A stretch of DNA of 63,940 bases, filler included, from an uncultured Methanosarcinales archaeon (GTDB taxonomy: Archaea; Nanobdellota; Nanobdellia; Woesearchaeales; JAGLXL01): NCBI GenBank assembly GCA_964472345.1. It is 5 parts of 5 records of this genome, joined end to end, with 100 filler letters (N's around TTAATTAATTAA, not from the genome) between each part and the next. Parts side by side here need not be neighbours in the genome. Positions count along the whole stretch, not along the records: positions 55,300 to 63,940 come from CAYYLB010000055.1; 4 more parts are not named here. One strand, written 5' to 3'. Below the pieces are notes generated by a model. It did no database searches. It worked only from the letters and a program-made list of their open reading frames with translations, and was not told where the DNA came from. The position numbers were made by a program, and so were the translations under genes. Below, in pieces: positions 1-63,940 of the stretch (positions are counted from its first letter, which is position 1; the number at the start of each line of letters is the position of its first letter).

Positions 1-862
1 GTGAAGCGAAGACCCCGTGAAACTTTACTGTAGCTTGCTGCTGTGACGCGAGTTCTGGTGCCTAGCGTACGTGGGAGCCGTTATGCGCATGCTTCCGGGT
101 GTGCGATAGGCGACAATGTAACACCACGTACCAGGGTTTGCGTTGCTCACTTCCGCAAGGAAGGACACCAGTAGGCGGACAGTTTGGCTGGGGTGGCACC
201 CTGCTGAAAACATATCAGTAGGGCCCAAAGGTCGGCTCACCTCGGTCAGAAATCGAGGGTTGAGTGCAAAGGCAAAAGCCGGCCTGATTGGATTCCCCTT
301 AGAGCGGAATCCAAGGACGAAAGTCTGGCTTAGCGAACTCCTGTGTCCTCATTAATGGGGGCCAGGAATGACCGAAAAGTTACTCCGGGGATAACAGAGT
401 CGTCGCGCCCGAGAGTTCCCATCGACGGCGCGGTTTGCTACATCGATGTCGGCTCATCCTATCCTGGCCGTGCAGAAAAAGTACCGCAGAGAAATCTGTT
501 GTACAAGCTGTAGGCGGCCAAGGGTGGGGGTGTTCACCCATTAAAAGGGTTCGTGAGCTGGGTTCACAACGCTGTGAGGCAGTTGGTTTGATATCTATTG
601 GAGATGCGTGGTGTCTGAAAGGAAGGGTCCCTTAGTACGAGAGGAACGGGGGCTCGGCGCCTCTGGTCTACCGGTTGTCTGACAAGGCAGGCCGGGCAGC
701 TACGCGCTACGGGATAAATGCTGAAAGCATCTAAGCATGAAACCCCCCTTGAAAAGAGACACCGTAGGACACCGCAAGAAGAGCGGCTTGATAGAACCGA
801 TGTGTACGCACCAAGCTTCGGCGAGGTGTTCAGCATGCGGTCACTAACGTCCATCTTTCTGG
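1..862 (+). rRNA. 23S rRNA, 3' part (domains V-VI), archaeal type; 3' end approximate
   Basis: Conserved motifs GAAGACCCCGTG, GGGATAACAG, CATCGATGTCGGCTC, GAGCTGGGTT, sarcin-ricin loop AGTACGAGAGGAAC and GCTGAAAGCATCTAAG. No 5S gene follows. Confidence 0.97.
478..513 (+). other. Putative 36-nt BHB-like intron in 23S rRNA helix 91
   Basis: Extra sequence with a GAAA-capped hairpin. Removing it restores CCTGGCCGTGCAGAAGCGGCCAAGG. Confidence 0.65.
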
Positions 863-984
863 CCTTTCTGCCTGCGCGGTTTTCATTTTTTTTCTTGGTT
901 TTACTCAGGCACAGACTGCCTAACTGCGTTGCGTAAGCGATACTTATCAGAAAAGTATAAAACCCACCTCACGCACCCCCACCT

Positions 985-1539
985 ATGAACGTTGATTGCT
1001 CAAACTGAGTACATACTCCGCAGCTTGCTGCGATTTATAGTTACTCAGTTTGAGGCTTAAAAATCCCCACAGCTTGCTGTGGCTGGGATTTTTAATACAA
1101 GAAGCTTGAAATTTGGCATCTTGCGTATCACTTTGTCATGGACATCTATAAAGCCGTAGAAAAATTTCCGAAATTCGAAGAGAATAATATCACTTCTCAG
1201 CTGCGCCGTGCGGCAACGTGCCTGCCTCTGAATATCGCAGAGGGAAGTGGGGCACGCTCACCGCGGATTTTCCTCAACTATCTTATATTTGCGTACCGAT
1301 CCGTGCGGGAAACAGAAACGCTGCTGATGCTCAGCCGGGACCTCAACTACCTTCCCCAAACGAGGTATGAGGAACTGAATGGGAAGCTTGAGCTTTTTGC
1401 CAAGAAGCTTTATCGCTTTATGGATTACCTGGAGAACGACGTCATCAAAACAAAAAGAAAACGGGATCTCACCTTTTTCTTCCGCCAGCAGAAGGATGCA
1501 CTGATCGGGAAGCGGGAGGAGATGGACCGGTTGGCCTGA
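985..1539 (+). pseudogene. Four-helix-bundle protein (23S rRNA IVS-protein family) interrupted near its start by a twin-hairpin insert
   Basis: TATA-like AAAAGTATAAAA about 25 nt before ATG985. In-frame YKKLEIWHLAY...FPKFE...SQLRRAA...NIAEG resumes at 1096. The insert carries in-frame stops. Confidence 0.8.
997..1095. repeat. Twin-hairpin palindromic insertion
   Basis: 13-bp IR 999-1011/1042-1054 and 11-bp IR 1057-1067/1085-1095, each enclosing a CAGCTTGCTG palindrome. Confidence 0.85.
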
Positions 1540-1636
1540 GTTGGTTTGTGGAGAGAGTGCCGGCGCGGCTGCCTGCGCGGTTTTCATTTTTTCTTTTTGC
1601 GCCCGCTCCCGCCAGCGGCTTTTGACAAACAGCTTC

Positions 1637-3355
1637 TCAGGCAGGCTCATCGCCGCCATGCCCCAGCTCCTTTGCCATGTACGCCCCTTCCTTCCGGTAG
1701 CCGAGCCTGCGGTAATATTCCCGTGCCCCGACGCCGGAGATGACCAGCATCCTGCGCTTGCCGTGCTCCCGCGCGATCTCTTCCGCCTTTGCCATGAGCT
1801 GCTTTCCCAGGCCGCGGTGCTGGGCTGCGTTTTGCGTACTCTCTTCGCCGATGGCGGTAGCCGTCCCATAGACATGCAGCTCGCGGACGAGCGCCGTTTT
1901 CTCCGTGATCTCCGGCCGCAGCTGCTGCGAGGGAAAGCGAAGCCTGCAGAAGCCGAGGATAAGATCATTTTTTGCGTCGTCAGCGGAAATGAAGAATTCC
2001 TGCCCCCCGCCGGCTTCGTAGGAGAGGACATTCATCTTTATTGCGCTGAAATCGACAGCCTTTCCCATCGGCTCGCGGCAGCGGATGCACCGGCATGCGG
2101 GCTTGTAGCGCTCGTGGATGTACTGCCGGAGATTGGTGAACTCCACGCCGGACGCCCACATTTTTGTCGGCACGTCGCGCTGGATGCGCTGGACGCGGCA
2201 GTAGCGCGGGACAAACTGTTTCATGGCCACGATGCGCTGCGCTGCCTGGTCTGCGGTGAGCGGCGTGAACCTGCCTTGCTTCCATTCGTGGTAGAGCGCG
2301 GTGCCGGGAGCGACCATGCAGGGGTAGATCTTGAGCATGTCCGGCCGGTAGTCATGGCTGTCAAAGAGCTCCCTGAAGCCTGCGAGGTCGCGCTGCTCAC
2401 CGGTCAGCGGCAGGCCGGGCATGTAATGCGCGCTGATCTTGAAGCCGAGGTCGCGGAGGGTGCGGAAGCTTTTCTTTGTATCGCTGCTGTCATGGCCGCG
2501 GTGCGTGTGCTTCAGGACATCGTCGTAGACGCTCTGCACGCCGATCTCGACGCGCGTGCAGCCCTGCGCGAGCATGCGGTTGCCGTGCTCCAAAAAGCCC
2601 CAGTCCGGCTTGCTCTCGATGCACAGCGCGACGCAGCGGATCCTTGCGGTTTCGTTTCTTGTTTTTTCTTGTTCTAATGTCATTTGTTTTTTTTGTTTTA
2701 TTTGAAGGAGTTTTTCGTGGATGTGTTCTGTCCGTTCTTTGCTGCCCACTTCACCGGGAAGCTCAAAGAACTCTTTAAAAAAGTCAAAATCAAAATCACC
2801 ATCCGGATAAAACATCTCGGAGAAATCATTCATCGCCTTGAATGCGTCCCTGATAAAATCATTCTGGTAGCTTTCCGGAAGCGCAGGGAACGTGCCGCCC
2901 ATGACAATAAGCTCTATCTTATCGCAGTTGTGCCCGAGGATGATGTATTGCTCAAGGCGATTGAAGACCTGCAGGTAGCTGTCGTAATTGTTGCGAATGG
3001 CGCGCATGGTGGTGGGCTCGTGTCCTGTATAACTCTGGGGCACGCTGCCATAATAGCTATTAGGGCCGCCTGGGCAGAAGGTGCAACGGCCGTGACTGCA
3101 CGGGAAAGGTGCCGCCATTATTGCTACTGGTGCTACACCAGAATTAGTGCGTATTGGCTTAGTTTGTAACTTTGTTTTGTAAATAGACATTTCACCTTTG
3201 GGCACATTCAGAAGTAATTCGATATTTGTTGGTACTTGTTTTATTTTATAATTTATTGTTGCGTTTCGCTTTATTTTGTCAAGGGCTTTAGGTGTGAGTT
3301 TGTCTCTTTTATTTATCTCTTGCAAGATAATTTTTATAGCTTCTTCTCTTGTCAT
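1637..3355 (-). CDS. elp3: Elp3, tRNA uridine(34) acetyltransferase (radical SAM + KAT)
   Basis: CSHGRCTFCPGG, MGGTF, EIGVQS, LKIYP, VRELHVYG and QHRGLG motifs. Confidence 0.95.
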   Translation of the reverse strand: MTREEAIKIILQEINKRDKLTPKALDKIKRNATINYKIKQVPTNIELLLNVPKGEMSIYKTKLQTKPIRTNSGVAPVAIMAAPFPCSHGRCTFCPGGPNSYYGSVPQSYTGHEPTTMRAIRNNYDSYLQVFNRLEQYIILGHNCDKIELIVMGGTFPALPESYQNDFIRDAFKAMNDFSEMFYPDGDFDFDFFKEFFELPGEVGSKERTEHIHEKLLQIKQKKQMTLEQEKTRNETARIRCVALCIESKPDWGFLEHGNRMLAQGCTRVEIGVQSVYDDVLKHTHRGHDSSDTKKSFRTLRDLGFKISAHYMPGLPLTGEQRDLAGFRELFDSHDYRPDMLKIYPCMVAPGTALYHEWKQGRFTPLTADQAAQRIVAMKQFVPRYCRVQRIQRDVPTKMWASGVEFTNLRQYIHERYKPACRCIRCREPMGKAVDFSAIKMNVLSYEAGGGQEFFISADDAKNDLILGFCRLRFPSQQLRPEITEKTALVRELHVYGTATAIGEESTQNAAQHRGLGKQLMAKAEEIAREHGKRRMLVISGVGAREYYRRLGYRKEGAYMAKELGHGGDEPA

Positions 3356-4152
3356 CGTTGATTTATTACCTCTTTAATTCTTTTGGCTATGTCTTTTGCC
3401 CAGCTTTCCTGGAATTCTGTGAACAGTATATTACAGTTCAGCTCACGGCATTCTGGAAGAAGCTCTTTAATATGCTCATAGTCTGCCCATCTCTTATCAA
3501 GTACCACAAAACCATATAAGTCACTTTTGTTTTCAGCTTTTTTTCTAACACATGCTCTGTAAGTATCAAATATATGAGCGCGAATGTTCCCGCCGATCGG
3601 TTGGTGTCTAAAATTAGGTGTCCTGCTCTTCTGAGACGGCGCCAACCTTGTTATTTCTACAGTCATTTCTGAATCTTTATACTTACCAAAAATATCAAAT
3701 TTCGAAGTGTAGGGGGTCATAATCCTATCGGGGAGTTCTACTCCGAGATTTTTAATTTCCTTGGCGAGTTCTCCGGCATCCTCATCTGGATAGAGATCAA
3801 ATAGTGATAGGCCAAACTCCTGCGGTTTTAATATAACAAGCGTCATAAAGCTTTTTCTAGAATTGCTGGTGATTAGATTATTTTCGTTAGCTGTTAAAAT
3901 ACTTCTGCCAGAAATGCAAACGGCCAATTCGCGGGATCGCGGCTTTAGAATATTGCCACCTAAGTTTTTTGTTATCCTAAACAGTTTACCTTCTCGTAAT
4001 ATGATTACCCTTGTTTCTTTTTCACGTAGAAAATCAGCAAGCCTTCTTGAGTTTATCATTAGGTAGAATGTTTTGTTGCTCGGTCTGTACCTCACATACC
4101 CTGATAAAAGAGCTTGTTGCTCCATATTCTTGTTTATAACATGTTCATTCAT
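3352..4152 (-). CDS. AT-rich hypothetical protein with a probable C-terminal PD-(D/E)xK nuclease-like domain
   Basis: FDIFGKY...TVEIT pattern. SD-like AAGGTGA upstream. Stop codon overlaps the elp3 start (ATGA). Confidence 0.6.
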   Translation of the reverse strand: MNEHVINKNMEQQALLSGYVRYRPSNKTFYLMINSRRLADFLREKETRVIILREGKLFRITKNLGGNILKPRSRELAVCISGRSILTANENNLITSNSRKSFMTLVILKPQEFGLSLFDLYPDEDAGELAKEIKNLGVELPDRIMTPYTSKFDIFGKYKDSEMTVEITRLAPSQKSRTPNFRHQPIGGNIRAHIFDTYRACVRKKAENKSDLYGFVVLDKRWADYEHIKELLPECRELNCNILFTEFQESWAKDIAKRIKEVINQR

Positions 4153-4294
4153 ACTCAATCACCTTCTCAACCATCTTGGAAGGTGATTGAGTACGAATAT
4201 GCTGTGAGGTACAACACTTGAGCTTGAGGAGCTGGCGCTGGCCGGGATTGCTGGCCTTGATTTCTTCGATGAGGGTGGTGTAGGGGGGACACAT
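4145..4294 (-). other. Short leader ORF: GC-rich 26-codon putative original elp3 5' stub fused to a foreign tail
   Basis: CTTATAAA box about 25 nt upstream of ATG4294. MCPPYTTLIEEIKASNPGQRQLLKLK parallels Elp3 IILQEINKRDKLTPKALDKIK. Confidence 0.5.
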
Positions 4295-4417
4295 GCTCGT
4301 GCGGGAAGCGTTTTGGTTTATAAGGGTTGGTATATTCAATCAGAAGTCGGCTAATTTTTGGATGGGGCAGTTTTCCTTTCGTAACATTTATGAACTTCTA
4401 TAATCACACAATTAGAT

Positions 4418-5167
4418 ATGGGGAAAATTGTTATAATCGGTGGAGGAGAAATTGGCGATTATGAAACTCTTCCTTTTGACAAAAGAATAGTTGAACTTAC
4501 AGGAAAGAAACATCCCAGAGCATTATTTATTCCAACCGCTAGTGGCGAACCAGATGGATATATTAAAACATTCAATAAAGTTTATGGCAAAAAATTGGGT
4601 TGTAAAACAGATGTTCTTTATTTACTCAAAACAAAACCAACAAAAGAAGAACTCAGACGAAAAATTCTTTCTTCAGATTTAATTTATGTTGGTGGTGGCA
4701 ACACATCAAAAATGATGATGAGATGGCGCTTTCTTGGAGTTGATAAAATTTTAAAAGAGGCATACAAACAGGGAATTATTCTGTCTGGCATAAGTGCCGG
4801 TGGAATTTGTTGGTTTGAGGCAGGCCATAGCGATTCTATGAGTTTTTATCATCCTAACAATTGGGATTATATTAAAGTAAGAGGTCTGGGTTTACTTAGG
4901 GGCATTCATTGCCCGCATTTTAATGGTCAAACAAGAGGAATAAAAAGAAGAAAGAATTTTTCTAATTTTATGAAAAAATATTCGGTGGTTGGAATAGCGA
5001 TAGATAATCATTGTGCTATTGAATTTGTTGATGGGAAATATAAAATTCTCACTGCAAAAAAAGACAGAAAAGCATACAGAGTATTCAAAAAAAGAAATAA
5101 AATCATGATTGAAGAAATACTGAAAAAGGACAATTATATGCTAATTTCTTTACTATATAAAAAATAG
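4418..5167 (+). CDS. Peptidase S51 family (peptidase E / cyanophycinase-like), AT-rich
   Basis: IIGGG, FIPTAS, IYVGGGNT, GISAG nucleophile elbow, CPHF. Confidence 0.9.
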   Translation: MGKIVIIGGGEIGDYETLPFDKRIVELTGKKHPRALFIPTASGEPDGYIKTFNKVYGKKLGCKTDVLYLLKTKPTKEELRRKILSSDLIYVGGGNTSKMMMRWRFLGVDKILKEAYKQGIILSGISAGGICWFEAGHSDSMSFYHPNNWDYIKVRGLGLLRGIHCPHFNGQTRGIKRRKNFSNFMKKYSVVGIAIDNHCAIEFVDGKYKILTAKKDRKAYRVFKKRNKIMIEEILKKDNYMLISLLYKK

Positions 5168-5356
5168 GAAAACTGCCCCTCGACGTAATCATCTGATTGG
5201 ACTTCGTCCTTGATACACCGACTTCTGACTTTGATTTTTTCCTCCGCTTCGCTACGGAACGTTGCACTAAAAATCAATCCCTGATGGGAGAATATAACCG
5301 CGATCGCATTAGTTCCCGAAAAAGAAAAAGAGGTATGCCTTTCCTTTTTCACGGCG

Positions 5357-6331
5357 TCAGAAGCTGAGGACGACCTCCACGATGAGATAGGCGCAGTAGA
5401 GCCCGATGGTGAGCAGCCCTTGCTTCCAGGTCACCCAGCCCCGCCCCATGAAGAAAAGGACGAGCCCCAGCGCAAGTGCGAGCACCGCTGCGCTCAGCGC
5501 GATGACGCTGAAATCGATGGCGAGCGGCACCACGAGCGCGAGGACGCCGAGGAAGAGCAGCTGCTTGGCGAGCGTGCTGCCGAGAAGGTCGCCCATGCCG
5601 ACGTCCTTGTGCCCCTGAAGCTCGGAGCGGATGATGACGATGAGATCAGGCACCTGCGCGCCGATGCCGAGAATGACGGCTGAGACAATGAATGTCGAGA
5701 TGCCGATCTGCTGCGACAGTTGCGTGACGCCGAATATCAGCCAGCGTGCACTGAGCAGCAGCGCGCCGAGCGCAAGGATGAAGATCAGGCCGTCCTTCCA
5801 GATCGACTCGAGCCGGACGCGGCGGCGGAGGCTGCCCGACTTCTCCTCATTTTTCCAGAGGAAGATAAGGTACGCGGCGTAGGCAGCGACGAGCAGGCCG
5901 CCGTCAATGCGCGAAAGCCGGCCATCGATGACCAGTGCCAGGGGCAGCAGCGTGATGATGAAGACCAGCAGGCGGACGTTCTCGAAGAGCTTGCTGCGGA
6001 TATCCAGCTTCTTCCCGATGAGCGCCATGATGCCGAGCACGAGCGTCAGGCCGCCGATGTTCGAGCCAAGGATGGTGCCGAAGACGATCTCGTGGTCGCC
6101 CAGCGAAGCGCCGGTGATGGCAGAGACCAGCTCCGGGAACGATGCGACGATGGCGATGACCACCAGCCCGGTGATGTAGTCGCTCAGCCCGATGCGCCGG
6201 GCGTAGCGCGTGACGCCATAGAGGAGCATGTCGGAGCTCTTGATCAGCAGCGCAAGGCTCGCAATAATCACAATGGAGAGGAACGCCTTGGGATGGCCTG
6301 CGGCAAGCCCCTGGATCAGCTGGAGCACCAT
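5357..6331 (-). CDS. Na+/Ca2+ exchanger (CaCA, YrbG-like)
   Basis: Two alpha repeats (ASFPEL...GTILGSNI; AQVPDL...GDLLGS), multiple TM helices. Confidence 0.88.
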   Translation of the reverse strand: MVLQLIQGLAAGHPKAFLSIVIIASLALLIKSSDMLLYGVTRYARRIGLSDYITGLVVIAIVASFPELVSAITGASLGDHEIVFGTILGSNIGGLTLVLGIMALIGKKLDIRSKLFENVRLLVFIITLLPLALVIDGRLSRIDGGLLVAAYAAYLIFLWKNEEKSGSLRRRVRLESIWKDGLIFILALGALLLSARWLIFGVTQLSQQIGISTFIVSAVILGIGAQVPDLIVIIRSELQGHKDVGMGDLLGSTLAKQLLFLGVLALVVPLAIDFSVIALSAAVLALALGLVLFFMGRGWVTWKQGLLTIGLYCAYLIVEVVLSF

Positions 6332-8995
6332 CTACGCCTCCGTGCGCCGCGAGCGCAGGTATTTCGCAAGCTCGAGGTAGAAGAACCCGCTGCTTGCGAC
6401 GATTGCGACGAGCAGGAATTCCGCTCCGCTGAGCGCATGCGTCTGGAAGATTGCGCGGAGCGCAGGGATGGTGATGATGGCGACGCAGATGGCAAGCGAG
6501 AGCAGCACGGCGAGGATCAGGGAGAAGTTCCTGAAGAGCCCGACCCGCAGCGCCGGAAAGCGTGTTGAGCGCGAGGCAAACGCCTGAAAGAGCTCGAAGA
6601 GCGCGAGCGAAAGGAATGCGACAGTCTGCGCATGCGCGAGGTTGCCGCTCTGCCGGTAGGTGTAGGTGAACAAGGCGAGCGTTGCAACAATGAGGATGAC
6701 CGGGTACCAGATGATGAACGGCTCCAGGCCGGCGGTGATAGGCTCTTTCTGCTCGCGCGGCTTGCGCGTCATGGCTCCCGGCTCGAATGGATCGACGCCC
6801 AGGGCAAGCGCGGGGAGCATGTCGGTGACAAGGTTGATCATGAGGATCATGCTTGCGCTCAGGGGCAATGGCAGTCCGATCAGCATCGCGCCGAAGATGA
6901 CGCCGATCTCGCCAAGGTTGCCGGAAATGAGGAACGCGAAGAACTTCTTGATGTTGTCGTAGACGCCGCGGCCTTCTTCGACCGCGTCGACAATGGAGGT
7001 GAAGTTGTCATCGGTGAGGACCATGTCGCTCGCTTCCCTGCTGATATCGGTGCCCGTCACGCCCATGGCGACGCCGATGTCCGCTTTCTTCAGCGCGGGC
7101 GCGTCGTTCACCCCGTCGCCAGTCATCGCCACGGTGAGGCCGCGCGCCTGCAGCGCATCAATGATCGTGAGCTTGTGCTCCGGGTCCACGCGGGCGAAGA
7201 TGCCTATCTGGCCTATCCGTGAGCGGAGCTCTTCCGCTGAGAGCTTCTCGAGCTCCTGGCCCGTGATGGCCGTTCCCTCAATGCCGATCTCGCGCGCAAC
7301 GGCAAGCGCCGTCGTCTGGTGGTCGCCGGTGATCATGAGCACCCTGATTCCTGCGCTCTTGCATTTTGCGATGGAGTCTTTCACCTCGGGGCGCGGCGGG
7401 TCGATCATGGCCTGCAGGCCGATGAAGATCATCTCGTTCTCGAGCTCCGCGGTGCGCAGTGCTCCCTGGCCAGCCTCAGCGTACGCGAACGCGATCACGC
7501 GCAGCGCCTCGCGGGCGAACTGCTCGTTTGCCTGCAGGATCTGCTGCTTCCGCTCGCGCGTCAGGCGCTCCGCGCGGCCGTGCAGCAGGATGCGGTCGCA
7601 GCGCTCGAGCAGCACATCGGGCGCGCCTTTGCTGAAGGCGACGCGCTGGCTCCGGGTCTCGTGGAGCGTCGTCATGCGCTTGCGCTCGGAAGTGAACTCA
7701 AGCTCATCGATCCGGGGGTACTGGGCGCTGAGCTGATCATGGGAGAGGCCGGCTTTCCCTGCGCTGACGAGCAGCGCGCCCTCGGTCGGGTCGCCGATGA
7801 CGCTGCGCTGGCCGTTTTCCTCATGGATGCGCGCGTCGTTGCACAGCATGCCGATCTTCAGCAGCAGCTGCAGCGAAGGGTGCTTCTGCGTGTCGAGCTC
7901 CCTGCCACCCTGCGAAAAGACGCCCGTAGGGCTGTAGCCTGAGCCGCTCACATCGATGATCATGCCATCAACGAGGACCCTGCGGACAGTCATCTCGTTG
8001 TGCGTCAGGGTGCCGGTCTTGTCGGTGCAGATGACGGAGACGCTGCCGAGGGTTTCCGCGCTTGCGAGATTGCGCAGCAGGGCGTGGCGCTTGATCATCC
8101 GCTGCGTGCCGACGGCGAGCGCAATCGTAACGACAGCAGGCAGTCCTTCGGGAACCGCAGCGACCGCGAGGGAGACTGCGACGAGGAACATCATCAGCAG
8201 GGGCTCGCCGCGCAGCGCCCCCAGGCTGAAGGTGAGGATAATGATGATCACGGCGGCGGCGCTCATCCATTTGGCGAGCTGCGCGAAGCGCTTCTGCAAA
8301 GGCGTAGGCTCCTGCACCTCTTTCTGCAGCCCTCCAATCCTGCCGAATTCGGTCGCCATGCCTGTTGCGGTGACGACCGCTTTTGCACGGCCGCGCGTGA
8401 TGATCGTGCCGGCGTAGAGCATGCTTGCCCGGTCAGCGAGCGCCGCGCTCTGGGGAGCTGCCTTGCTGTCCTTGCCCACGGGCGTGCTCTCTCCGGTCAG
8501 CACGGCTTCCTGGGTCTGCAGGTGGTGCGCTTCGATGAGCCGCGCGTCCGCTGCGGCCTTGTCGCCGGTTTCGAGGGCGAGGATGTCGCCAGGGACGACG
8601 TTGCGGCTTTCAATCTCGATGAGCTGCCCATTGCGGAGGACAGCCGAATGCGACGCGGTGAGGCGCTTCAATGCGGCGATGGCGCGCTCGGCCTTGTACT
8701 CCTGGATAAAGCCAAGGATCGCATTGATGATGATAATGGCTGCGATGACCAGTGCGTCGACGGCTTCGCGCAGGAACGCGGAGATGAGCACCGCAGCAAT
8801 CAGGATCCAGATCAGGGGACTGTTGAACTGCCGGAGAAAGAGCCTTGCTGCCGGAACCGGCTTTTCCTCACGGAGCTCGTTCACGCCGTACTGGTGCAGG
8901 CGATGCTCCGCTTCCTCGCTGCTCAGGCCTTGATGGGGAGAAACATTGAGCTGCGCAAGGACTTCCGCTGCCTCACGGGCGTATGCGTCATTCAT
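6332..8995 (-). CDS. P-type IIA (Ca2+-transporting) ATPase; start could be 9019
   Basis: TGES, PEGL, DKTGTLT, KGAP, DPPR and TGDGVNDAP motifs. Confidence 0.95.
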   Translation of the reverse strand: MNDAYAREAAEVLAQLNVSPHQGLSSEEAEHRLHQYGVNELREEKPVPAARLFLRQFNSPLIWILIAAVLISAFLREAVDALVIAAIIIINAILGFIQEYKAERAIAALKRLTASHSAVLRNGQLIEIESRNVVPGDILALETGDKAAADARLIEAHHLQTQEAVLTGESTPVGKDSKAAPQSAALADRASMLYAGTIITRGRAKAVVTATGMATEFGRIGGLQKEVQEPTPLQKRFAQLAKWMSAAAVIIIILTFSLGALRGEPLLMMFLVAVSLAVAAVPEGLPAVVTIALAVGTQRMIKRHALLRNLASAETLGSVSVICTDKTGTLTHNEMTVRRVLVDGMIIDVSGSGYSPTGVFSQGGRELDTQKHPSLQLLLKIGMLCNDARIHEENGQRSVIGDPTEGALLVSAGKAGLSHDQLSAQYPRIDELEFTSERKRMTTLHETRSQRVAFSKGAPDVLLERCDRILLHGRAERLTRERKQQILQANEQFAREALRVIAFAYAEAGQGALRTAELENEMIFIGLQAMIDPPRPEVKDSIAKCKSAGIRVLMITGDHQTTALAVAREIGIEGTAITGQELEKLSAEELRSRIGQIGIFARVDPEHKLTIIDALQARGLTVAMTGDGVNDAPALKKADIGVAMGVTGTDISREASDMVLTDDNFTSIVDAVEEGRGVYDNIKKFFAFLISGNLGEIGVIFGAMLIGLPLPLSASMILMINLVTDMLPALALGVDPFEPGAMTRKPREQKEPITAGLEPFIIWYPVILIVATLALFTYTYRQSGNLAHAQTVAFLSLALFELFQAFASRSTRFPALRVGLFRNFSLILAVLLSLAICVAIITIPALRAIFQTHALSGAEFLLVAIVASSGFFYLELAKYLRSRRTEA

Positions 8996-9179
8996 CGGTA
9001 CCTGCTTCCCTTCCCGCAAGATTGAGGAGAAGGCTCTCTCTGCAGAGCTCAGCCGTCATATTTATAATCTTCGCTTGGGCGGCTTAGCAGAAAAGTGGCC
9101 GTCACACACCCATTACTTATCAGATAGTGATACCATACCACACTTTTTATAAACCTGAGCATCGCTTCGGTGCGTGCCT

Positions 9180-10499
9180 ATGAGAAAGCCTTCCGACAAG
9201 AATCGCCTAATGGAAAGATTGGTTGAGCAAGGCCTGCCGCCGGCAGAGATTGCCCGAAGAGCGGAAGTTTCGTATAGGACTGCGTATGAGCTTGCTGTAG
9301 CGCGACGGAAAAAGTATCCTTCCTACTATGATTATTTGGCAGAGAAGAAAGTTGAATCGGACCCCGAGTTCGTGAAATTTTTAGATGGACAGCCCCCATC
9401 AGGGCGCCTCTACAAAACATATGCATTTCAGCGACAGCTTAAGCGAATGGGTCTTTCACACCCCGAATACAGGGACTCCTTGGCTAAGGGAATGGCAGAA
9501 AAAGACCCGGGGTACAGGAGATTTCTCGGTGAAAGAGGCACGCCCCCTTCACAATGGACACGCAAGCAATATTTACTTTTCAGAGAGGGGACTACAGATA
9601 CTAAGCATAAAGTTACCCTGGCCCGGCGAAAAGCTAAATCAGACCGCTATTTTAAAGCATTTTTGCGAAGGGAAAACATCCAACCATCGGCAGCCACTTA
9701 TGGACAATATCAGGCCTATCAGGCGGCGCAAAGGCAGCAACGGCTTCCAAACAAAATCATAAGCATGGTGATAACCGCGAGGCTCGGCGCATTGGGCAGG
9801 GATCAGAGGTGGCTTGCGCACTACCTTGGGCTCACCGATGCGGCTGTCTCGAGGTATGCCAAGGGCAAAACTACTCCAAGGGGGGGGCTGCAGCCAAGGT
9901 TATTTGAGGCGCTGGAACTGCCATACCAGACGATAGACGCGCTGGTGAAAGATCTCACGGAATGCCCACCAGCGCAACTTGCTGGGAAACTGGGCTCCCT
10001 GGGCATCGCGGAGGGACGTGAGGGTGGGGAAGGACTGGAGGGTATCCTTGATGAAGGCGTTGGAGAGTCGCCAGCAGCGTTGCTCGAAAAAATCCACTCA
10101 AAAGCGAAAAAAGCTGCGGCGGAAAGCAGGCAAGGCGCTAAAGCTTATAGCAGGCAAGGCGCTGAACCGGCACCCATCGACCTGCTCGTGGGCTGGCTGA
10201 TAAGCGCAAAGTCCCGTGCACAAAAAATGACGCCGGAAGAGCTGGCCCGCGAGTTGGGGATACCGGAGATGAAGCTTTATGCCTACATCGGTGGCTGGCT
10301 TCCCAGCGGTAAGATGCAACCACTCCTGTTTAAGGCGCTCGGTTTGCCCTACACCGCGGTTGGCGGGATTGCAGAAGACATTGAACGATACCCGCTGGAG
10401 GCCCTCCTTGAAAAATGGGGGTTAAACGACGAAGCAACTGAGACCATTACTGCATTGAAAGGGCTTCTGGGCAGGTTGAGAGGTAGTGCCCCCTATTGA
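9180..10499 (+). CDS. Multi-HTH protein: N-terminal HTH, three internal repeats, two XRE-like domains
   Basis: GLPPAEIARRAEVSYRTAY; QRWLAHYLGLTDAAVSRYAKGKTTP; TPEELARELGIPEMKLYAY. Confidence 0.75.
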   Translation: MRKPSDKNRLMERLVEQGLPPAEIARRAEVSYRTAYELAVARRKKYPSYYDYLAEKKVESDPEFVKFLDGQPPSGRLYKTYAFQRQLKRMGLSHPEYRDSLAKGMAEKDPGYRRFLGERGTPPSQWTRKQYLLFREGTTDTKHKVTLARRKAKSDRYFKAFLRRENIQPSAATYGQYQAYQAAQRQQRLPNKIISMVITARLGALGRDQRWLAHYLGLTDAAVSRYAKGKTTPRGGLQPRLFEALELPYQTIDALVKDLTECPPAQLAGKLGSLGIAEGREGGEGLEGILDEGVGESPAALLEKIHSKAKKAAAESRQGAKAYSRQGAEPAPIDLLVGWLISAKSRAQKMTPEELARELGIPEMKLYAYIGGWLPSGKMQPLLFKALGLPYTAVGGIAEDIERYPLEALLEKWGLNDEATETITALKGLLGRLRGSAPY

Positions 10500-10661
10500 C
10501 TTTGGGAAGTGGGTGAAGCGGTTTCGATCAGAGTTTTCTTTGGCCTTCTACACGTTGAGATCTCTTCTTTGCGTATGGGTGATGGGTGTTTTTCATAGGG
10601 TTTTTACCAAACCCCGAATATACCCCATTTGATAACTTAAAACCCAAAAGTCCAGATACGA

Positions 10662-11675
10662 GATACTGTCAAATAATGGGGATATTTATATATAAGCTCG
10701 TTCTTTAAAGTCTTAAAAAAGGGGTGCAGACATGGCGTCTTTCAACTGTCCAAAATGCGGCGATGCCGACATTGTGAAAAGAGGAAAAAGAAAAAATAAT
10801 GATAGTGTAAAGCAGAGATACCGATGCAACGGCTGCCGCTCAACTTTTGTTGAGCCAGATGGCTTTGAGCGGATGCGGCACAGGCCTGAAGACATCACGC
10901 GGGCGGTCCATCAGCACAACGATGGGTTTTCGCTTTTTCAGGTTAAGTACCACCTCCACCAGCATGATGATGTGGAAGTGAGCCGTGAAGCAATCAGGCT
11001 GTGGTGTAAAAAATATGGGGTTTTTTTAAAATCCACTCCACAAAGAAGTAAAGCCAAAACTGAAAGGGCGGCAGCACCTTGATGAGAAATACATCAAAGT
11101 GAATGGGGAAGACTGCTATGATTTGAATTGCATCGATGCAAAAACAAAGTATATTACGGCCAATCTCTTCGTGCATAAACGCACAATTAAAAGATGTGTT
11201 AGTTTTCTTTCGCAGATTAAAGAAACATGCTATGAGCAGATACTCGAAATCTACAAAAAAGAGAAACACAAACCAAAAGACAAGAAAAAGCTCATCACGT
11301 TTGTCAGCGACAAATTTTGGAATTACAAAACGGCGTGGAGCATACTTTTTTCTCGCGTTACCAAACTGGTGTTTGGTGTTCCGATCGCCTGCCGCAAATA
11401 CGGATTAAAACACAACAACAATCCAATTGAGCGATACAATGGAAAGACGAAAGACCGAACGAAAGTTATCCGGGGCGGATTCAAAAGTTTTAAAGGAGCG
11501 GAATGCTTTTTGAACTTAAGGCGAGTGGTTCATAATTTTGTGAATCCACATCAAGGACTGGATGGAGGGACGCCATCAGAAGCAGCTGGAATTAAGCTCC
11601 CTTTGGATCGAAACAGGCTTCTAAGCCTTATCAAATTTGTCGCGAGAACCCGTATCCCGAAAAGATGACAGTATC
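10662..11675 (+). mobile_element. Insertion sequence, IS1/IS6-like DDE element, 1014 bp
   Basis: 10-bp terminal IR GATACTGTCA/TGACAGTATC. 9-bp target duplication CAGATACGA at 10653-10661 and 11676-11684. Confidence 0.9.
10732..11668 (+). CDS. Transposase split in two frames: Zn-ribbon/HTH ORF A (10732-11082) and DDE ORF B (to 11668)
   Basis: CPKC...YRCNGC in ORF A. HLDEKY, VSDK and NNPIER in the +1 frame. Confidence 0.85.
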
Positions 11676-11726
11676 CAGATACGAAAAAGTTAATAAAGAG
11701 CATCGCACCTGTATTAGGAAAAAGGG

Positions 11727-14046
11727 ATGAAGATGGGGATAGGACGGCAATTACGGGAGTTTGATGGATTCGCTGCGCTTCTTCTCCCCGGCCAAGGTCT
11801 TGTGGGGCTTGTCGTAGGACAAGAAGTTGGCATCCAAGCGACAGTATCTGCTTGCCAGGAGATTAGTACCAGCGATACCTACAGCCTTACTGTGGATGTC
11901 AGCAATGACAGCAACTGCTTTCGCCTTACTGCGGATAATATTGACCTTGATTGTGATGGGTATACTATCAAGTATGCCAACTCCAGCCAAGGGCAGGGAG
12001 TCGTCGCCGCAAACGTGAAGAACGCAACCATCAGGAACTGTGTCATCATCGACAGCAATGAGTCGAATGCGAACGGAATCGCCATCAACCTGACCAACGC
12101 AAGCGGAAGCGCCGCCGTCAACAACACGCTCCAGACCAACGGGACGAGCAACAACTGGGGCCTGCTGCTCACCCGCTCCGCGAACGCCACCATCGCAAAC
12201 AACACCATCCGGACGCGCGGGAGCGCAGCATCCAACTATGGCATCTATGCGCTCACCGCAGTCAGCGGAAGCCGCTTCACCGGCAATGTCATCACCACCA
12301 ATGGCACGTCTTCGAATTACGGCATCTACTTCGCTGCGGGAGCGAGCAACAACTCCGTCTCGAACAACTCTGTCACTGCCGGAGGAAGGACAAACCTGAA
12401 TGTCGGAATCTTCATTGAGAATGCCATCGAAAACAACGTGAGCCACAATTCTATCGTCGCCAATGGGACGGACAGCAACTATGGGATCACTTTGGGCGGC
12501 AACGCGAACGAAACGCGCGTCGTGAACAACACCATCGCGACCGGCGGCACTTCAGACAGCAACTATGGCATCGTCCTGAGCGGAGGCACCAACTACCGGA
12601 ATGCCATCGCGGGAAACCGCGTCACGACCAACGGGACAACGGCGAACTCAGGGATGCTCATCTCTTCGCTAAGCAACACCATCAGCAACAACACCATCGT
12701 TGCCCAGGGAGCCTCGGCAAGCCATGGGATCGAGCTTGCGAAAGCATCGAACAACAATGTCTTCATCCAGAACAACATCACGGTCAATGGGGCGGAGAAC
12801 TATGGCTTTTACATCGACGGCTCGAACGGCACCGTCCTGAACACGACGGTGTTTTTTGACACGCAGAGGTGGCTCTTCGTGAACTCGCTGTCAGCCAATA
12901 CCACCCTGGCGAACACCACGTTCTGGACGGGGAATGGCAGCATCCGCTTTCATGGCACCATCCTGCTGAACACCTCCGTTGCTGCGGCAAACGCGACGCG
13001 GCAGAACCTCAACGTAACAGTGAACAACGCAAGCATTAATGTCACCAACCTTCCGTCCCTGAACGCCACCGCGACCATCACATTCTTCGGCATCACCTTC
13101 ACCGACCCGCAGCCGCTCGTTGACCCTGAGGATGACGGGAGCTTCACGAGCTGCACCAGCACCACCGACCCTGCCTGTGAGGAGCTCAGCTTCTCGGGCA
13201 ATGTGTTTGTTTTCAACGTAACGCACTTCACCACCTATTCGTCCCAGGATGACACGACAGCCCCTCAAATCAACATCACTTCTCCGGCAAACATGACTGT
13301 TGTTGGAGCAAACTTCAACATCACCGAGAACATCACGGAGAGCAGCCTTGATTATGTTATCTATGAAGTAAAGAATGGCAGCGGCAACGTGTCGCAGTGG
13401 ATCAACCAGACCAACCAGACGGGCATTAAATGGACGAGCCTGATCAGCATCAGCGGGCCGCAGCTGGCGGAAGGCACGTACACCATCGTGAAGAACGCAA
13501 CGGATGCCGCAAACAACGTGAACGTCTCCTCCGTCAATTTCGTCGTCGATACCACCGCTCCTGCCATCAACATCACCTCCCCCGCCAACAACTCCTTAAA
13601 CAACACCAACTTCAACATCAGCGAGAACATTACCGATGCGAATCTCGACTATGTGATTTACAACATCACCAACGGAACTGGAAACGTCACGCAGAACATC
13701 AACCAGACCAACCAGACCATTGACCTCTGGACAAGCCTGATCAACGTCAGCGCGCTTGCAGATGGCACATACAACATCACCAAGCGCGCGGTGGATGCGG
13801 CAGGCAACGCGGCGCAGGCCGTGGTGGGATTCCGCGTGGACGCCACCGCCCCGGCGCTTTCCGGCGCTGCCGCAACCGGCGTCACCAGCAGCAGCGCGGT
13901 GCTTGAGGTGACAAGCAATGAGGCAGCGACGTGCCGGTATGATGTGTCCGACATTGACTATGCGTCCATGACGCTTGCGTTCGACACGACCGGCGGCACC
14001 AGCCACAGCACGCAGGTCGCCGGCCTCAGCGCAGGCACAACCTATG
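11727..14046 (+). CDS. Surface glycoprotein with parallel beta-helix and Ig-like repeats; 3' truncated by contig end
   Basis: NNTI..T.G...NYGI repeats, two DTTAP.INITSPAN Ig domains, many N-x-S/T sequons. Confidence 0.85.
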
Positions 14047-14146
14047 NNNNNNNNNNNNNNNNNNNNNNNNNNNNNNNNNNNNNNNNNNNNTTAATTAATT
14101 AANNNNNNNNNNNNNNNNNNNNNNNNNNNNNNNNNNNNNNNNNNNN
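14047..14146. other. Artificial contig linker (same linker at 28076-28175, 41646-41745, 55200-55299)
   Basis: N44-TTAATTAATTAA-N44, giving stops in all six frames. Confidence 0.98.
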
Positions 14147-14695
14147 CTCACCAGTAGAATCGATTTTTATTCTGCGAGTCTCCTCTACAACCGTATCTTG
14201 GCATTCCCCCCCACCCCTACCACCCACACCAAACTGTAACCCTCGCAGTTTTCCAGCAGTTCCAAATAGATACACTATGCGACCTAGCGCATTGGCCACC
14301 GCCTGCTGGTTCTGCGCCTGGGCGAGCCGGTTGAGCGCGTTGAGCAGGCCTGGATTTTTTCCGTAGGTTTCCTTGAGCTTTTTCGCGTGCTCTTTGAGCC
14401 TTGCCTTGTTTTCAGTTGTGAGGCCTTTTTTTCTTATGTTTTCCGTTGTGTCCGCCAGCTTTGCAAGCTCGGGCTCGCTTTGCTCTTCAGCATAGGTACG
14501 GAGCTGCTCCTCATACACCGCAAGCGAATCTTTCGCCGCTGCAGTCGCCTGGCCGACCCTGTTGAATGGCGCGAACAGGATGAAGAGCAGCACCAACCCG
14601 ACAACCGCGACCAGGGAAACAACGCCAACGATGGCGACGTGAGAGGCATCGTGCTGCCTGTGGTGCGCCGGCTCGCGCTTCGCCTTCCTTGCCAT
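14147..14695 (-). CDS. Membrane-anchored or secreted helical protein, 3' truncated
   Basis: N-terminal hydrophobic helix AIVGVVSLVAVVGLVLLF followed by VGQA. Similar to 21374-22327. Confidence 0.7.
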
Positions 14696-14807
14696 CTCCG
14701 CCTCTCTTTTTGCGATGAGCGCCGTATTTCTCCGGGGTTTAAATCCTTTTCTCCCGCGCGGGCCGGTACGGCGCTGTTCCGGATGCCTTTGAGCCCAGGA
14801 GGAATCG

Positions 14808-16040
14808 TCACCGCGAGAGCATCCACTTCCATGCAGGCAGCACCCGGATCACTTTCTTGCCGGACCGGAGCTCGTCAGACTGGTTGTTGGTGAGGATGAG
14901 CCCTTCCTTCAGCCGGAATTTCTCAAGGGCCTCCGTCAGTCCGCCGATCTCCCTTGCCGTGTTCTCCTCGCTCAGCTCGAAGCAGACCTGGAGCGCGGCA
15001 GTGATCGTCGTCCCCTCCTTCACAACGAAGTCACATTCGCCCTTTTCCCGGAAGTAGAAGATTTCCTTGTGTCTCCGCCTGAGCTCCAGCAGGACGCTGT
15101 TCTCCAGCATCTTTCCCTTGTCCGGCGAGAACGATGCGGACACCGCACGCGAGAGACCCGTATCGATCGCGTAGGCCTTTTTCGGGCTGATGAGCTGTTT
15201 TCTCAGTGCGTAGTCGAATCTCGGAACGGTGAACAGCAGGTAACTGTCCTCAAGATAGGAAACAAACGAAACGACGCTGCTCGTGGAGCCGAGGCCGAAC
15301 GTCTTCCCGAGCCGGCGGTACGAAAACTCCTTTCCGATGTTGGTCAGGAGGAAAAGCGCCATTCCCCGGAGCGTTTTGGCGCTTCTCAGCCGGTGCCGCG
15401 CAACAATGTCCCGCATGATGATGTCATCGAACAGCTCCTGCAGGATGCCGATGTTCCGGACCTTGAGAAACTCCGGAAAGCCGCCGTGCGCAAGGAACGC
15501 TTCAAACGCAGCGATGCCGGGTTCTTTGCGGACAAACTTCAGGAACTCCCTGAATGAGAACGGAAACAGCTCATGCCGCAGATGCCTTCCCGTGAGCCGC
15601 GTTCCCAGCTCCCTGCTCAGGAGTGAGGCGTTAGAGCCCGTGATCACGACGTGCCGTTTCCTGTCGAGCAGGGCCCTGACGAAAAGCTCCCACTTCGCGA
15701 CATTCTGGACCTCATCAAAAAAGTAGCAGTCCGCACTTCCAAACTCTTCGGAGAACACCTCATCGAGCTTCTGGAAATCACCGGCCTCGAAACTCGCGGC
15801 ACGGGGGTCCTCGAAGTTGAAATAATAGAAGTTCCGCAGGTCCCGTGCAATCTGCCGGAGCAGCGTGCTTTTGCCGCAGCGGCGCACCCCTGAGAGGACC
15901 GCCGCAAAGGGGATCCCCACATCGATCTCTTTCCGCTTCTCCCGTTCAACCCCTTCTTCGTAGGAGGCGAGTTCCGCTTTCTGGGCCAGCGCGACTGCCC
16001 GGAGGGTTTCCTTAAGTACCATGCTGTCCGCCGTTGCCAA
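14808..16040 (-). CDS. AAA_14 / DUF4143 family ATPase
   Basis: GVRRCGKST, FFDEVQN, ITGSN, LTGR, GGFPE, ECDFVV...QV. Confidence 0.9.
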   Translation of the reverse strand: MATADSMVLKETLRAVALAQKAELASYEEGVEREKRKEIDVGIPFAAVLSGVRRCGKSTLLRQIARDLRNFYYFNFEDPRAASFEAGDFQKLDEVFSEEFGSADCYFFDEVQNVAKWELFVRALLDRKRHVVITGSNASLLSRELGTRLTGRHLRHELFPFSFREFLKFVRKEPGIAAFEAFLAHGGFPEFLKVRNIGILQELFDDIIMRDIVARHRLRSAKTLRGMALFLLTNIGKEFSYRRLGKTFGLGSTSSVVSFVSYLEDSYLLFTVPRFDYALRKQLISPKKAYAIDTGLSRAVSASFSPDKGKMLENSVLLELRRRHKEIFYFREKGECDFVVKEGTTITAALQVCFELSEENTAREIGGLTEALEKFRLKEGLILTNNQSDELRSGKKVIRVLPAWKWMLSR

Positions 16041-16060
16041 GCTTGTTTATAAATGTTTCC

Positions 16061-16124
16061 ATTACTAATGGACACTTTTGTATTTTGCTAATGGACAATA
16101 GTGTATTTTACTGGCGGACACTTT
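16061..16124. repeat. Three imperfect direct repeats with 23-bp period in a divergent promoter region
   Basis: CTAATGGACA at 16065 and 16088, CTGGCGGACA at 16111. Confidence 0.7.
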
Positions 16125-16191
16125 GCGCCTCACGGGCGCTCAACGGCGGCAGACAACAAACTATTTAAATGACCGGATCTGTGTGATAACT

Positions 16192-16410
16192 ATGGCCGAA
16201 ACGGTGGAACAGCAGATCCTTGATGAAATGCGGATGGTAAAAGGCAAAGTCCTTGAAATTGATCGGGAGCTGCACCGCCTCCGTGAAGAGTTCGAGGATA
16301 CGCACCTCAGCGAAGAAGAGCGGAAGATGCTTGGAGAAGCGCTTGAAGAGGAACGGAAGGGGGAGACGGTTTCTCTTGAACGCCTGAAGAGAGAGCTGGG
16401 CCATGGATGA
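16192..16410 (+). CDS. Probable antitoxin
   Basis: Small acidic protein ending GETVSLERLKRELG, overlapping the toxin start (ATGA). Confidence 0.75.
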   Translation: MAETVEQQILDEMRMVKGKVLEIDRELHRLREEFEDTHLSEEERKMLGEALEEERKGETVSLERLKRELGHG

Positions 16411-16673
16411 CTCTTGCTATTGAGTTTTCCCGGCGCGCCGAAAAATTTCTCAAAAAGGCTGACAGGGTACTTTCCCAGCGGCTGATGAATGCCATCGCAG
16501 GCTTGCAGGAGGAGCCATTTCCGAAAGGCGCTGTCCGTGTGGAGAATGAGCAGTTCGAAAGAGAAAAAGTGTTTCGCGTCCGCGTGGGGGACTATCGGGT
16601 TCTTTATGCCATCAATCGCCAAAAGAATAGGCTTTTGACTGCAAGCATCGATAAAAGGTCCAGAGTATACTAA
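16407..16673 (+). CDS. RelE/ParE family toxin
   Basis: IEFSRRAEKFLKK...FRVRVGDYRVLY...IDKRSRVY. Confidence 0.9.
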   Translation: MTLAIEFSRRAEKFLKKADRVLSQRLMNAIAGLQEEPFPKGAVRVENEQFEREKVFRVRVGDYRVLYAINRQKNRLLTASIDKRSRVY

Positions 16674-16805
16674 CGTGCCGTGGCGCGGTAAAGCCGGTCA
16701 CTTCTGCAAGAATGGAAAAGGTGCAACCGTGAGAGAAGGAGAAAACAGTGATCGCTGTCGTATGCGCACATCATATTTAAATAATCCAAGCGGTTGCTGC
16801 GCTGC

Positions 16806-18332
16806 ATGCTTACCATCGACGAGCTCGCCACCTTCTGCAAGCGCAAGGGATTTGTCTATCCGAGCAGCGAGCTCTACGGCGGCCTTGCGGGATTCTTCGA
16901 TTATGGTCCATTAGGTGTCGAGCTGAAGAACCGCATCAGGCAGGAGTGGTGGCGCACCTTCGTGCAGCAGCGGCCGGACGTGATCGGGCTTGACGGGGCG
17001 CTCATCTCGCACCGGAAGGTGTGGGAAGCCTCGGGGCACGCGACGTCGTTCAACGATGTCTTTGCCGAGTGCACGAAATGCAAGGCGCGGGTGCGCGCCG
17101 ATCATCTCATCGAGGAGCGGCTGAAGCTCAAGGCAGAGGGGCTCTCTGCCGCGGACCTGCAGAAGCTCATTGCGGAGAACGACGTGAAATGCGCAAGCTG
17201 CAAGGGCTCCTTCGGCGAGGCGCGCGCCTTCAACCTGATGTTCCGGACCTTTGTCGGGCCGCGGGAGAGTGAGGAGCATGCCGCCTACCTGCGTCCCGAG
17301 ACGGCGCAGCTGATTTTTGCCGATTTCAGGCTGCTCACGGAAACGAGCCGTGTCAAGCTGCCGTTCGGCGTTGCGCAGGCCGGCAAGGCATTCCGCAACG
17401 AGATCTCGCCGCGCGACTTCCTGTTCCGCTCGCGGGAGTTCGAGCAGCTCGAGATCGAGTTCTTCACGCACCCGAAGAAGGCGGATGCATGCCCGTTGCT
17501 GGATGATGTTGCAGGGCTTGAGCTCAGTTTCCTCAGCGCGGCGGAGCAGGGGAAGAAAAAGGGTTCCGCGAAGAAAATGCCGGTGAATGATCTGGTGAAG
17601 CAGAAGCTGCTTTCGCAGTGGCACGCGTACTGGCTCGCGCAGCAATACCGATGGTACCTTGACCTGGGCATCCGCGCGGAGCGCCTGCGGGTGCGCGAGC
17701 ACCTCAAGGGCGAGCTGGCGCATTACGCGACCGCCTGTTTTGACATCGAATATGAGTTCCCCTTCGGATGGAAAGAGCTCGCGGGCAACGCGGCGCGCGG
17801 GACGTTTGACCTGACGCAGCACCAGAAGGCGAGCGGAAAGGCGCTTGAGCTGTTTGACGAGGCAAGCAAGGAGAAGGTTTTGCCAGCGGTTGCGAGCGAG
17901 CCGAGCCATGGCGTTGACCGGGCGTTCCTTGCATTCGTCGCTGATGCCTACACAGATGACAAGGAGCGCGGCAACGTGGTCCTGAAGCTGCATCCCAAGC
18001 TCGCGCCGGTGCAGCTGGTCGTCTGCCCGCTGGTTTCGAACAAGGAGCCCGTCGTGAAGAAAGCGCAGGAGATCTTCGGGGAGCTGCGGCAGTGCTACGT
18101 TTCGCAGTACGACGCATCCGGCTCCATTGGAAGAAGGTACGCGCGCGCGGATGAGATCGGCGTTCCGCTGTGCCTGACGGTTGACTTTGACACACTCGAG
18201 GATGATACGGTGACGCTGCGCGATCGTGACACGACGAAGCAAGTGCGTGTCAGGGTAAAAGAGCTGCGCGATGCGGTCTACCGGTTTTTGATAGGGGAGA
18301 AGCTGGAGAAGGTGGGAGCGGTCGTTGTGTGA
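16806..18332 (+). CDS. glyS: Glycine--tRNA ligase (alpha2 type)
   Basis: YGGLAGFFDYGPLG, LRPETAQ, FRNEISPR, REFEQ, SIGRRYARADEIG. Confidence 0.96.
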   Translation: MLTIDELATFCKRKGFVYPSSELYGGLAGFFDYGPLGVELKNRIRQEWWRTFVQQRPDVIGLDGALISHRKVWEASGHATSFNDVFAECTKCKARVRADHLIEERLKLKAEGLSAADLQKLIAENDVKCASCKGSFGEARAFNLMFRTFVGPRESEEHAAYLRPETAQLIFADFRLLTETSRVKLPFGVAQAGKAFRNEISPRDFLFRSREFEQLEIEFFTHPKKADACPLLDDVAGLELSFLSAAEQGKKKGSAKKMPVNDLVKQKLLSQWHAYWLAQQYRWYLDLGIRAERLRVREHLKGELAHYATACFDIEYEFPFGWKELAGNAARGTFDLTQHQKASGKALELFDEASKEKVLPAVASEPSHGVDRAFLAFVADAYTDDKERGNVVLKLHPKLAPVQLVVCPLVSNKEPVVKKAQEIFGELRQCYVSQYDASGSIGRRYARADEIGVPLCLTVDFDTLEDDTVTLRDRDTTKQVRVRVKELRDAVYRFLIGEKLEKVGAVVV

Positions 18333-18404
18333 TTCTTCTGTTTGTAGGCAGTACCCCATTTTCTGCGGAAAAGCTTATAAGAGAGGGGCTGCTCTGCAGG
18401 GCAT

Positions 18405-18815
18405 ATGAACATCAAAGACCTCAAGCCTCGGATGGGCAGCGTCAACCTTGTGGTTACCGTAGTTGACAAGGGCGACGCCCGCGAGTTCGACAAGTTCGGC
18501 AAGAAAGGCCGCGTCTGCACCGCAACGGTCCAGGATGAAACGGGAAAGGTCGCATTGACCTTGTGGAATGAGGATGTTGACAAGGTCGGCGTTGGCGATA
18601 AGCTCGAGATGACCAATGGCTGGGTCGGCGAGTACCAGGGCGAGCTGCAGCTGTCTGCCGGAAAGTTCGGCCAGCTGAAAGTGTTGGAGAAAGGCGCTGG
18701 CAAGCCTGCCGAAGCGCCGAAAGAAACGCCCAAGGATGACGGCGAGCCCTCGCAGGCGCCGTACAAGGACGAAGAGATGGTCGAGGACGGCGACAAGGAA
18801 GAGGAGTATTACTGA
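18405..18815 (+). CDS. Single OB-fold ssDNA-binding protein (SSB/RPA-like) with acidic tail
   Basis: IKDL...DETGKVALTLWNE...NGWVGEYQGELQL. Confidence 0.88.
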   Translation: MNIKDLKPRMGSVNLVVTVVDKGDAREFDKFGKKGRVCTATVQDETGKVALTLWNEDVDKVGVGDKLEMTNGWVGEYQGELQLSAGKFGQLKVLEKGAGKPAEAPKETPKDDGEPSQAPYKDEEMVEDGDKEEEYY

Positions 18816-18887
18816 TTCTTTCGAAGGTGACTCCCCCCTAACGCCCCATAAACCTTATAAAGATAGGGGCTGCCGTGCGTGCCACCT

Positions 18888-19006
18888 GGGGCGGTAGCTA
18901 CAGCCTGGGAGAGCACACGGCTGAAGAATGCGTTCCGAAACCGTGGTGTCGTGGGTTCAAAAAAGGCTCAGTTTCGGCTTTGCTTTTGACGCTCCCACCC
19001 GCCCCA
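18888..19006 (+). tRNA. tRNA-Phe(GAA) with two introns (18927-18939 at 37/38; 18962-18992 at 59/60)
   Basis: Acceptor stem GGGGCGG/CCGCCCC, anticodon stem CACGG/CCGTG with CT-GAA-G, T stem GTGGG/CCCAC, TATA box upstream. Confidence 0.88.
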
Positions 19007-19069
19007 TACCACTACTTGCTAGTTATTACCTTAGAAAGATTTATAATCTTGATTTTCTCTCATTGGAGC

Positions 19070-19948
19070 ATGAAACGGAAACGTCATCAAGCGGTCGCAG
19101 CGCTTCTTCTTGGCCTTGGCGCTGCCATCGGACTCTATATTCTCCATCGGTTTACTCCAATTCAGGTGGCTGATCCCGTCGAAAACCGGGGGCAGCCAGA
19201 GGCGCAAGTTCCGGAAGCAGAGCGGGGGGCTTTTGGGCTCTACCGGCACGCGCTGGATGCGGTGATGGGTGAGTACCGGGGCGTCCTTCTGCGCCGGCGT
19301 CCAGAAGATGGAACGTCGCGGCTAGAACGCGTTGCTCATCTGGGCTACGAAGAGGTGGGGGATTCGATGGAGTATGACACCCTACTAAAAGATGACATGG
19401 ATGACACCATACCGGCGGGCGTAGGTTATTCCCTTGCACAGAATTTTCACTCTCTTTTTCAGCAGCATGCAACGGATGGTACGCTGGGAATCCTCCTCGT
19501 CGACTTCACACACTTGCGGGCTGCCGAAGAAACTCTCGGCCATTTCTATCAGCTTGCCTTTGCTGCGGAGAATCCGTTCGTGTTCCATTACGATTCGTAC
19601 ATTCATCCCCCTCATGTTGCCCAGTTCTGCCTTCCACTCCAGACAACCCCCGTGCAGACTGGCCGGCAGGTGATCGTCTATGGTGATGTTGATGCCAGCG
19701 TCCAGTTCAGCCTTCTTATGGAGCGAGACTTCTCAGATGTCAATATTTCTAGTACCTTTTTGCTCCCGTCGCCCGCCGATCTTGCTAATGCAGGCATTAG
19801 GACTATCGTTGTGGGGGTCGACCGTACACCCCTGGGATCAGCTTCAGCTTCGCTTCCACCCGACTATGGAGCCCACGATAAACTTCGCGCTTATTTTGAA
19901 AAATTAAAAAGAGATGGTTTCGGGGTTTCTTTTCATGGTATCCGCTGA
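19070..19948 (+). CDS. Hypothetical protein with N-terminal TM anchor
   Basis: TTTATAA box before ATG19070; basic N-terminus followed by a hydrophobic helix. Confidence 0.65.
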   Translation: MKRKRHQAVAALLLGLGAAIGLYILHRFTPIQVADPVENRGQPEAQVPEAERGAFGLYRHALDAVMGEYRGVLLRRRPEDGTSRLERVAHLGYEEVGDSMEYDTLLKDDMDDTIPAGVGYSLAQNFHSLFQQHATDGTLGILLVDFTHLRAAEETLGHFYQLAFAAENPFVFHYDSYIHPPHVAQFCLPLQTTPVQTGRQVIVYGDVDASVQFSLLMERDFSDVNISSTFLLPSPADLANAGIRTIVVGVDRTPLGSASASLPPDYGAHDKLRAYFEKLKRDGFGVSFHGIR

Positions 19949-19974
19949 TGATACATTGTTTTTGCTTCCGTTCG

Positions 19975-20673
19975 TTATTCTACCGTGATGGTGATCTTAT
20001 CTCCGATATCGATTTCGACATCCGGCTTTAGCGGATCCGCTGAACCGTCCGCAGTCACTTTCATGCATTGGGCAATGATCACCGTTGGCGGCAGAACATT
20101 CTCCCCAGCTATATTGCCAGTGAGACAGAAGTTGAGAAAGGTACTGATGCACTCGCTTGCAACACCAGCGCCGTATTTCCGTGCGATGAGCTGAGCGAGC
20201 TCGCTATCCTTCTCCTCAAGTTTTTGCTTTTCCCCCTCAAGTGCATTTTTTAGCTCTTCTTCTTTGTCTGTTGCTGCCTGTTCGAGATTGTCCTTGAGCT
20301 GTCGAAGCTTGTTCAGGACGTCTCCTCCGCTCCCGTCTCCTTCTATCAGTTTCCGCAGCAGCGCGTCGATATCAATAGTGCAGGAGCGTATCATGTCTTT
20401 TGCTGTCGCACGCTTTTTTTCTAGGTGCAACTTCTGCAGATCTTCGAGCGCTTTCTTGACTTTTTCCTCGAGGCCATCACTATACTCCGGCAGCGTCGTG
20501 CTCGTTTCTATCCTCTTGAAGCCATCCTCGCAGACAAGCTCCTGTGCAGTTTCATCGGCTCCATCGACAACCTCGATGCTGGTGCTTCCCGATGCCTGCA
20601 CAGCGATTACTACTGCAACAATCATAAAGACGCCTATGGCAGCTCCGATGCACACACGCTCTGGTTGTTTCAT
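19975..20673 (-). CDS. Secreted coiled-coil protein
   Basis: Signal peptide, K/E-rich helical core, Cys near both ends; third gene of a tight operon. Confidence 0.7.
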   Translation of the reverse strand: MKQPERVCIGAAIGVFMIVAVVIAVQASGSTSIEVVDGADETAQELVCEDGFKRIETSTTLPEYSDGLEEKVKKALEDLQKLHLEKKRATAKDMIRSCTIDIDALLRKLIEGDGSGGDVLNKLRQLKDNLEQAATDKEEELKNALEGEKQKLEEKDSELAQLIARKYGAGVASECISTFLNFCLTGNIAGENVLPPTVIIAQCMKVTADGSADPLKPDVEIDIGDKITITVE

Positions 20674-20685
20674 TTTTGCGGAACC

Positions 20686-21372
20686 TCACTTAAAATACAT
20701 CTCAAATTTTGTCTTCACCACGCGCGCCGGCACGCGATCTCCAGCTTCGAGCACATCGCAGATCGTTGCTTCCTTGGGAAGCAGGTTATCGAATGTGAAG
20801 CACTCACACACCCCAATCTCAAAGTTTGGCGTTATCTCTGTCACTATTCCAAACGCACCGCGGTCTATGTCAGCAACCTTTTCGACTGCCTCTTTTACCT
20901 CTTTCTTGAACGTGTCTGACGTTACGATGGCTTCACACTGGCTGCGGATATCATCCTGAAGCTGCTCCAACCCGCCGTAGGTTGTCGCATCACCCACAAT
21001 AAGGCCCGCGGCTTGTGCTGAGGTCAGCCCCGCAATCGCCCTTTTGAGCTCTTTATCTGTTTGAACCGCCAAAGCCCCTTCGAGGAAGTCTTTGATGTCC
21101 TTTCCCACCTCTTGAGCTACTTTTTTCTTGAGCTTATCGACGCTAAACGTGTCGGGATTTTCAACCGGTTCATTGAGGATGAGCTGTGAGGTACAGACTT
21201 TAATCTCTTTTTCTTTACACGAGAAACTATCAAGCGCGCTTTCCATTGATTGGCTATCCTCGAGCACCTTCACAATCGGTTCGACGCCAAATTCAGCGCC
21301 CATCGCCAACGCTGCGAAAAAAACCACCATCACAGCTGCTGCCCCCGTCCTGAACCTCTTCAGTCCTTTCAT
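20686..21372 (-). CDS. Secreted helical protein
   Basis: Signal peptide; 1-nt and 12-nt gaps to neighbouring genes. Confidence 0.7.
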   Translation of the reverse strand: MKGLKRFRTGAAAVMVVFFAALAMGAEFGVEPIVKVLEDSQSMESALDSFSCKEKEIKVCTSQLILNEPVENPDTFSVDKLKKKVAQEVGKDIKDFLEGALAVQTDKELKRAIAGLTSAQAAGLIVGDATTYGGLEQLQDDIRSQCEAIVTSDTFKKEVKEAVEKVADIDRGAFGIVTEITPNFEIGVCECFTFDNLLPKEATICDVLEAGDRVPARVVKTKFEMYFK

Positions 21373-21373
21373 C

Positions 21374-22327
21374 TTAGGTTTGCGGGGCGGGCAGCGTAGA
21401 ACTCACTGTAACCGGCCCTTCGCATACGACCTTCGGTGCCATAAACGGAAAGACAGCTTTTTCGATACGCGCGACGCCACTGCTGATGATTTCCTTTTCC
21501 GTAAGCTGTTCCTCATTCGCTTCAGCCGCCAGGCTGTCCAGTATCCCGAGGACATCAGGGGTTTTTTGCGCAACCGTCCTTTTGTAGTCTGCGACGCTGA
21601 GTCCATATTCCTCGTATGCTGTTTTTAGGAGGTCGCTGAAGCTCGCGTATCTCCTTTCAAGCTCCCGCAGGGCTTTCTGTTGTTGCTCGTCCAGTTTTTT
21701 CAGAGTGTTTTCATACGACTCTTGCAGGCGGCACGGCTCGCAGTTCGGGTTTTTATCACAGACGGCAAGCTTTCCCGGCGCCGGTTTCATGTTGATGCAC
21801 GCGGGAATCTTGTTCTTTTGCTCGACAAGGCGGTCATTGAGGTACTTGTTGACGGCTGCGATGGTTTTTCGCAGCTCCGCAACCTCGTTGGGGCTCGCCT
21901 TCTCTGCTTTGTAAAGCGCCTCGATCGCCCCTTGTTTCTTTAGGATGGACCGAATGTGAGGCTCGTCCACAAGTGCCGCGAGCTCCCGCATCGACGTTGC
22001 TGTAGCAGGACCATATGCCCGATCTCGCGCGTAGAGTTCAACTGCCTTCGCGGTCTGCTGGACTGTTGTTGCTTCCTGAGCGAGTGCGGGGTCACCTAGT
22101 TCTTCGGCGAATGTCTTAAGTTCCGTACCTGTGTCGTACAGTTCATCTGCGGTTGTTTTAAGGCTCGCAGGAATTTGCTGCGTGCTTTCCCGCGTTGCGA
22201 CGGATTTCGCCTTCCCCACCAGATTCGTGGCGGGCGCAACGAGCGTGGCAACCAGCCCCACCACCGCTACAAGCGCAACAATCGCAAGAACAATGACTTC
22301 AGCCTGCAGGACGTCCTTGTTCACCAT
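21374..22327 (-). CDS. Membrane-anchored or secreted helical protein with CxxCxxC patch
   Basis: IVLAIVALVAVVGLV...VGKA N-terminus; TTTAAATA box and SD upstream. Confidence 0.75.
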   Translation of the reverse strand: MVNKDVLQAEVIVLAIVALVAVVGLVATLVAPATNLVGKAKSVATRESTQQIPASLKTTADELYDTGTELKTFAEELGDPALAQEATTVQQTAKAVELYARDRAYGPATATSMRELAALVDEPHIRSILKKQGAIEALYKAEKASPNEVAELRKTIAAVNKYLNDRLVEQKNKIPACINMKPAPGKLAVCDKNPNCEPCRLQESYENTLKKLDEQQQKALRELERRYASFSDLLKTAYEEYGLSVADYKRTVAQKTPDVLGILDSLAAEANEEQLTEKEIISSGVARIEKAVFPFMAPKVVCEGPVTVSSTLPAPQT

Positions 22328-22371
22328 CGCATCACCCTTTGCGCCCCAGGATGCTCCGATAATATTTAAAC

Positions 22372-24576
22372 CTATGCGAGGGCATTTGACAGGATCCTCC
22401 CCGCGATGATGTTGAACAGCAGCATGACCGCAAGGCTCAGCAGGCAGTACAGCACCGTCGCGCTCAGCGTGGAGGTGCCGAGCAGGTAGCGCTCCTGCAG
22501 CTTGTCCGCGCCGTTCTCGATCCCGTTGCTGAGGATAGTCAGGATCATCGTGATCTGCACGACATAGATTCCGACCACGATCTGGAAATAGTAGGTAGGC
22601 ACGCCGTTGCCGAACAGCGTCACGATGCCGCCCAGCCCCGCGGTCGCCTGCGCTCCCTGCTCCGTCAGCGCAGCGATCTGCTTGCTCAGCTTGATCAGGA
22701 TGGTGGTGATCATCGAGGTGATCCCGACCACGATGCCCGCAATCGCCGGCGTCAGGAACCGGATCTGCCCTTTCATGGACGCGATGATCTCTGCCAGCAG
22801 GTCGCGGAGCCGCTCGTCCACCCGGTGGATCTCCTTCATGTAGCGCGACATCGAGATGAGCGCCTGCGCCGCGATCTTCGGCCCCTTCCTGCTGCTCTCG
22901 ACGAGCACGCGCATCGAGCTTTCAATCGCCTTCGAAGGGAAGAATATCAGCGCCCCGCGCGTGGGATGGAAGATGGCATCCTGCACGCTCATGCCCTGCT
23001 CGGTGATGTTCCTGCTCACCAGCAGAAAGAACTCTCCGGAGGCGGTGCCCTGCATGACCTGCGCGACCTTGCTGAACGCGATTTCCGCGGGGATTCCGTC
23101 GCCGAGCCGGTTGCCGAGCTGGAACAGCGCTGACGCGAACTCATCCTCAAGCCGCTTGGTCTTCTCCCGGACCGCAAAGACATTCTTGCTCCGCAATGAG
23201 AAGTACAGTCCGGCGCCTACGCCGAGCGCGAGGGTGACGAACAGCGACAGCAGCGCCGCGCCCAGGCCGTAGGGTCCGATGCGCTGCTCGGCCGGGCACT
23301 GATCTCCCTGCGGACAGACATAGCCGAGGAACGAGAATGTCTCGCCGGCAAAGGTGAAGTCATACGCGGGGTTCGCGGCGTGCAGCAGCAGCGGAAGCAG
23401 GCCGACCAGCAGCAGCACGGAGCCGGCAATGGCCGCGATGATCAGCGGCGGCACCCGCACCTCTTTCCCGCCGAACCTGAGCAGGATGCTGCGGTACTTC
23501 GCAAGCTCCGGGTTCCCTTCCGTGATGTCCGCCTGCCCATAGCCCGTGGGGCGCTTCGCGAGCACGACCTTGCTGAGGTAGTACACTCCGACAGGCAGGA
23601 TCACATTGTAAAGCGCCGCAATGTACAAAGCGAGCGTCCGCGGCGACGCGCTGTCTCCTGCCATGAAGCTGACGACGAGCGGAAGGATCACGAGACCCAG
23701 GATCGGCAGGATGATGCCGAGCATGTGCAGCATGGTGATGGGGCTTTGCAGCCCATGCGCATAGTGAAGCATTTTCTCGTAGGTTTCGGTGAGCATCACG
23801 CTCAGCGCCTTGTCCAGCACATCCAGGCGCCTGCTCTCGCCCGGCTCATACAGCGAGCCTTCAATCAGGTGAAATGACTCGATGAACTCCTGGTTCCACT
23901 TCTTCCAGGTGGCGAGGTAATGGTCGAGCGACTCTTTGATGGTCTCAAACGCTCCCGTCTCGACGTCCCACAGCACTTTCTTCAGGTCCAGCGAGAGCGG
24001 AGGCCCGAGGCGGTCGGACGCGAACTCGACCGCCCGCTCGAGATTTGAGGTGTGGCGCATGTAGGTGACCACATAAAAGATGCACTGCACCATCTGGTTG
24101 CTCGCCTTGAGCCGCCAGCTGTTCGCAAGGAAATCCGGCAGGCGCTGCAGCGGATAGATGAGCGCAATGCTTCCGATGAAGAAGAGCGCGGCAAGGACCA
24201 GCGACCGCGTCGCCAGAAACACGGGCAGCGCAGTCACGAGACCGGCGAGAAACGGCACGATGACCGCAAATGACGCAGTGCCCGCAGGCGTCACTTCGAG
24301 GTGCGTGATCGCAATGGCCTCGAGCAGCTCCGCAGCGCGCTTCGCATCCGGCCGTATCTTCAGCAGCCGCTCCGCGATCTGGCAGGCGCGCTCATACAGC
24401 GAGAGGTGGCGCGGCAGGAAGGTGCGCTTGAAATCCTGATACTCGCGGGAGATGACCTGCGGCGTTGCCTGCACGCGCTGCGCGCCGAGCTCTGCCTGCA
24501 GCCGCTGGCGGTACTTCTTGATGATCCCCTCGTCGAGTGCCATCAGCGCCCCCGCTTGAGCTCCCGCTTGAGCCAC
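22372..24576 (-). CDS. Type IV pilus / T2SS-F (TadC/ArlJ-like) membrane platform protein
   Basis: Polytopic protein with two platform-like halves; overlaps the upstream secretion ATPase gene. Confidence 0.8.
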   Translation of the reverse strand: MAQAGAQAGALMALDEGIIKKYRQRLQAELGAQRVQATPQVISREYQDFKRTFLPRHLSLYERACQIAERLLKIRPDAKRAAELLEAIAITHLEVTPAGTASFAVIVPFLAGLVTALPVFLATRSLVLAALFFIGSIALIYPLQRLPDFLANSWRLKASNQMVQCIFYVVTYMRHTSNLERAVEFASDRLGPPLSLDLKKVLWDVETGAFETIKESLDHYLATWKKWNQEFIESFHLIEGSLYEPGESRRLDVLDKALSVMLTETYEKMLHYAHGLQSPITMLHMLGIILPILGLVILPLVVSFMAGDSASPRTLALYIAALYNVILPVGVYYLSKVVLAKRPTGYGQADITEGNPELAKYRSILLRFGGKEVRVPPLIIAAIAGSVLLLVGLLPLLLHAANPAYDFTFAGETFSFLGYVCPQGDQCPAEQRIGPYGLGAALLSLFVTLALGVGAGLYFSLRSKNVFAVREKTKRLEDEFASALFQLGNRLGDGIPAEIAFSKVAQVMQGTASGEFFLLVSRNITEQGMSVQDAIFHPTRGALIFFPSKAIESSMRVLVESSRKGPKIAAQALISMSRYMKEIHRVDERLRDLLAEIIASMKGQIRFLTPAIAGIVVGITSMITTILIKLSKQIAALTEQGAQATAGLGGIVTLFGNGVPTYYFQIVVGIYVVQITMILTILSNGIENGADKLQERYLLGTSTLSATVLYCLLSLAVMLLFNIIAGRILSNALA

Positions 24577-26825
24577 TCCGTGAACTCAAACAGCACGCGC
24601 TTCGAGTCGATCCCGCCCGATTCCTCCTTCACGCGGTCGACGATCATATGGAACATCTCATTGCTCGCCTTGACCATGCCCGCTTCGAGCAGCTCAGGAT
24701 TCTTCGTTTTTTCCGCCGCGGCGGCGACGGCGTTTTTGACGCTCGCGCGCAGCTGGATGTTCTCCCACACCGCATCCCAGTTGCCGGCGAAGTCTTTCAC
24801 GTTCGCTGCGATGTCTTTCAGGACCTCGGAATTGCCGTTCATCAGCTCGTCCGTGACCTCAAGCTGGTCCGTCACCGGGTTGTATTTCATGAGGTCGACG
24901 AACCCATGCTCCTGCAGCGGATCGTTTTCCCACGTCTTGCGCACTTCGGTGATCTGCAGGATGCGCCGCTGCTTGCGCAGCCCCGCGGCCGTCCGGATGG
25001 GGTTGGCGACGATGATGATGTCCGTCGCCTTGAAGCTCGTCCGCGGCACGCCGATATCGTTCACCACGCGGTCGAACACGCCGTAGGGGCTCGCGCCGTG
25101 GATCGTGCCCGCGACCACATTCGCTGCCGCGCCGACACGCATCGCCTCGTACAGGGCCTTTGCTTCCTTGCTGCGCACCTCGCCGATGATGAGCGCGCTG
25201 TCGCCCATGCGCAGCGTCGTGCGGATGCCGCGCGTCGCGCTCACTTCAGACGTTTCCTTGCCCGCGAGCGCGCTCGCCACCTTGAGCGACTGGAGATTGT
25301 AGCCAAGCTTGCGGAGCGCATCCGTCGGCAGCTCGAGCGTGTCTTCGATCGTGATGATGCGGTAGCGCGGCATGATCTCGGTGAGGATGGAGCCGAGCAG
25401 GCTTGTCTTGCCGGAGCTGCGCGTCCCCGCGACGAGCATCGTCCGCGTCCCGTCGATCAGGAACGAAAGCAGGCCCGCAGCTAAGCCGTTCATCATCTTG
25501 ACGCTCATGAACAGCGGGAACGTCCACGGCCGGTCGCGGTGCCGGCGGAACGAGAACGCGAGCCCTGAGGGATTCAGCGGCTGCGTGACCGCAGCGACGC
25601 GCGATGCCATGCCCGGGATGCGCAGTTCCGTATCGAGGACGGAATTCGCCTCGTCCAGCGGCCTGCCGGAGATCAGGCGCAGCTTGGTTGCCCAGCTTTC
25701 CGCTTCCGCAGGCGTCGGTATGATGTTGGTGTCGCAGTCATCAAAATCCTGATGGACGATGAAGATGGGCGTCTCCCCCATCGGAGAGTTCAGGGAGACA
25801 TCCTGGATTTTCGGATCCGCAAGCAGCACCTCGATCAGGCCAAAGCCGACGGTGTAGCGCAGAAGCACCTGCGCGAGCTCATCCATCTCCTCATTTGCCA
25901 GCCGCAGGCCCCGGTAGCGCGCCAAGTCCCCGATAAGGTCGCGGCCGACGCTGAAAAACACCTCCCGCATCCGTTCAGGATCGACAAACTCCGACTTGTC
26001 CGGCTTGTGCTCCGCCATGATCTTGCGCGCGGTGTCCAGCAGCTCGTACTTCTCCTCGGAAAACTTGAACTCCGGCGGCACGACATGGTAGAGGGTCTTG
26101 CTGCTCGTGGGAAATCCGAAGATCGTGACTTCCGTGTTGCCGAGCGCATAGTTGTCGAGCACCGACCCTTCCGTCGGATAGGATGCCATCAGCTTGGTGA
26201 ACATGAAATCCGGCGTAATCGCGGGATGGAAGAGCTTGCGGTAGACGTCGCGGTTGCCGGGGGTGAAGCCTGCCGCATACGGCCGCGCGAGGGTGATGAG
26301 CCGTGTCTTGTCGAGCAGCTCAAGGATGTTCGTGACCTCGGTTGAGAATGAGTCGGAGCAGCGCAGCCCCTGCCGGTCGGTCAGGTACTCCTGCCTGATC
26401 TTCTCGCTGCGCAGCAGCCGCCGCAGCTGGAGAGACGCGGCGACCGGATCGCTCTTGAGCATGGTGAACAGCAGGTACTGCAGGCTGGCGTAGCTCCCCC
26501 GCAGGTACCGCTCGCACCCGCTCGCACCGACAAGGCTCGAATAGCTCAGCTGCGGATCCCTGCTCAGGCGCTTGTAGAGCTGCGCCAGCTCATTGAGCAG
26601 CTGCGTCTGGTAATAGTCATATTCATAATCGCGCTTCTGCACCAGAACAAGCTTCGTGACCCCGCTCGTCTCCGCAAGCAGCTCGACCGTCTTCCCCATG
26701 CAGATTGCGCTGTCCTCAATCGACGGCGGGAAGGTGCACCATTCGCAGTTGATGCGCAGCGTCCGGTCTTCGCCTTCCTGGACGACCTCGGAGGTAAAGC
26801 ATGCCTGCCTGTCAAAAAGTGCCAT
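24543..26825 (-). CDS. Type II/IV secretion ATPase (ArlI/TadA/VirB11-like)
   Basis: GTRSSGKT, ITIEDTLEL, IIGEVR, GTIHG. Confidence 0.92.
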   Translation of the reverse strand: MALFDRQACFTSEVVQEGEDRTLRINCEWCTFPPSIEDSAICMGKTVELLAETSGVTKLVLVQKRDYEYDYYQTQLLNELAQLYKRLSRDPQLSYSSLVGASGCERYLRGSYASLQYLLFTMLKSDPVAASLQLRRLLRSEKIRQEYLTDRQGLRCSDSFSTEVTNILELLDKTRLITLARPYAAGFTPGNRDVYRKLFHPAITPDFMFTKLMASYPTEGSVLDNYALGNTEVTIFGFPTSSKTLYHVVPPEFKFSEEKYELLDTARKIMAEHKPDKSEFVDPERMREVFFSVGRDLIGDLARYRGLRLANEEMDELAQVLLRYTVGFGLIEVLLADPKIQDVSLNSPMGETPIFIVHQDFDDCDTNIIPTPAEAESWATKLRLISGRPLDEANSVLDTELRIPGMASRVAAVTQPLNPSGLAFSFRRHRDRPWTFPLFMSVKMMNGLAAGLLSFLIDGTRTMLVAGTRSSGKTSLLGSILTEIMPRYRIITIEDTLELPTDALRKLGYNLQSLKVASALAGKETSEVSATRGIRTTLRMGDSALIIGEVRSKEAKALYEAMRVGAAANVVAGTIHGASPYGVFDRVVNDIGVPRTSFKATDIIIVANPIRTAAGLRKQRRILQITEVRKTWENDPLQEHGFVDLMKYNPVTDQLEVTDELMNGNSEVLKDIAANVKDFAGNWDAVWENIQLRASVKNAVAAAAEKTKNPELLEAGMVKASNEMFHMIVDRVKEESGGIDSKRVLFEFTEWLKRELKRGR

Positions 26826-26942
26826 GATCCCTCTCTTTTCCCTGAAGACTTTTACTACCTGCGGAAGCTCACACAGGTTTATTAAGGCGTTGCCCGTTTT
26901 AAATCGTATGGCATTTAAAAACACTTCGATTCGTGATCGCTG

Positions 26943-27437
26943 ATGGCACGGCCACCGCTTCCGCCGGCAGGGCAGGAGCCGCCGTCCCCCGGCATTGATG
27001 CGGGAGCCCTCACCATGCGGCTGCGTCTCGTGGAGGAAAAAGCGGCCAACCTCAACCGCAAGGTGGAGCTTCTTGAGAGCAATGGGGTGTCGTTCCAGCG
27101 GAAGATGAAAGACGAGCTGCGCCTGCTCGATTCCGACACGCTCGAGCTCAAGAACGCGGTTGAGCAGCTCCGCCAGCAGATGGACCTTGTCATCCGGGAG
27201 CTGAAGCTTGCCGCGGGAAAACACGAGCTGCAGACGCTGCAGCGCTACCTCGACCTGTGGAACCCCGCTCGCTTCGTGACGCGCGATGAGCTCAGCCGGA
27301 TGATGGCAGGCACAGCTCATAAGGAGTCTGACCAGGAGATCGACAGCCCGGCGTCGGAGGAGGAAGAACCATCACCGCCAGCCGCGGATGCGGATGACCA
27401 TGCCGCCGAAGGTGCCGGGAAATCGAAGCGTTTATAA
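26943..27437 (+). CDS. Coiled-coil hypothetical protein
   Basis: Host-like codon usage, TATA upstream, divergent from the ATPase gene. Confidence 0.7.
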   Translation: MARPPLPPAGQEPPSPGIDAGALTMRLRLVEEKAANLNRKVELLESNGVSFQRKMKDELRLLDSDTLELKNAVEQLRQQMDLVIRELKLAAGKHELQTLQRYLDLWNPARFVTRDELSRMMAGTAHKESDQEIDSPASEEEEPSPPAADADDHAAEGAGKSKRL

Positions 27438-27463
27438 AGAATGATTGATTAAAAACCGCAACG

Positions 27464-28075
27464 ATGGTGCTGTTCGGTGGGCGCGGGCAAGGTTCAGTCA
27501 TGCAGCAGGTTCTTCAGATGCGCCAGCAGGGCACGAGCGACAACCAGATCGTGCAGGCATTGCAGCGGCAGGGCGTCGCAACACAGGAGATTTTTGATGC
27601 GCTCTCGCAGGCAGACCTGACGGCCATCACTGCGGCAGAGGAGGCGCCGGCTCCCCAGGATGTTTCTCAGGCCGGGGAGTATCCGCCTGCGGCTGGGAGA
27701 GGTGCTGCTCAAGAAGGGTATGGATACAGTCCTGACGCAGCGCCGGCAGACGAGCGGATCCAGCAGGTCGCAGAGGCGATCATCAACGAGAAATGGGAAG
27801 AGCTCGCGGGAGAGGTGCAGAAGGTCGTCGCGTGGAAGGAGCAGGTCGAAACCGAGTTGCAGAAGCTGCAGGATGCGCTTGCCGCGCTCAAGGAGGAGTT
27901 CCGCCAGCTCCATCAGGGCGTGCTCGGCAAGGTCGGCGAGTACGACGAGCGCATGCGCGACGTCTCTGCGGACCTGAAAGCCGTGCAGAAGGTCTTCAAG
28001 GATGTTATTCCCTCATTTACGGAGAATGTCGCGGAGCTGTCGCGCGTGGCGAAGGCGATGAAGAAGGGAAAATAG
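27464..28075 (+). CDS. Coiled-coil hypothetical protein
   Basis: N-terminal small helical domain, linker, then IQQVAEAIINEKWEEL coiled coil. Confidence 0.75.
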   Translation: MVLFGGRGQGSVMQQVLQMRQQGTSDNQIVQALQRQGVATQEIFDALSQADLTAITAAEEAPAPQDVSQAGEYPPAAGRGAAQEGYGYSPDAAPADERIQQVAEAIINEKWEELAGEVQKVVAWKEQVETELQKLQDALAALKEEFRQLHQGVLGKVGEYDERMRDVSADLKAVQKVFKDVIPSFTENVAELSRVAKAMKKGK

Positions 28076-28175
28076 NNNNNNNNNNNNNNNNNNNNNNNNN
28101 NNNNNNNNNNNNNNNNNNNTTAATTAATTAANNNNNNNNNNNNNNNNNNNNNNNNNNNNNNNNNNNNNNNNNNNN

Positions 28176-29531
28176 GAAATAGCAAGACTTCCAAGATTTG
28201 TTTCTGAGTTTATGCTTACTAAACTTTCAGAATTTGAAGACGAACCTGAGAAATTCAATGAAAAATACAGAGAAATAATTGATATGATTCATAAACACTA
28301 TCCTGAGCCAAAAGATAAGGATAAAATTCTGAATAAACTTATAGAAGAAAAGTTTTATACCATTATAGATGAATTTAAGGTCGAAGTTGATATTAAAAGA
28401 GAATTAAAAAAAGCACAGATTCCATCATTAAATATCAGAGATGCTATGATTTTTGATTCAATACTAAATAAGAATGAAAACCTTCTTTCTACTGGGATAT
28501 GGGGGATTGCAAAGTTAAATCATGCACAACCAAGACTTGATGAAGATGGAAACAAGATTACAGCTCCTGTTTTAATCGAAGCGTTCAGTCCTTTCCAGGT
28601 CGCGAATGTTAATTTTAAAGAATTTGCAGAAAAAAGAGAGAATTTTACAACAGAAGAATGGGTGAATGTTCTGATAAATACGACTGGCTTAAATCCAGAT
28701 GTGTTTGATGAGCAACAAAAATTGATAATGATTTCAAGGTTTATTTCCTTGGTTGAAGGAAATGTAAACCTAATGGAATTTGGTCCAAGAGCCACAGGAA
28801 AGACTTTCTTTTTTAGGAATATATCATTTTATACAAGAATAATCTCGGGGGGGCAAGTAAGTCCTGCCGTTTTATTCTATAATATCGGCACAAGAACTAT
28901 GGGAGAAATTGGGATTAAAGATGCTATTGTTTTTGACGAAGTTGCAAAGATTCGTTTTGCCAACAGTGATGAAATGATGGGGAAATTAAAAGATTTTATG
29001 GAAAGTGCTCATTTTGAGAGAGGCCCCAAGAAAGCAACATCAACCTGCTCATTAAACTTTGTAGGAAATATTGACGTAAAAGGATTTATTCCTATAGAAG
29101 ATTTTACGTATGTACTTCCTGATTTTATGAGAGATTCAGCATTTATTGATAGGATTAGTGGGCTTGTTCCTGGTTGGCAACTTCCAAAAATTAGAAAACC
29201 TGAAGCACATTTGTCTCAAAACTATGGCTTTTCTGTGGATTATTTTTCAGAAATACTACATGAACTTAGGAAAATGGACTTTCAATCGGAGATTACTAAA
29301 AGAGCCGATTTGGAAAATGTTACTATTAGAGATTATAAAAGTATTATGAAAACTACTGCTGGAATGTTAAAAATTTTATTCCCAAATAGAAAGTTTTCTC
29401 AAGAAGAATTTACTAAAATATTGACTTTCTGTATGGGGTATAGGCAAAGTATAGCAGATTGGTTACAAAAATTAGCACCTGGCGAATTTGAAAAGAAAAA
29501 AATTGAATTTAAACTAAACGTATTTGTTTAG
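28176..29531 (+). CDS. BrxL-like AAA+ protein (BREX-associated), short form without Lon protease domain; 5' truncated
   Basis: FTTEEW, NLMEFGPRATGKT, VFDEV, DSAFIDRI, YGFSVDYFSE; strongly AT-rich. Confidence 0.85.
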   Translation, partial: EIARLPRFVSEFMLTKLSEFEDEPEKFNEKYREIIDMIHKHYPEPKDKDKILNKLIEEKFYTIIDEFKVEVDIKRELKKAQIPSLNIRDAMIFDSILNKNENLLSTGIWGIAKLNHAQPRLDEDGNKITAPVLIEAFSPFQVANVNFKEFAEKRENFTTEEWVNVLINTTGLNPDVFDEQQKLIMISRFISLVEGNVNLMEFGPRATGKTFFFRNISFYTRIISGGQVSPAVLFYNIGTRTMGEIGIKDAIVFDEVAKIRFANSDEMMGKLKDFMESAHFERGPKKATSTCSLNFVGNIDVKGFIPIEDFTYVLPDFMRDSAFIDRISGLVPGWQLPKIRKPEAHLSQNYGFSVDYFSEILHELRKMDFQSEITKRADLENVTIRDYKSIMKTTAGMLKILFPNRKFSQEEFTKILTFCMGYRQSIADWLQKLAPGEFEKKKIEFKLNVFV

Positions 29532-29551
29532 AGGTTTCCGCATTCCCCGCT

Positions 29552-30013
29552 TCACTTCTTCATCAGCCCTCCCAGCGCCACCAGCGCCCCCACGACAAAG
29601 ACTGCCGTCCCGAGGTAAATCGGCCCCAGGTGCGTCACCCAGTCATGTTGAAAGCCGCCGGTGTAGTGCATGGGCAGCGCAACTGCTAATCCGGCAACCG
29701 GCGAGAGCACCGCAGCGACCCACGCCCACCATGCTCCCCGCCGGACGCCATGCCATGCAAGAAACGCGACCGCGATCCCCGTCGCAGCGATGAAGCCGGC
29801 GGTTGCGACGTGCAGGTGGTTGATATAGTAAAGCACCGCGGGATTCAGCGCAGTAAGCTGGCTCGTGGTGACTCCGTTCAGCGTGTCGACACCAAGCTCA
29901 AATCCGCTTCCGGTGAAGCTGCGGAAGAAAAAGACGACCGCGTACCCGATGAAGCTCAGGGCGCCGAGAAGCATCAGCAGCGCTCCGGCGCGCAAGGATT
30001 GCTCTTTACCCAT
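29552..30013 (-). CDS. Four-TM membrane protein
   Basis: SD GAGGTGA before ATG30013; four hydrophobic segments. Confidence 0.7.
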   Translation of the reverse strand: MGKEQSLRAGALLMLLGALSFIGYAVVFFFRSFTGSGFELGVDTLNGVTTSQLTALNPAVLYYINHLHVATAGFIAATGIAVAFLAWHGVRRGAWWAWVAAVLSPVAGLAVALPMHYTGGFQHDWVTHLGPIYLGTAVFVVGALVALGGLMKK

Positions 30014-30077
30014 TGAAATCACCTCTTGCTGTTTTTTGGCTGATGGGCATCCTTCTATAAATAGTTTACCCTCATTT

Positions 30078-30306
30078 GGCTCTGTAGAAAAGTGGCCGTA
30101 GCCGTCAGCTGGAGCAGCACCGGAGCCGCATGGCGGAGGTCTGCTCGACGGCTGACGCCAAGCAAATCGGGGATTTGCGGGCACCAAAAGCGAAGCTTTT
30201 GCGTGCGCCGGGGGATGCGCCCGAGCGAGGCGAGCGGTGTGCCAGCAATTGCGGATTGCTCTGCACCCCATCCGGGGTGGCGCGTAGGCCACTTTTCTAC
30301 GAAGCC
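30078..30306. mobile_element. MITE-like non-coding element
   Basis: About 20-bp imperfect terminal IR GGCTCTGTAGAAAAGTGGCC/GGCCACTTTTCTACGAAGCC. A similar single end lies at 9081-9100. Confidence 0.65.
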
Positions 30307-30405
30307 CCTCCTTTGCGGCGTTGTACCTTGATCATATCCCGCCACCACTCCACACAGCGCCGGAGCCCCAACACATTTAAAAACACCATTTCTCCACCGC
30401 AAGCC

Positions 30406-32175
30406 ATGGCGCTGCGGAGCTTGATTTGCACGGTTGTCGGCCACGTTGACCACGGCAAGACCAGCCTCCTCGATGCCATTCGCGGAAGCGCGGTCACTGC
30501 CACGGAAGCGGGGAAGATCACGCAGGCGATCGGCGCGAGCATCATCCCCCTCGAAACAATCGAAAGGCTCTGCGGTCCGCTGCTCAAAAAGAAAGGCATG
30601 GCGCTCAACCTTCCGGGGCTGCTGTTCATCGACACGCCCGGCCACGCGGCTTTCGTCAACCTGAGGAGGCGCGGAGGCGCACTTGCGGACATTGCGGTGC
30701 TTGTCATCGACATCAACGAGGGGTTCAGGCCGCAGACCATGGAGGGCATTGAGATCCTGAAAGCGAACAAGACTCCGTTTGTCGTTGCGGCGAACAAGAT
30801 CGATCTGCTCCGCGGGTGGGCGACAAAGAAGGAGCTGCCGCTCGTGCAGTCGATCGCGCAGCAGGGCGCACTCGAGCTTTTTGAATCAAAACTTTACGAG
30901 CTTGTGGGGAAGCTTCACGAGCTTGGCTTCGCGTCAGAGCGCTTCGACCGTGTCGAGGACTTCGCGAAGCAGGTTGCGATAATCCCCGTCTCTGCGCACA
31001 CCCGCGAGGGCATTCCCGAGCTGCTGATGGTGCTGGCAGGACTGGCGCAGCGGTACCTCGAGAAGCACCTGCAGGTTGACATTCTTGGCGGCGCAAAGGG
31101 AACAGTCCTTGAGCTCAAGGAGCAGCAGGGGCTCGGGACGACGGTGGACGTTATCCTTTATGATGGCATGCTGCACGTGAACGACACAATAGTCATCGGT
31201 GGCGTCGTCGCGCCCGTCGTCACCAAAGTGCGCGCCTTGCTCGAGCCCTTGCCATTGGTGGAGATGCGCACGAAGAAAGCGGCGTTCCGGCAGGTCGCCG
31301 AGGTCACCGCAGCGACAGGGGTGAAGATCGCCGCCCCATTGCTCGAGCATGCAGCCGCCGGCATGCCGCTGCGCTCCTGCGCTGCAGGCGACGTTGAGCG
31401 TGTCGCGCGCGAGGTTCAGGAGGAAGTTGAGGAAGTGCTCGTGCAGACGGATCCGCAGGGCGTGATCGTGAAGGCGGATGCGCTCGGCAGCGTGGAGGCG
31501 CTTGCCCTGCTGCTGCGGGAGCACGGCATCCCGATCAAGGCGGCATCCATCGGGCGCATCACGAAGAATGATGTTGCCGAAGCGGAGATGATGGGGAAGG
31601 AGCAGCCATTCTATGGCACTGTGATTGGCTTCAACACTGGTGTCCTGCAGGAAGCGCAGGAGGCGCTCGCCGCGAAGCAGGTGAAGCTGATCACGAGCGA
31701 CGTGATTTACGACATCATTGAGCAGTACGGGCATTGGAAAGAGGAGAAGAAAAAAGCCATTGAGCTTGCGGAGCTGAGCCAGCTGGTGCGCGGCGGCAAG
31801 ATCCGCATCCTGCCGGGCTACGTCTTCCGCCAGAGCAATCCTGCGGTCGTTGGCGTTGAGGTGCTCGCGGGCCGCATCAGGGCAGGCGAGCCGGCGATGA
31901 ACGCTTCCGGGAAGCGGCTGAGCGTCATCCGCGACATCCAGGAGGAGCAGAAGTCCATTTCCGTCGCGGAAGCGGGGAAGCGCGTCGCGGTTGCGCTCGA
32001 GCACGTGATGGTCGGCAGGCAGGTGCATGAAGGCGACGTGCTGTACACGGACGTCCCGGAGGAGCATTTCCGCACGATGAAAAAGCTGAAGCACTATGTG
32101 ACGGGCGGCGATGCGCTGCTGCTGAAGGAGATCGCAGAGGTGAAGCGGAAGGAGAACATCACCTGGGGGATGTAG
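30406..32175 (+). CDS. infB: Translation initiation factor aIF5B (IF-2)
   Basis: GHVDHGKT, ITQAIGA, DTPGH, NKID, KADALGSVEAL, VFRQSNPA. Confidence 0.97.
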   Translation: MALRSLICTVVGHVDHGKTSLLDAIRGSAVTATEAGKITQAIGASIIPLETIERLCGPLLKKKGMALNLPGLLFIDTPGHAAFVNLRRRGGALADIAVLVIDINEGFRPQTMEGIEILKANKTPFVVAANKIDLLRGWATKKELPLVQSIAQQGALELFESKLYELVGKLHELGFASERFDRVEDFAKQVAIIPVSAHTREGIPELLMVLAGLAQRYLEKHLQVDILGGAKGTVLELKEQQGLGTTVDVILYDGMLHVNDTIVIGGVVAPVVTKVRALLEPLPLVEMRTKKAAFRQVAEVTAATGVKIAAPLLEHAAAGMPLRSCAAGDVERVAREVQEEVEEVLVQTDPQGVIVKADALGSVEALALLLREHGIPIKAASIGRITKNDVAEAEMMGKEQPFYGTVIGFNTGVLQEAQEALAAKQVKLITSDVIYDIIEQYGHWKEEKKKAIELAELSQLVRGGKIRILPGYVFRQSNPAVVGVEVLAGRIRAGEPAMNASGKRLSVIRDIQEEQKSISVAEAGKRVAVALEHVMVGRQVHEGDVLYTDVPEEHFRTMKKLKHYVTGGDALLLKEIAEVKRKENITWGM

Positions 32176-32214
32176 GGGGCTATTTTTATAAAGCCGGCCG
32201 CTCTTCTCGGGAGA

Positions 32215-33906
32215 ATGAAAAGGGGCCAGGTATCGCCGTTTCTGATTATGGGGCTTGTGCTCGTCGTTCTTGCTGCCGTCGTGGTTCTTGTGGTGAGTGT
32301 CACGACGGAAAAGAAAGCCGCAGAACAGGCGGCAGGGGCTGCGGAGCTTGCGGCGGAAGCGCAGGAGATCGAGACATTCATCACGCTCTGCGTGCGGCGC
32401 ACCGCGTACGAAGGGCTTGAGCTTCTCGGCAGGCAGGGCGGCTATCTTGCGGTTCCGCGGCTGATACGCCTGCAGGGGACTGCATCCTGGCATCTCGACC
32501 AGGTGAACATCCAGCCGGCGCTGAACCAGACGCTGCAGCGCCTCGAGACGCACATCAACAACAACCTCGAGTCCTGCACGGCGCTGGAGCGCTTCCGGGC
32601 ACAGGGCTTTGACATCAGCGCGCAGAGCCCGAAAAGCGCGGTCTTCTACACGCCCGACAGCGTGAGCATTGACGTGCGCTATCCCGTGCAGGTGCGGAAG
32701 GAAGGGTACGAGAAGAGCTTCGAGCAGTTCCATGCGAACCTCGACGTGCGCTTCCGCAGGATGTTCGAGCTCGCGTCGCAGATCGTCAACCGGCAGCTCG
32801 ATCCGGCGTTCAGGTTCTCCGCTCCGCTTGAGCTGGTCGATGCGGGCGATTTTGCGGTTTCGTACCAGCGGGTCGACAACGAGACGCTCCTGTACACTAT
32901 CACCGACCCGACGCGCCTTGAGGAAGGGCAGCGCTTCTCATTCACCTTCGCGAGCCGCTTCCGCCCTTCCGGCCTGAAGCGCTCCGTCGCGCTGCAGAGG
33001 AACAGCCACATCGTCGCGACCGTGCTGCCGCTGATCGTCTACTCGCTCGACCGGATGGCGCAGCTCAACATCTTTCCCGGAGCGACCATGGCGCTCGACA
33101 ACGACAAAGTCGAAGCGATTACGGTGCAGCAGTTCTACCCTGACAACGCGACACGGAGTGACGTGCCGTTCCACGAGCTTGCGGACAACTCGGTGACGTA
33201 TGGCGACCTGACGTGGGTGCTCACCTACCCCGTGTACCGCTTCGAGCCTACGGGAATGCGATTCAGCAGCCCGCAGCGGCTCGTCCTCTACTGGGACAAC
33301 GACCGCGTCCCTGCGAAAGGGAAGATGGGGATCCTGTACCGGGAAGGGAGCGGAGAGGCAGCAGGCGCGTGGAGGCCGCTGCCGGCGCGGGCGGACTACG
33401 GGCAGCATTTCGTGTACACTGACATCCCCGGCTTCAGCGAGTTCACTCCGGTCGACTGCGAAGAGCAGCCGGAGAAGGACACGAGCGCGACGGCGGAGAT
33501 TGATCCTGGCGGGAAGTGCTGGGCAATTTTCATCGTCGCAGTTATTGTCATCATAATCCTACTCTATCTCATCGGACCGTTTATCGTATTTCTGAAAGGG
33601 GCAATCGGAGCCCTCTTCACTGCTGTTGTCGTTACATCGGTCGCTGTCGTTGGGGGGGCGTTCACAAGCTCTCAACTCGCGTACAGCGCAGGCGAGGATA
33701 GCGTCACCTTCACGCCGACGTGTGACCAGCAGCTTGAAATCAGGGAAGAGCTGAGCAATGGCCAGGGCATGTGCGTCCCGAGCGGGACTGTCGATGTTAC
33801 GGGAGGAACGCCTCAGCCTATCCAGGCCCAACTGCAGAAATGCACGGGAGCACGCAAATACTTCTGCGGCAAATGCTCCCTTACCTGCTCAACCAAATAC
33901 AAGTAA
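32215..33906 (+). CDS. Large pilin-like protein with class III signal peptide
   Basis: MKRG|QVSPFLIMGLVLVV; C-terminal hydrophobic hairpin inside a Cys-rich domain. Confidence 0.8.
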   Translation: MKRGQVSPFLIMGLVLVVLAAVVVLVVSVTTEKKAAEQAAGAAELAAEAQEIETFITLCVRRTAYEGLELLGRQGGYLAVPRLIRLQGTASWHLDQVNIQPALNQTLQRLETHINNNLESCTALERFRAQGFDISAQSPKSAVFYTPDSVSIDVRYPVQVRKEGYEKSFEQFHANLDVRFRRMFELASQIVNRQLDPAFRFSAPLELVDAGDFAVSYQRVDNETLLYTITDPTRLEEGQRFSFTFASRFRPSGLKRSVALQRNSHIVATVLPLIVYSLDRMAQLNIFPGATMALDNDKVEAITVQQFYPDNATRSDVPFHELADNSVTYGDLTWVLTYPVYRFEPTGMRFSSPQRLVLYWDNDRVPAKGKMGILYREGSGEAAGAWRPLPARADYGQHFVYTDIPGFSEFTPVDCEEQPEKDTSATAEIDPGGKCWAIFIVAVIVIIILLYLIGPFIVFLKGAIGALFTAVVVTSVAVVGGAFTSSQLAYSAGEDSVTFTPTCDQQLEIREELSNGQGMCVPSGTVDVTGGTPQPIQAQLQKCTGARKYFCGKCSLTCSTKYK

Positions 33907-33907
33907 C

Positions 33908-35650
33908 ATGATCTCACGCATACGGTGGCCGGTGTGGACGGTGGTGCTCGCAGCCGCGCTCCTCTTCTTCGGAGCAAGAAGCGGATTGATAGCGGGAGGC
34001 ATAACAGGGACAGGTCTCGCCACCTTCGCCAACGCCGGCTGCTGCCTCCCTGTCTGCCAGCAGACGGCGCAGTCCGAGTGCTTCGGCGCGTTTGAAGCCG
34101 GCATGGAGTGCGCGGCGCTGGAGCAGTGCAACGTCGGCTGCTGCATCGACACGGAGGGCTACTGCCTGAGCAACTACCTTAGGGGGAGCTGCGCTGCCGC
34201 AGTAGGGGAGTTCATTGCTACGAGGGAGTGCCCGCAGGAGCCGCAGTGCGTCACGGAGAGGGCTGCAACGTCCCTGCTCGGCTTCACCGGGTATGAAGCG
34301 GCTTTCCCTGTGTCGCAGCATGGCATCCTCTTCACCGAGCCCATCGCGGGAAGAGCCGGGCAGCCGTTCACCATCAGGATGCAGCCATTCGGGAACGCAA
34401 GCGAGGTACGGGCGGCGCTTTCCAGCGGCGGCTACCAGAAGGCGCTTGCGCTGTACGACGACGGGAGCCACGGCGACGGCAATGCCGCTGACGGGCTTTT
34501 CGCGGCGGTGTGGAGCGAGCCGTCATTCCCTGCGTTCGAAGGCATCCGGCGCGTGAATGTGAGCGTAGCGGTGGACGGGGCTGAAGCGGCAACGGAAGAC
34601 GCACTCTTTCTTACCTCCACGAGCTGCAGGCCGCTGCGCAAGCCGTGGGAAGCGCCGGAAACGAGGCCGGACATCATCTTCGTCAAGGCGCAGGACACAA
34701 CCGCAACCGTGCAGCTGCCGCACGAGCTTGAGGCGCTGTTCGTGCTCAGCCACCTTGCCGCAGCAGAGTCGCTCGATGCGCTCAGCGAATGGAATATGGA
34801 CATCATCAGCGAGCCTCTTGCGTCCGGCGATCGGAGCGCGGCACGGAGCGTCGTTGGCACCCACTGCACCTTCTACAACGCAGAGCAGGACACCATCATA
34901 TTCTTCAATCCGGCCATCACCGGCTGCGAGCAGGAGCCCGGCATGATCACGGTAAATCCGCGCCTGATCTTCAACCAGAGCGCGCTTCCCGGCGTGCCGA
35001 TCAGCACGGTGCTGGGCAGTTTCTGCAACCTGACGACGACGGAGCCGCAGCTCCGTGAGCGGATCGAGCAGGCGCGCAGCCCGCCGGACGTCACGCTCAT
35101 CCTGCCGCAGAACGAGTCAGTGTATGATGTTTCAGCCGTCGCCGTGAGCTTCCAGATCAACGACAGCAGGGATTCGGCCCTCTCGTACGAGATCTACCGG
35201 GACATCAACAACCCGCTGATGGTGCTCGAGCGCGGGAGCGCGGCATCAGGGACGCAGCACGCGAGCAGCGTGACGCTCGGCGACGGCTCCCATTTCCTCT
35301 GGGTGGAGGCGCGCGACAGCGACGGCAACCTCGGCTTTTCGGAGGTCGTCACCATCAACGTGAACGTGTCCAACTTCGTGATCGACATCACCTCGCTGGA
35401 GCCGCTCGATTACGACCATTCGCCGGAAATCAACTTCACGGTCGCGCATGCGCATGCGGCAGAGCTCAATTATACTATCCTCATCAATGAAACGCTGCAG
35501 GTCAATGGAACGGCAGCAGTTGAGCAGCAGGTGAGCATCCCGACGGCGCTCGCCAACGGGACATATGTCATCCGGATCTCCGCGAGCGACGATGAAGGCC
35601 GGACGGCGCAGTCACTGCCCTACACCATCAACGTGAGCAACCAACCATGA
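33908..35650 (+). CDS. Secreted Cys-rich surface protein with Ig-like domains
   Basis: Signal peptide + ITG, GCC...GCC domain, LYDDGSHGDG motif. Confidence 0.8.
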   Translation: MISRIRWPVWTVVLAAALLFFGARSGLIAGGITGTGLATFANAGCCLPVCQQTAQSECFGAFEAGMECAALEQCNVGCCIDTEGYCLSNYLRGSCAAAVGEFIATRECPQEPQCVTERAATSLLGFTGYEAAFPVSQHGILFTEPIAGRAGQPFTIRMQPFGNASEVRAALSSGGYQKALALYDDGSHGDGNAADGLFAAVWSEPSFPAFEGIRRVNVSVAVDGAEAATEDALFLTSTSCRPLRKPWEAPETRPDIIFVKAQDTTATVQLPHELEALFVLSHLAAAESLDALSEWNMDIISEPLASGDRSAARSVVGTHCTFYNAEQDTIIFFNPAITGCEQEPGMITVNPRLIFNQSALPGVPISTVLGSFCNLTTTEPQLRERIEQARSPPDVTLILPQNESVYDVSAVAVSFQINDSRDSALSYEIYRDINNPLMVLERGSAASGTQHASSVTLGDGSHFLWVEARDSDGNLGFSEVVTINVNVSNFVIDITSLEPLDYDHSPEINFTVAHAHAAELNYTILINETLQVNGTAAVEQQVSIPTALANGTYVIRISASDDEGRTAQSLPYTINVSNQP

Positions 35651-36510
35651 AACGCCCGATGCACCTGACAATATTCGGCATCCTTGCCACAGGCATCCTT
35701 TTCGTGGGCATCCTTGCCGCAGGCGCCAGCGCCGAGCGGCTCTACCAGTTCGAGCTCAGCCGGAGCGAGAGTCAGATCCTGTACCTCGGCGTGCAGGTCA
35801 TGGGGGGGACGCTCCCGCAGCCGGCATCCGAAGCCAGCGACGCGTTCGCACTTGCGCTGCTCGATTTCACCCGGCAGGAGCTGCACCGCGTCTCGTTCGG
35901 GCCGCCGCAGTACGGCCTCTTCACTGTGGCTGCGCCCTACCTGCCGTCGGCGAAGGAGGCGCGCATCACGAACGCTGCCGGCGACGTAGTCCTGACCATC
36001 CCCATTGCGCAGTTCGCAAAGACATGCGGCAACGCATATTGCGAGCCGCAGGAGAGCTTTGAGACATGTGCGCGCGACTGCAGCTCAGGAAGCCAGGACG
36101 ATTACTGCGATCGGGAGCCGGATGGAAGATGCGATCCGGATTGCAAGGCAGCGGATGATGGGGACTGTGCTACCCCATTGCAGAAGCCTGCGGAACGGCT
36201 TGGAGAGCAGCTTGGTGGTGAGCGTGACACTTTCCGGGATGAAGAGCTTGTCGTTTCTTCTGGCGGTGAAGCGGCGGGGAGCGGTTTGTGGTGGTTGGCG
36301 CTCGCCGGCGCGGTTCTTGCCCTTGGGGTTGCGTTGTTCTTTCGGTCGCGGCGGGCCGCGCAGCTTGCTCGGTACGTGGAGAGCTGCCGCGCGCAGGGGT
36401 ACACCGACCTCAGCATCCGTGAAGCGCTTGGTAAGGGAGAATATTCCCGTCGGCGGATTGAGCGTGCCCTGCGGAAGGTGATAAGAGGGCGCGGGAATGG
36501 AGAGGGGTGA
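35647..36510 (+). CDS. Single-pass membrane protein with Cys-rich repeat
   Basis: CGNAYCEPQESFETCARDC...CDPDC, then a TM helix and short cytoplasmic domain. Confidence 0.8.
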   Translation: MKRPMHLTIFGILATGILFVGILAAGASAERLYQFELSRSESQILYLGVQVMGGTLPQPASEASDAFALALLDFTRQELHRVSFGPPQYGLFTVAAPYLPSAKEARITNAAGDVVLTIPIAQFAKTCGNAYCEPQESFETCARDCSSGSQDDYCDREPDGRCDPDCKAADDGDCATPLQKPAERLGEQLGGERDTFRDEELVVSSGGEAAGSGLWWLALAGAVLALGVALFFRSRRAAQLARYVESCRAQGYTDLSIREALGKGEYSRRRIERALRKVIRGRGNGEG

Positions 36511-36556
36511 TGCTCATGGGGAGTAGGAGCACACGTTCTTTTTTTGCCTTTATGGC

Positions 36557-36730
36557 GGGTTGGTGCGAACCTCGCTGCCGCGGCGCTGCCAGCTCGCTCG
36601 CCGTTTTCCCGCCGTGCTTCATGCTGAACGCACCCTCATTTCCTTCGAAGGAAAACGGTCCCTTGCGCGTCTCACGAGGTACACGGGCTCGCTCGCAAAG
36701 GAATGGCAGCGCGCCGTTTCGCACCAACCC
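36557..36730. repeat. Intergenic long imperfect hairpin (MITE-like)
   Basis: 13-bp terminal IR GGGTTGGTGCGAA/TTCGCACCAACCC; inner GCGCTGCCA/TGGCAGCGC. Confidence 0.65.
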
Positions 36731-36778
36731 CATGTACGGCACAATCATTAAAAAGGATCGCGCAAAAGGCATTCCTCC

Positions 36779-37252
36779 ATGAAACAGCTGCGCATCCTGA
36801 ACACCCGCGACGTGAAGCGCCTGCAGCAGTTGCTCGGGGAGCAGCACGGCGGTGCGATGCCTGCGGATGTCGCGTTCCTGCAGGATTACAAGAACCATAT
36901 TTTTCTTGTCACGAGGGACGTGATGCGCGTTGATCTTGAACAGCTGCGGCTGAACTCGCTCGGCTTGTATGTTGGCGAGATGAACGCGTATGGCGAGCTG
37001 CGGCTGAGCATCGAAGGCTCACAGCTCCTCGGCGTGCACGCGACCAGGAACGTGCGCGAGCTCGATGCGGAGCAGGTGCGCGCGTACTTCCGCGGCGAGG
37101 AGATCACGCTCGATCCGTCGCAGCAGCCCGGGGGCCAGCCGTTCCTGCTGCTGAAGTACCGCAATGACTTCCTCGGCGCAGCCAAGTGCAAAGGCGGGAA
37201 GCTGCTCAATTACCTCCCCAAAGTGCATCGGACGCACGACCTCATTCTCTAG
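36779..37252 (+). CDS. NIP7 / RsmF C-terminal-like PUA-domain protein
   Basis: SLGLYVGE...LRLSIEGSQLLG...LLNYLPK. Confidence 0.75.
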   Translation: MKQLRILNTRDVKRLQQLLGEQHGGAMPADVAFLQDYKNHIFLVTRDVMRVDLEQLRLNSLGLYVGEMNAYGELRLSIEGSQLLGVHATRNVRELDAEQVRAYFRGEEITLDPSQQPGGQPFLLLKYRNDFLGAAKCKGGKLLNYLPKVHRTHDLIL

Positions 37253-37653
37253 CCATCAGCCGCTTCGATGGTGACCGTAATGGTTGCATTCGGATCCTTC
37301 AGCCGCTCAACCAGGCTGCGCGAGAGATCCCGTGCTGCTTTCGTCGCTCCCGTCGCGAACGTCCTCGCCGAGCGGAAGTCCGTCGTGCGGATCACCAGCT
37401 CATGCCCGTCCGAGAACAGCGGGTTCGGCCGCGCGGCCACCGCGTCCTGCGCGTCACCGGCCTGAATGAGAATCCTGACCAGTTTCTGCGTGAAGAATCC
37501 CTTGAGCTTCCCGGCTGCGAAGTCGGCGCCGACACCGGCGATGCAGTTCCCGCGTGTCGTCAGCTGCGTGTCACGGGTGAACTCAAGCGTCGTCGGATGC
37601 GTCGCGCGGATGTGAAGGTGGCCGCGTGCGGTAAAGGTGTAAGAAATCATCAA
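37249..37653 (-). CDS. DUF371 family protein
   Basis: ARGHLHIRATHPTTLEFTRD..LT.RG.CI; KAARDL. Confidence 0.88.
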   Translation of the reverse strand: MMISYTFTARGHLHIRATHPTTLEFTRDTQLTTRGNCIAGVGADFAAGKLKGFFTQKLVRILIQAGDAQDAVAARPNPLFSDGHELVIRTTDFRSARTFATGATKAARDLSRSLVERLKDPNATITVTIEAADG

Positions 37654-37883
37654 GCGTGTTCCTTGAGAAGGTCTTCGATCGGCTTCTTCTTTTTCTCCTT
37701 CGTATCCTTCGCGAGCTTCTCGAGGTCAACGCCGAGCTCTTTCAGCTCCTTGATGTGCATCTGCATCAGCTGCTCGACGATGGTGAGGATCTTGAGCATC
37801 TCCTCGCGCTCCTTTGCGAGCGTTGCGAGCGCGCCTTTGTGAAAACCCACCTGCTCGTCCTTGCCCGCGGATTGCCCAGCCAT
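37650..37883 (-). CDS. Small coiled-coil protein
   Basis: TTTAAA box upstream; stop overlaps the DUF371 start. Confidence 0.7.
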   Translation of the reverse strand: MAGQSAGKDEQVGFHKGALATLAKEREEMLKILTIVEQLMQMHIKELKELGVDLEKLAKDTKEKKKKPIEDLLKEHA

Positions 37884-37935
37884 GGCCGCCGGAAGTGCTG
37901 GAACGTTTTTAAACCTTTGCGTCTCACGCGTCGCT

Positions 37936-38865
37936 ATGGAGCTTTGGCTTGAGAACGGGAGGCTCATCACCCGTGAAGCGTGGGAGCGGCGCATCGGGCA
38001 GCTCAGGGAGTGCGCTCCAGCCGAATACCGGACAAAGGAAGAGGCGGTCGCAGCGGTGCGGGAGGCGCTCGTTGCCGCCGTCACCAGCAGGCTTCCCCAG
38101 AAATGCTTCGGCATCTTCTTCTCCGCCGGCGTGGACAGCGCGCTGATGGCGCTGCTTGCAAAACAGGCTCGGGCCGTTTTTGTCTGTTACACAGTCGGTT
38201 TTCACGAAGAGGGCATGGGCTTCCCTGCCGATGTGCTGGCAGCCGGGGCATTCGCGCCGCGTGAGCAGCTTGTTCTGCGGACCAGGATATTTTCGCTCGC
38301 TGAGGTGGAAGCGCTCGTGCATCGTGCCGTGGAGATCCTGAAACCGGCAGGCTTGTTCGATGCCGTGAGCGTCAGCGTGGCCGCCGTTGTGCTCGCTGCG
38401 CTCAGCCTCGCCCGCGCTGACCAGCTCATGGAGTTCTTCAGCGGCCTTGGAGCGGAGGAGATTTTCGCCGGCTATCACCGCCACAGGAAGGCAGCAGACG
38501 TCCAGGCAGAATGCTGGCGCGGCCTGGGCGCGATGTGGTCACGTGACCTAGTGCGTGATGCAGCCGTCGCCCGTGCGTACGGCATTACCATGCATACGCC
38601 ATACCTCGATGAGAGCCTGATTGCGGCCGCCATGGCCGTCCCTTCGAAATGGAAGATTGATTCCCAGCACAAGAAGATCATCCTGCGCGAGGCTGCGGAA
38701 GAACTCGGCGTCCCGAAAGAGATTGCCTGGCGCAGGAAGATCGCCGCGCAGTACGGCAGCGGCTTTGACAAGGCGCTCGGGAAGCTCGCGAGGAAGCACG
38801 GGTTCAGGACAAAGGGGGAATATCTCGAAGCGCTCGCTCACGGCCGCGGATCGGGTAGGAAATAA
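37936..38865 (+). CDS. Asparagine synthase C-terminal (ATP pyrophosphatase) domain protein without glutaminase domain
   Basis: FSAGVDS, SGLGAEEIFAGY, PYLD, KIILR, KIAAQYGSG. Confidence 0.85.
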   Translation: MELWLENGRLITREAWERRIGQLRECAPAEYRTKEEAVAAVREALVAAVTSRLPQKCFGIFFSAGVDSALMALLAKQARAVFVCYTVGFHEEGMGFPADVLAAGAFAPREQLVLRTRIFSLAEVEALVHRAVEILKPAGLFDAVSVSVAAVVLAALSLARADQLMEFFSGLGAEEIFAGYHRHRKAADVQAECWRGLGAMWSRDLVRDAAVARAYGITMHTPYLDESLIAAAMAVPSKWKIDSQHKKIILREAAEELGVPKEIAWRRKIAAQYGSGFDKALGKLARKHGFRTKGEYLEALAHGRGSGRK

Positions 38866-38914
38866 GAACGCAAGCCCAGCGTCGTTCCAGCCCGTGTGTT
38901 CTGGCAGTGGCTGC

Positions 38915-40006
38915 TCATCTCACATGCACCTCCACCACATCCCCGTCCTTCAGCGCATGCTCTATCCCGAACTTCTGGCCTGCGAACTTCGCGCTCTTCC
39001 CCCAGACGCGCGCGAACCGGAACTTCTTCACGAAATCCTTGTGCAGCTTCAGGCAGACGCTACCGACCGTCGCCCCTTCGCGCATGATGAGCGGCACATC
39101 CATGTCTGCATCCTTCCTGGCTTCCTTGGTATAAATGCGGATGAACCGCAGCTTCTGGAAGATCAGCTCTTTCAGCGCCCCGATATTCTCTTTTGTCTCG
39201 CCGGAGACCGCAATGTCCGCCTTCGTCGCGCGCATCACCTCAAGCAGCTTCCGCTTGCTCACGAGGTCGATCTTGTTCACCGCGACAATGCCCGGCAGGT
39301 ACACGCGGTTCCCTTCCAGCACATCAATCAGCTCATCTGCCGTGACATCTTCCCGCACAACCACCTGCGCGTTCACCACGCGGAACTCCCGCAGGATTGC
39401 CTCGATGGTCTCCCGCTCAAGCTGCGTCAGCTTCACCGTGACGCCAAGATCAAGCCCGCCGCGCTCCTTCCGCACGACGTTCACGTCCGGCTTCCGCACA
39501 TTGACCCGGATGTTGGTGTCATGGACCTCTTTCAGCAGCACCGGCAGATGCCCGGGATGGAACACATCGAGCAGCAGCAGGACAAGGTCCGCATTCCGGA
39601 TCACCGCAAGCACTTCCTTTCCTCTGCCAGTCCCCGCAGCGGCGCCTTGCAGGACACCCGGCACATCGAGGATCTGGATCTTCGCTCCGCGGTGCTCCAG
39701 CAGCCCCGGAATGACCGTGAGCGTCGTGAATGCGTACGCGCCGACGGGCGACTGCGTCCCCGTCAGCGCATTGAGCAGTGTTGACTTCCCAACCGACGGG
39801 AAGCCGAGCAGCACCACCGTCGCGTCGCCGCTCTTCGACACTGCATAGCCGCTTCCTGCTCCCTTGCCCGAGCCGCGCCGCTCCTGCTTCTCCCGCAGCT
39901 GCGCAATCTTCGCCTTGAGGATGCCGACGGCCTTCTGCGTGCGCTTGTTGTACTTCGTCCCTTGAAGCTCCTCTTCCAGTTCACGGATGCGCTCGGGCTG
40001 GGCCAC
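38915..40006 (-). CDS. DRG-family GTPase (Obg superfamily, TGS domain)
   Basis: GFPSVGKST, YAFTT, DVPG, NKID, FARVWGKSAKF. Confidence 0.95.
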   Translation of the reverse strand: MAQPERIRELEEELQGTKYNKRTQKAVGILKAKIAQLREKQERRGSGKGAGSGYAVSKSGDATVVLLGFPSVGKSTLLNALTGTQSPVGAYAFTTLTVIPGLLEHRGAKIQILDVPGVLQGAAAGTGRGKEVLAVIRNADLVLLLLDVFHPGHLPVLLKEVHDTNIRVNVRKPDVNVVRKERGGLDLGVTVKLTQLERETIEAILREFRVVNAQVVVREDVTADELIDVLEGNRVYLPGIVAVNKIDLVSKRKLLEVMRATKADIAVSGETKENIGALKELIFQKLRFIRIYTKEARKDADMDVPLIMREGATVGSVCLKLHKDFVKKFRFARVWGKSAKFAGQKFGIEHALKDGDVVEVHVR

Positions 40007-40259
40007 GGATCTGAGATAAGCGTCTCTTTTTTAATGGTTCTTGTTCTGGGAGTTCTTGGTATCCTGTTTTCCCCAGCGGGCTGCGCGCGGAACTCGGCTG
40101 CATCCCTCAGTTCGCTCACGCTCGGGCCAGCGCCGACCCTTGCCGTGCAGGGCAATTCACGGATGGGACGAAGCGGAAAGAGAGTGCGGCGTGGTCGGGC
40201 GTAGCAAGCAGTTCAAAAAAGAAAAAGTTTAAGAAGTTTATCCTATCCTCCCTATCATT

Positions 40260-40787
40260 ATGAAAAAAGTGATAATTGCTTCAAAAAACCCCGTCAAAAT
40301 CCAAGCTGTTAAAGACGGTTTTGAAAAAATGTTCCCTAACGAAAGATTTGAATTTATTGGTGTTTCTGCCCCTTCAAATGTTGCAGATCAGCCATTCAGC
40401 AGTATTGAAACATTCACGGGGGCAATGAATAGGGTGGATCATGCTTCGAATGAGGTTAAAGACGCCGACTTTTATGTTGGTGTTGAGGGTGGAGTTGAGG
40501 AAGGAGAAGGGGAAATGGAAGTTTTTGCATGGGTTGTAGTAAAGTCAGCTCAGCAATATGGTAAATCAAGGACGGGAACATTTTTTCTTCCAAAAGAAGT
40601 AGTGAGACTCATTAAACAAGGTAAGGAACTGGGTGAAGCTGATGATATTTTTTTTAAGCGTAGTAATTCTAAACAACAAAACGGTGTCGTGGGGATTTTG
40701 ACAGGAGATGTGATTGACCGAGTTAAGTATTATACCGAAGCAGTTGTATTATCTCTTATTCCTTTCAAGAATGCAGGGTTATACTAG
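40260..40787 (+). CDS. yjjX: Inosine/xanthosine triphosphatase (YjjX family), AT-rich
   Basis: ASKNPVKIQAV, SNVADQP, GVEGG, GKELG, GVVGILT. Confidence 0.9.
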   Translation: MKKVIIASKNPVKIQAVKDGFEKMFPNERFEFIGVSAPSNVADQPFSSIETFTGAMNRVDHASNEVKDADFYVGVEGGVEEGEGEMEVFAWVVVKSAQQYGKSRTGTFFLPKEVVRLIKQGKELGEADDIFFKRSNSKQQNGVVGILTGDVIDRVKYYTEAVVLSLIPFKNAGLY

Positions 40788-41045
40788 AGAAATCTTGTCT
40801 TTTTTGAATTTCACTTAACACGGTTGAACTCTTTTACCCTGCGTAGTGGGGTAAAATTGCGTCCGCAAAGTCGAGAAAGATGGCGTTCTATCTAATGAGC
40901 GAATGCGATGTATCAAGAATAACAACCAAGGGCAAAAACTCTTAAGGTTTAGAAGCTGTTGGAGCTGGCTCGCGCGCACGCCGGCGGACGTTTGGACGCA
41001 GCGCGGAATCGGAGCGTTTATAAAGCAGGATTTGCTTGTGGGTTT

Positions 41046-41612
41046 ATGGTAAACGCATCGTCCGTCGCGGAAGCAGTTTCCGGCTATGGGCGCTCGGTGT
41101 TCTCCGGCGTGCTTGCCAAGCTGCTGCTCGCGCTGCTGATCCTGCTCGGCGGCTTCATTCTTGGCCGGCTTCTCGGGCGCCTGACTGAGTTCCTGCTGCG
41201 TGAAGTCGAGGTGGACCGCTGGCTGGAGCGCTGGGGCTTTAAGATGCCTCTCGAGAGGACGATCGCGACGATCCTTTCGTATGCCGTCTATGTTCTTGCG
41301 ATAGTGTTCACGCTGGAGACGGTTGGGATTACGAATGCGGTGCTGTATGTGGTCATCGGCGGAGCCATCACGCTCATCGTGTTCACGACGATTCTCGGGG
41401 TGCGGGATATTGTTTCCAATTTCCTCGCAGGGCTGCTCATCTACCGCAAAGGGCTTTTCCGCGAGGGGCAGCGGATAACGGTTCAGAATGTTGACGGGGT
41501 GGTGAAGCGCATCAGCATCGTGGAAACGGAGCTGGTGACGAAGAAGGGCGATAGGGTCCACATCCCCAATGCGCTGCTGCTGCGCTCAACGCTGGTGGTA
41601 AGGAAAGGGTGA
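41046..41612 (+). CDS. Small-conductance mechanosensitive channel (MscS family, short)
   Basis: RDIVSNFLAG, FREGQRI, VHIPN. Confidence 0.85.
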   Translation: MVNASSVAEAVSGYGRSVFSGVLAKLLLALLILLGGFILGRLLGRLTEFLLREVEVDRWLERWGFKMPLERTIATILSYAVYVLAIVFTLETVGITNAVLYVVIGGAITLIVFTTILGVRDIVSNFLAGLLIYRKGLFREGQRITVQNVDGVVKRISIVETELVTKKGDRVHIPNALLLRSTLVVRKG

Positions 41613-42090
41613 GTTCGGCATCTCTGCAGCTGGCTTTCTGGTACTNNNNNNNNNNNNNNNNNNNNNNNNNNNNNNNNNNNNNNNNNNNNTTAATTAATTA
41701 ANNNNNNNNNNNNNNNNNNNNNNNNNNNNNNNNNNNNNNNNNNNNACGAGCACAATCAGAACACACCAACCTAATGCCTATTTCAACGGGAATTTAGGAA
41801 TTTTACATCGTTTGTTTTGCCCTATATGCCTTAGCTTTGGTGACTCAAAGTGCCCGGAACCGAATTGAACATAACGAGGTTATGTTTGGTGGGGGTCTAG
41901 GGAGCGAGGGTAACTGAAAATGCGAGCCGCAGCGAGCCATAGATAGTGAGCGACCGTCCCCCACCCGAGCACCGCAACCGCAGTGAGGAGCGCAGAGTTC
42001 GTGAACCACTGGCAAGAAAGGAGGTGCTGCCCGATTTATCGTTTTTTTAACGAAAGGTTTTTATAGTAGACACATTACAATTACATTACA

Positions 42091-42339
42091 ATGGTAATGG
42101 ATACACTACAGGTTAGGTTAAGTCATGGGATTGTAGAAAAAGTAGACGATTTGGTAGAAACAGGTATATATGCAAATAGGTCAGATGTTATTCGGGATGC
42201 AGTAAGAAGATTAATTCTAGATAAATTGGTAGGAATAATCCCTAATACGGGTGATTCTATAAAAGAAGTAAAAGAAATGAGAAAAAAATTATCTAAAGAG
42301 AAGTTTAATCTTGAAGCGATCAATAGGTTAGCGGAGTAA
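42091..42339 (+). CDS. Ribbon-helix-helix (CopG-like) protein, probable antitoxin
   Basis: LQVRLS...VDDLVETGIYANRSDVIRDAVR. Confidence 0.85.
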   Translation: MVMDTLQVRLSHGIVEKVDDLVETGIYANRSDVIRDAVRRLILDKLVGIIPNTGDSIKEVKEMRKKLSKEKFNLEAINRLAE

Positions 42340-42762
42340 ATCTTCTGGTCTGAAAACTTTCACGTGCTCTTGTGCAAATTCCATTAAATCTCTATCTCTT
42401 GTAATGAGGGGAACATTCAGCCTCTTGGCAATTGCAACGTGCAGATAATCATAGAAACTGAGAAGTTGATGTTCTTGCTCCCACTGCCGTGCTTGGTCGT
42501 AATCGTTTGGTGTCGTTTTGATGATTTTGATAGAGTCGCTTTCTTTGAAGAATTGTTTTACTTCATTGAATTTATCGCCCAACTTGAAAGTTAGTTCTTT
42601 GAGGGTGATGGTAGAGATTACTATGAAATTGTTGTCATCTTCAATCTGTTCGAAGAAGTCTTTGGCGAGTTTCCAGTAGGGAATGCCTTTGGTTTCATCG
42701 CCTTCTTTTTTGAAGAGATTGAGCCAGATACACGTATCTACATAATGGGATTTTTGTGGCAC
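42328..42762 (-). CDS. PIN-domain (VapC-like) toxin
   Basis: YVDTCIW, LKEL, DYLHVAIA, LITRDRD; GTG start behind a TTTTAAA box. Confidence 0.88.
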   Translation of the reverse strand: MPQKSHYVDTCIWLNLFKKEGDETKGIPYWKLAKDFFEQIEDDNNFIVISTITLKELTFKLGDKFNEVKQFFKESDSIKIIKTTPNDYDQARQWEQEHQLLSFYDYLHVAIAKRLNVPLITRDRDLMEFAQEHVKVFRPEDLLR

Positions 42763-43206
42763 AAGATAAGAAAAGTAATGGTGTTTAAAAGATTTTACTC
42801 CTGTTAGGCTATACGTTGCCAACGTTTAAATGCTTTAACGTAAGAATAATTTAGGTCGAACCATTCCCCATTCATTCTTTTTGATTAAACATAACGGCTG
42901 TTAGGCTCCCCGAGTTTAACTCCGAAGGAGAAGGAGATGTTCATATTGACGGGGCGCCGGTGCGCATCAGGCATCAGCCGCACCGCCGGCCGCGTACAGC
43001 CGATCCAGCGGGTTTTTTCCACCGCAGGCATCCGCGGCGCCGTCGACATTCCCCTGCACGGAGGGAGGTGCCCGCGCCGGCAATGTATCTATCTTAATAT
43101 ATATCTTAAGATAGTTCTATCAAAAAATATAAATATTTAAATAGCGCCCCCAGATGTGACCACTTATCAATAGATAAAGAGGGGTGGTTTACTGGGGTGG
43201 AACACT

Positions 43207-45228
43207 ATGAACAAGCTATTCATCGGGCTCATCGTCTTTACCATGCTCTTTGCAGGCGCAGCCGCCGCGCAGGACGCGCTTGATATCGTCACTTCTTCCG
43301 TCACGCTGAGCGGCAACACGCAGCAGACGCTCGCCGGAACATTTGTCGTGCAGAACACCGGCACCACGACCATCGGAGTCTCATTCACCGGCCTGACACT
43401 TACTGCAGGCTCGCGGACACTGGTCATAAGCCCGATTACCGCCATCACCGGCCTCGCTCCCAACGCGCAGCAGACGGTAAGCATGAGCGTTGCGACCGGC
43501 AACTCCTTCGCGGGCGCATACACTGGCAGCCTCATCGCCCGCGTTTCCACCGACACCTCAGTCAACGATTCGCTCCCGGTGAGCGTCACCGTCAATCCCG
43601 CTCCTGCATTGACTGCAACCAACCCCAGCCTCACGGTTGCCAAGGGAACGACGAAAACAGCTACTCTGACACTTACTAACACCGGCAACACTGATCTGAG
43701 CGGCGTCACGCTCACGGTCGGCAGCATCGCAAGCGGAAGCAACACCCTGCCCGCAAGCGCAATCTCGCTGAGCAGCTCCAGCTCCAGCATTGCCTTCGGC
43801 AACTCTGATACCATCACCATCACGGTCACGCCGCCGGCAACGCAGGCAAGCGGCACGTACACCGGCCCGATCACCATCGATCTCGGAACCTCGCAGCTCA
43901 CCGCGACGCTCACCGTTGTCGTGCGTGACGCAGTCCACAGCGTTGCATTCAACAGCTCGCAGATCCTTCTGGGCAGCTCGACAACCGACCGGAACACCAC
44001 GCAGACCGCGACATTTACCATCGAGAACACGGGCGACTTCACCGAAACCGTCGCGCTCAGCCTCGTGAACATCGCTTCAAGTTACAATGCGCAGCTTTCG
44101 GCGGCGCAGGTGACGCTCGCTCCCGCTGCGACATCGTCCATTACCCTCACCGCTTCGATCCCTGTTGGCCAGGATTCCGGCGTGCAGACGATCGGCAAGG
44201 TGCAGCTCAGCTACAGCAGCACGACAACCGTCAAAGACGTGCAGGTCGAGGCCCGCTCGCGGCTTTCGATCGAAGACATTGACGTCACCGTCGGCCAGAG
44301 CACCGACAACAACCTCGAGGAGGGGGAGCGCATCGAGGATGATGCCACTCCCGAGGACACGGTCGAATTTGACATTGAGGTAAAGAACCTGTTCAGCGAT
44401 TCGCAGGACATCGAGATAGAGAATATCGAGGTCGAGGTCACCATCGAGAACATCGACGATGACGACGATCTCGAGGAATCAAGCGACGAGATCGACCTTG
44501 ATGCTGATGACAAGGAGCGCGTCAAGGTGACATTTAAAGTTCCCATCGAAGCGGACAGCGGCACCTATGATGTGGTGATTGTCGCGACGGGAGACGATGA
44601 GAACGGCGCCCGCCATACGGACACCGTGAACCTCAAGCTCCGCGTCGACAAGGAGGATGATGATGTTCGCATCACCCGCAAGGAGCTGACCAGCTCAACC
44701 GTGAGCTGCAGCCGCACCACGAGCCTGCGTGTCGAGATCCGCAACTTCGGCTCTGACGACCAGGACGATGCCGCCCTGCTGGTCAGCAACGATGCGCTCA
44801 GCCTCAGCAAGCGCTTCGATGACATCGAGCTGGACAGCGACCCGGATGACCGTGACTCGCGATTCAGCCAGACGGTTGACATCGCGGTTCCCGCAGGCGC
44901 CGCTGCAGGCGCTTATCCGATTGAACTTGTCGCATTCATCGACGGCGACCGCCGCATCGACCGCGAGGAAGTGAGCCTGCGCGTCGATGACTGCGCGGCA
45001 GCGTCAACGGCAAGCCAGGGAACAGCCACGAGCACGGCCCCTGCAACCACGCCGGAGCGCGTCCTGGTCAACCGCACGGCGACCGTCACGCCGGCAGCCT
45101 CGCCTGCAGCCGCGGAAACCGTTGAAGTCCCGTTCACGCAGTCGCCGGTCTTCCTGGCGCTGCTCGTGCTCGGCAACCTTGTGGTGCTGGGGGCGATTGT
45201 GTTTTTGGTGCTCAAATTCCTTGTCTAA
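43207..45228 (+). CDS. S-layer-like surface protein with Ig/CARDB-like repeats and C-terminal TM anchor
   Basis: Signal peptide, repeated NTG motifs, acidic domains, terminal hydrophobic helix. Confidence 0.85.
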   Translation: MNKLFIGLIVFTMLFAGAAAAQDALDIVTSSVTLSGNTQQTLAGTFVVQNTGTTTIGVSFTGLTLTAGSRTLVISPITAITGLAPNAQQTVSMSVATGNSFAGAYTGSLIARVSTDTSVNDSLPVSVTVNPAPALTATNPSLTVAKGTTKTATLTLTNTGNTDLSGVTLTVGSIASGSNTLPASAISLSSSSSSIAFGNSDTITITVTPPATQASGTYTGPITIDLGTSQLTATLTVVVRDAVHSVAFNSSQILLGSSTTDRNTTQTATFTIENTGDFTETVALSLVNIASSYNAQLSAAQVTLAPAATSSITLTASIPVGQDSGVQTIGKVQLSYSSTTTVKDVQVEARSRLSIEDIDVTVGQSTDNNLEEGERIEDDATPEDTVEFDIEVKNLFSDSQDIEIENIEVEVTIENIDDDDDLEESSDEIDLDADDKERVKVTFKVPIEADSGTYDVVIVATGDDENGARHTDTVNLKLRVDKEDDDVRITRKELTSSTVSCSRTTSLRVEIRNFGSDDQDDAALLVSNDALSLSKRFDDIELDSDPDDRDSRFSQTVDIAVPAGAAAGAYPIELVAFIDGDRRIDREEVSLRVDDCAAASTASQGTATSTAPATTPERVLVNRTATVTPAASPAAAETVEVPFTQSPVFLALLVLGNLVVLGAIVFLVLKFLV

Positions 45229-45263
45229 GGGACAGGGAGAAGGACATGCCTGGGCTGTAAACC

Positions 45264-48200
45264 ATGGAAACCGGAGGTGGAAGGAAAGCAGTATTCATCA
45301 CGCTACTGCTCGCGCTCTTCCTCCTCACGGTGCGTGCGGCCGCTGCTGACGTCGCGATTAACGAGTTCTTGGCGAATGGCGTGGCCGAGCCCGGAAGCGA
45401 ATGGATCGAGCTCTACAACAACGGAACCGCGGCCGTTGACATTACCGGCTGGAACATCACTGACGGAGAATTAAACTCAAATTTTACCTTTCCAGCATTC
45501 ATCCTCGAGCCCGGATCATTTGTCCTTGCGGTGCGGGATTCTGCGCAGTTCAATGCGACGTTCAACGATTCGCTCTTCTTCAACAGCTCGGTGACGGTAT
45601 TTGAGTACAAGACGGATGCGCCCGGGCTGCAGCTTGCCAATGGGGGAGACAACATTACCCTGTTTGCTGCCGATAGCGCGGCGACCGTGCAGGACAGCAT
45701 CAGCTTTGGAGCGCAAAGTGAGGGAGTCTCGCAAGGCCGCCTCCCCGACGGCAACGGCTCTTCGGACCTTGTGTCATTCTCACGCCCGACTCCCAGCAAC
45801 CGCAATGACAACATCCCGCCGGCCATCAACGCCTCGCTCACGCCGATCGAGAACACCACCGTCACCGGCACGCTCACGCTTGTCGCGAACATCACCGACA
45901 ACCTCTATCCGATCGACACTGCGCTGGTGGAGATCAACAGCATCAACAGCACCCTGGCACAGGCGGGCGACCTCTGGAGCTTCTCCTGGGACACGACGCT
46001 GCTCCCGGATGGTGTGTACAACCTCACATTCTTCGCGAATGACACTGCAGGGCTGAGCAGCTCAGCGTTCATCCGGAATGTCACGGTCGACAACAGCAGG
46101 CCGAACGTCACGCTCAGCAGCCCCGTGGACGGCTCGGTGCTCGGCGGGCCGCTCATCCTCAACGCGACGGTCAACGACAGCTCGCCCATTGACACGGTCT
46201 TTTTCAATGTCAGTAACGCCACGGACACCCTTATCATCCCTGCGGCGCAGAGCGGCGGGGAGTTCGCGGAGCAGCTCAATACCGCGGTACTGAATGACGG
46301 CCCCTACACCGCTGCCGTCTTCGCCAACGACACCGTCAACAACACCAATAGCTCACAGTCCGCAGCGTTCACGGTTGACAACCTCAAGCCGAACGCCAGC
46401 ATCAACGGCCCCGCCGTCGCGCCGCCGGTGCGCGGAACGGTCCCCCTCAACGCGACTATCACGGACGCAACGGCGCTAACGGTCACCTTCGAAATCACGA
46501 ACGCGAGCAACGGCTTCAACAGCACACCGGCACTTACGGGCGGCGAGTTTGTCTCTCTGCTTGACACCACCACCCTCGCGGACGGAGCGTACAATTTCGG
46601 CGTCCTTGCCGTCGACGCTGCGGGGAACACGAACGCGAGCGAGGTGACCGCGCTGACGGTCGATAATACGGCACCGGCTGTGACGATTAACAGCCCCGCT
46701 GATGGGCGCAATGTCACGCGCACGCTCACCCTGAACGCGACGGTCGCGGACGCTGCGCTTGACACGGTGCTCTTCAACATCAGCAACAGCTCAGGCTTCT
46801 CCCTGCTGGCCGCGGCTCCAAGTGGAGCGGAGCAGGCTGCCGCGCTTGACACGGCCACCCTCAATGACGGCGCCTATACTATCAATGTCCTTGCGAATGA
46901 CACCGCCGGAAACAGGAACGCGACAGAAGCCGTCACCGTCACCATCGACAACACGCGGCCGGCCGTGACCATCAACGCGCCAACCGCTGCTGCAAACGTT
47001 TCCGGCACAACACTCTTGAACGTTACGGTAACCGATGCCTCGCCGCTCAGCGTCGCCGTCCTCAACCTAAGCAACGCAACCGACGCCCTCAGCACCATCA
47101 CCGTAACAGGAGGGAACGGCGAGCTCGCGGAACTGCTCGACACCACGTCGCTCCCTGACGGCACTGCCACACTGCAGGTCATCGCCAACGACACACTCAA
47201 CAACACCAACGCGACGGAGACGGTTTCGTTCTTCATCGACAACACGCCGCCAGCAGTGACCATCATCACCCCGCCCAACGGAACGAATGCCTCTGGCACG
47301 CTCACCCTGAACGCGACGGTCACCGATGCGCTCGCGCTCAGCATCGTTTTCTTCACCGTCAGCAATACGACAGACTTGGCAGCGATTGCCGCAACGCCGG
47401 CCGGCAGCGAGCAGAGCGCAGCGCTGGACACGGCGACGCTGAACGATGGCTCCTATGTAATCGCACTCTTTGCGAATGACACCCTGAACAATACCAACAG
47501 CAGCCAGGGGGCAACCGTTGTTATCGACAACACACCCCCAGTTATCACCCTTGGCGCCTGCACGCCCGATCCGGCAAACCTGACACAGGCGGTGACGTGC
47601 AACGCGACTATCACGGACAATCTCGTCGGCATCGGCACCGTCCAGGCGGTCGTCACGCTCCCCAACAGCACCAATGAAACCCAGACGCTCACCTTCAATG
47701 GCAACGTCTACCAGTTCACCTTCACCGGCACTGTGCTGCGCGGCATATACAACGTCACCTGGCGTGCGAATGATACGCTTAACAACAGCAATAAGGTAGT
47801 GACCAATTTCACGATCCTCAACCGCGCGCCCGAGCAGAACGGCACCGTGCCCAATCTCACCTGGTCGGAAGATACCAACATCACGCTCAACCTCAGCGCG
47901 TTCTTTACTGATGCGGACGGGGACAACCTGACGTTCCTCAACACGAGCGGCCCTTCGCTCACCACCATTTTTATCAACGAAAGCGGCCTTGTCACCTTTG
48001 AGCCGCCAGCGGATTTCAACGGCACGGACAGCGTCGTCTTCACCGTCAGCGATGGCTTCGGCGGCAGCAACACGACCAACAACATAACCCTCAATGTGAC
48101 ACAGGTCAATGACGCTCCCACCATCGCCCCGACGGTTCCCAATATCACGCTCGCGGAAGACTCCGGCGCCTTCGTGCTGTTCCTGACGCAGAACGAGCAG

Positions 48201-51200
48201 GACATTGAAGACCTGAACGGCACCGGCTTAAGCAATGGCCTGAGCTGGGCAGTGATCAACCAGAACGCCTCATTGTACAGCCTCTTTGTGTTCTCCACGC
48301 TTGACATGCTCGTCTTCAATACCACGCTGGACGCCTTCGGAACGGATACAATCGGCCTGATCCTGACCGATTCCGGCGGCCTGAGCGCGACGCAAAACCT
48401 CACGGTTACCATAACCCCCGTGAATGACGCGCCGGCCATCGCACCCATCCCGGCGCAATCCGTTACCGAGGATACGCTCACCACGCTTGAGCTGGCGCCG
48501 TTCCTCAGCGATGCTGATGGCGGGCTCGCCAGCCTTGTGGTGCAGGCCAACAGCAGCCGCGTGCTCGTCAATAGGCAGAACCTCACGTTCAACTACACCG
48601 ACCAGGCTGTCACAAGCGAAGGCATCGAGCTCAACGTGACCGACGGCATCGCCAATGCATCGCGCATATTCAACATCACTGTCACCTTTGTCAACGACGT
48701 GCCGCAGTTCGCAGGCATCCTGCTCCAGACAGTAGCAGAGGACGGCGGCGGCAGCACGCTCAACCTCACCCCATTCATTTCCGATGAAGAGACTGCCGCT
48801 GCGGGCCTGACGCTCACGCTGCTCAGCGAGAATGCGAGCCAGGTGGACTGCTCGGTCACGTCGCAGACGCTCAACCTCACCCCCGCAGCAAACTTCAGCG
48901 GCCTTGCGCAGTGCGAGCTTCAGCTGAGCGACGGCAGCGCAGCCGCAAGCACGAACATCAGCATCAATGTCACGCCGGTGAATGATGCCGTGCAGCTGCT
49001 CAGCGCCATCCCGAACCAGACGCTGACGGAAGATACTCCCGCGGTGCTCAATCTCACGCCGTTCTGGTTCGATGCTGACGGCGACGCGATCGGCTATAAC
49101 GTCGCGGCGCAGGGGCCGAATGTCACCATCACACTCAATAACGCGACGCGCACCGCAACGCTCCAGCCGGCAGCAAACTTCTCCGGCAGCACGTGGATGA
49201 TCCTCGCTGCGACAGATGGCACGACGAGCGCGAACAGCTCGAACGTGAGCATCACCGTCACTGCAGTGAATGATGAGCCGCCGGCCGTCAGCGCGTTCCC
49301 GGCCGTGATCTTCAGCGAGGACAGCTTCAACGCAAGCATCAACCTGAGCGACTTTGTTGCCGATGCGGACACGCCCGATGACCAGATCAGCTGGAGCAAG
49401 CTCGGCGACCCCCGCATCCTCTTCAGCGTGCTTCCCGGACAGCGCGCCAATTTCAGCGCAGTGCCAGACTTCTGCGGCACGACTGCCATCCTCCTCACCG
49501 CAAGCGACGGTAACACGACGGACAGCGAGCCGGTCACGGTTCAGGTCAACTGCGTTGCGGACGCGCCCGTGGTTAACCTCACGGCGCCGGCGAACGGCAG
49601 CACCATCAACAGCACAACGGTCACCTTCAGCTGGACAGCAAGCGACGCAGACAACGATACCTTGAGCTTTACGCTGCACCTCGGAACGGGCAGCAATCCA
49701 CCTGCCAATCTTACCACCACGGCCACGAGCGCGACGCTCAGCGGCCTGGCGAACAACCAGCTGCACTTCTGGCGCATTGTCGCGAACGACAGCACCTCCG
49801 TAGTCAGCTCGCCGACGCGGCAGTTCACGGTCATGACAAACCTGCCACCTGTCATCACCACATTCGCGCCAGCGGACACGACACCGGCGGTCGCCGAAGG
49901 CAGCACCCTCGCATTCAGCGTCACCGCGACTGATCCGGAGAGCGCTCCGCTGCGCTTCAACTGGACGCTCGATGGCACACAGGTTTCCACCACCGCGGCG
50001 TTCACCTACGCGCCGGGGTTCAGCGACGCCGGGGCGCACACCGTCCTGGCCAACGTGACAGACAGCGTGAACAACACCGCAACCCAGCAGTGGAACGTCA
50101 CCGTGACGGGAACGAACACCGCGCCGGTGATCAACGGCACGATTCCCGCGCAGACGCTTGCCGAGGATGGAGGTACCCTGACGCTGGACCTGACGCCCTT
50201 CGAGCGCGATCTGGAAGACGGCAATGCCGGACTGACGTGGAGCGTTTCCGGTGTCGACGCGAGCCTCCTCACCATCACCATCAATGCGGCGACGGACGAG
50301 GCTGCCATCACTCCCGTGGCCAACGCCTTCGGCAGCGATACGGCCACCTTCACTCTTACCGATTCAGGTGGCCTCACCGCAAGCCAGAACGTGCTTATCA
50401 CGGTGACTGCGGTCAACGACCCGCTCACGATCACCTCATTCAGCCCATCGTTTGACGACCCGGCCATCGGTGATAATGAGACACTCGTCTTCAGCATCAC
50501 CGCGGTTGATCCCGATGGCACGGCACCCTCTATCACATGGTTCGTGAACAATGCACTGTCCGGCACCGGCAGCACCTTCGCCTTCACCGGAACGTCGCTC
50601 GGCGCCTTTGCTGTCAGGGCGAACGTCAGCGACGGGAGCGTCACCCTCGCGCAGGAATGGGACGTCACCGTGTCCCGCGCACCGATCCTCAGCGCCTTCG
50701 ACGGATCCACAACCTTCAATGTCACCACCATGAACGACTCGCAGCTCGCAAGCGTCTCCAGCTTCATCCTCGAGCGCAGCGGCGTCGCGCGCATCGTCTT
50801 CACGCAGCCCGTTGACCTGCGCGACGCCGTCGATTTTGGCAATCTCGTGATCATGCAGAACAACCTTGTTGGCATTGATACCGCGGCATTGCCGGAGCTC
50901 AACAGGTCCGCGCGCATCACGCTCTTCAATGTCAATGTGAACAGCCCCGTGATCCTGTTCAACGGCGGCTTCACCGCAAACACGAGCGCCATCGCCGGCG
51001 TCTGCGACTTCTGCACCATCATCAGCAGCGCGAATAACCAGATCGTCTTTGATGTGACGCATTTCACGACATTCATGGCCGTGCCGTCAACCGCTGCGGA
51101 CCTGCGCGTCCCGGACAGCATCACCATTGGCGGCGCCAACGCGGCGCGCAACAGCACGGTCAACGCGAGCTTTACCATCACGAACCCTGGAACGCTTGCA

Positions 51201-52523
51201 AGCGTCGCCAGCGTGCAGGTCTCTGCGGTGGCCAACAGCAGGTACGGCATCGCGTTCAGCCTGGATGGGGCGGTGTTCACTCCCACCCTCAGCGTAGGAA
51301 CGATCGCCCCCGGCAGTTCGGCGACGGTCTTTGTCAGGGCAACGATCCCTGCGAACGAGGACGGGGGCGAGCATGACATCGGCGACATCGTCGTCAGCAG
51401 CCCGCAGGTCACCAAGACGATCCGCAATGTCCTCATCAACCCGCTCAGCTCCCTCAGGATCAAGAATGTTGAAGTCGACAGCGATGATCTGGACAGCGGC
51501 GGAAGCGCGGACATCGAGCCGGGAACATCAGTTGATGTCGAAGTTGAAGTCGAAAACATCGGAAGCGAGGATATGGAAGACATTGAGGTCGAAGTGCGCA
51601 TCCTTGACATCCGCGACGGCAACAGGGACATCGAAGAGGACGCTGACGAGTTCGATCTTGACGCAGGCGATGAGGAGACCGCCACCGTCGGCGTGAACAT
51701 CCCGGATGACCTTGACGAGGATTCCTATGACATCATCATCGAGGTGCGCGGAGTCGATGACAGCGGAGCGCGCCATGTCGCGACCCTGCGCGGCGAGCTT
51801 GACGTCGAGAAGGAGGATCATGACCTGCGCCTGTCGGCAGAGCTTTCCGCTGCGGAAATAAGCTGCACGCGCACCCCGACGGTCGATGTAACCGTCCGCA
51901 ACCTGGGCGAGGATGATGAGGATGATGTGCGCATCACCGCGACCAGCTCCGCGCTCGGCGTCAGCGAGGAAGCGTCCGATCTCGATCTTGATGAAGGCGA
52001 CCGCCTCCACCGCAGCTTTGCGCTCACGCTCACGCAGGCACGCGAGGGGAGCTATGCCATTGACGTGCGAGTCTACCGGGACAATAATGACCTTGAGGAT
52101 ACCGCCTCCCTGCCGCTCAGGATCACGGCATGTGCGGAAGAGCGGAGCGTTGCCGTCGATGTCGCGGAGCAGGACATCCGCCGGCAGCACCAGGAGCTGC
52201 TCAGCGCAATGCTCGCGCAGCAGCAGCCCCAGATCGTCGTCGAGCAGCGCGACACCGGATTCTTCTGGGTGGCCGTCGCAATCATCATCGTGATTAACGT
52301 CGGCGTGATCGCGTTCCTCACCGGCGCGGTGGTCATCAGGAAACAGCAGAAGCTCGCGCAGCAGCGCGCAACGCCGGGCGCTGAGCTTCCGGCACGCTCG
52401 GTCCTGGAGATGCGGAAGATGAAAGAGAAGGAAGGCGGCGAGCAGGGCAAGGAACGCAGCAATGAGCGTGAGGAGCCCGGACGGCCGAAGCGGAAGAGAG
52501 GAAGGCCGAGGAAGAATGAGTAA
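45264..52523 (+). CDS. Giant 2419-aa surface protein: lamin-tail-like domain, Ig and cadherin-like repeats, TM helix, basic tail
   Basis: INEF...EWIELYN, DNT.P.V repeats, ED...VND.P repeats, TM helix near the C-terminus. Confidence 0.9.
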   Translation: METGGGRKAVFITLLLALFLLTVRAAAADVAINEFLANGVAEPGSEWIELYNNGTAAVDITGWNITDGELNSNFTFPAFILEPGSFVLAVRDSAQFNATFNDSLFFNSSVTVFEYKTDAPGLQLANGGDNITLFAADSAATVQDSISFGAQSEGVSQGRLPDGNGSSDLVSFSRPTPSNRNDNIPPAINASLTPIENTTVTGTLTLVANITDNLYPIDTALVEINSINSTLAQAGDLWSFSWDTTLLPDGVYNLTFFANDTAGLSSSAFIRNVTVDNSRPNVTLSSPVDGSVLGGPLILNATVNDSSPIDTVFFNVSNATDTLIIPAAQSGGEFAEQLNTAVLNDGPYTAAVFANDTVNNTNSSQSAAFTVDNLKPNASINGPAVAPPVRGTVPLNATITDATALTVTFEITNASNGFNSTPALTGGEFVSLLDTTTLADGAYNFGVLAVDAAGNTNASEVTALTVDNTAPAVTINSPADGRNVTRTLTLNATVADAALDTVLFNISNSSGFSLLAAAPSGAEQAAALDTATLNDGAYTINVLANDTAGNRNATEAVTVTIDNTRPAVTINAPTAAANVSGTTLLNVTVTDASPLSVAVLNLSNATDALSTITVTGGNGELAELLDTTSLPDGTATLQVIANDTLNNTNATETVSFFIDNTPPAVTIITPPNGTNASGTLTLNATVTDALALSIVFFTVSNTTDLAAIAATPAGSEQSAALDTATLNDGSYVIALFANDTLNNTNSSQGATVVIDNTPPVITLGACTPDPANLTQAVTCNATITDNLVGIGTVQAVVTLPNSTNETQTLTFNGNVYQFTFTGTVLRGIYNVTWRANDTLNNSNKVVTNFTILNRAPEQNGTVPNLTWSEDTNITLNLSAFFTDADGDNLTFLNTSGPSLTTIFINESGLVTFEPPADFNGTDSVVFTVSDGFGGSNTTNNITLNVTQVNDAPTIAPTVPNITLAEDSGAFVLFLTQNEQDIEDLNGTGLSNGLSWAVINQNASLYSLFVFSTLDMLVFNTTLDAFGTDTIGLILTDSGGLSATQNLTVTITPVNDAPAIAPIPAQSVTEDTLTTLELAPFLSDADGGLASLVVQANSSRVLVNRQNLTFNYTDQAVTSEGIELNVTDGIANASRIFNITVTFVNDVPQFAGILLQTVAEDGGGSTLNLTPFISDEETAAAGLTLTLLSENASQVDCSVTSQTLNLTPAANFSGLAQCELQLSDGSAAASTNISINVTPVNDAVQLLSAIPNQTLTEDTPAVLNLTPFWFDADGDAIGYNVAAQGPNVTITLNNATRTATLQPAANFSGSTWMILAATDGTTSANSSNVSITVTAVNDEPPAVSAFPAVIFSEDSFNASINLSDFVADADTPDDQISWSKLGDPRILFSVLPGQRANFSAVPDFCGTTAILLTASDGNTTDSEPVTVQVNCVADAPVVNLTAPANGSTINSTTVTFSWTASDADNDTLSFTLHLGTGSNPPANLTTTATSATLSGLANNQLHFWRIVANDSTSVVSSPTRQFTVMTNLPPVITTFAPADTTPAVAEGSTLAFSVTATDPESAPLRFNWTLDGTQVSTTAAFTYAPGFSDAGAHTVLANVTDSVNNTATQQWNVTVTGTNTAPVINGTIPAQTLAEDGGTLTLDLTPFERDLEDGNAGLTWSVSGVDASLLTITINAATDEAAITPVANAFGSDTATFTLTDSGGLTASQNVLITVTAVNDPLTITSFSPSFDDPAIGDNETLVFSITAVDPDGTAPSITWFVNNALSGTGSTFAFTGTSLGAFAVRANVSDGSVTLAQEWDVTVSRAPILSAFDGSTTFNVTTMNDSQLASVSSFILERSGVARIVFTQPVDLRDAVDFGNLVIMQNNLVGIDTAALPELNRSARITLFNVNVNSPVILFNGGFTANTSAIAGVCDFCTIISSANNQIVFDVTHFTTFMAVPSTAADLRVPDSITIGGANAARNSTVNASFTITNPGTLASVASVQVSAVANSRYGIAFSLDGAVFTPTLSVGTIAPGSSATVFVRATIPANEDGGEHDIGDIVVSSPQVTKTIRNVLINPLSSLRIKNVEVDSDDLDSGGSADIEPGTSVDVEVEVENIGSEDMEDIEVEVRILDIRDGNRDIEEDADEFDLDAGDEETATVGVNIPDDLDEDSYDIIIEVRGVDDSGARHVATLRGELDVEKEDHDLRLSAELSAAEISCTRTPTVDVTVRNLGEDDEDDVRITATSSALGVSEEASDLDLDEGDRLHRSFALTLTQAREGSYAIDVRVYRDNNDLEDTASLPLRITACAEERSVAVDVAEQDIRRQHQELLSAMLAQQQPQIVVEQRDTGFFWVAVAIIIVINVGVIAFLTGAVVIRKQQKLAQQRATPGAELPARSVLEMRKMKEKEGGEQGKERSNEREEPGRPKRKRGRPRKNE

Positions 52524-52558
52524 CAGCCCATTTGGAACCTTGAAGGGGGGGATATAAA

Positions 52559-53107
52559 ATGAATAAAATTAGATGGAAAACCATTGTTGTCAGTGCCTTG
52601 TTTATCATGCTTTTCGCCGTTAGCGCTGCCGGCCAATCGGAAGTCGGAAGCTCGCAAACGGCGGGACTCGCCTGTACGGAAACGAAAGAGGTCTTATTGT
52701 CTCCTGGCGGGCAGCTGGAGCGGAGCGACCCGACCGTTGAGGTTGAAGAGGAGAATCCGTTCGCATTTAATTATGTTTTATTTGGTGAGCCTTATCGCAA
52801 CGAGGACGGCAAAGTACGCTACCCCAGAAGCGTCGTAGTGGACTCCTGCATGGGGAATTTCCTATGGGAGGTTTCCTGCGTCGATGGGAAGCTCCACACC
52901 CAGCAGTACCTTTGTGTTGGCGGAACGGAGGAGAAAGAGGTTGCGTTTGGTGACATACTTAATCAGAAGATATGCCGGTGCATCGGGACCGCACGCCTGT
53001 TCACGCCGCTTGCTGATGTCTATCTTCCTGAAAACGTCCATCTGGTTGGTGGCCTTTTTGGAGAACCGATTGACGACAAGGTAAAAATCAGGGAGCGTCA
53101 CCGTTGA
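52559..53107 (+). CDS. Secreted Cys-containing hypothetical protein
   Basis: Signal peptide; DSC...LWEVSC motif. Confidence 0.7.
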   Translation: MNKIRWKTIVVSALFIMLFAVSAAGQSEVGSSQTAGLACTETKEVLLSPGGQLERSDPTVEVEEENPFAFNYVLFGEPYRNEDGKVRYPRSVVVDSCMGNFLWEVSCVDGKLHTQQYLCVGGTEEKEVAFGDILNQKICRCIGTARLFTPLADVYLPENVHLVGGLFGEPIDDKVKIRERHR

Positions 53108-53145
53108 TACGCTCCGCCCGTTTGCCGATGCGGCCACGAATGCTG

Positions 53146-53721
53146 TCAGCGCTTAGCGGCGAGGGTTGCGCATAACTGATCAACCTTCTTGTGGGTCAAT
53201 CGGAGCTTCCTGTTGCTTTCTTTCACCAGCAACCGGAAATATGTCTCAGGAACGGCGAGTTTTTCCCCAACCGCAACCGGCGCCTCGATGAACTCGCTGC
53301 CGCGGATCTCGAGCATGGCGCGCTGCGGCGTTAGTGATATGATTCCGCTGTGCTTGAAGAGCCGCTGCGCTGTTCCGAGCAGCACGAGCGCGTCCGGAAG
53401 CGTCGCGCACGCCACGCGCAGGATCATCGGCTCGAAGCGGAACCACACCGTTTCATCAGGAAGCGTCCGGAGCGCGCGCCTGATGCCGGCAACGCCCACG
53501 GCCGTGTGGCTCACAAACAGGAAGCCAACGTCCTTCTTCAGCCCGCTGCGGGGGGCCGTGAGGAGCACGATGCGCCCTGAGCAGGAGGAGGTCGTCACAT
53601 ACGGGGCGAGCGCGTTGATGCGGCCGAGGAGCGGCCTGATGCGCGCGTCGATGCTGCCTTTGCTGGAGCGGTCCTTGCGGGCGAGGATGTACTGTTTCCG
53701 GGTGGCGAAGGGGTCGCGAAT
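53146..53721 (-). CDS. taw3: Tyw3/Taw3 tRNA wyosine methyltransferase; start codon anomalous
   Basis: DRSSKGSID, YVTTSSCSGRI, FVSH, EPMIL, FKHSGI. Confidence 0.85.
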   Translation of the reverse strand: MRDPFATRKQYILARKDRSSKGSIDARIRPLLGRINALAPYVTTSSCSGRIVLLTAPRSGLKKDVGFLFVSHTAVGVAGIRRALRTLPDETVWFRFEPMILRVACATLPDALVLLGTAQRLFKHSGIISLTPQRAMLEIRGSEFIEAPVAVGEKLAVPETYFRLLVKESNRKLRLTHKKVDQLCATLAAKR

Positions 53722-53937
53722 GAGGCCATGGGCGCACTGGTTCCTGCGGGTTAGGGGATGGAGGGGTAGGGAATGTCTTGATAGCGGACCAATAAGAGAT
53801 AAATGTTTTGTTCGTGGTAGGTGAAATAAAAGGAATGTCTTTATACCATTTACTTTTCAGGGGCTCAAGATCCGTTGACGATAGTTTCGGCACCGTTTGC
53901 AAGAAAGTTTAAATAAGCGCCGTCGTTCTCCTTGCAT

Positions 53938-54270
53938 ATGTGGGAACTAAGAGAAACCAAAGAATTTGAGCGGAAGTTTGAGAAGCTGCCACCAGACATC
54001 AAAAAGCGGTTTGAAAACCAGATCAGGAAACTCCAAGAAAATCCCTATGCTCTTGGCAGGCCCCTCAGATATCCTTGGTTGAGGGAACTCAAGAACGATA
54101 AGTTTCGTGTTTACTATCTCATCTACAATCAGCTGGTTGTGGTCCTGTTCGTGGGGGTCTCCGACAAAAAGAGCCAGCAGGTGGTGATCAATGCCATCAA
54201 AAGCAATTTGAAAACATTTAAGGAGTTTGTAGAGAAAGGGGCAACTATTATAAAGGAGGAAAGACTTTGA
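53938..54270 (+). CDS. RelE-like toxin
   Basis: EFERKFEKLP...NPYALGRPL...RELKNDKFRVYY. Confidence 0.82.
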   Translation: MWELRETKEFERKFEKLPPDIKKRFENQIRKLQENPYALGRPLRYPWLRELKNDKFRVYYLIYNQLVVVLFVGVSDKKSQQVVINAIKSNLKTFKEFVEKGATIIKEERL

Positions 54271-54279
54271 ACTCCTACA

Positions 54280-54396
54280 ATGGACAAAGAACTCCAAAAG
54301 CTGATTGACGAACGCCATGAGCTTATTGACAAGCTTTGCATGGAGATCATCTCGGTAGAAGAAGGGATGACCAAGATACCGGTGGAAGCACAATGA
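54280..54396 (+). CDS. Small acidic ORF (38 aa)
   Basis: TTATAAA about 26 nt upstream, inside the toxin gene; ATGA overlap with the next ORF. Confidence 0.45.
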   Translation: MDKELQKLIDERHELIDKLCMEIISVEEGMTKIPVEAQ

Positions 54397-54530
54397 CCGA
54401 AGACATCAGACGGGTTAAAAAGGAACTGCAAGAGCAGAACGAATTTCTTCGCTCCCTGTTGCGGTCTTTTGAGGATATCAAGAAAGGAAGGATTAAGAAG
54501 TTTGAGTTCTCGGAGAAGCATACGGCGTAA
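54393..54530 (+). CDS. Small putative antitoxin (45 aa)
   Basis: FLRSLLRSFEDIKKGRI resembles antitoxin C-terminal motifs. Confidence 0.55.
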   Translation: MTEDIRRVKKELQEQNEFLRSLLRSFEDIKKGRIKKFEFSEKHTA

Positions 54531-54565
54531 GTTAACAGAACGGACTTTTCATTAGAACGCTCATT

Positions 54566-55177
54566 TTATATGGTTCCTGAGAACAGTTCCCTTATCTTCG
54601 CAAGCCCGTGCGTGAGACGGTCGGCAAGCTTTTGTTGAGTGGCTTTTGTTTGTGTTTTTAGCACTTTTTTCTGCTCATCAGTTTGCTTATCAGTTGGGGT
54701 GAGCCTCCGCTCCTCGCCTGTTGCACGCGCTATTTTTCTCCGGAGATACTGGTCACGCTCATCTGGATCACCCAGATAGGTGTGGAACCAGTGCGCCATG
54801 GCAAGAGGAACACGAAGCCCCGGCTCGCCATCGTACGCGAACAGCATCACGTAGCCTTTATCGCCTTGACTATCACGCGGCAGCGACGGGTAGATCTCTT
54901 CAGCAAACTTGCCAAAGCTCATGCGCTTGTGCCACTTAAAATCTCTCTGCTTTCCATTCTTCCCTTCCGCTTCCGCGAGGATGGTTTCAAGCGGCCCTTC
55001 TTCGATGAGGACGAACTGGTCGTGGGCATGCTTCACCGAGCCGTAGCCTGGCTGCGAGAACCACAGCACGCGATGATCCGCTTTCCCGGCTTCAGGAGCA
55101 GCATCCCTGAGATTGGCGAGAAGGTAGCCGACGATGGAAAGATAGAGCTCCCGCTGCGCAGGCTCCATAGCTGCCAT
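54566..55177 (-). CDS. Hypothetical protein
   Basis: 203-aa ORF with plausible composition; no recognisable motif. Confidence 0.55.
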   Translation of the reverse strand: MAAMEPAQRELYLSIVGYLLANLRDAAPEAGKADHRVLWFSQPGYGSVKHAHDQFVLIEEGPLETILAEAEGKNGKQRDFKWHKRMSFGKFAEEIYPSLPRDSQGDKGYVMLFAYDGEPGLRVPLAMAHWFHTYLGDPDERDQYLRRKIARATGEERRLTPTDKQTDEQKKVLKTQTKATQQKLADRLTHGLAKIRELFSGTI

Positions 55178-55602
55178 CGCGGAAACGTGTTGGGGCGGAN
55201 NNNNNNNNNNNNNNNNNNNNNNNNNNNNNNNNNNNNNNNNNNNTTAATTAATTAANNNNNNNNNNNNNNNNNNNNNNNNNNNNNNNNNNNNNNNNNNNNT
55301 CGCAGGGGTTGCCGAGCGGAGCGAGCGCAACGAGAGAACAGAGCGAAGCGGAGTGACCTTACAGCCTTATTGATGACATAAGCGTGAATTTCGAAGGTGC
55401 TGAACAAATACCCTATGAATATAAACCCCCCGAGACCCAGCGAACCGGGCCTCGGCGGGAAAAAGAGGTGATAGACGTATCTCCTCGCGAGTAGTACTTG
55501 TATATATACTTTTCGGTATTTGAGTATTCAAGAGTAGTTAAACAAAGGTAAGCGGCGGGCCGCGCATGGCGCCGGCCGGCGCTTTCTGCCGATTCCTGAT
55601 GC

Positions 55603-55734
55603 GGCTCTGGTGAAGGTCGCGGCTTGCCGCCAGCGAGCGCTCGCGTTACTCAGAGAGCATGCGCTTGCGCTAGGCTCATTCAGGCGCGGAGCGCAGGCGC
55701 GTGAGCCGTAGCGAGCGGGACTTTCACCAGAGCC
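55603..55734. repeat. Hairpin/MITE-like repeat, copy 1
   Basis: Terminal IR GGCTCTGGTGAA/TTCACCAGAGCC; highly similar to copy 2. Confidence 0.88.
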
Positions 55735-55779
55735 CTTGGCGCAGAATGCTTATATAGCCTATTCCATTTCCGGCTTGCC

Positions 55780-56355
55780 ATGGAGGAAAAGCTCTTCGGG
55801 CACTACCGGCGCGACGCAGGTGGCGCCTACCTGATTGAGGTATCAGTCCCCGATGTTGGCAGGCTGTTCAGCCCCCATGACGCGATGCCGTTCTACGAGC
55901 GCGACCTGAACCGGAAGATTGCCGATTCGATCCTCGAGCAGCTCGTCGTCTTTCCGGGGCATGTCCCTGTCCGGCTGGTCGTGCACCTCCCCCGGTCAGC
56001 GAGGAAGCGGCAGGTGGAGAGGAAGCTCGCGAAGGCGATCCGGCACCACTTCGAGTATGATTATCTCGACAGCCACCTCCACCTGAAGCGGCGGCTCCGG
56101 AAAGGCCGCAAGACGTTTCTCGTCGCAGCGCTCATCTTCGTTTGCCTCATTTCGCTCGCAACGCTCATCGAGCGCTTCTTTATGAGCAACCCATTCCTGG
56201 GCATTTTCTCACAGGGGCTGTTCGTGGGCGGCTGGGTCAGCCTCTGGCATCCCATCGAGACGCTGCTGTACGAGTGGCTGCCCCTGCACGACGAGAAGAA
56301 GAAGTTTGCGCGGCTTCTTGCCATGGGTATCAGTTTTGTCTACAGGAAGCGGTGA
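55780..56355 (+). CDS. Two-TM membrane protein
   Basis: LFSPHD.MPFYERDL, GWVSLWHPIETLLY; own TTATATA box. Confidence 0.8.
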   Translation: MEEKLFGHYRRDAGGAYLIEVSVPDVGRLFSPHDAMPFYERDLNRKIADSILEQLVVFPGHVPVRLVVHLPRSARKRQVERKLAKAIRHHFEYDYLDSHLHLKRRLRKGRKTFLVAALIFVCLISLATLIERFFMSNPFLGIFSQGLFVGGWVSLWHPIETLLYEWLPLHDEKKKFARLLAMGISFVYRKR

Positions 56356-56360
56356 TGTCC

Positions 56361-56491
56361 GGCTCTGGTGAAAGTCGCGGTTTACCGCCAGCGAGCGCAG
56401 GTGTTACTCGGAGAGCATGCCCTTGTGCTAGGCTCATTCAGGCGCGGAGCGCAGGCGCGTGAGCCGTAGCGAGCGAGACTTCACCAGAGCC
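56361..56491. repeat. Hairpin/MITE-like repeat, copy 2 (direct orientation)
   Basis: Same terminal IR and internal sequence as 55603-55734. Confidence 0.88.
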
Positions 56492-56537
56492 GTAGTGCCC
56501 GCCAGCTTTATTAACCCGCTGGCGCTGATTTGCTGGC

Positions 56538-57107
56538 ATGAGCTGCGCGTGCGGAAGGGAAGGTGAGCTCCAGCGTGGGAAGCAATCCTTCTGCATGAGC
56601 TGCTTTTGCGATCAGTTCGAGACGCGCGTGAAGAAGGCGCTGCGCCGGCGCGAGCTCAGGCGCGGCGAGCGCGTCCTTGCCGTCGGCGCTCTCGCAGCCC
56701 ATATTATCAGGAAGCTGGTACGCCTCCCCATTAAGCTCACGGTCGCCGACATGCCCAAGCACGGCTCCGGCACCACGATCACCGACTGGACTATGGACGA
56801 CGAGTGCGTCGCCTTCCTCGCATGGCTCGGCGGCGCCAGCGAGTTTATCCAGCACGAGCATGACATCCCTCTCTTGCTCTACGTCACCGACGAGGACGCT
56901 GCGCACTACGCCAGGCTCCATGGCCTCCCGTTCACCCCAAGGCGGAAAGACGCCATGTGGTGGAAATTCCTCCGGACGTTTGATGATCATCCCGAAATGA
57001 AGCGCAACCTGCTCAGGAACATAGGGGAGCTGCGGGAGCTGCTTCGCGAAAAAGGGCATTTCTCAGCACAGCAAAAAGAAACCATCATGGCGGATCGCGC
57101 AACATGA
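56538..57107 (+). CDS. Protein with TtuA/Ncs6-like N-terminal Zn finger and no intact PP-loop
   Basis: CACG...FCMSCFCDQFETRVKK; no SGGKDS motif. Confidence 0.55.
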   Translation: MSCACGREGELQRGKQSFCMSCFCDQFETRVKKALRRRELRRGERVLAVGALAAHIIRKLVRLPIKLTVADMPKHGSGTTITDWTMDDECVAFLAWLGGASEFIQHEHDIPLLLYVTDEDAAHYARLHGLPFTPRRKDAMWWKFLRTFDDHPEMKRNLLRNIGELRELLREKGHFSAQQKETIMADRAT

Positions 57108-58234
57108 AGATGAAGACAAGCCTGATTCCTCCAGCAGTAATAGCAAATTGCAAAAATTTACAAACTTTTTACTTGCAATTTGCTATTCTAGCGAATCTCG
57201 CAAATGTTTGGTTATTAACGAGATTCGCTATAATTCCGCTTCTTATCCTGTTGCTTCTCCTCACCGGCTGCTCCTTCCCGCCCCGGGAAAACCTTGCCGC
57301 AGCCGCCGCCTCCCTCATCCAGGACCATGGCACCATCACCGTCCACTTCTGCCCTCAGGAAGCCTGCGAGCAGCTCACGCTCGACTTTATTGCAGATGCA
57401 GGTGAAACGCTCCACTGCGCCCTGCACGACCTCAACCTCGAGAGCCTCGGCAGCCTCCTCGAAGAGAAAGCGGCAACGATAGACGTCAAGCTCGTCATGG
57501 ACGACCATTATATCAAGAAGGCGCCCAGCGTCCCCGTCGTTGCCGATTCGAGCTACGGGCTGATGCACAACAAGTTCTGCGTTGTTGACCAGCGCAAGCT
57601 CTTCACCGGCAGCATGAACCCCACGCTGCGCGACACGGCGCGGAATAACAACAATCTGCTTTTTATCGAGTCCCCCATCATCGCGCACTGGTACGAGCAG
57701 GAATTCGAAGAGCTCTGGAACAGGGAGCGCAGGGGAGGCGCCAACCGCGGCACCGTCCTGCTCGAAACTATTCCCGTTGCCGTGTACTTCTGCCCGGATG
57801 ACGGCTGCGCCGACAAGGTCGTGCGCGAATTGCGCAAGGCGCAGCGCTCCATCCACTTCATGACATTCAGCTTCACGCATACCGGCATCGCAAACGTCCT
57901 CCTCACCAAGCACGACGCAGGCATTGAGGTGCGCGGTGTCTTTGAAAAGACGCAGCTCAGCGAGCACAGCGTCTTTGACGTGCTCAACTATCAGGGCGCA
58001 GACGTCCGCATCGACGGCAACCCCACCAACATGCACCACAAGGTCTTCATCGTCGATGGGCGCTGCGTGCTCACCGGCAGCATGAACCCGACCGGCGGAG
58101 GCGACAGCAGGAACGACGAGAACCTGCTGATCATCTGCGACGAGTCCCTCGCGCAGCAGTTCGAGGAGGAGTTTGAGAAGGTGTGGGGGGAGGCGGTGAA
58201 TGCAGCAGGATCAGGGTCGGCAACTGACATCTGA
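57104..58234 (+). CDS. Phospholipase D-family (two HKD motifs) lipoprotein with an in-frame insert in its signal peptide
   Basis: MHNKFCVVD and MHHKVFIVD, TGSMN twice, lipobox LTGC. Confidence 0.9.
   Translation: MKMKTSLIPPAVIANCKNLQTFYLQFAILANLANVWLLTRFAIIPLLILLLLLTGCSFPPRENLAAAAASLIQDHGTITVHFCPQEACEQLTLDFIADAGETLHCALHDLNLESLGSLLEEKAATIDVKLVMDDHYIKKAPSVPVVADSSYGLMHNKFCVVDQRKLFTGSMNPTLRDTARNNNNLLFIESPIIAHWYEQEFEELWNRERRGGANRGTVLLETIPVAVYFCPDDGCADKVVRELRKAQRSIHFMTFSFTHTGIANVLLTKHDAGIEVRGVFEKTQLSEHSVFDVLNYQGADVRIDGNPTNMHHKVFIVDGRCVLTGSMNPTGGGDSRNDENLLIICDESLAQQFEEEFEKVWGEAVNAAGSGSATDI
57130..57237. repeat. Twin-hairpin palindromic insertion, 108 nt, AT-rich
   Basis: 15-bp IR 57139-57153/57173-57187, 12-bp IR 57189-57200/57219-57230, ATTCC direct repeat at 57125 and 57233. 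Confidence 0.85.
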
Positions 58235-58711
58235 CTGAAGGAAGCGCGGGAACCTCGCCTCTATCCATCGGGGCGTTCTCTCGCTGTAGCCGGAGCAGAC
58301 CGAAACGAGCGGACCATAGCGGCTTTCTGCAACCCGTTCTTGTGCTTTAATTCCTGCATCAAGGGTCTTACTGAGTAGTGCCAACTCCTCCCCTGTCGGA
58401 GGCAATCGCTGCTCACCTTGCAGGACGACATAATGGGTAATAATGATGTGCGAAAGCTTCAATTGTCTCGCTCGCCCATTGCCGGAAGCACCATTCGCTT
58501 CAGTAACTTCGACGGCGCCGGCGAAATACAGGAGCGCCCGGCGCTGGAAGAAGCCGTCGATTCTTTTCCATTCGGGCCCGTGCGTGAACAGCTCTTCGGG
58601 TATTTCCGGGAGGAAGCATCTTTGCACTCTATTACCATAATCATATTCCAGAACCCAGTCTTTGAGCGCTTCAGGGAGCTTTTCAAACCGTAACTTCCTG
58701 CGGACCACCAC
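58211..58711 (-). CDS. Hypothetical protein
   Basis: 166-aa ORF with SD-like GGAGG upstream. Confidence 0.5.
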   Translation of the reverse strand: MVVRRKLRFEKLPEALKDWVLEYDYGNRVQRCFLPEIPEELFTHGPEWKRIDGFFQRRALLYFAGAVEVTEANGASGNGRARQLKLSHIIITHYVVLQGEQRLPPTGEELALLSKTLDAGIKAQERVAESRYGPLVSVCSGYSERTPRWIEARFPRFLQSDVSCRP

Positions 58712-58780
58712 TTCATCCCTCCGTTTTAACCGGAACCAGACCGAACATAACTACCTTCATCAAAAAATCGCCCAACACCG

Positions 58781-59470
58781 TTACCCTCCCACCACCGCTC
58801 CAATAATCACTGCAGCAATCAGGATGAAGAAGAATGTGATCGCCGAAAGGATCATGGCCAGGACCAGCGGCACGGCGACCACCGCGGCGAACGCCCGCAG
58901 CGCGCTCAGCTTCTGGAAAAATGAGACGCCGGCGACCTGGAAATACAATGAGTGGGCCAGGTACGCGAAGAGGAGTATGGAGCCGAGGATCCAGTGTGGC
59001 AGTGGGACCGCCGTAACGATCTTGATGAGCGTATCAGCCTCGTCAAGAGCGGTGTAATTGATCGGGAACACAACGTCAAGCAGCAGCGAGAGGACTGCCG
59101 AGACAACATTGTACCAGGCAGCGATGAGCAGCGAGTACGCCATCGGCTTGAAGGTGTTGAAGAAGCCCTGCCTGCCGCGCACGGCAAGCACGCCAAGGTG
59201 CACGATTGCCGCGGCGATGAACGGCAGGACGAACGCGAGCACGATGCCGCCAAATATTCCTGCGAACGAGAACGCAATGGCTGCGATGACACCTCCGGAC
59301 GAGCGCAGGAGCGCCGGAAAGCCGAGCGCAGTGCTCACAAGGTTGGTGATGGCCAGCGCCGCCGCCACGTAGAGGAGCACGGGCCAGTACGTCTTTTCCT
59401 CCGCGACCGACGTGAAAAACGCCGATGGGCGGAAAAACAGCGTCGTGAACTTCTTCAGGTAATTGGCCAT
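58781..59470 (-). CDS. Yip1-family membrane protein
   Basis: LFFRPSAFF N-terminal motif and five TM segments. Confidence 0.8.
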   Translation of the reverse strand: MANYLKKFTTLFFRPSAFFTSVAEEKTYWPVLLYVAAALAITNLVSTALGFPALLRSSGGVIAAIAFSFAGIFGGIVLAFVLPFIAAAIVHLGVLAVRGRQGFFNTFKPMAYSLLIAAWYNVVSAVLSLLLDVVFPINYTALDEADTLIKIVTAVPLPHWILGSILLFAYLAHSLYFQVAGVSFFQKLSALRAFAAVVAVPLVLAMILSAITFFFILIAAVIIGAVVGG

Positions 59471-59527
59471 GCAGCCTTGCCGATGAACGGGAAAAGTATA
59501 TAAAGCTTCGCCTGGTGTCGCTCGGCC

Positions 59528-60790
59528 ATGGATCAGGCCGCAACCTATCACGTCAAAGACCTTTCATTGGCCGGACAGGGCGCCAGGAACATCGCCTGGG
59601 CCGAAGCCGAGATGAAAGCCCTGCTCACCGTCCGCGACCGCTTCGCGAGAGAAAAGCCGTTCAAAGGCCTGCGGATCGGGATTGCGCTGCACCCGACAAA
59701 AGAGACCGCCGTTCTGGTCCGCACGCTTATCGCCGGCGGCGCTGACGTTGCCTTGTGCGCCTGCAATCCATTATCAACACAGGATGACGTCGCCGCCGCG
59801 CTCGCCAAGGAAGGCGTGCGCGTCTTCGCGTGGAAAGGCCAGTCGCATGACGAGTACTATGCGAACCTGCAGAAGGTTATAGAGTTCAAGCCGCACATCA
59901 CCATCGACGACGGCTGCGATCTCGTCACGCTGATCCACCAGAAGCATCCGGAGCTGATTCAGGGTATCATCGGCGGCTGCGAGGAGACGACCACGGGCGT
60001 GCTCCGCCTGCGCGCCATGGAAAAGGACGGCGCATTGAACTATCCGATGGTTGCGGTCAACAGCCTCAGGACGAAGCATTTGTTCGACAACTATTATGGC
60101 ACGGGGCAGTCATCGATTGACGGCATCCTGCGCGCAACGAACATCCTTTTCTCGGGAAAGACGCTCGTCGTCTGCGGCTACGGTCCCTGCGGCAAGGGAG
60201 TCGCCTTGCGCGCGAAAGGCATGGGCGCTGAGGTCGTCGTGACGGAGGTCGATGCGCTGAAGGCGCTGCAGGCGAGGATGGACGGCTATCGCGTGCTGCC
60301 GCTTGCGGAGGCTGCTGCGCTCGGTGATATCTTTGTCACGGTTACGGGGAACAAGCATGTGATCCGCACCGGGCACATGAAGCTGATGAAAGACGGCGCG
60401 ATCCTCGCGAACGCCGGCCACTTTGACCTTGAGATTGACATTGCGGGGCTGCGGAGTCTTGCGGCGGCGGAAAAGCAGGTGCGGCCGTTCATGACCGAAT
60501 ACCTGCTTGGCGGAAAGCGCCTCTTCATCCTTGCGGACGGGCGCCTCGTGAACCTCGCCGCCGCGGAAGGCCACCCGAGCCTTGTCATGGCCATGTCGTT
60601 CTGCGGTCAGGCATTGTGCGTCGAATGGCTCGTCAGGGGCAAAGGCAGGCTCAAGCCGGGCGTCATCGACCCGCCCGCAAGCCTCGACCAGGACATCGCC
60701 CGCCTGCAGCTCGACGCCATGGGCATCAGCATCGACACGCTGACCGACGCGCAGAAGAGTTACTTGTCTGAGTGGAAGGAAGGGACGTGA
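59528..60790 (+). CDS. ahcY: Adenosylhomocysteinase
   Basis: CNPLSTQDD, DDGCDL, EETTTGV, KHLFDN.YGT, GHFD, GRLVNLAAAEGHP. Confidence 0.97.
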   Translation: MDQAATYHVKDLSLAGQGARNIAWAEAEMKALLTVRDRFAREKPFKGLRIGIALHPTKETAVLVRTLIAGGADVALCACNPLSTQDDVAAALAKEGVRVFAWKGQSHDEYYANLQKVIEFKPHITIDDGCDLVTLIHQKHPELIQGIIGGCEETTTGVLRLRAMEKDGALNYPMVAVNSLRTKHLFDNYYGTGQSSIDGILRATNILFSGKTLVVCGYGPCGKGVALRAKGMGAEVVVTEVDALKALQARMDGYRVLPLAEAAALGDIFVTVTGNKHVIRTGHMKLMKDGAILANAGHFDLEIDIAGLRSLAAAEKQVRPFMTEYLLGGKRLFILADGRLVNLAAAEGHPSLVMAMSFCGQALCVEWLVRGKGRLKPGVIDPPASLDQDIARLQLDAMGISIDTLTDAQKSYLSEWKEGT

Positions 60791-60869
60791 TGCTCGCGCT
60801 TGTGCTTATGGCCAATGCACAATAAGAAAACGCCGGACCCAAACGATCGTGAGATGATGTTCCATGCAG

Positions 60870-61835
60870 TCATCCGATGTTATCCAGCACCTCGTGCGCG
60901 TTCGCCGCGTTGAGGTACTTCCTTATCCTTTTCGCATCAGCCCCGAGCTTCGTGAAGAACTGCATCTTGAGCATCGCCGCTTCCTGGTTTGAGACCCGCG
61001 CCATCCGGTCCGTCCAGATAAGCCCATAGGGATAGCCGAGGAACACCGGGTCGCCGCTCTGCGCGGCAAGCGCCGGCAGCAGCTCGTCCTCGCTGCGCGC
61101 CTCAAAGCGGAACACATAGCCTGATGCGGCGTGCAGCTTCACGAGCGCGATCGTCCGGCCACTGAGCGTTGCGATCGGATAGGACCATGGCTGCGGCATT
61201 CCAAGCTCATGGACGACAGCGGCAGCCGCATTCCCTTGCGTGGTGAAAAGGGCAACCGTCTTGGCAAGCGCGGCGACCGTCGGAGGAAGCGCATCGATCC
61301 TCGCCTGCTCGCCGGTCACGCTTGCTTCCAGCGTGCCATCCACGACGACCTGCGCGTCCTTCGCGCTCCGCTTGGCAAGCTCCAGCTCTGCAAATCTCCG
61401 CGCAAGTGATGCGATCCGGCCGATCTCCGCGCGCTCCATCCCCGTGCGGATCGTCGCGTCCATCGAGTTGAATCGCAATGCGCCGAGCAGCGCCTCTCCG
61501 CGCGCCGGAAACAGCTGCGTCTCGTACGCCACCTCGCTTCCCGCCGCACGCGTCAGCACGTAAAACTCATGGCGCTGGCTCCCTCCACGCTTCGTGCCAT
61601 GGAACGTGCACGCTGCAACGCGGACGAAATGCAGCGCGACATTTGGCGCTTTCAGCAATTCCGCCTGTCCGCCGTCAACAAAAGTGATTGTCGTCTCACG
61701 TGCCGCTTGCGGGATCGGAGCAAACCGCCGCGTGTCAACGGGATACTCCCCTCCATTGAGAAGGATGCTTTCCTGCTGCCTGATAATCGTGCACGCGCTC
61801 ACGGCATGCGCAAGGGCGTCAAAGAGGGGCTGCAT
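60870..61835 (-). CDS. NurA-like nuclease
   Basis: FVDGG, RRFAEL, VVDGTL, LGYPYGL..D..ARV. Confidence 0.8.
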   Translation of the reverse strand: MQPLFDALAHAVSACTIIRQQESILLNGGEYPVDTRRFAPIPQAARETTITFVDGGQAELLKAPNVALHFVRVAACTFHGTKRGGSQRHEFYVLTRAAGSEVAYETQLFPARGEALLGALRFNSMDATIRTGMERAEIGRIASLARRFAELELAKRSAKDAQVVVDGTLEASVTGEQARIDALPPTVAALAKTVALFTTQGNAAAAVVHELGMPQPWSYPIATLSGRTIALVKLHAASGYVFRFEARSEDELLPALAAQSGDPVFLGYPYGLIWTDRMARVSNQEAAMLKMQFFTKLGADAKRIRKYLNAANAHEVLDNIG

Positions 61836-61869
61836 GCTGCAAAGGAGCTGCGGCAGGGATACAGTCGCC

Positions 61870-62160
61870 CTACTTCCTTCTCCCCCTCATCTCCTTCTTC
61901 AGCTTCTGCAGGTCGTTCTTCGTCGCGACGCCTGCAGCCGAAAGCGCCTTGCCCAGCTCGCGCCGCACCAGCCTCTCGAACAGCGCGGTGTGCTTCCTGC
62001 TCTCCCGCAGCAGCTCCTGTGCGAGCTTCTTCCCTTCCTTCTCGCTCAGCGAGCCGTTCTTCGACAGGTCGTTCGCCAGCTCAGCCGCTTTCTTCTTTGT
62101 CAGGCTCAGCAGCCCAAGCCCCATCAGGGTGCTTCGTTTCAGCCACGTGCTCATGTCCAT
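61870..62160 (-). CDS. Phasin-like protein
   Basis: LMGLG..SLTKKKA...GSLSEKEGK...VATKNDL; coupled to the UbiB gene. Confidence 0.8.
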   Translation of the reverse strand: MDMSTWLKRSTLMGLGLLSLTKKKAAELANDLSKNGSLSEKEGKKLAQELLRESRKHTALFERLVRRELGKALSAAGVATKNDLQKLKKEMRGRRK

Positions 62161-63830
62161 TGTTTTTCACCTCGTTTGTGGATTGCAAAGAGCGTGCGGC
62201 GGATCAGCCAGACGCCGAGCGCCAGTGAGCAGGAAAAGCCGAGGAGGGAGAGCGTGGGGATGCCGAGCGTCCGTGGCGCATCGATGACCTGCATGATCAG
62301 GGCTGAGCTGACGATGAGCGCGGCAGTCATCAGCCCGATCGCGATATTGCCTGCGCCATGCTCAAGCTCGACGCGCAGCTCCCTGAACTCCGTCGGGACG
62401 ATCTCCACGTCGAGCTTGCCCCGGCTGAGATGCTCAAGGGTTTCCTGCAGGTACAGCGGCGTCTTCTCCAGCAGCTGCTGGTAGGTGCGCACCTGCCGCC
62501 GCGCTCGCTTGAACACCACGGAAGGGGAGCGCTCGCGCAGAAGGATTTTCCTGATCAGGGGGGTGGTTTCCGCCATCAGCTTGAAGTCGGGGTTGTAGCG
62601 CAGGCCGATGCCTTCGAGGGTCAGCACGGTCTTCGCGAAGAGCACGAAGTCGACCGCAACGTCGAGCTGGTAGCGGCGCAGGATGCCGACCGCGTCGTGC
62701 AGCAGCTGGCCGACATTCAGGTCGCGGAGCTCGTCGGCGCGCACCTGCTCAATCATGTCATGCAGCTCCTGTTTCAGCCGTGGGATGTCGGTGCGCTCGC
62801 GCTTGCTCGTGATGCTGAGCAGCAGGTCGATAAAGCGCTCGGTGTCGTCCTCAAGCAGGGCGTCGAACATGTGCAGCAGTGTCTTGCGCAGCTCGTCGTC
62901 GATGCGCCCGACGATGCCGAAGTCGACGAATGCGATGCGATTGTCGTTTGTCACGAGGATGTTGCCCGGGTGCGGATCCGCGTGGAAGAAGCCGTGGACA
63001 AACACCATCTCGAGCATGGCTGTGTAGCCCTGGTCGATGATGGCGCGCACATGCTGCTTCTTGAGCCGCGGGATGTCATGCAGCGGTACCCCGTCGACAA
63101 AGCCCGTGGTGAGGACATGCATGCCCGTGAGCGTTTCGAACACCTCAGGGATCAGCACCTCGCGCGAGCGCTCGAAATTCTTGCGGGTAATCTTGAAGTT
63201 GACGGCCTCGTTATGGAAGTTGAGCTCGCGGAGCGTCCAGCGCTTGAACTCCTCGACAATGGATGTCACCGGGATCGTGAGGAGGTGGTGCTTGTCGATC
63301 CAGTGCGCAAGGACAAGCAGGATCTCGATGTCCTCGCGCACGGTTTTCTCGATGCCGGGGCGCTGGACTTTGACCGCAACCCATTCGCCGCTTTTCAGGC
63401 GCGCCTTGTGGACCTGGGCCAGCGAGGCGGATGCCAGCGGCTTGGGATCGAACGAGCGGAAGAGCTCGCCGGTTTCTTTCCCGAATTCCTCCCGGATGAT
63501 GCGTGTGATTTCGGACAGCGGGACAGTGGGAGCATGATCCTGCATCTTTTCCAGTTCGGCGATGTACGGCGGCGGCAGGAAATCGGGGCGCAGGCTGAGC
63601 GCTTGCCCGAACTTGATGAATGTAGGGCCAAGCCGCTCGAGCGCCATGCGGAAATGGATTTCCGGTTTCCAGGCCTTTTCCCGCGCGAGCAGTGCCGCCT
63701 GCAGCCGCTTGGAGAACGGGACATAGTGATGGAGGTGCGCCCTGGTGATGAGGTAGTCGAAGCCCTCCTCAAAGAACACGGTGAGGATGTGCTGCAGCCG
63801 GTTGAGATAGTGCAGATTGTGGAAAAGCAT
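62151..63830 (-). CDS. UbiB/AarF/ABC1 atypical kinase
   Basis: LGPTFIKFGQ, ASASLAQVH, VAVKVQRP, FFHADPHPGN, DFGIVG. Confidence 0.93.
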   Translation of the reverse strand: MLFHNLHYLNRLQHILTVFFEEGFDYLITRAHLHHYVPFSKRLQAALLAREKAWKPEIHFRMALERLGPTFIKFGQALSLRPDFLPPPYIAELEKMQDHAPTVPLSEITRIIREEFGKETGELFRSFDPKPLASASLAQVHKARLKSGEWVAVKVQRPGIEKTVREDIEILLVLAHWIDKHHLLTIPVTSIVEEFKRWTLRELNFHNEAVNFKITRKNFERSREVLIPEVFETLTGMHVLTTGFVDGVPLHDIPRLKKQHVRAIIDQGYTAMLEMVFVHGFFHADPHPGNILVTNDNRIAFVDFGIVGRIDDELRKTLLHMFDALLEDDTERFIDLLLSITSKRERTDIPRLKQELHDMIEQVRADELRDLNVGQLLHDAVGILRRYQLDVAVDFVLFAKTVLTLEGIGLRYNPDFKLMAETTPLIRKILLRERSPSVVFKRARRQVRTYQQLLEKTPLYLQETLEHLSRGKLDVEIVPTEFRELRVELEHGAGNIAIGLMTAALIVSSALIMQVIDAPRTLGIPTLSLLGFSCSLALGVWLIRRTLFAIHKRGEKQWT

Positions 63831-63940
63831 GGTGCCTCTTTTTCGCTGTTTGAATCCTTTGAGGTTTAAGAAGGTTTCGTCCACAAGGTATGGCTTGGTT
63901 CCGCCGGTTTAATCAGTTCCGTAGGGTGGCCTTCGATGCG

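What the first reader, a model, noticed from the sequence alone, without database searches (positions are those of the whole stretch)
2650..4330. Nuclease-like gene lodged in the 5' end of elp3 that supplies a replacement N-terminus
Seen on the minus strand, in order: a host-type TATA box; a GC-rich 26-codon stub (4294-4217, MCPPYTTLIEEIKASNPGQRQLLKLK); an abrupt switch to a more AT-rich tail whose stop overlaps the start of a 266-aa ORF with a D...ExT nuclease-like core; and that ORF's stop overlapping (ATGA) a complete elp3. The first ~80 codons of elp3 (and a patch near 2650-2880) are AT-rich while the rest is GC-rich. The stub lines up with the present N-terminus (LIEEIK...LLKLK versus ILQEIN...LDKIK). 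Inference: a selfish free-standing endonuclease invaded a conserved tRNA-modification gene without an intron or intein. It hijacked the promoter through a chain of translational coupling and brought a recoded, presumably cleavage-resistant, 5' gene segment. Intronless homing is established in phages; I do not know this stub-nuclease-replacement layout from archaeal chromosomes. This is the best candidate for a new system in the window.
Basis: partly seen in the sequence, partly recalled or inferred. Interest (0 to 1): 0.85.

Follow-up and report, generated by a model that had tools for sequence, protein, structure and literature searches.

The report
Homing nuclease cassette swaps elp3's start
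A small, apparently selfish DNA cassette (a nuclease-like gene plus a spare copy of the first ~80 codons of the tRNA-modification gene elp3) sits inside elp3 of a groundwater archaeon without breaking it, a trick so far described for fungal mitochondria rather than archaeal chromosomes.

Summary

**Layout, minus strand:**
- TATA-like box, 4323-4317.
- 49-codon stub ORF, 4294-4145. Its first 26 codons are native (GC3 0.85).
- AT-rich linker with a 15-bp hairpin over a Shine-Dalgarno site.
- 266-aa ORF, 4152-3352.
- ATGA overlap with the start of elp3.
- Complete elp3, 3355-1637. Its first ~79 codons are foreign (GC3 0.24).

**Evidence:**
- A contig of a related strain from another study joins 4217 directly to 3085. 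That is the empty site: an uninterrupted elp3 that carries the stub sequence.
- The ORF has no Pfam family. Its model (pLDDT 85.5) has a C-terminal PD-(D/E)xK nuclease-like domain (Z 9.0-9.4 to Can2/VC1899) with invariant D153 and E166, but Thr where the motif's Lys should be.
- Homologues are rare (9 of 401 and 3 of 401 sampled genomes).
- In all 12 distinct loci the homologue lies directly upstream of elp3.
- Six of those loci carry an Elp3 N-terminal stub ORF that ends at the nuclease start codon.

**Best reading (0.72):** an intron-less, intein-less homing cassette. It is the 5' mirror of the fungal mitochondrial "mORF" gene hybrids.

**Not shown:** cleavage and the target site. The AU test on the N-terminal tree was not significant.

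The parts
4317..4323 (-). TATA-like box (TTATAAA) 22 nt upstream of the stub ATG. Inferred to be the retained native elp3 promoter, giving a leaderless or short-leader transcript.
   Evidence: Position. A TATA-like A/T box lies at a similar distance upstream of the stub ATG in 5 of 5 stub loci that have upstream sequence: window, G062, G149, G352, L046. Promoter function is inferred.
4217..4294 (-). Native remnant: the first 26 codons of the original elp3 (MCPPYTTLIEEIKASNPGQRQLLKLK).
   Evidence: GC3 0.85, the same as native genes. Local-alignment score z 5.2-8.5 to Elp3 N-termini of relatives, 0 of 500 shuffles as good. Run X5 contig record 28 matches 4217-4274 and jumps from 4217 to 3085.
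4145..4294 (-). Stub ORF, 49 codons plus TGA. Inferred to act as a leader ORF whose translation opens the hairpin and ends 6-8 nt past the nuclease ATG (translational coupling).
   Evidence: In 6 of 6 stub-bearing loci the stub ORF (48-65 aa) stays open and stops between -4 and +20 nt of the nuclease start.
4153..4216 (-). Cassette-borne linker, the 5' leader of the nuclease gene. AT-rich and similar in sequence in the other cassettes.
   Evidence: GC3 0.39. A shared block ...TCTCAAGCATTTG...GAGGTGAT appears in the MAFFT alignment of 6 loci. The stretch is absent from the X5 empty-site contig.
4152..4193 (-). Perfect 15-bp hairpin (arms 4193-4179 and 4166-4152, 12-nt loop). It buries the Shine-Dalgarno site AAGGTGAT (4165-4158) and the A of the nuclease ATG.
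   Evidence: Inverted repeat I2, 100% complementary. RNA fold -33.4 kcal/mol, z -8.2, 0 of 200 shuffles as stable. The SD-containing stretch is also paired in the minimum-energy folds of G062, G149, G352 and L046 (z about -2 each) but not of L053.
3352..4152 (-). 266-aa nuclease-like gene, a candidate free-standing homing endonuclease. It has a beta-rich N-terminal domain (about 14-110) and a PD-(D/E)xK-like C-terminal domain (about 121-266).
   Evidence: No Pfam family. 15 homologues, all unnamed or 'hypothetical'. AF2 model pLDDT 85.5. Structure-alignment Z 9.4 to VC1899, 9.0 to Can2, 8.7-8.9 to Cdn1, 7.6-8.2 to XisH. Foldseek top hits are EndoMS/NucS, the R2 endonuclease, SfsA, Bax1 and Hef. 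D153 and E166 invariant, T168 nearly so.
3119..3355 (-). Replacement N-terminus of elp3 (codons 1-79, about the ELP3_N domain), brought by the cassette. Measured against the X5 contig, the foreign stretch may run on to 3086.
   Evidence: GC3 0.24 against 0.82 downstream. Identity to close kin 27-35%, where kin share 53-66% with each other. It groups with cassette-linked N-termini. Pfam ELP3_N matches residues 4-70.
1637..3118 (-). Native body of elp3: radical SAM, Radical_SAM_C and GNAT domains.
   Evidence: Pfam hits. For residues 241-end the window sits in a clade with G005, G002 and G007 at SH-aLRT 99. 84% identity to kin.
2636..2860 (-). Low-GC3 patch inside the native body (codons 166-240). 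Probably not part of the cassette.
   Evidence: GC3 0.35-0.49. Its protein sequence is as close to kin as kin are to each other. G005 has the same dip, 0.26-0.38. X5 record 27 covers 2645-2819 with 4 differences.

Best explanation
A 1.1-kb mobile cassette (window 3086/3119-4216) has replaced codons 27 to about 80-90 of the native elp3. It consists of a short leader with a hairpin-masked Shine-Dalgarno site, a 266-aa PD-(D/E)xK-fold nuclease gene, and a diverged copy of the first ~79 codons of elp3 (the ELP3_N domain).

The native promoter and first 26 codons stay upstream as a stub ORF. The incoming N-terminus is fused in frame to the native radical-SAM/GNAT body, so a complete chimeric Elp3 is still made.

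Proposed expression (inferred from sequence):
1. The old elp3 promoter drives one transcript.
2. Ribosomes translate the stub, melt the hairpin and stop 6-8 nt past the nuclease ATG.
3. They re-start on the nuclease.
4. They re-start again on elp3 through the ATGA overlap.

Proposed spread (inferred): the nuclease cuts cassette-free elp3 alleles somewhere in codons 27-90. That stretch is missing from the stub and recoded in the replacement copy. The break is repaired from a cassette-bearing genome. The stub serves as the left homology arm and the conserved radical-SAM core as the right arm, which copies the cassette in. This is intron-less, intein-less homing.
For: **Filled and empty site**
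- Run X5, from another study, holds an 819-nt contig that lies on 5580-5359, 4274-4217 and 3085-2821, with joints 4217->3085 (skips 1131 nt) and 5359->4274. That is Na/Ca exchanger, then stub sequence, then elp3 body, with no cassette.
- The 332 nt between its outer anchors fit an uninterrupted 90-codon start plus a spacer.
- Close kin G002 and G005 also have the exchanger directly followed by elp3, 32-44 nt apart.

**Native against foreign parts**
- GC3: stub 0.85, leader 0.39, nuclease 0.36, new codons 1-79 0.24, elp3 body 0.82.
- The stub matches kin N-termini at z 5.2-8.5.
- The present N-terminus is 27-35% identical to kin, where kin share 53-66% with each other. The body is 84%, against 84-88% among kin.

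**Trees**
- On the N-terminal tree a branch with support 96/94 puts the window with 10 of 12 cassette-linked alleles. The cassette label needs 3 changes, and 0 of 500 shuffles were as low.
- On the tree of the body the window joins cassette-free kin (SH-aLRT 99) and the label needs 7 changes, no better than shuffled labels.

**Nuclease fold**.

**Rarity and linkage**
- Present in 9 of 401 genomes of a phylum sample and 3 of 401 of an order sample.
- None found in viral contigs.
- Only 12 cluster representatives at E<=1e-30 among 1.84 billion.
- In 12 of 12 distinct loci the gene lies directly upstream of elp3 on the same strand. The stop overlaps the elp3 start, or lies within 4 nt of it, in 10 of 12.

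**Recurrent stubs**
- Significant Elp3 N-terminal stubs occur in 6 of 12 loci (window, G062, G149, G352, L046, L053), with z 6.6-17 and no shuffle as good.
- In window, G149 and G352 the stub is of the cassette-free type while the working N-terminus is of the cassette type.

**Decay and loss stages expected of a homing cycle**
- The G352 nuclease has an in-frame TAA.
- Kin G003 has the cassette-type N-terminus (35 of 66 identical to the window's) but no nuclease gene at the locus.

**Coupling design**.
Against: - No cleavage, target site or resistance has been shown.
- The lysine of the (D/E)xK motif is Thr168 throughout the family.
- Fold matches (Z at most 9.4; Foldseek PDB E at best 2e-3) stand only moderately above the Rossmann-like background at Z about 7.
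- The AU test on the 66 N-terminal columns does not reject the window grouping with its kin (p 0.19).
- The link between cassette and N-terminus type is imperfect. G110 and L054 carry the nuclease with a cassette-free-type N-terminus. G003, G019 and G022 have the cassette-type N-terminus without the nuclease.
- Strict linkage to elp3 and tight translational coupling would also fit a functional partner of Elp3.
- The nearest sampled relatives are distant: nuclease 60% (P0002), N-terminus 53% (G003) and 51%. No donor is identified.
- The empty-site contig comes from a related organism (5-13% nucleotide differences), not the same population. Its sequence between the anchors was not shown to me.
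Confidence: 0.72

Rival explanations
1. The 266-aa protein is a cellular partner or regulator of Elp3, for example a nuclease-fold tRNA- or nucleic-acid-binding subunit. On this reading the two-gene operon, with the 5' part of elp3, simply moved by ordinary horizontal transfer and homologous recombination. The stub is an accidental by-product.
For: - elp3 lies directly downstream in 12 of 12 loci, with overlapping or near-touching stop and start in 10 of 12.
- The frame is intact in 11 of 12 loci.
- The catalytic Lys is replaced by Thr, which could mean the protein is not an enzyme.
Against: - More than 97% of sampled relatives run elp3 without it, including the closest kin and the X5 strain.
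- A partner gene has no need to bring a second copy of the gene's 5' end. Yet stubs recur in 6 loci, with native-type stubs in three lineages.
- A broken copy in G352 and a nuclease-free cassette-type allele in G003 fit a parasite's life cycle.
- More distant relatives of the protein sit next to Lhr helicase genes, not elp3.
Confidence: 0.14
2. The cassette is real and mobile, but the nuclease does not drive it. Recombination among co-resident archaea, by natural transformation or cell fusion, swaps elp3 5' segments. The ORF is a passenger, for example a defence or repair nuclease.
For: - Other AT-rich inserts lie nearby. The S51 peptidase gene at 4418-5167 is missing from the empty-site contig and from kin, so this region takes up foreign DNA anyway.
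- The window has several AT-rich islands.
- No target site was found.
Against: - A passenger would not be found only at one position of one gene in 12 of 12 loci across several families and two orders.
- The conserved leader, the masked Shine-Dalgarno site and the stub ORF ending at its start codon point to an element built around expressing this ORF.
Confidence: 0.12
3. Assembly artefact: a chimeric contig that joins reads of a GC-rich and an AT-rich organism across the conserved part of elp3.
For: The source is a 120-contig metagenome-assembled genome, and composition switches abruptly within a conserved gene.
Against: - A chimera would need four composition switches, with a native-type stub in the middle.
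- Independent Logan contigs of runs X1, X2 and X4 cover both junctions with no differences: X4 record 21 at 2879-3198, X2 record 11 at 3042-3392, X1 record 6 at 3760-4580, X4 record 23 at 3783-4533. These runs are from one study and may include the source sample.
- The same layout occurs in five other assemblies.
Confidence: 0.02

Closest known systems
mORF gene hybrids of fungal mitochondria (Allomyces macrogynus atp6; Glomus sp. atp6, atp9, cox2, nad3; Rhizopus atp9; Mortierella cox2)
   Same: A free-standing endonuclease ORF travels with a foreign copy of one end of a conserved gene. The foreign end is fused in frame to the gene core and expressed. The native end is left beside the ORF as a remnant. 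Foreign and native ends fall in different places on trees. (PMC3630166, passages read. The Allomyces paper itself was not read; it is cited there.)
   Different: Here the 5' end is swapped, not the 3' end, so the remnant keeps the promoter and start codon and is re-used as a leader ORF. The host is an archaeal chromosome. The nuclease is a PD-(D/E)xK-like protein with no Pfam family, not LAGLIDADG or GIY-YIG. Activity is untested.
Intron-less homing by free-standing endonucleases of T4-like phages (SegF, SegB, MobE and others)
   Same: The nuclease gene sits beside, not inside, the sequence it is thought to cut. It would spread by double-strand-break repair with co-conversion of flanking markers. 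Its distribution is sporadic. (Abstracts of PMC2790892 and PMC2330249 seen in the listings. SegF is recalled.)
   Different: Phage Seg and Mob genes lie between genes and need conserved synteny on both sides. This cassette lies inside a gene and brings its own replacement gene end plus, if the model is right, its own left homology arm. The setting is a cellular chromosome, not a phage co-infection.
Genes split by homing-endonuclease insertion (Aeromonas phage Aeh1 nrdA split by mobE; 'fractured genes' with split inteins)
   Same: A homing endonuclease ORF lodged within a conserved gene without abolishing its function. (The Aeh1 case is recalled. For fractured genes, the abstract of PMC2677866 was seen in the listing.)
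   Different: Those hosts make two polypeptides that reassemble or trans-splice. Here a single full-length Elp3 is encoded, because the missing part is supplied again downstream of the nuclease.
PD-(D/E)xK nucleases with the closest folds: Can2/Card1-type CRISPR ancillary nucleases, VC1899, Cdn1, XisH, NucS/EndoMS
   Same: The C-terminal domain (about 121-266) superposes on their nuclease domains at Z 7.6-9.4, rmsd 3.1-4.0 A, 115-120 residues. An acidic pair, D153 and E166, sits on consecutive strands.
   Different: No sequence similarity was detectable. There is no CARF domain. Thr replaces the motif lysine. The N-terminal beta-rich domain could not be assigned.

Membership tests
PD-(D/E)xK (restriction-endonuclease-like) nuclease superfamily | Core alpha-beta-beta-beta-alpha-beta fold | tested here: met
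   AF2 model pLDDT 85.5. Best structural matches of residues 121-266 are nuclease domains: 1xmx Z 9.4, 8q3y Z 9.0, 8z4i Z 8.7-8.9, 2okf Z 7.6-8.2, plus BstEII, McrC, NucS, MunI, Hjc and XPF. Foldseek PDB and viral hits are of the same kind. The margin over unrelated Rossmann-like rows (Z about 7) is modest.
PD-(D/E)xK (restriction-endonuclease-like) nuclease superfamily | Catalytic motif D ... (D/E)-x-K on the second and third core strands | tested here: inconclusive
   D153 and E166 are invariant in 15 of 15 sequences. The K position is T168, nearly invariant. Other invariant polar residues (N180, H183, Q184; R191 nearly invariant) could substitute, but this was not tested.
PD-(D/E)xK (restriction-endonuclease-like) nuclease superfamily | Metal-dependent DNA cleavage | not testable with these tools
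   Needs a biochemical assay.
Homing endonuclease genes (free-standing) | Filled and empty alleles of the same genomic site in related genomes | tested here: met
   X5 contig with joint 4217->3085. Kin G002 and G005 have the exchanger followed directly by an uninterrupted elp3.
Homing endonuclease genes (free-standing) | Co-transfer (co-conversion) of flanking host sequence with the nuclease gene | tested here: met
   Codons 1-79 of elp3 are foreign by composition and by identity. They group with other cassette-linked N-termini. Caveat: AU p 0.19.
Homing endonuclease genes (free-standing) | Sporadic distribution that does not follow host phylogeny | tested here: met
   9 of 401 and 3 of 401 sampled genomes. 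On the tree of the Elp3 body the label needs 7 changes for 9 carriers, no better than shuffled labels.
Homing endonuclease genes (free-standing) | Site-specific cleavage of the cassette-free allele and immunity of the carrier allele | not testable with these tools
Attempts to locate a target by sequence gave only leads.
mORF-type gene hybrid (fungal mitochondria) | Duplicated gene end: one foreign copy in frame with the core, one native remnant, with an endonuclease ORF between them | tested here: met
   Native stub 4294-4217, nuclease-like ORF 4152-3352, foreign codons 1-79 in frame with the native body. The definition is taken from PMC3630166.
mORF-type gene hybrid (fungal mitochondria) | Swap of the carboxy-terminal (3') end, with an ORF of the LAGLIDADG or GIY-YIG family | tested here: not met
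   The 5' end is swapped. The ORF has no Pfam hit to either family and has a PD-(D/E)xK-like fold. So it works like a mORF hybrid but is not a member of the described set.
Elp3 (radical-SAM/GNAT tRNA-modification enzyme) | ELP3_N, Radical_SAM, Radical_SAM_C and GNAT domains in one protein | tested here: met
   All four Pfam families score above their cut-offs. 50-74% identity to Elp3 of 29 of 31 relatives.

The most novel reading that the evidence does not exclude
The stub is a working part of the element rather than debris, and it does two jobs.

1. It is a leaderless leader ORF. Its translation unmasks the nuclease start site, which meters nuclease expression from the host gene's own promoter.
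2. It is the left homology arm. That makes the cassette portable into any elp3 regardless of what lies upstream.

Together with the recoded ELP3_N copy, this would define a self-contained 'gene-end-swapping' homing element built on a previously unrecognised nuclease family. It would be a general way for homing endonucleases to colonise essential protein genes of archaea without introns or inteins. The ORF at the 3' end of elp3 in genome G182, which ends in a duplicated Elp3 C-terminal tail, would be the mirror case.
Probability: 0.4. Interest if true: 0.85.

Novelty: new variant of a known kind. Interest (0 to 1): 0.78.

Why it matters
- It would show that free-standing homing endonucleases can live inside essential protein-coding genes of cellular (archaeal) chromosomes. 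They would do so by carrying a spare gene end, a strategy documented so far for organelle genomes.
- It identifies a small nuclease-like family with no Pfam name. If the family is active, it probably recognises a long site in a conserved gene, which would make it a possible source of rare-cutting enzymes.
- It explains a domain-sized mosaic (ELP3_N) in a core gene, which would mislead single-gene phylogenies.
- It flags short "orphan" ORFs upstream of such cassettes as gene remnants re-used for expression.
- It offers a simple test system for translational coupling and for the homing cycle in ultra-small archaea.

Tried and rejected
- **Single-sequence AF2 model:** unusable (pLDDT 40). It was replaced by the alignment-based model.
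- **Sequence searches for the ORF family:**
  - Pfam on the ORF, on all 15 family members and on 28 of the 95 distant relatives gave nothing above the cut-offs.
  - The PDB sequence profile search gave one chance-level hit.
  - The protein atlas gave a MunI-like cluster at 0.86, which is a lead only.
- **N-terminal domain of the ORF:** the fold of residues about 14-110 was not resolved.
- **The search for related loci with the 15-row alignment:** A 9-row alignment worked.
- **Viral contigs:** none encode a relative.
- **Origin of the leader:** I tested whether the leader just upstream of the nuclease start derives from the Elp3 motif KPxRTxSGV, which would place the insertion point near codon 73. 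It was not significant in any of 6 loci (8 to 192 of 300 shuffles as good), so I dropped the idea.
- **fold_alignment of the leaders:** the alignment was poor and one range was wrong, so I make no covariation claim. Only single-sequence folds are cited.
- **AU test:** it did not reject the N-terminus grouping with kin (p 0.19).
- **Donor search with Elp3 residues 1-80:** 2 hits at 51% identity, and the one compared in full (P0107) is of the cassette-free type. No donor was found.
- **Origin of codons 80-240:** I tested whether they came from a low-GC kin donor. The GC3 profile tracks G005, but identity at synonymous codons is no higher than downstream, and G003 shows no extra similarity there. 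This stays unresolved.
- **Target-site lead:** the Pro of the CxxCPGG motif is present in 24 of 24 cassette-free alleles but only 4 of 12 cassette-linked ones. The alleles are related by descent, so this is a lead only.
- **tRNA genes:** none in 4300-5500.
- **RNA evidence:** no RNA holder was listed.
- **Weak possible stubs with in-frame stops:** L056 (z 4.4) and L055 (z 5.3), and a doubtful match in G110. These are not counted as stubs.
- **Literature:**
  - Searches for 'homing endonuclease' with Elp3 (1 unrelated paper), with DPANN (16 papers), and for 'free-standing homing endonuclease' with archaea (16 papers): none of the titles and abstract openings listed describes this layout in archaea.
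  - 'Partial duplication' with free-standing gave organelle papers only.
  - Only listings were read for these papers, not full texts.

Full report
**1. What is in the window**

Window bases 1-14046 are one contig of a 1.26-Mb, 120-contig archaeal assembly. The contig starts with the 3' end of an archaeal LSU rRNA. A genome that the tool places in the same order (G062) is titled Candidatus Woesearchaeota archaeon by its submitters. Other titles in that order disagree with this one.

- TTATAAA at 4323-4317.
- An ATG at 4294 that opens a 49-codon ORF ending at TGA 4147-4145.
- A 266-aa ORF at 4152-3352.
- An ATGA overlap into a 572-aa Elp3 (3355-1637) that carries all four Pfam domains.

Third-position GC separates native from imported DNA sharply:

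| Segment | GC3 |
|---|---|
| Stub codons 1-26 | 0.85 |
| Rest of the stub ORF (linker) | 0.39 |
| 266-aa ORF | 0.36 |
| elp3 codons 1-79 | 0.24 |
| elp3 codons 241-572 | 0.82 |
| Neighbouring exchanger and ATPase genes | 0.83-0.87 |

**2. The stub is the native start of elp3, and an empty site exists**

In the closest relatives with usable contigs (G002, G005) the order is P-type ATPase, Na/Ca exchanger, elp3. Only 32-44 nt lie between the last two. The window has the same flanks.

The relatives' Elp3 proteins begin M-x-I-Y-x-E-L-I-x-E-I-K...L-K-R-x-L-C. The stub (MCPPYTTLIEEIKASNPGQRQLLKLK) aligns to these from residue 2-4 onward:
- z 6.8 (G002), 5.2 (G007), 8.5 (G015), with 0 of 500 shuffles as good.
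- z -0.4 to the window's own present N-terminus.

The strongest single result came from laying public contigs on 1000-6400. In run X5, a groundwater metagenome of a different study from the runs that hold the window itself, one 819-nt contig matches three places: 5580-5359 (12 differences), 4274-4217, and 3085-2821 (34 differences). Its joints are 5359->4274 and 4217->3085.

So a related organism has the exchanger, then a short spacer, then an elp3 whose codons 7-26 are the window's stub and whose sequence rejoins the window at codon 91. The contig has 332 nt between its outer anchors. That is what an uninterrupted 90-codon start plus a spacer of about 60 nt needs. The window has 2,273 nt there.

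The sequence between the contig's anchors was not shown to me, so the right junction is known only as 3086-3119 (from GC3 and the aligner's limit).

Contigs of runs X1, X2 and X4 cover both junctions of the window's filled form without differences. That, together with the recurrence described below, rules out a chimeric assembly.

**3. The ORF**

- It has no Pfam family.
- The 5.8-billion-protein collection holds 15 relatives at 41-100% identity. Most carry no source name, and the three that do are named only 'hypothetical protein'.
- A profile search of 1.84 billion cluster representatives finds 95 at E<=1e-3 and only 12 at E<=1e-30. The more distant ones are proteins of 350-400 aa.
- Two of those distant relatives, examined here, lie upstream of Lhr-type helicase genes.
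- With the 15-row alignment AlphaFold2 gives pLDDT 85.5.

Residues 121-266 superpose best on PD-(D/E)xK nuclease domains:

| Structure | Z |
|---|---|
| VC1899 | 9.4 |
| Can2 | 9.0 and 8.2-8.8 |
| Cdn1 | 8.7-8.9 |
| XisH | 7.6-8.2 |
| BstEII | 7.1 |
| McrC | 7.0 |
| NucS | 6.8 |
| MunI | 6.7 |

Unrelated Rossmann-like proteins reach about 7. Foldseek's top PDB rows (EndoMS/NucS, the R2 endonuclease, SfsA, Bax1, Hef, Mus81; best E 2e-3) and its named viral rows (restriction endonucleases, an intron endonuclease) point the same way.

D153 and E166 are invariant, but the motif's Lys is Thr168. So a nuclease fold is supported and catalysis is not shown.

**4. The layout recurs**

The gene was found in 9 of 401 genomes of a phylum-wide sample. 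Six were strong matches and three were weak, distant ones. It was also found in 3 of 401 genomes of an order-wide sample; both counts include the window's own genome.

Whole-collection scans added 4 genome loci and 9 metagenome loci, and none from viral contigs. Before counting I removed some loci:
- Three loci that end inside the gene or were not examined: L052, L057, L058.

That leaves 12 distinct loci. In all 12, elp3 follows directly on the same strand. The nuclease stop overlaps the elp3 start, or lies within 4 nt of it, in 10 of 12. I chose the elp3 starts by alignment. The nuclease frame is intact in 11 of 12; G352 has an in-frame TAA.

Six of the 12 loci (window, G062, G149, G352, L046, L053) have an Elp3 N-terminal stub just upstream of the nuclease, with z 6.6-17 and no shuffle as good.
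- In window, G149 and G352 the stub is of the type seen in cassette-free genomes, while the working N-terminus is of the cassette-linked type.
- In G062, L046 and L053 both are of the cassette-linked type. This suggests that the design arose in that lineage by duplication.

In all six, the stub ORF (48-65 aa) is open from its ATG and stops between -4 and +20 nt of the nuclease start codon.

The leaders share a sequence block and a GAGGTGAT-like Shine-Dalgarno site. In the window that site and the first base of the ATG lie in a perfect 15-bp hairpin with folding energy -33.4 kcal/mol, z -8.2 and 0 of 200 shuffles as stable. The Shine-Dalgarno stretch is also paired in the best folds of four other loci, but only at z about -2, and not in L053.

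G060 and G110 have the nuclease between the upstream gene and elp3 without a convincing stub. In G060 the upstream gene is again the Na/Ca exchanger.

**5. Trees and identities**

| Elp3 region | Window to kin (G002, G005, G007) | Kin to each other |
|---|---|---|
| Residues 1-66 | 27-35% | 53-66% |
| Residues 241-405 | 84% | 84-88% |

- **N-terminal tree** (36 rows, 66 columns). A branch with support 96/94 separates 12 rows from the other 24. The 12 are 10 of the 12 cassette-linked alleles, including the window, plus G019 and G022. The label needs 3 changes, and 0 of 500 shuffles were as low.
- **Tree of the body** (residues 241-end, 33 rows; three partial rows L053-L055 left out). The window sits with G005, G002 and G007 (SH-aLRT 99). 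The label needs 7 changes, no better than shuffled labels (99-113 of 500 as low).
- **Against the reading.** The AU test on the short N-terminal alignment does not reject window plus kin (p 0.19). G110 and L054 carry the nuclease with a cassette-free-type N-terminus.
- **G003, added later.** This kin genome of another genus has ATPase followed directly by elp3 and no nuclease gene. Its N-terminus is nonetheless the window's nearest (35 of 66 identical; sister at SH-aLRT 87). With it the label needs 5 changes, still with 0 of 500 shuffles as low.

G003, G019 and G022 may be alleles that kept the imported N-terminus after losing the nuclease. Alternatively they may represent the source lineages. 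I cannot tell which.

**6. How it most likely works**

Shown:
- A presence/absence polymorphism at a fixed site.
- A native stub.
- A foreign, domain-sized N-terminus (Pfam ELP3_N covers residues 4-70) fused in frame to the native body.
- A nuclease-like fold.
- Strict linkage to elp3.
- An expression architecture readable from the sequence.

Inferred:
- One transcript starts at the retained elp3 promoter.
- Translation of the stub melts the hairpin and hands ribosomes to the nuclease start.
- The ATGA overlap, with a GAGGT 10-14 nt upstream, hands them on to elp3.
- The nuclease cuts cassette-free elp3 within codons 27-90. This is the only stretch that is both deleted from the stub and replaced by a diverged copy.
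- Repair uses a cassette-bearing genome, pairing the recipient's codons 1-26 with the donor's stub and its radical-SAM core with the donor's.

This repair route reproduces the window's structure: native GC-rich stub, donor leader, nuclease, donor codons 1-79, native body.

How the first stub arose is speculation. One route is one-sided repair from an intergenic form like that of G060, followed by end joining.

**7. Comparison with what is known**

The closest described system is the mORF gene hybrid of fungal mitochondria. There an endonuclease ORF moves with a foreign carboxy-terminal gene segment that is expressed in frame. The native C-terminus is left downstream, and the endonuclease has been shown biochemically to drive mobility in Allomyces (PMC3630166, passages read).

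The present case works like that but fails two descriptive features of the set. It swaps the 5' end, and its ORF is neither LAGLIDADG nor GIY-YIG. Swapping the 5' end has a consequence that the 3' version lacks: the remnant keeps the promoter and start codon and becomes part of the element's expression.

Phage intron-less homing (Seg and Mob genes) shares the proposed mechanism but not the in-gene position or the spare gene end. None of the titles and abstract openings listed by my literature searches describes such a layout in archaea or for elp3 (listings only). Subscription journals are not covered by these searches.

**8. Verdict**

I file the finding as a new variant of a known kind.

The decisive experiments are a cleavage assay on cassette-free against cassette-bearing elp3, and recovery of the empty-site contig.

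Interest is high for mobile-element and archaeal-genome specialists, and moderate for others.

Noticed in passing
L028 (G182) 7567-8544 (+), just after elp3 (5820-7472): A 325-aa ORF starts 95 nt after the elp3 stop and ends with ...PLGYKRDGVYMSKKL. That is a near copy of the Elp3 C-terminal tail (...NLGYKRDGPYMSKKIC). It has two LAGLIDADG-like motifs by eye but no Pfam hit. It looks like the fungal mORF layout at the 3' end of the same gene in an archaeon.
   Followed up: partly
window 4340-5228: An AT-rich S51 peptidase gene (4418-5167, +, GC3 0.22) is bracketed by inverted repeats at 4340-4350/5218-5228 and 4364-4377/5166-5179. It is missing from the X5 empty-site contig, and an X1 contig skips it (joint 4358->5195). 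A homologue was found in only 3 of 31 relatives, counting the window's own genome. This is a second, separate insertion between the exchanger gene and the elp3 promoter.
   Followed up: partly
window 5163-5343: This stretch has very high summed contig depth in all four metagenome runs (81-735, against about 5 beside it). A partial second copy lies in the same genome (C35, 84% over 64 nt). No tRNA was found there and nothing in Rfam reached its gathering score. It may be a repeat or a widely shared element.
   Followed up: partly
L030 (G003) 1605-3285: A relative in the same family has ATPase followed directly by elp3. There is no Na/Ca exchanger gene and no nuclease gene at the locus, yet its Elp3 N-terminus is the window's nearest (35 of 66 identical). 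It may be an allele left after loss of the nuclease. The apparent frameshift reported coincides with a run of 10 N.
   Followed up: partly
L028 4355-5503 (-) and L029: Distant relatives of the nuclease, 350-400 aa with an extra N-terminal part, lie directly upstream of Lhr-type helicase genes (DEAD_assoc and WH_Lhr hits). In G182 this pair sits divergently next to elp3. This may be the cellular origin of the cassette nuclease.
   Followed up: partly
Elp3 alignment, window residue 95 (window about 3071-3073): The Pro of the radical-SAM motif C-x-x-C-P-G-G is present in 24 of 24 cassette-free alleles but in only 4 of 12 cassette-linked ones. G110 has Cys there while its cassette-free sister G182 has Pro. 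This may relate to the target or to immunity, or it may reflect shared descent.
   Followed up: no
window 2645-2819: The low-GC3 patch inside elp3 is matched by an X5 contig at 98% identity (4 differences in 175 nt). The flanking X5 contigs differ from the window by 7-13%. This hints at a separate recent exchange of this segment.
   Followed up: no
window 1-866 and 1138-1539: The 3' end of an archaeal LSU rRNA gene is followed by a gene for a 23S rRNA-intervening-sequence-type four-helix protein (PF05635). Further AT-rich islands lie at about 11-12, 28-29, 40-43 and 54-55 kb of the window. Bases beyond 14046 lie on other contigs or read N.
   Followed up: no

Follow-up and report, generated by a model that had tools for sequence, protein, structure and literature searches.

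The segment that interrupts the signal-peptide coding region of a lipoprotein gene, within the 63,940-nt stretch of DNA analysed here (the window), is very probably a copy of a non-autonomous miniature transposable element (MITE), moved via a 3-nt stagger by a transposase acting in trans. The element is small and non-coding, occurs in dispersed copies, and carries terminal inverted repeats and a target duplication of fixed length (3 bp), all of which are criteria for a MITE; the lipoprotein insert belongs to an already known kind of selfish element. The host is a Woesearchaeota-like (DPANN) groundwater archaeon, and mobile-repeat activity is suggested even in the 1.26-Mb genome of this ultra-small archaeon.

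The proposed insertion would have proceeded as follows: i) a transposase, putatively a DDE enzyme of IS5 / PIF-Harbinger-like type judging by the 3-bp TWA duplication, would cut with a 3-nt stagger at T-N-A, in most cases TAA or TTA; ii) the element, on joining at the staggered cut, would duplicate the target trinucleotide; and iii) the target would here have been the TAA that straddles codons 12-13 in the lipoprotein signal peptide.

Limits of the element within the lipoprotein gene

Comparison of copies placed the element core (90 nt, with ends TAGC...GCTA) at 57141-57230. Together with one TAA, the net insertion is 93 nt or 31 codons, not the 36 residues claimed in the first-pass annotation of this DNA. 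Similarity among all other copies begins at 57138 and ends at 57233, with 57130-57137 being unique flank, and contigs from four public runs that hold other copies diverge at 57137/57138/57140 and at 57231/57233. The ATTCC pair which had been taken to bound the insert is indeed present (57125-29 and 57233-37, 108 nt apart) but does not mark the element ends; as a candidate target duplication it was ruled out by the copy comparison. Other parts of the earlier description were borne out: the two perfect inverted repeats (15 bp, 57139-57153 / 57173-57187, with a 19-nt spacer; 12 bp, 57189-57200 / 57219-57230, with an 18-nt spacer), the AT-richness of the insert (GC of 0.33-0.35 in 100-nt windows vs 0.569 for the genome) and the reading frame that stays open through it (Table 1).

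Table 1. Positions of the element, its host gene and a second twin-hairpin repeat, counted along the window
Feature	Position	Strand	Basis or description
Upstream ORF, 189 codons	56538..57107	+	No Pfam match
Lipoprotein gene, tandem-HKD PLD superfamily (Nuc/Zucchini-like)	57104..58234	+	ORF; 376 codons including the insert
Original 5' end of lipoprotein gene	57104..57137	+	Codons 1-11 and first base of codon 12
Target duplication TAA, left copy	57138..57140		Same trinucleotide on both sides at 31/33 copies
Hairpin unit 1	57141..57185		13-bp stem, 19-nt loop, outer end TAGCAAAT
Junction between hairpin units, TTC, 3 nt	57186..57188		Alignment A1
Hairpin unit 2	57189..57230		12-bp stem, 18-nt loop, outer end ATTCGCTA
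Target duplication TAA, right copy	57231..57233		Same trinucleotide on both sides at 31/33 copies
Rest of original signal peptide	57234..57271	+	Hydrophobic core and lipobox L-T-G-C
Family B twin-hairpin repeat, 105 nt	992..1096		Copies on C31, C8, C70, C98 and C35

Hairpin unit 2 is a diverged, inverted copy of unit 1. Because the two units (~42-45 nt each) are related and inverted, both outer ends read TAGYRAAT inward; in alignment A1 the terminal inverted repeats are TAGYRAAT / ATTYRCTA, a second common block (nGAAC) is found at 22-25 nt from each element end, and the unit junction reads T-W-C, with some copies having only 2 nt. The loop of unit 2 holds GTTTG (57206-57210), complementary to CAAAC (57161-57165) in the loop of unit 1, where a T5 run follows (57166-57170). 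Archaeal polymerase terminates at oligo-T, and this run might lower transcription.

The product of the interrupted gene matched PF13091 (PLDc_2) over two stretches in a Pfam profile search (4.8e-38), and the solved structures closest to it are mitochondrial cardiolipin hydrolase and the Nuc endonuclease 1byr. Its ATG overlaps the stop codon of the upstream ORF (ATGA). The original 5' end, a unique flank present in no other copy, encodes the basic n-region and the beginning of the hydrophobic stretch, while the codon of the lipobox Cys56 lies at 57269-57271. With a lipobox Cys after a hydrophobic core, and with Lgt (PF01790, 210.9 bits) and LspA (PF01252, 128.2 bits) both encoded in the same genome and both scoring above cut-offs, the gene appears to specify a bacterial-type lipoprotein, lipidation itself being predicted.

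The 31 extra residues, mildly hydrophobic according to computed hydropathy and of net charge +2, separate the basic N-terminus from a hydrophobic core and lipobox that are both intact. An Arg now stands 16 residues ahead of the lipobox Cys. This Arg could act as a new n-region, and the lipoprotein is presumably still exported despite the insert. The case suggests that an insertion of this sort may be tolerated in the portion of an export signal that is later cleaved off. The gene stays open because this copy has no stop in the reading frame of the 93-nt insertion; since the copy is open in two of its six frames, an open in-frame insertion is not improbable. In annotation, the extended N-terminus should not count as a new domain.

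Orthologues of the lipoprotein were found in 38 of the 41 genomes searched (own genome counted), and the insert is absent from them, in keeping with the earlier view of it as an addition to a normal signal peptide: in all 11 N-termini of relatives a short hydrophobic signal comes first, and ten have a lipobox-like Cys. Among metagenome relatives, 70 of the 80 returned loci were parsed; none of the 70 contained the insert, 31 had Met-to-Cys distances of 13-29 residues, and one distance was 40 residues, from an upstream Met. The nearest of these relatives are 40-55% identical in protein, too distant for site comparison at the nucleotide level. The filled allele was found in independently assembled contigs from the four public runs, which come from a single study and may be the genome's own source: one contig of 1035 nt from run X1 covers 56908-57700 without any difference, and contigs from runs X2-X4 cross one or other element junction. 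A further contig, present in all four runs, matches only 57138-57172 before it diverges. No joint skipping the element was seen in the contigs of the four runs, contigs being a form of data that drops rare variants.

Copies and target duplications

The earlier suggestion that the insert represents a recurring element held up: 11 full-length copies are present in the own genome (on C55, C43, C1, C59, C46, C6, C35, C50, C89, C7 and C20), along with solo hairpins (C23/C68 and C39) and fragments (C67, C12 and C10). The lipoprotein copy (C55) is identical to the C43 copy over 96 nt and to the C1 copy over the 90-nt core; such identity suggests that the jump into the lipoprotein gene may have been recent. 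Moreover, the C1 copy is flanked by TTA on both sides, and those on C55 and C43 by TAA. As identical cores carry different trinucleotides, the trinucleotide is the target and not a part of the element.

Matching 3-bp flanks were found at all 13 own-genome loci (6 TAA, 6 TTA and 1 TCA), at 15 of 16 foreign copies drawn from 16 other genomes, and at three of four copies in a further Woesearchaeota metagenome-assembled genome. Over the 33 copies, 30 were matching TAA or TTA, one was TCA and two were off by one base. The target, judged from these sites, is T-N-A in AT-rich DNA, and TAGYRAAT ends combined with a TNA duplication provide a masking rule for this family (family A).

Family A was detected, at 72-86% identity, in 24 of the 401 sampled genomes of the same order and in none of eight genomes of the archaeon's own family. 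The terminal 14-mer occurred 48 times in five genomes vs four times for a reversed control, and the most conserved 20-mer of the element gave no match among viral contigs. Contig ends in one carrier genome (G103) that start 127 nt inside the repeat were considered as marks of a full-length insertion sequence; they proved to be 142-145-nt variants of the same element.

The mover and the conserved hairpins

A 3-bp duplication of 5'-TWA-3' is the hallmark of PIF/Harbinger elements, which are related to bacterial IS5 (PMC4482050, PMC2213677), and 30 of the 33 copies have it. Like the element, Tourist-type PIF/Harbinger MITEs and IS5-family MITEs are small, non-coding and multi-copy, have terminal inverted repeats, and enter AT-rich T-W-A sites with a 3-bp duplication (PMC4482050, PMC2213677). 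Unlike them, the element has ends that start with TAG, a body made of two self-folding units instead of one long fold-back, and one TCA target; a search for a PIF/Harbinger- or IS5-type transposase with matching ends found none. We know of no IS5 or Harbinger ends that start with TAG.

A transposase with matching ends was found in none of the six genomes examined: a full-length insertion sequence sharing the ends was sought in the own genome and five carrier genomes, whose fragmented assemblies make its absence weak evidence, and pairs of termini 0.5-3 kb apart were absent from the five carriers. Profile searches of the own genome gave no match to DDE_Tnp_1, DDE_Tnp_4, DDE_Tnp_1_2 or DDE_3 (PF01609, PF13359, PF13586 and PF13358) and nothing usable for PF07282 or PF01541, and the DDE_Tnp_1 genes in four further carriers lacked element termini. 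Across the 401 genomes, DDE_Tnp_1 was present in 14 of 24 carriers vs 122 of 377 non-carriers (Fisher p = 0.013), an association which is only a weak hint because the genomes are mutually related.

The hairpins themselves are conserved. Folded as single-stranded DNA, the 96-nt segment reached -26.1 kcal/mol (z = -8.25), a value that none of 200 shuffles equalled. Across copies, 93.2% of cells are paired in helix 1 (changes on both sides at 5/13 pairs), 97.3% in helix 3 (6/12 pairs) and 83% in the loop-loop helix (4/7 pairs). Since the stems stay paired via two-sided changes, which plain transposase binding would not need, hairpin formation itself may matter.

A different reading, which we consider improbable, takes the element as one of a structure-defined Woesearchaeota superfamily of twin hairpins (~90 nt) that nest in one another's loops, keep their stems and loop-loop pairing and depend on an unrecognised mover; a new protein family might provide this enzyme, or it might come from a virus or from an organism that hosts the archaeon. 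The lipoprotein copy would then be a reversible allele: precise excision via the TAA duplication could alter export or, via the T5 run, transcription. The identity of the twin-hairpin mover and the reason for stem conservation are of some wider interest.

Less probable still, and distinctly unlikely, is a hairpin-dependent single-strand element (an IS200/IS605-derived palindrome-associated or REP/REPIN-like sequence) moved by a Y1 (HUH) enzyme. Several observations would suit it: i) the hairpins are conserved via compensatory changes; ii) the only transposase detectable in the own genome is one Y1_Tnp gene (C75:854-1318, 90.9 bits), with no DDE match; iii) Y1_Tnp is present in 12 of 24 carriers vs 115 of 377 other genomes (p = 0.068); and iv) REP/BIME/REPIN sequences likewise consist of short hairpin units, often in inverted pairs and mostly behind genes. 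However, IS200/IS605-type elements insert without target duplication and have no terminal inverted repeats, and REPs, linked to a RAYT gene that they flank, likewise show no such duplication, whereas the 3-bp duplication is present at 31 of 33 copies here and the ends are inverted repeats. Moreover, the DNA flanking the C75 gene shares nothing with the element, and half of the carriers have no Y1 gene, including one (G330) that is 95% complete in 10 contigs and holds 13 termini.

Placement relative to genes and other twin-hairpin families

When family-A loci of the own genome were compared with ORFs and Pfam matches (n = 14), ten lay downstream of stop codons or in the gap between convergent ORFs, and at one of these the duplicated TAA itself forms a stop codon. 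Of the other four, two occupied divergent upstream spacers, one separated tandem genes and one (the lipoprotein insert) lay in the 5' end of a gene. None of 16 foreign copies lies within an open frame of at least 100 codons that continues on both sides, and one of the 27 full-length copies examined is in frame inside a gene. Most copies contain stops in the majority of their frames; the family is not kept stop-free. Contrary to the first-pass proposal, gene starts are not targeted, since most copies lie behind stop codons or are intergenic. The lipoprotein insertion suggests a tolerated strike by a selfish element and no device aimed at gene starts.

These counts also bear on the proposal that the insert belongs to a structure-defined class which targets gene starts and can switch export or expression reversibly. 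In its favour, five unrelated families share the twin-hairpin build, two copies from two families stand at gene 5' ends in the window (57138-57233 and 992-1096), and PIF/Harbinger-type MITEs can excise precisely through their duplication (PMC4561436). Given the placement above, and with no empty allele in the contigs of the four runs, we regard this proposal as a whole as very unlikely.

The preferred reading, a MITE, fits what is catalogued for archaea. In a census of 8220 archaeal genomes, MITEs were found in 20%, with 88.9% of MITEs intergenic, and a density of 105 per Mb placed a Woesearchaea genome near the top (PMC11602168). The element resembles the archaeal MITEs (Sulfolobus, Halobacterium and others) already listed there; neither the twin-hairpin build nor the TNA duplication is described in the portion of the census consulted, and family A may be included in it (PMC11602168). 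Rickettsia palindromic elements, like certain other MITEs, become fused in frame to host genes; they are palindromic repeats of ~100 nt that are translated as extra residues of conserved proteins (PMC10969869). Unlike family A, with its single in-frame copy, Rickettsia palindromic elements are in frame in most insertions.

The likelihood is slight that the hairpin pair is an NTS/SRM repeat recognised by GIY-YIG single-strand nucleases (Ssn). Those repeats have a similar build, being abundant short hairpins around genes that are often paired (PMC11893778), but their motif differs: the present units lack a CGTC-type flank (alignment A1). In addition, neither the own genome nor G330 has a GIY-YIG (PF01541) match, and G103 has a small GIY-YIG gene without element termini at its flanks. 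Removal of the insert from the transcript in the manner of an archaeal bulge-helix-bulge intron, leaving a normal protein, is hardly credible: an archaeal host and a segment with much structure as RNA (z = -5.13) would suit it, but the predicted fold (minimum-energy and centroid) shows no pair of 3-nt bulges separated by a 4-bp helix at the junctions, no Rfam family matches (best E = 0.44), and most copies are intergenic with target duplications, pointing to insertion at the DNA level.

The earlier remark that unrelated sequences share this architecture was confirmed and extended: at least five sequence-unrelated families (87-105 nt), each built of two abutting hairpins, occur in the own genome, and a genome scan gave 20 twin hairpins vs none in a shuffled genome. 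The element formerly placed at 997-1095 (family B) is indeed a multi-copy twin hairpin unrelated in sequence to family A, but its limits are those given in Table 1. It separates the ATG at 986 from the first residue of a 23S_rRNA_IVP-domain gene. It is not read through, since the frame from that ATG meets a TGA inside it; for the 23S_rRNA_IVP Pfam match to extend to profile position 1, the stretch 1099-1137 is needed.

Limits and anatomy of the family-A element

As the first-pass annotation had noticed, the window contains two perfect inverted repeats between 57139 and 57230, one of 15 bp (19-nt spacer) and one of 12 bp (18-nt spacer); they lie in a block that is multi-copy in the source genome (1.26 Mb, 120 contigs) and has a GC content of 0.33-0.35, vs 0.569 genome-wide. 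The DNA fold of the 96-nt block scored z = -8.25 against shuffles and the RNA fold, flanks included, z = -5.13. Similarity among aligned copies and their flanks starts at 57138 and ends at 57233, 57130-57137 being unique, and other copies in contigs of four public metagenome runs (X1-X4) break away at 57137, 57138 or 57140 on the left and at 57231 or 57233 on the right. The ATTCC repeats that had been taken as the element's ends are present, 108 nt apart, but this copy comparison places the ends elsewhere, and the repeats are a coincidence. The net insertion is therefore 93 nt (31 codons), not the 36 residues first counted.

Every copy has a 90-nt core (TAGC...GCTA) with the same trinucleotide on either side. 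The window copy (contig C55) and that of C43 are identical over 96 nt, while the C1 copy has the same core flanked by TTA rather than TAA; thus the trinucleotide belongs to the target and not to the element. Matching 3-bp flanks were found in 31 of 33 readable copies, both exceptions being one base off: 13/13 in the source genome (six TAA, six TTA, one TCA), 15/16 from 16 other genomes and 3/4 in a further Woesearchaeota MAG. Family A, with 11 full-length copies in the source genome in two subfamilies that differ by paired stem changes, is a real miniature terminal-inverted-repeat-type element with TNA duplication, a new family of a kind already known; its sequences suggest recent mobility.

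By alignment, each hairpin unit is a diverged, inverted version of the other. Both outer ends read TAGYRAAT inward, and the units share a second block, nGAAC, 22-25 nt in from the ends, so that the two loops are complementary. Single units are also found by themselves, each with a duplication of its own (C23/C68 and C39 of the source genome; C15 of G103, another genome of the order), and the twin is therefore best regarded as a minimal hairpin element dimerised head to head. Among 25 distinct family-A sequences, 92.6% of cells were paired (30-44% with partners slid), both-side changes occurred at 15 of 32 pairs and the observed covariation was reached by none of 500 shuffles, figures that are inflated by the relatedness of the sequences. 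Moreover, in a DNA palindrome such a stem pattern may reflect symmetric protein binding or within-palindrome repair rather than selection for a fold.

The copies of G103 are longer, owing to a ~50-nt palindromic module where the two units meet. One of these copies has a different twin-hairpin element nested in a loop, and several G103 contigs begin 127 nt inside the family-A repeat, in what look like assembly breaks.

Locations of genes and twin-hairpin elements (contigs of the source genome unless stated)
Feature	Location	Strand	Remarks
Lipoprotein gene	window 57104-58234	+	tandem HKD
Family-A core	window 57141-57230		TAA at 57138-57140 and 57231-57233
Lipoprotein diacylglyceryl transferase	C20:16524-17294	-	PF01790
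Signal peptidase II	C103:1335-1736	-	PF01252
IS200-type Y1 transposase (L029)	C75:854-1318	-	154 codons; GC-rich palindromes upstream
Family A in G103	C6:12178-12322; C15:8665-8809; C28:29445-29589; also listed, C54:33547-33785 (loci L151, L152)		142-145 nt
23S_rRNA_IVP gene region, family-B copy included	window 986-1539
Family B	window 992-1096 (C31); C8:19792-19896; C70:443-598; C98:2913-3065; C35:3321-3471		105 nt
Family C	C19:11334-11424; C24:3273-3362; C49:6342-6431; C54:7922-8010; C67:2785-2873		five copies, TA flanks
Family D	C13:18135-18225; C38:7547-7636
Family E	C7:12368-12458

The lipoprotein gene and the choice of insertion sites

The lipoprotein gene does stay open through the insert, for 376 codons, and its product carries two PLD-type HKD domains (PF13091), the nearest solved structures being Nuc endonuclease and mitochondrial cardiolipin hydrolase/Zucchini. 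Of 41 genomes searched, the source genome among them, 38 encode a relative. None of 11 relatives and none of 70 metagenome loci (those parsed of 80 returned) contains the insert, which agrees with the view that it is not an N-terminal extension common to orthologues. All 11 relatives start directly with a short hydrophobic signal, ten with a lipobox-like Cys (one of the 11 is from the unpublished genome G008, on which the conclusion does not depend). Met and Cys are 13-29 residues apart in 31 of the 70 parsed loci (the distance is 40 in one, counted from an upstream Met); the others have hydrophobic starts that look uncleaved or are cut off, and two (L093 and L108) have longer open N-termini with unrelated sequence.

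Without the 93 nt, residues 1-12 abut 44-376 and yield a 25-residue lipoprotein signal. The lipobox is probably in use, because the genome encodes bacterial-type Lgt (PF01790, 210.9 bits) and LspA (PF01252, 128.2 bits). Among 14 control genomes, the two profiles matched only in the 10 bacteria. The insert leaves the hydrophobic core and lipobox intact, with an Arg 16 residues ahead of the Cys; its 31 residues (mean hydropathy +0.88, two basic, none acidic) include a weaker second hydrophobic stretch that could disturb topology. Stops occur in most frames across the family, and this copy is open in two of six; an open in-frame insertion is thus unremarkable, and also likelier to be tolerated and to persist; the signal peptide would be such a tolerated position. 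Host genes that carry a MITE in their reading frame are known, the Rickettsia palindromic elements being the most extreme example (PMC10969869).

A 1035-nt contig of X1 spans the whole insertion without difference, contigs of X2-X4 cross one or other junction, and no joint skipping the element was found in contigs of the four runs; all four come from a single study and may contain the source sample itself, so that they do not count as independent evidence. Contig depth is several-fold higher at 57550-57600, over the first HKD motif, because conserved sequence of other community members maps to it; the stretch is not a repeat.

The suggestion that such elements target gene starts did not hold for family A. 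When 14 loci of the source genome were placed against ORFs and Pfam matches, only that of the lipoprotein gene lay in a gene 5' end; two were in divergent upstream spacers (C7 and C39), one was between tandem genes (C43) and ten either followed stop codons or separated convergent ORFs. At C6 the duplicated TAA doubles as an ORF's stop codon, at C46 a short ORF's last codons extend into the element, and at C59 two overlapping candidate ORFs are present, neither with a Pfam match. None of 16 copies from other genomes lies in a frame of at least 100 codons that continues on both sides. The pattern fits a preference for T-N-A sites within AT-rich stretches; with a genomic GC content of 57%, these amount to spacers and stop codons. 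Gene starts are not a target of family A, and no sign of regulation by the insertion was seen.

Distribution and mobilising enzyme

The 3' end of an archaeal 23S rRNA opens the window, and the runs containing the region are labelled groundwater metagenomes. Of 401 genomes sampled from the order, 24 carry family A (72-86% identity, across many families), which was not found in eight others of the source genome's own family; in a genome search, its most conserved 20-mer was found elsewhere only in contigs of a Candidatus Woesearchaeota MAG. According to a census, 20% of archaeal genomes contain MITEs, located mainly between genes, and one Woesearchaea genome ranks with the densest (PMC11602168). 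None of the papers found on miniature inverted-repeat transposable elements and DPANN describes family A.

The 3-bp T-W-A duplication, as at family-A sites, is the hallmark of PIF/Harbinger elements, relatives of bacterial IS5 (PMC4482050). Searches of the source and carrier genomes found no partner transposase: i) four DDE Pfam families had no match in the source genome; ii) family-A ends were absent from DDE genes of other carriers; iii) five carrier genomes had no pair of ends 0.5-3 kb apart; iv) Y1 was the only transposase family detected in the source genome, and the flanks of its lone gene are unrelated to family A. DDE_Tnp_1 (14/24 carriers vs 122/377 others, p = 0.013) and Y1_Tnp (12/24 vs 115/377, p = 0.068) are hints at most, because the 401 genomes are kin to each other. 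GIY-YIG/Ssn was rejected, its motif being absent and the source genome having no GIY-YIG gene. In each of the four runs, one contig (length 2501 nt in X1; depth of up to 59.7 in X2) matches only 57138-57172, the element's first 35 nt, before running on into sequence that is unrelated. This contig might represent a longer relative, or the autonomous element of another community member.

Further twin-hairpin families

When the genome was scanned for hairpin pairs that abut (perfect stems of at least 10 bp, loops of 3-30 nt, gap of at most 6 nt), 20 were found, vs none in a shuffled copy. The 20 fall into five families (A-E) without mutual sequence similarity, in line with the structure-defined class first envisaged; the inserts in the lipoprotein gene (A) and at 992-1096 (B) are indeed unrelated twin hairpins.

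Family B showed neither inverted ends nor duplication. Three copies have differing 45-50-nt inserts exactly within the GCTTGC loop of one hairpin; those of C70 and C98 seem related and are oppositely oriented, and that of C70 occurs nowhere else in the genome. The window copy cuts the start codon (ATG 986) from the first residue of the 23S_rRNA_IVP gene, whose match reaches profile position 1 only when 1099-1137 is included (103.3 vs 86.7 bits). As the frame through the copy contains a TGA and is not read through, the gene probably now starts at 1138, 13 residues short.

Families C, D and E are 87-91 nt long, and the C67 copy of family C sits inside the loop of one family-A unit. The TAGYRA head is common to families D and E, which start TAGCGAAG and TAGTAAAT, like family A.
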